Part shown: positions 1-35,555 of the stretch, one piece after another
How positions within the stretch are numbered: the stretch's first letter is position 1
Layout: each line of letters opens with the position of its first letter
Virus record (IMG/VR): IMGVR_UViG_2554235304_000008
DNA from: a virus
Lineage: Duplodnaviria > Heunggongvirae > Uroviricota > Caudoviricetes
Reading direction: 5' to 3' (one strand)
Length of the DNA: 35,555 nucleotides
The notes under the pieces: generated by a model
Database searches by the model: none
Told to the model about the DNA's origin: nothing
What the model saw: only the letters and a program-made list of their open reading frames with translations
Position numbers and translations under genes: made by a program

Positions 1-8205: not shown

Positions 8206-9483
8206 TCATTCTCCTGTTCTGCCTGTATCACTGCCCACTTCATCCAGCCCCTTGACATCCTGCCACGGCCCGTCACCAAACCTGACCTGCAAATGCTGAA
8301 AAAACCCCTGAACCCGTGTGGCATCTTTGGGGTCAAGAAAGGTCAGTCCGGTGATGAGTGCGCCATCTGTATCCGGGAACCAGCCATTGCTGTTTGTCTC
8401 AATAATGTTTCCCGGCCCCAGACGGAACCGTATTTGTGTCTCCCCCGGGTCGCCCTTCGGTCCCTGAGGTCCGGTTGCCCCCACCGGGCCAGCCGCACCT
8501 GTTTCTCCTTTCGGTCCCTGTGGGCCTGCCGGACCTGCCGCACCGGTATCTCCCTTTGGACCCTGTGGACCTGCATTTCCCGTCAGACCGGTCTCTCCCC
8601 GCTCTCCCCTGTCACCTTTCGGCCCCCTTTCACCGGTTGCCCCTGCCGGGCCGGTGTCGCCACGCTCTCCTTTATCTCCCTTCGGCCCCTGAGGATCCGC
8701 GGGCCCCGGTTCCCCCTTTGGCCCGGGAGGCCCCACCACGGTCGGGATTCGGTTTACGGCTTCTTCCGCCGCTATCCTGCTTTGTTCCGCTGACTGTGCG
8801 CTTTCTGCTGACTCCCGGGCTTTTTCTGTTGCGGTCGTTGCATCCCTGGCTGCATTACCGGCTGCACTTTCTGCCGTCTTTTTTGACAACTCAGCATCTG
8901 CTGCACTTTGTGATGACTCACTGGCTTTTTGAGCAGCCGCAGAGGCCGAGGACGAGGACGCCTCCTCTGACTGCTTTGCAGCGGCTGCACTTTCTGCCGC
9001 CTGCCGGGCTGACTCCGATGCATCCCCTGCTGAAGTGTCAGCATTTGCAGCGCTCTCTTCTGCCTGACTGGCTGATATGCCGGCATTCCTCGCGGACGTC
9101 TCCGCCTCTCCGGCATTCTTCTTCGCCTCCTCAGCGTGACGCGCCGCTTCTTCCACCATCAGTTCAAAACGACGCAGTGCCTCCGGTCGGACATCATCCT
9201 CTGTCATGGCACCGAGAAAATCATTCAGCGTACCTGGTCTGGAACCTTCATAGACGGTAATGGTCCCGGCATGTGAAGGCGGAAAACCTTCAACCAGCAG
9301 GGTGACGCTGTACTGACCATGCTCAACATCCATGCTGTAACGTCCGGCTTCATCCGGATTTTCAGAGGCCACCGTGTTCACCACCACCGTGCTGCTGGTT
9401 CGTCTGGCCTTCAGCACAATGGTGCAGTTCTGTACTGGTTTTCCTGTGCCATCTTTAAGCACGCCAGAAATTTTTACTGTCAT
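8206..9483 (-). CDS. stf: Side tail fibre protein with collagen-like Gly-X-Y repeats
   Basis: N-terminus [28 protein letters not shown]...[14 protein letters not shown] matches the lambda Stf N-terminal domain. It is followed by an Ala/Ser/Glu-rich region and about 100 aa of GPxGxxGxxG triplets. Confidence 0.85.
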
Positions 9484-9496
9484 ACTTTTCCACCAA

Positions 9497-9529
9497 TAAA
9501 AAAAGCCCGCAGCAGTGACGCCACGGGCT
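9497..9529 (-). terminator. Intrinsic terminator downstream of lom
   Basis: Hairpin AGCCCG...CGGGCT (9504-9529) with a U-run on the minus strand (A-run 9497-9504 on +). Confidence 0.5.
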
Positions 9530-9634
9530 TCAGGACAGTGTAACTTTACGTTTCCTCAAACGCAGTTCACCCCATAAGGTGGATGAACCTGCGTATCATA
9601 ACAATATTTACAGAAGATAAATCGGCGTCTGTTG

Positions 9635-10234
9635 TCAGAAACGGTATCCGATACCAACAATAAATGCATCCGTTCGCCAGTCGCCACTACCGGAACCTTC
9701 ATAAGCAAGGTCAATGGTCACGGATTCGGTCGGGTTAAACTGCACGCCAGCCCCCCACGCCAGAGACGTGTTGCTGTGGCGACCGTCATCACTTCCGGTC
9801 AGCACATCGTGCGTTTTCCCCTTGTTGTCAGTTACGCGGAGATAATCCCCGGAGAAAGTCGACACACGGCTGTAAGCCACACCCACCATCGCATACGCGC
9901 TGAACCATTCATTCACGCGTACAGACGGCCCCGCCATCACGCTGAACCAGCGGTTACGCACGGAATCTTCATGCCAGCGGGTATCGCTGTAGTGCGTTTT
10001 TTGCTCATCCTCAGCATTGGCATAACTGAAGGACGTAATCAGCCCCAGCGCGTCCGTAAACTCATAACGGTATTTCACGTTAATCCCGTTCAGATTATCG
10101 CTGCCGGGAGCGTTCGTACGGGCATGAAGATACCCCGCGCTCAGTGTGGACTGATGTTCAGACGCCCATGCAGGCGCACCGGATACGGACAGACAGATGG
10201 CTGCGGACAAAATGGCTGCACAAACTTTACGCAT
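9635..10234 (-). CDS. lom: Lom/Ail/PagC-family outer membrane beta-barrel protein
   Basis: 199-aa ORF with a signal peptide and the family pattern ...GINVKYRYEFTD...SVMAGP...SAYAMVGVA...DLAYEGSGSGDWRTDAFIVGIGYRF, very close to lambda Lom. Positioned after J as in lambda. Confidence 0.9.
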   Translation of the reverse strand: MRKVCAAILSAAICLSVSGAPAWASEHQSTLSAGYLHARTNAPGSDNLNGINVKYRYEFTDALGLITSFSYANAEDEQKTHYSDTRWHEDSVRNRWFSVMAGPSVRVNEWFSAYAMVGVAYSRVSTFSGDYLRVTDNKGKTHDVLTGSDDGRHSNTSLAWGAGVQFNPTESVTIDLAYEGSGSGDWRTDAFIVGIGYRF

Positions 10235-10255
10235 AATTACCTCTCGCTTTTCTGC

Positions 10256-10284
10256 AATAAAAAAGGCGCCATTTCTGGCGCCCG
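10256..10284 (-). terminator. Intrinsic terminator between J and lom
   Basis: Palindrome GGCGCC-ATTTCT-GGCGCC (10265-10282) with a U-run on the minus strand. Confidence 0.55.
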
Positions 10285-10301
10285 TATATGGGTTATAAAA
10301 T

Positions 10302-13300
10302 TCAGCTGATACTGATGCCTGCGGTGGCTTTCTTCATCACCACAACCAGCAAATCGCTGATACTTGCTGTGGGATACCAGTTATTCACCAGCCATGCTGA
10401 CACCGAAAACTCCAGTGTCATGTGACCGTGACCGGCAGGCATATCAATAACACCACTGTAAATCAGCGTATTATCCAGCGCGGTACGGTTATAAATTTCA
10501 GCACCGTTTTTCCGCACTATCAGACGGCATGAGGAGTAAATATCAGTATGCTCTTTCTCATGTTTAGCGCCGCTGAATGCCACCGCCGGAATAACAATCT
10601 GCCGGTCAAACGGCTGATCGTCATAAACCCTGACGGTAATGGTCCCTGATGGCCACCGCTCCGGTGCACGGGAGTCCCGGGGGAAAGCTTTGCCCACTGT
10701 TTTAACGAGATCGCCTTCAATCTGGTTGGCGGACAGTTTTCCCAGAACCCGACAGTTTTCGTTAATCGTGACGTTGTTGAGCGTCCCGGAGTTCGCATTC
10801 ACGTTACCGCTGATATCGGCATTTTTCGCCGTCAGCCGCCCGTCCGGTGTCAGGGAAAATGCCGGAGGATTACCGCCACTGGTAATGGTGGGAGCCGTCA
10901 GGTATTTCAGGAACACTTCGTTCATGAATATCTGATCGCCCTGACCAACAAACATCGGCTTTGTGTTGCCATTCGCAGGATTAATCATCGCAATCCGGTC
11001 AGCAGCCAGAAGCACCTGACTCTGCATACCTGCTGGCGTATTCTCAATACCGGCTCCGATACCCGCAATATAAAGGCGTCCGTCCTTCATCTGCTGCAGT
11101 TTCACGGCCCACATGCTGTTCAGGTTATTATTTGTATCAACCTGAACTTTCTGTATCTGCTGGATTGCCGCGCTCTGATTTTCCAGTTTTTTATTGACGG
11201 TCTGCGTGATTTCATTGCTGACATTCGTAATGGACGTCCTGATTTCAGCCAGATCAGGCGCAAGCTGACCGTTATCAATCTGCGTCCACAACTCCTGAGC
11301 CAGATGGGTTTTCCCTATCTCTCCTTTGAAAAAATCCAGATAGCCGGATGCATCATCACTCGGCTGGCCAACAGCCTCCACAAATGCCGATTTGCCAACA
11401 GTATTCACACTGCGGATATAAAAATAATAATCATGGCCCGGTTTGATATTGATACTGGCAGCTATCCAGTACAGCGCCGAGCCAAGATAGCGGGCTGCGG
11501 TTTCAACCTGCCTGATATCCGCAATCCGCTTTTCCGAGAACCAGAACTCAAACTGTACCGTCGGGTCATAAACGGCAAGATGCGGCGTGGCGGTTATCTG
11601 AAAATAGCCCGGCGTCAGCTCAATCCGCGACGGTGCTGCCGGTGCGGCAATCCGGAAGGTGGTGGTGGCAGGTTCACCCTGCTGGCCATAGCTGTTTATC
11701 GCCCGCACCGTCAGGGTGTATTCCCCGAGCGGCAGGCCGCTGAAACGGTGCTCCGTGTCTGCGGTGATGGCGGTGGTCACCAGTCTGGCATCCGTTCCCT
11801 TACCACTGGTCAGGCGCAGACTGAAGCGCACACCCTTCACCACCCGCGGCGTGTCCCATTTCGCCTGCGCCAGATACTGGCCGTCAGCTGCGCTCACCTC
11901 CACCGTCAGGTGCTGCACTGCCGGTGGGATGACGCTGTTCAGGGAACCTGACTGCGGCTCAAAGCGGGCACCGTTATCCACGATGGCTTCTTTTTCCGGT
12001 ACGTGCTGCACCGCCGTGATGGCAAAGGTGCCGTCCGTGTTTTCCCGGACGGAGACACAGCGGAACAGGCGACGGCGCAGTGACGGCAGGGAGAGTCCCC
12101 ACACCCCGTATGTCTCCACACCATCAGGCAGGGTACTGACCTGTATCCGGTCCGGCGCGGGGTGTTCGGTGATGTCCACACTCACCGGCTTACCGCTGCC
12201 GTTAATCAGGTTCACCGTGGCGGCACCGGTCTCCGGAAGTGTCACTTCACGGTCCAGCGTCAGGGTGCGGGTGGCAGCATCAATGGACAGGACACGTCCG
12301 CCGGTCAGGGTCCCGGCATAGTCGTTATCACAGATTTCAATGATGTCACCGGGTGTGTGCCGCAGCCCCTGAGACCCGAGCGTGAAATCCACCGTCTGCG
12401 TTTCCAGCAGTTCGGTCTTTATCACCCACAGTCCGGCACGGTGGGCCTGACCGCGGCTGGTACAGCCGAACGCGTCCATCTTCAGCAGGTTGCGTCCGTA
12501 GCGCAGTATGGCTTCCGGGTCTTCCACCAGTTCCGTGGAGGTCTGCCAGCCGTTCTGCGGGTCGGTGTAATTCACCTCCACCGCCGTGTGCCGGTCCTTC
12601 AGGGCACTGAAGCTGTAGCGGAATCCCACGCCGTTATCATCCACCACCACATCGCTGTTGGTGTACGGCCACACCACATCCGACGGGCGGTCCTGAACGA
12701 ACGTCAGCGTCTGACCGTTCCATACCGGCATACAGCGCATCGCAGAGCAGAAATCACTGAGAACGTCCCACGCCTTACGCTGTTGTGCCAGGTACGCATT
12801 AAAGGTCATCCGCGGCTCTGTCCCCCCGAAACCATCCGGGACCGTCTGGTCGCAGTACTGCCCGATGGCATACAGCGCCCACTTGTCCACATCCGCCGCC
12901 CCCAGACGTTTTCCCATGCCGTAGCGCGGGTGAGTCAGCATGTCCCACAGGCACCAGGCCGGGTTGTTGCTGTATGCTGGTTTCAGACTGCCGTCCCAGA
13001 TACCACTGTACGTGCGTTTTTCCGGGTCATAGTTTGACGGCACCTGGATGATGCGACCGCGGATATGGTAGTTCACCGTCATCTGCTGGCCGCCGAACTG
13101 CTCCGCATCCACCTGCAGCCCCACAATGGCCGTGTTCGGGTAGCACTGTTTCACATCGATGATTTCGGTGTATGACGACCACAGCGTCTTATTCTGCAGC
13201 TGGTCCGTGGTGCTGTCCGCCGTCTCCCTGACCATCCGGATGTTAAAGGGCCGGGGAGGCAGATTATCCAGAATCACCGAGGCCAGGAACTGTGAGGTGG

Positions 13301-13775
13301 TCTTGCCGTTAATGGTGACGTCCTTTTCCGTCACCCAGCGGCCATTACGCTGTAACTGAATCAGAATCCGGACAGAGGAAGGATTACGGTCGCCCTTTGA
13401 CGTGGTCTGCACCAGTGACAGCACCCCGAAGGTAACCCGCAGGCGGTCAATGTTCGCGGACGTAATGGTGCGCGTCACCGGTTTTGCCTTCGTCACTTCC
13501 ACGCCCAGTCCGGTTTCAGCTCCGGAGGACTCAAAGCCTTCCGGTGGTGTCTGCTCCTGCTCCCCGGCGCGCCAGACCGCCGTCACACCGTGTATCACGG
13601 GATTACCGTCCGTGTCCGTCAGCGGGGTTTTGTTCACCAGAATACTCTGCAGGCCTTTCACCGGGCCTTCTATCGGTCCCTCACCAATCGCATCAATCAC
13701 GCTCATCATCTGCGTGGATTTGAGATTGTCTTTCGCCTCACGCGGTGTGTGCGCCTTGCCGCCACCTTTGCCCAT
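10302..13775 (-). CDS. J: Tail tip / host specificity protein J
   Basis: 1157-aa ORF, size and position as lambda J (1132 aa), in the conserved I-J-lom order. Confidence 0.95.
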
Positions 13776-13878
13776 TACATCACCTCTTACCGTGATAATT
13801 GTTCACTCACAAAAACAACAGGCACCTCACCGGGTGCCTGCGTCATGACGGAATAAAATTTCTGAATATCTTCACATT

Positions 13879-13906
13879 TTCACACACTGACTGTGGCGCT
13901 TATAAT
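13879..13906 (+). promoter_or_regulatory. Candidate sigma70 promoter in the I-J intergenic insert
   Basis: TTCACA (13879-13884), 16-nt spacer, perfect TATAAT (13901-13906). Faces away from the late operon. Confidence 0.4.
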
Positions 13907-13912
13907 TTCGCT

Positions 13913-14010
13913 GCGTTAGTGTTTTTTTGCCCGAGTAACAAAAACAACTCCTTCACATTGATCTTCATTTGTCTGTCCCCGCAGCTCCGCGATCACTGCG
14001 GGATTTTTTT
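13913..14010 (+). ncRNA. Candidate ~100-nt small RNA (promoter-terminator unit between tail genes I and J)
   Basis: Bounded by the predicted promoter upstream and a strong intrinsic terminator at 13978-14010. No ORF with an RBS is evident. Contains a CA-rich stretch AACAAAAACAACTCCTTCACATTG. Confidence 0.35.
13978..14010 (+). terminator. Intrinsic terminator (+ strand) in the I-J intergenic region
   Basis: Stem CCCGCAG / CTGCGGG with an 11-nt loop, followed by ATTTTTTT. Confidence 0.6.
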
Positions 14011-14015
14011 ATGTT

Positions 14016-14696
14016 TTATCCCTGTCGCCCGATAACCACGACCTTTCCGCCCCCGCCTTCATCACGGGTGCTGATGTCCTGGGATATACGGCGGGAGCCA
14101 ACCAGCATTTCCCCGTAAGGCACCGGCATCGGGTTCCCCTGGGCAATCATGTTATCCAGCGAGGAAAAGTACGTGTTCTGTCTGCCGTTATCCGTTGCGC
14201 GGTAATCCGGTGTTTTTGCCTTCGGGGCCAGCATCTGGGCCACACCGCCCAGAATCATGCTGGCTCCAAGTGAAAACAGCATCGTGGTGGCAGAAAAACC
14301 ACCGGCTGCCAGGGCTGAACCCCATAACGCCATTGATGCCCCGGCAGTGAAGAAAGAGCCCACGATGGCTGCCGCCCCCAACACAATCTGCAGTCCACCC
14401 TTTCCGGCCCCGGCCAGTCGCGGCACAATGTGGATGACCGTTCCCTCACCCAGATGTTCGTGAAGGCGGGCGTACACCACCTCCGGTGCCGTGTCTTCAC
14501 CGGCAATACGTATCTGGTACCAGCCTTCGTTCATCTGAAGGCGGAATCCCGGCATCTGCATCGACAGGGCACGGATGGCTTCCGCTGCCGTGTTCACATA
14601 CAGGCTGAGGCGGCGGCCAAATCGTTGTAAATCCCCGTGAAGGCAGATGTGTGCCAGTGGCGGTGACGCCAGACAGAATGCGTTCGTCGTTGCCAT
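14016..14696 (-). CDS. I: Tail assembly protein I
   Basis: 226-aa ORF. N-terminus ...ICLHGDLQRFGRR...AEAIRAL...WYQIRIAG...IHIVPRLAGA... and C-terminal QNTYFSSLDNMIAQGN track lambda I. Confidence 0.9.
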   Translation of the reverse strand: MATTNAFCLASPPLAHICLHGDLQRFGRRLSLYVNTAAEAIRALSMQMPGFRLQMNEGWYQIRIAGEDTAPEVVYARLHEHLGEGTVIHIVPRLAGAGKGGLQIVLGAAAIVGSFFTAGASMALWGSALAAGGFSATTMLFSLGASMILGGVAQMLAPKAKTPDYRATDNGRQNTYFSSLDNMIAQGNPMPVPYGEMLVGSRRISQDISTRDEGGGGKVVVIGRQG

Positions 14697-15337
14697 TTTT
14701 CGGAATACCTCTCCCGTTTACTCAGTTGTTCAGGAATATGGTGAAGCAGTTCACCGTTGCCGCAGTATATGGCGGCATGATTGGCCACCGATGCGCCAAA
14801 GCAGCACAGCAGGATATCGCCAGGCTGTGCGGAAGGCAGGGAAATCCTGTAAAAACCAGTCGCCTCCATATTGTCCAGGTACAGGTTCTGACCGTTGCGC
14901 CACCAGTCATCCTCACGCTCAAAATCCGGCATATCAATTCCCGCCAGATGGTAGGCATCCCGGAACAGCGTGTAACAGTCCGTCACCCCGTGCTCAAAGC
15001 GCCGTCCTGTCAGATGTGGCACACAGCGGAATTTATGAATTTCCCCCCGGCAGACCAGCCACCAGGACAGTGCACTTTTTATCTGCAGCCGCCGGTCGGC
15101 CTCGCTCAGCCAGGGCAGACCACCGGGATGACTGTGGACCAGTGCCACAATCTCCCCCTGCATCTCTGCCCGCAGCCAGTCTTCCGGTGCAATACGAAAA
15201 TACGCCTCCGGCTCTGCAGAGATATTCACACAAGGGATATACCGCTCCCCCTCCTGCGTTCTCACCACGAAGCCGCACGACTCCGCAGGCACACACCGCC
15301 AGGCATGCGCCAGAATCGCTGATTCTGTCTGTGTCAT
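14594..15337 (-). CDS. K: Tail assembly protein K (JAB/MPN plus NlpC/P60 domains)
   Basis: Starts MTQTESAILAHA... as lambda K. Carries a JAMM-like HSHPGG...SEAD motif and a cysteine-peptidase-like DCYTLF motif. Overlaps I by about 103 nt, as recalled for lambda K/I. Confidence 0.85.
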   Translation of the reverse strand: MTQTESAILAHAWRCVPAESCGFVVRTQEGERYIPCVNISAEPEAYFRIAPEDWLRAEMQGEIVALVHSHPGGLPWLSEADRRLQIKSALSWWLVCRGEIHKFRCVPHLTGRRFEHGVTDCYTLFRDAYHLAGIDMPDFEREDDWWRNGQNLYLDNMEATGFYRISLPSAQPGDILLCCFGASVANHAAIYCGNGELLHHIPEQLSKRERYSEKWQRRTHSVWRHRHWHTSAFTGIYNDLAAASACM

Positions 15338-15342
15338 TGGAT

Positions 15343-16041
15343 TTACTGCGAAAGTTTGTTAATGGAAAGGAAACCGCCAAAATTGCCGACATTCCTGCGC
15401 AGTTCACACCCGCGCATGCACTTGCTGCATCTGTCCTTACGGATATCCGTGGTGGGGTTGTCGAACTCATCCGCCACCGCAGGACCGTTATACCCGCATT
15501 CATCTCCCCGGTAATCCCACATACAGGTGTTCGCCAGCATGATGCGACCGGGAAACAGCGCCCCGTCCGTCTCGGTCGGTGTGGCCAGCACAAACGAGGC
15601 CGTCATGGCTGTCAGCTGCGACATCTGCTCCACCACCCAGCGGTCACTCAGCTCCTGCTCCGGGTCCGCCTCCGGATTGCCCGCAACGAAATTCACCGCA
15701 TCCAGAAAACGGGCATACACCCGGCGGCGGACCACCGTGGCCCCCACCAGACTCTGCAGGTCCTCCGCCATCCCGGTGACAAGGCCAAACAGATTGGACA
15801 CCGTCAGCGACGGGCGGGCACTGCTGCCCCGGCCGTTCATCTCAAAGCCGCTGCCGTCAATCGGGTATGCCTCATACTTACGCCCCTGCCAGGTGACCGG
15901 CTCCCCTTTTTCATTCAGCTCATTACAGAAAAAATACCGCTCACCGCCCTGTACCATCAGGTCGATTTCCCAGAGTACCACCCGCGGTGACTGCTCTGAT
16001 TTAACCGACTCGTTCAGACTTTCTTCGTGAATATCCTGCAT
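15343..16041 (-). CDS. L: Minor tail protein L
   Basis: 232-aa ORF, same length as lambda L, with a cysteine cluster near the C-terminus. Position between M and K. Confidence 0.9.
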   Translation of the reverse strand: MQDIHEESLNESVKSEQSPRVVLWEIDLMVQGGERYFFCNELNEKGEPVTWQGRKYEAYPIDGSGFEMNGRGSSARPSLTVSNLFGLVTGMAEDLQSLVGATVVRRRVYARFLDAVNFVAGNPEADPEQELSDRWVVEQMSQLTAMTASFVLATPTETDGALFPGRIMLANTCMWDYRGDECGYNGPAVADEFDNPTTDIRKDRCSKCMRGCELRRNVGNFGGFLSINKLSQ

Positions 16042-16382
16042 CAGTTCACCACCTGCTCAATCGTACAACTGAAATCACTGTACCTGGCGTTATCTGTGAC
16101 GCTCCACTCCCGGCATACCACCCTCACCGTCCGGTTATGTTTCGGCGGTCGCCACAAAAAGGCACGGTAACCACCATGCCACGATAAAAACTCTTCCAGC
16201 CATCGCCGGGTCGCCTCATCCGTCACCCGGAACACCGCCTGAAACGTCTTCAGTCGGGCATTAAGTCCCGTCGGGCGGCGCTGTTCATAACCGTCACCAA
16301 ACCGTACCCTCGCCACCGACGGTTTCTCACTCACCTGCATCCCTTCACGCGGGACCAGATGCAGCGTTTTTATCTCAGCCAC
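16041..16382 (-). CDS. M: Minor tail protein M
   Basis: 113-aa ORF with ...RFGDGYEQRRPTGLNA...FLW.PP... and C-terminal EQVVN, like lambda M. Overlaps L start and H end. Confidence 0.85.
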   Translation of the reverse strand: MAEIKTLHLVPREGMQVSEKPSVARVRFGDGYEQRRPTGLNARLKTFQAVFRVTDEATRRWLEEFLSWHGGYRAFLWRPPKHNRTVRVVCREWSVTDNARYSDFSCTIEQVVN

Positions 16383-19300
16383 TCAGCATTCCTCCGTCAC
16401 GTCGCATGGACAGCATCACCGCCTGCACCCGCTGGTCAATCAGTTGCACAAGGCTGCCCGCAGCTTCCGGCCCTATCTGGCCATTAGTCCCGTCATTCTG
16501 AATGGCGATATGGTAGACCGGGGAATACACCAGACCTGCACTGCCGTTCATACTGCCCACCGCTCGCACACCCAGCGAGCCATCCGCCGCCCGGGTCAGG
16601 GGCATAATGGCTTCAGGACCGGCCTCCCCCATCAGTCCCGCCCCTTTTGCAAAGGCAAAGTACGTGGGCGTATCCACAATACTGTTGCTGTACGCACTCA
16701 GGTTTGCCGAGGTATACACCCCGCCTTTTGCATTGGCCACCGCACCGCCCAGCCAGCTACCAATACTGCCGATAAATCCTCCCGCTCCGGACATACTGTT
16801 TGCCGCCGTCTTGATCCCGTTGACAATCGCGGCATTCATAAGAACTTTTGATATTTCCTGCAGCACTGATGAGGCCCAGCTGCGCCATTCCACTTTATTT
16901 CCGTTCAGCATCTCCGTGATGTTATTCACCATCCCTGAGATACCCTCCGTCGCCAGCTGTGCTGCCTGTGAGGCGTAATCGGACGCATTATCCACCCAGT
17001 TACTGAATCCCTCCTGCAGCCCTTTCTGCCAGTCCGCACGCTGCACATCCGATTCGGCATAAAAGGCTTCCTGCTCTTTCAGACGTTCACTCAGATACTG
17101 CGCGTTCTGTGCCAGAGCCTGTCTGTAAAAATCCTCACTGATATCCCCGGTCTGATACTGAGACTGAAGGTCCGCATCCTTCTGGCGGAAACTGTCGCGG
17201 ATCTGCTGCAACTCCCGCATGCGTTCACGGAGCCGCTCTCCCTGCCCGTACCCCAGCAGTTCCGCTTCATTTGATGCACGCGCAGCCACATTATCATTCT
17301 TCAGGGTCTCTTCCCGGGACCGCAACTGCTCCCGGATTTTTTGCTGGTCAATCAGGGCCGCATTGCGCAGCAGTTCCTGCTTCTGCATCTCCGTCAGGGT
17401 TTTCAGTTCGCCCTGCGCAGTCTGGTATTTCAGCTTCGCCAGCTCTGTATTCTGCCCCGCAAGTGCCAATTGCTCTTTCTGCTGCTTCAGCAGCCGGGAA
17501 AAACTGTCTTCCGCTTTTTCCGTCTCTGATTTTCCACCCCGGGATTTGGGTTTATTCGCCTCGTTATTGCGCCAGGCTTCCAGGGCATTACTGATATAAC
17601 GTTGTCTCGCCTCCTGATACGGTTCACCCACAAAACCGAGGTCATCCGCCGCATACCCCAGTCGGACACGCTCTTTTTCTTCCCCTTTCAGTCTGGACAG
17701 GGCCAGCTCACGCTCTGTTTTTGTCAGGGCACTCTGCTGTTTATCATCCAGAGTGGCCTGTGGCAGCCGTAACGGCACATTCACCAGTCCCTGCCGCTGC
17801 TGAAGCAGTTCATTACCCAGCCCCAGCAGACGGTTGAATTCCGTATGCTGACCGTTCATAACCAGCATGGACTGGTACACCTTATTCTGCTCTGCCGCCT
17901 GCTGACGAATTAACGCCACACGACGGTCTTCCAGCCCGGCAAGCACATCCTGAATGGACTGCGCTTTTTCCTGCATCTGTGCCAGACGGGACTGCTCAAC
18001 GGCAAGCTGCTCTGTTGCCTGAGAAAGCCCTTCCGTCACGGTCTTCACCGATGTCAGATGGTTTATCATGAATCCGTCACCGGTTGTCCAGCCAGGGTTA
18101 GCCAGAACATACTGATATCCAGCGATTTTTTCCTGCAGGGATTTCACCCGGCTGGCCTGTTCATCAATCAGCCGGTTCTGCTCTGCCAGCGCCGCCCGTG
18201 TTCGTCCTTCATTATCTGAGGCTTCAGGCAAAGACATTGACAGCGTTTTATGCGCGATTTCATCTATCGTCAGTGCATACTGGCGCGCTGACTCCCTGGC
18301 CTGCTCCTGATTCTGGTACAGCGTATACCATGCTGCTGCCCCCAGCATCACCAGTCCGGGTACGCCACCAACCAGTCCCAACGCACCAGTCATCAGACGT
18401 GAGCCCACCGCCGTTGTACTGTTCAGCGCATTCTGGGCTGCGGTTCTGGCAGCAATATTTCTGTTCAGGCGTTCCTGTGTGGCCGCCAGACGGGCTTCTG
18501 CAGCAATCTGCATCTCCGTCCCGCGGGCTGCCGCCACAGCCTGCTGTGCACGGTACACGGCTGCCCTTGCCCGCGCCGTGGCAATCTGCGTCCCCCTGAG
18601 CTGTGCTTCCGCCAGTGCCACTTCATTACGTGCTGCCGTCACAAGTCCTGCCGTGGCAGACACCGCTCCGGAGGCCATATTGCCAAAGTACCGGGCAACC
18701 CCGACGGCAACCAGCGCCCCAGCGGCTGTTGCCACATTATCAATATTACCGGCAACACCGTTCAGCACGCCGGAGAGCGTTTTCGTCGCTCCGCTGGCTT
18801 CATTCGCGCCACCCACCCAGGCCATAAAGGCGTTTTCCACCTTTGTGATCCCGTCAGAGACCGTTTCCGGCATGGCGGCATATTCATCACGCAATACCCC
18901 CAGCTGGCTGATTAACGCAGGAACGACTTTATCCGCCGTCAGTTTGCCGTCGTCCGCCATCGCCTTAAGGTCTTTACGGGCCACGCCCATACCCGCAGCC
19001 AGTGCACGTACGATCCGGTCTCCGCTTTCATTGACCGAATTAAATTCCTCACCGCGTAACACACCCTGTGCCAGCGCCTGGCTGAACTGGGTGATCACCG
19101 AGCCCGCCTCTGCCGTACTGACACCGGAGATTTTCAGCCCCGTGGAAATGGCCTCCGTCACCTTCAGCACATCATCAGCACTGTAACCATATTCACGCAT
19201 TGAGGCTGCCGAGCGGGCAAACAGGGCCGCATTATCTGAAAATGCCGTGCCCGTCCGCTGGCTGATATCCATCAGCACTTTCTGTGATGACGAAAATTCA

Positions 19301-35555: not shown

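Follow-up and report, generated by a model that had tools for sequence, protein, structure and literature searches.

The analysed stretch of DNA, called the window in the following, has a length of 35,555 nt (IMG/VR record IMGVR_UViG_2554235304_000008) and contains, on its minus strand, the genes for the tail assembly protein I and the tail tip protein J. The open reading frame of gene I extends to position 14696 (14016-14696, minus strand), while the RefSeq start is at 14597. An earlier note on this DNA had put the gap between I and J at about 240 bp, against about 60 bp in phage lambda. Measured from the gene ends the gap is exactly 240 bp, and the lambda value was borne out by phage 434, which has a lambda-type tail operon and in which I (14773-15444) and J (from 15505) are separated by 60 bp. 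The I and J annotations of 434 rest on BLASTp similarity to the lambda products. In Gifsy-2 the I-J gap has 71 bp. The spacer of the window was found to be 100% identical, in reverse orientation, to NC_011601.1 1466256-1466495 (E. coli O127:H6 E2348/69), and the neighbours in that strain are again gpJ (E2348C_RS07640) and the tail assembly protein I (E2348C_RS07635). The features of the locus are summarized in Table 1.

Table 1. Features of the I-J spacer and its flanking genes (window coordinates).
Feature	Position	Strand	Remarks
Tail tip protein J (flanking)	10302-13775	minus	
I-J intergenic spacer, 240 bp	13776-14015		start codon of J at 13775 (minus), stop codon of I at 14016 (minus)
Ancestral I-J hairpin with U-rich tail	13808-13841	minus	43-66 nt upstream of the J start; outside PasB
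Inserted module (moron), about 165 bp: promoter, PasB, terminator	13850-14015	plus	from alignment; absent from lambda-type gaps
Sigma-70-type promoter	13879-13906	plus	-35 TTCACA 13879-13884, 16-nt spacer, -10 TATAAT 13901-13906; 11/12 matches
Possible 5' extension of PasB	13913-13927	plus	promoter geometry and conservation
Predicted 5' hairpin of the 98-nt form (tentative)	13918-13949	plus	U-run paired with A/CA-rich AACAAAAACAAC
PasB as published, 83 nt	13928-14010	plus	NC_011601.1 1466343-1466261, minus strand of the record
Predicted seed region UCCUUCACAUUGAUCUUCAUUUGUCU	13949-13974	plus	single-stranded in the prediction; core AUCUUCAUUUGU 13961-13972
Intrinsic terminator, likely Hfq proximal-face site	13978-14010	plus	stem CCCGCAG/CUGCGGG, 11-nt loop, A, U7
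Tail assembly protein I (flanking)	14016-14597	minus	RefSeq start

The near-consensus sigma-70 promoter that had been proposed on the strand opposite to the tail operon was recovered with 11 of 12 consensus matches, and it is the only site with at least 11 matches on either strand of the window. Composition-preserving shuffles yielded 0.48 such sites per window, and, therefore, the promoter hexamers alone are not significant. The unit as a whole exceeds a chance match, as its sequence is conserved among E. coli genomes (see below) and its transcript has been detected in experiments (PMC8550237). The -35 box TTCACA occupies one and the same alignment place in the alleles of the four sequence classes A to D, which are described below, and the TTCACA that class C has retained is an identical copy 9 nt upstream (window positions 13872-13877). 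At the -10 box, classes A and B have TATAAT, class C has TATCAT, and class D has AATAAT.

The strong intrinsic terminator was also confirmed. Its arms (13978-13984 and 13996-14002) form a GC-rich stem of 7 bp, which is followed by an A and seven U residues up to position 14010. Seven U residues lie above the 3' U-tract of at least four residues, behind a Rho-independent terminator, that serves as a criterion for Hfq-dependent sRNAs. The stem was invariant among 18 distinct alleles and thus shows no covariation that could speak for or against the structure; the pattern used for the allele search also fixed the 3' arm of the terminator. In an RNAalifold consensus across the alleles the terminator alone was recovered, and the predicted 5' hairpin was not obtained as a consensus structure.

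Between the promoter and the terminator no convincing open reading frame is present, as had been stated before. None fits inside the transcript, and the two plus-strand reading frames that overlap it (13799-14035 and 13969-14118) extend beyond the terminator. A reading of the spacer as the remnant of a decayed gene or as a small-protein gene, with incidental promoter and terminator matches, is extremely improbable. Such a gene could be seen in the mechanically called reading frame 13799-14035, which spans the spacer with 78 codons and a TTG start, and one promoter as good as this in a window is near the chance expectation. However, the reading frames overrun the terminator, no Pfam match was found for the spacer reading frames, the alleles differ by indels of 1, 4, and 5 nt that disrupt the frame, and the transcript has been reported as an Hfq-bound RNA that is abundant and about 83 nt long (PMC8550237).

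This RNA is PasB, the pathogenicity-associated sRNA B, which was discovered by RIL-seq and detected by RNA-seq and Northern blot analysis (PMC8550237). The window is the prophage PP6 of EPEC E2348/69, and the unit in its I-J spacer is the gene for PasB, which very probably acts as an Hfq-dependent, trans-acting sRNA carried by the prophage as a moron. In Table S6 of that study PasB is placed in PP6 at NC_011601.1 1466343-1466261 on the minus strand, with a length of 83 nt. Record positions r were converted to window positions w by w = 13776 + (1466495 - r). The complement of the published Northern probe AATCCCGCAGTGATCGCGGAGCT (PMC8550237, Table S6) was located at 13983-14005 of the window. 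The locus is the one described for PasB by Pearl Mizrahi et al. (Sci Adv 2021), between E2348C_1436 and E2348C_1437, and no difference was seen. The earlier note had postulated a prophage sRNA made from a promoter-terminator unit inserted in the I-J gap on the opposite strand, and this feature is thus real and is PasB, but it is not new.

The dependence of PasB on Hfq is documented by the published deletion data. Upon deletion of hfq the PasB level dropped 110-fold under the activating condition (log2 fold change -6.8, padj 2e-40), and the log2 fold change was -2.4 under the non-activating condition (PMC8550237). The level of PasB was higher in overnight static LB cultures (PMC8550237). Its distribution has been reported by Zhu, Shabalina and Storz (bioRxiv 2026), who found 1,158 PasB hits within phage structural operons and noted that PasB is often the sole Pas gene of a genome (10.64898/2026.05.13.724894). 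The SNP at position 27 that defines PasB-2 in their study corresponds to C13954A in the window and is present in O157:H7 EC4115. No Rfam 15 model matched at the locus, at the gathering or at a permissive threshold. As the existence and the distribution of PasB have already been published, the finding itself adds nothing new. What is added here is the assignment of the promoter, the question of a 5' end at 13913 or 13928, a predicted seed that was mapped against targets, the anatomy of the insertion in comparison with lambda-type gaps, the divergent sequence classes, and the link to EcOnc22-24.

The 5' end was the point at which the expectation from the sequence and the published data diverged. 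A transcript of about 100 nt starting near 13913 had been proposed, and the promoter geometry indeed gives a start near this position, but the published RNA has 83 nt and begins at 13928. Transcription may start about 7 nt past the -10 hexamer, which ends at 13906, and this would result in a primary transcript of 98 nt. At this predicted start the classes share the hexamer GCGTTA, except that class D reads GCATTA. The published 5' end at 13928 was taken from read coverage in RNA-seq together with a size estimate from the Northern blot (PMC8550237). Because it derives from read coverage, its difference from the promoter-predicted end at 13913 could reflect processing or a different start.

Comparison with other I-J gaps showed how the unit is embedded in the tail operon. 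Most E. coli genomes with a match share the block 13850-14015 at about 98% identity (of 1109 matching records, 879 have 95-99%), and in these genomes the J-proximal 74 nt are replaced. The O157-type I-J gaps have 341-343 bp and a different hairpin. The block of about 165 bp is thus conserved, the J side is exchanged, and the block is absent from the gaps of 434 and Gifsy-2, and, therefore, the unit behaves as a moron. Like the phage morons of the concept of Juhala et al. (2000), it has its own promoter and terminator, separates two neighbouring late genes, is missing in the lambda-type relatives, and shows expression in the lysogen. It differs from them in that it carries a non-coding RNA and in that its transcription runs against the operon.

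A scan of species-representative genomes with an exact pattern, which would miss divergent alleles, detected the module in Escherichia albertii and in one short contig only, in line with reports that it is confined to Escherichia and Shigella. A contig of 3.4 kb that is labelled Streptomyces flavalbus carries a PasB-like module at positions 2135-2271. Most likely this represents a contamination of the assembly with E. coli or phage DNA. In O157:H7 EC4115 a truncated J pseudogene was found beside a PasB-2 module that is 98% identical to the window, and, thus, the sRNA module was retained in a decaying prophage.

The earlier note had also described a minus-strand hairpin with a trailing U-run just upstream of J, at about 13824-13850. 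The hairpin is real (folding z-score -3.65), but its position had to be corrected: a stem of 9 bp extends from 13841 to 13818 and is followed by UGUUUUUGUG, with the U-rich tail at 13817-13808. The short gaps of 434 and Gifsy-2 consist essentially of one operon-strand hairpin with a U-run, and in the 434 record this hairpin is labelled 'terminator'. The hairpin of the window aligns with both of them. The flank AAAACAACA is common to the three, the stem sequences differ, and the folding z-scores are about -3.4 to -3.7 in all three cases. Because it aligns with the hairpins of the lambda-type gaps, it is regarded as the ancestral I-J element and not as a part of the sRNA. The terminator-like I-J hairpin has been retained in 434, in Gifsy-2, and in the PasB-bearing phages, and in all of them it lies inside a late operon that is antiterminated by Q. 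In the O157-type gaps another, bidirectional-looking hairpin is found in place of the I-J hairpin.

The position of the unit within the late operon also raises the question of a function in cis. PasB is convergent with gene I, its 3' end lies 5 nt from the stop codon of I, and it is fully complementary to an I-to-J read-through transcript. In addition, the slot is conserved in tail operons, and the PasB promoter is in every case separated from J by a terminator-like hairpin. The unit might thus oppose the transcription of the late operon or pair with the late mRNA, and in this way tune J or be titrated upon induction. As the main mode of action this is improbable, since PasB has many trans partners in the published interactome and since the module of EC4115 has stayed 98% identical next to a J gene that is a truncated pseudogene. 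A cis role could coexist with the trans role.

It had been suggested, with reservation, that the unit might encode an anti-sRNA of the kind reported from EHEC prophages, as the transcript contains a CA-rich stretch of the kind that pairs with GU-rich sRNA seeds. The stretch is indeed present (13937-13960), but it did not show any excess complementarity to the published targets. That PasB is a sponge, in which the CA-rich stretch mimics the targets of a GU-rich seed such as GcvB R1, as is the case for AgvB, is highly improbable. PasB is prophage-encoded and Hfq-bound, and the CA/A-rich AACAAAAACAAC resembles the (ARN)n motif for the Hfq distal face as in AgvB, which would be in line with a sponge. 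However, no chimera of PasB with an annotated sRNA such as GcvB is contained in the published RIL-seq tables (PMC8550237). No S-chimera of GcvB and PasB was seen under either condition, whereas GcvB-SroC was represented by 1104 fragments in the same data (PMC8550237), and at least 98.7% of the chimeric PasB fragments had PasB as RNA2. The predicted pairing of PasB with GcvB R1 had an energy of -16.4 kcal/mol and was equalled or beaten by 40% of the shuffles and by 83% of the genomic 66-mers, i.e., it was at chance level. The motif CACAACA is absent from PasB. A covariance-model search for the described EHEC sRNAs, which had been recommended, gave no hit for AgvB (RF02702) or AsxR (RF02703) within 13650-14150, neither at the gathering threshold nor with E-values up to 10; as a positive control, the AgvB model scored 96.5 bits in Sakai Sp10. 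Lastly, in the predicted fold of the 98-nt form the CA-rich stretch is base-paired.

The comparison with AgvB and AsxR of EHEC revealed similarities as well as differences. All three sRNAs are prophage-encoded, Hfq-bound, and short, they have a variable 5' part and a conserved 3' terminator, and all bear an ARN-like A-rich motif. AgvB and AsxR are located at the PR'/stx moron site downstream of Q, beside stx or lysis genes, and have a length of 51-60 nt, whereas PasB is located in the tail operon and has 83-98 nt. They pair with host sRNAs (GcvB and FnrS), in contrast to PasB, for which neither pairing with an annotated sRNA nor an Rfam match was found, and AgvB carries the target mimic CACAACA for GcvB R1, which PasB does not have.

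The predicted structure of the 98-nt form suggests a different role for the CA-rich stretch. In this prediction AACAAAAACAAC is paired with the U-run near the 5' end, the region 13950-13977 between the 5' hairpin and the terminator is unpaired, and AACAAAAACAAC also reads as an (ARN)4-like motif (13937-13948). Because the stretch is predicted to be paired with the 5' U-run and is (ARN)4-like, a role as seed appears less plausible. We infer that a structural role or a role as Hfq distal-face site is the more plausible one.

The reading of PasB as a trans-acting sRNA is in agreement with its published interactome. It contains 37 interactions, and PasB was RNA2 in 100% and 98.7% of the chimeric fragments, which is the signature of an sRNA (PMC8550237). 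The partners include napF, map, yhhX, the rpoS leader, hflX, fabR/yijD, and tolC (PMC8550237), and, furthermore, caiF, ler, perB, bfpB, and espC (PMC8550237). All listed partners are mRNA segments, with the exception of one intergenic transcript beside pasA (PMC8550237). PasB is among the most connected sRNAs of the accessory genome of EPEC in the RIL-seq data. It contacts virulence mRNAs (ler, perB, bfpB, map, and espC) as well as core mRNAs (rpoS leader, tolC, and napF), and, therefore, it offers the prophage a route to rewire the expression of the host.

Three details of the partner list were observed in passing. The transcript beside pasA (NC_011601.1 743494-743512, plus strand) is antisense to the 5' end of pasA, and its chimeras with PasB comprised 19 fragments under the activating condition. 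The nlpD-rpoS intergenic region together with the rpoS start region (NC_011601.1 3102260-3102620) is among the stronger partners of PasB, with 56 fragments. In the RefSeq record of E2348/69 rpoS is a frameshifted pseudogene.

The partner sites were used to locate a seed region within PasB. RNAduplex predictions of the full-length sRNA with target windows were uninformative, because they returned whole-length duplexes, and they were replaced by a scan of 12-mers and by local duplexes of 40 nt. In the scan the best duplex of each PasB 12-mer with 16 partner sites of E2348/69 was compared with random windows. The 12-mers starting at 13945-13963 had mean z-scores of -0.7 to -1.5 over the 16 targets, and the values were around 0 elsewhere. 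The 12-mer starting at 13961 reached a Bonferroni-corrected p-value of 0.003 with the 16 partner sites, and the 12-mers of the CA-rich stretch had a mean z-score of about -0.3 with the same sites.

RIL-seq partners are enriched for ribosome binding sites (RBS) and the seed starts with the anti-SD-like sequence CUCCUU, and, therefore, RBS-matched controls were also used. In this comparison 11 start-codon-proximal partners were set against 52 RBS-centred control windows. The signal persisted, with a peak at AUCUUCAUUUGU (p = 4.8e-5), and the CA-rich stretch had a p-value of about 0.3. These computations suggest that PasB has a defined seed for multiple mRNA partners at 13949-13974. The predicted position agrees with a proposal based on conservation, which placed the seed just upstream of the terminator (10.64898/2026.05.13.724894).

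About half of the predicted target sites lie over the RBS or the start codon, and about half lie inside coding sequences. Relative to the start codon, the predicted duplexes extend from -23 to +6 for napF, from -11 to +18 for caiF, from -5 to +7 for tolC, from -17 to +3 for trmJ, and from -19 to +14 for gshA, and those of ydbJ and raiA overlap the start region as well. The napF site agrees with the complement of CUUCACAUUGAUCUUC at 15 of 16 positions. The predicted sites of ler, map, yhhX, and hflX are located within the coding sequences.

The following mode of action is proposed. In the lysogen, where the late (tail) operon is silent, a sigma-70 promoter of its own would drive PasB in the opposite direction, and its transcription would end at the intrinsic terminator, 5 nt short of the gene I stop codon. 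The hairpin of this terminator and the U7 tail would form the likely Hfq-binding module. The single-stranded region 13949-13974 with its core AUCUUCAUUUGU would pair with GAAG-rich sequences of many host and virulence mRNAs. As about half of the sites lie over the RBS or the start codon, pairing at these positions is predicted to result in translational repression; we infer the regulatory outcome in this way for any PasB target.

Next, the sequence diversity in the I-J slot was analyzed. An exact-pattern scan of IMG/VR gave at least 120 loci, and together with five further loci and the window at least 127 instances of the module were obtained, which represent at least 40 distinct module sequences. 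When Sakai is included, at least four classes can be distinguished by sequence that fill the same slot, i.e., class A, which is PasB, the classes B and C, and class D, which corresponds to EcOnc22-24. All four have the same position of TTCACA, the U-run, the A-rich stretch, the core AAUCUUC (GAUCUUC in PasB), and the stem CCCGCAG/CUGCGGG, and they differ elsewhere in the seed region. Among 5426 complete E. coli genomes class A was found in 956 (median one copy), class B in about 770-800, class C in 469 (median three and up to eight copies, mainly in EHEC), and class D in about 540. Among the matches listed, no annotated feature of the RefSeq records was found under a match to any of the four classes. 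Several divergent alleles of the I-J slot are thus widespread in E. coli and, among the matches listed, unannotated.

Class D occupies the 240-bp I-J gaps of the Sakai prophages Sp15, Sp14, and Sp11. Tree et al. (Mol Cell 2014, Table S2) had described EcOnc22, EcOnc23, and EcOnc24 as Hfq-CRAC peaks in the Sakai strain of EHEC O157:H7; on Northern blots the RNA measured about 85 nt, and it was destabilized when Hfq was absent. The three peaks are located, in this order, within the I-J gaps of Sp15, Sp14, and Sp11, on the strand that opposes the operon. The coordinates of Tree et al. refer to an older version of the genome, and the offset to NC_002695.2 is +137 to +146 at 1.94 Mb, as measured at AgvB1. 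With this offset the peaks fall on the sRNA body (gap positions about 160-230), and without the offset they are still within the gap.

Like PasB, the three EcOnc sRNAs have TTCACA at its place, the U-run, the A-rich stretch, and the CCCGCAG/CUGCGGG terminator, together with the AAUCUUC core. In contrast, the identity to PasB is 65% over the transcript, and the seed core is flanked by other sequences. Our reading is that EcOnc22-24 and PasB are probably homologous alleles of one slot and not the same sRNA. The link to EcOnc22-24 is absent from both PMC8550237 and 10.64898/2026.05.13.724894, and it represents a modest addition and no new kind of discovery.

It is conceivable, albeit rather doubtful, that the I-J gap of lambdoid prophages is a second, unrecognised slot for swappable sRNAs, besides the PR'/stx moron site. 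If this were true, each prophage would plug an Hfq-dependent sRNA with different targets into the regulons of the host and its virulence genes (ler, perB, the rpoS leader, tolC, and napF), and the fully complementary late transcript could switch the sRNA off upon induction of the prophage.

A further observation concerns the end of the window, where a convergent pair of sRNAs was noticed (35293-35474 on the plus strand and 35475-35555 on the minus strand). A plus-strand promoter-like site (35246-35274) and a terminator (35446-35467) coincide with the candidate E2348C_1409.E2348C_1408.IGR. This candidate was reported at 1444797-1444978 as a homologue of EcOnc08/21/42 (PMC8550237, Table S6). Its neighbour on the opposite strand gave a partial hit to the Rfam family STnc100 (63 bits), which is cut by the end of the window.
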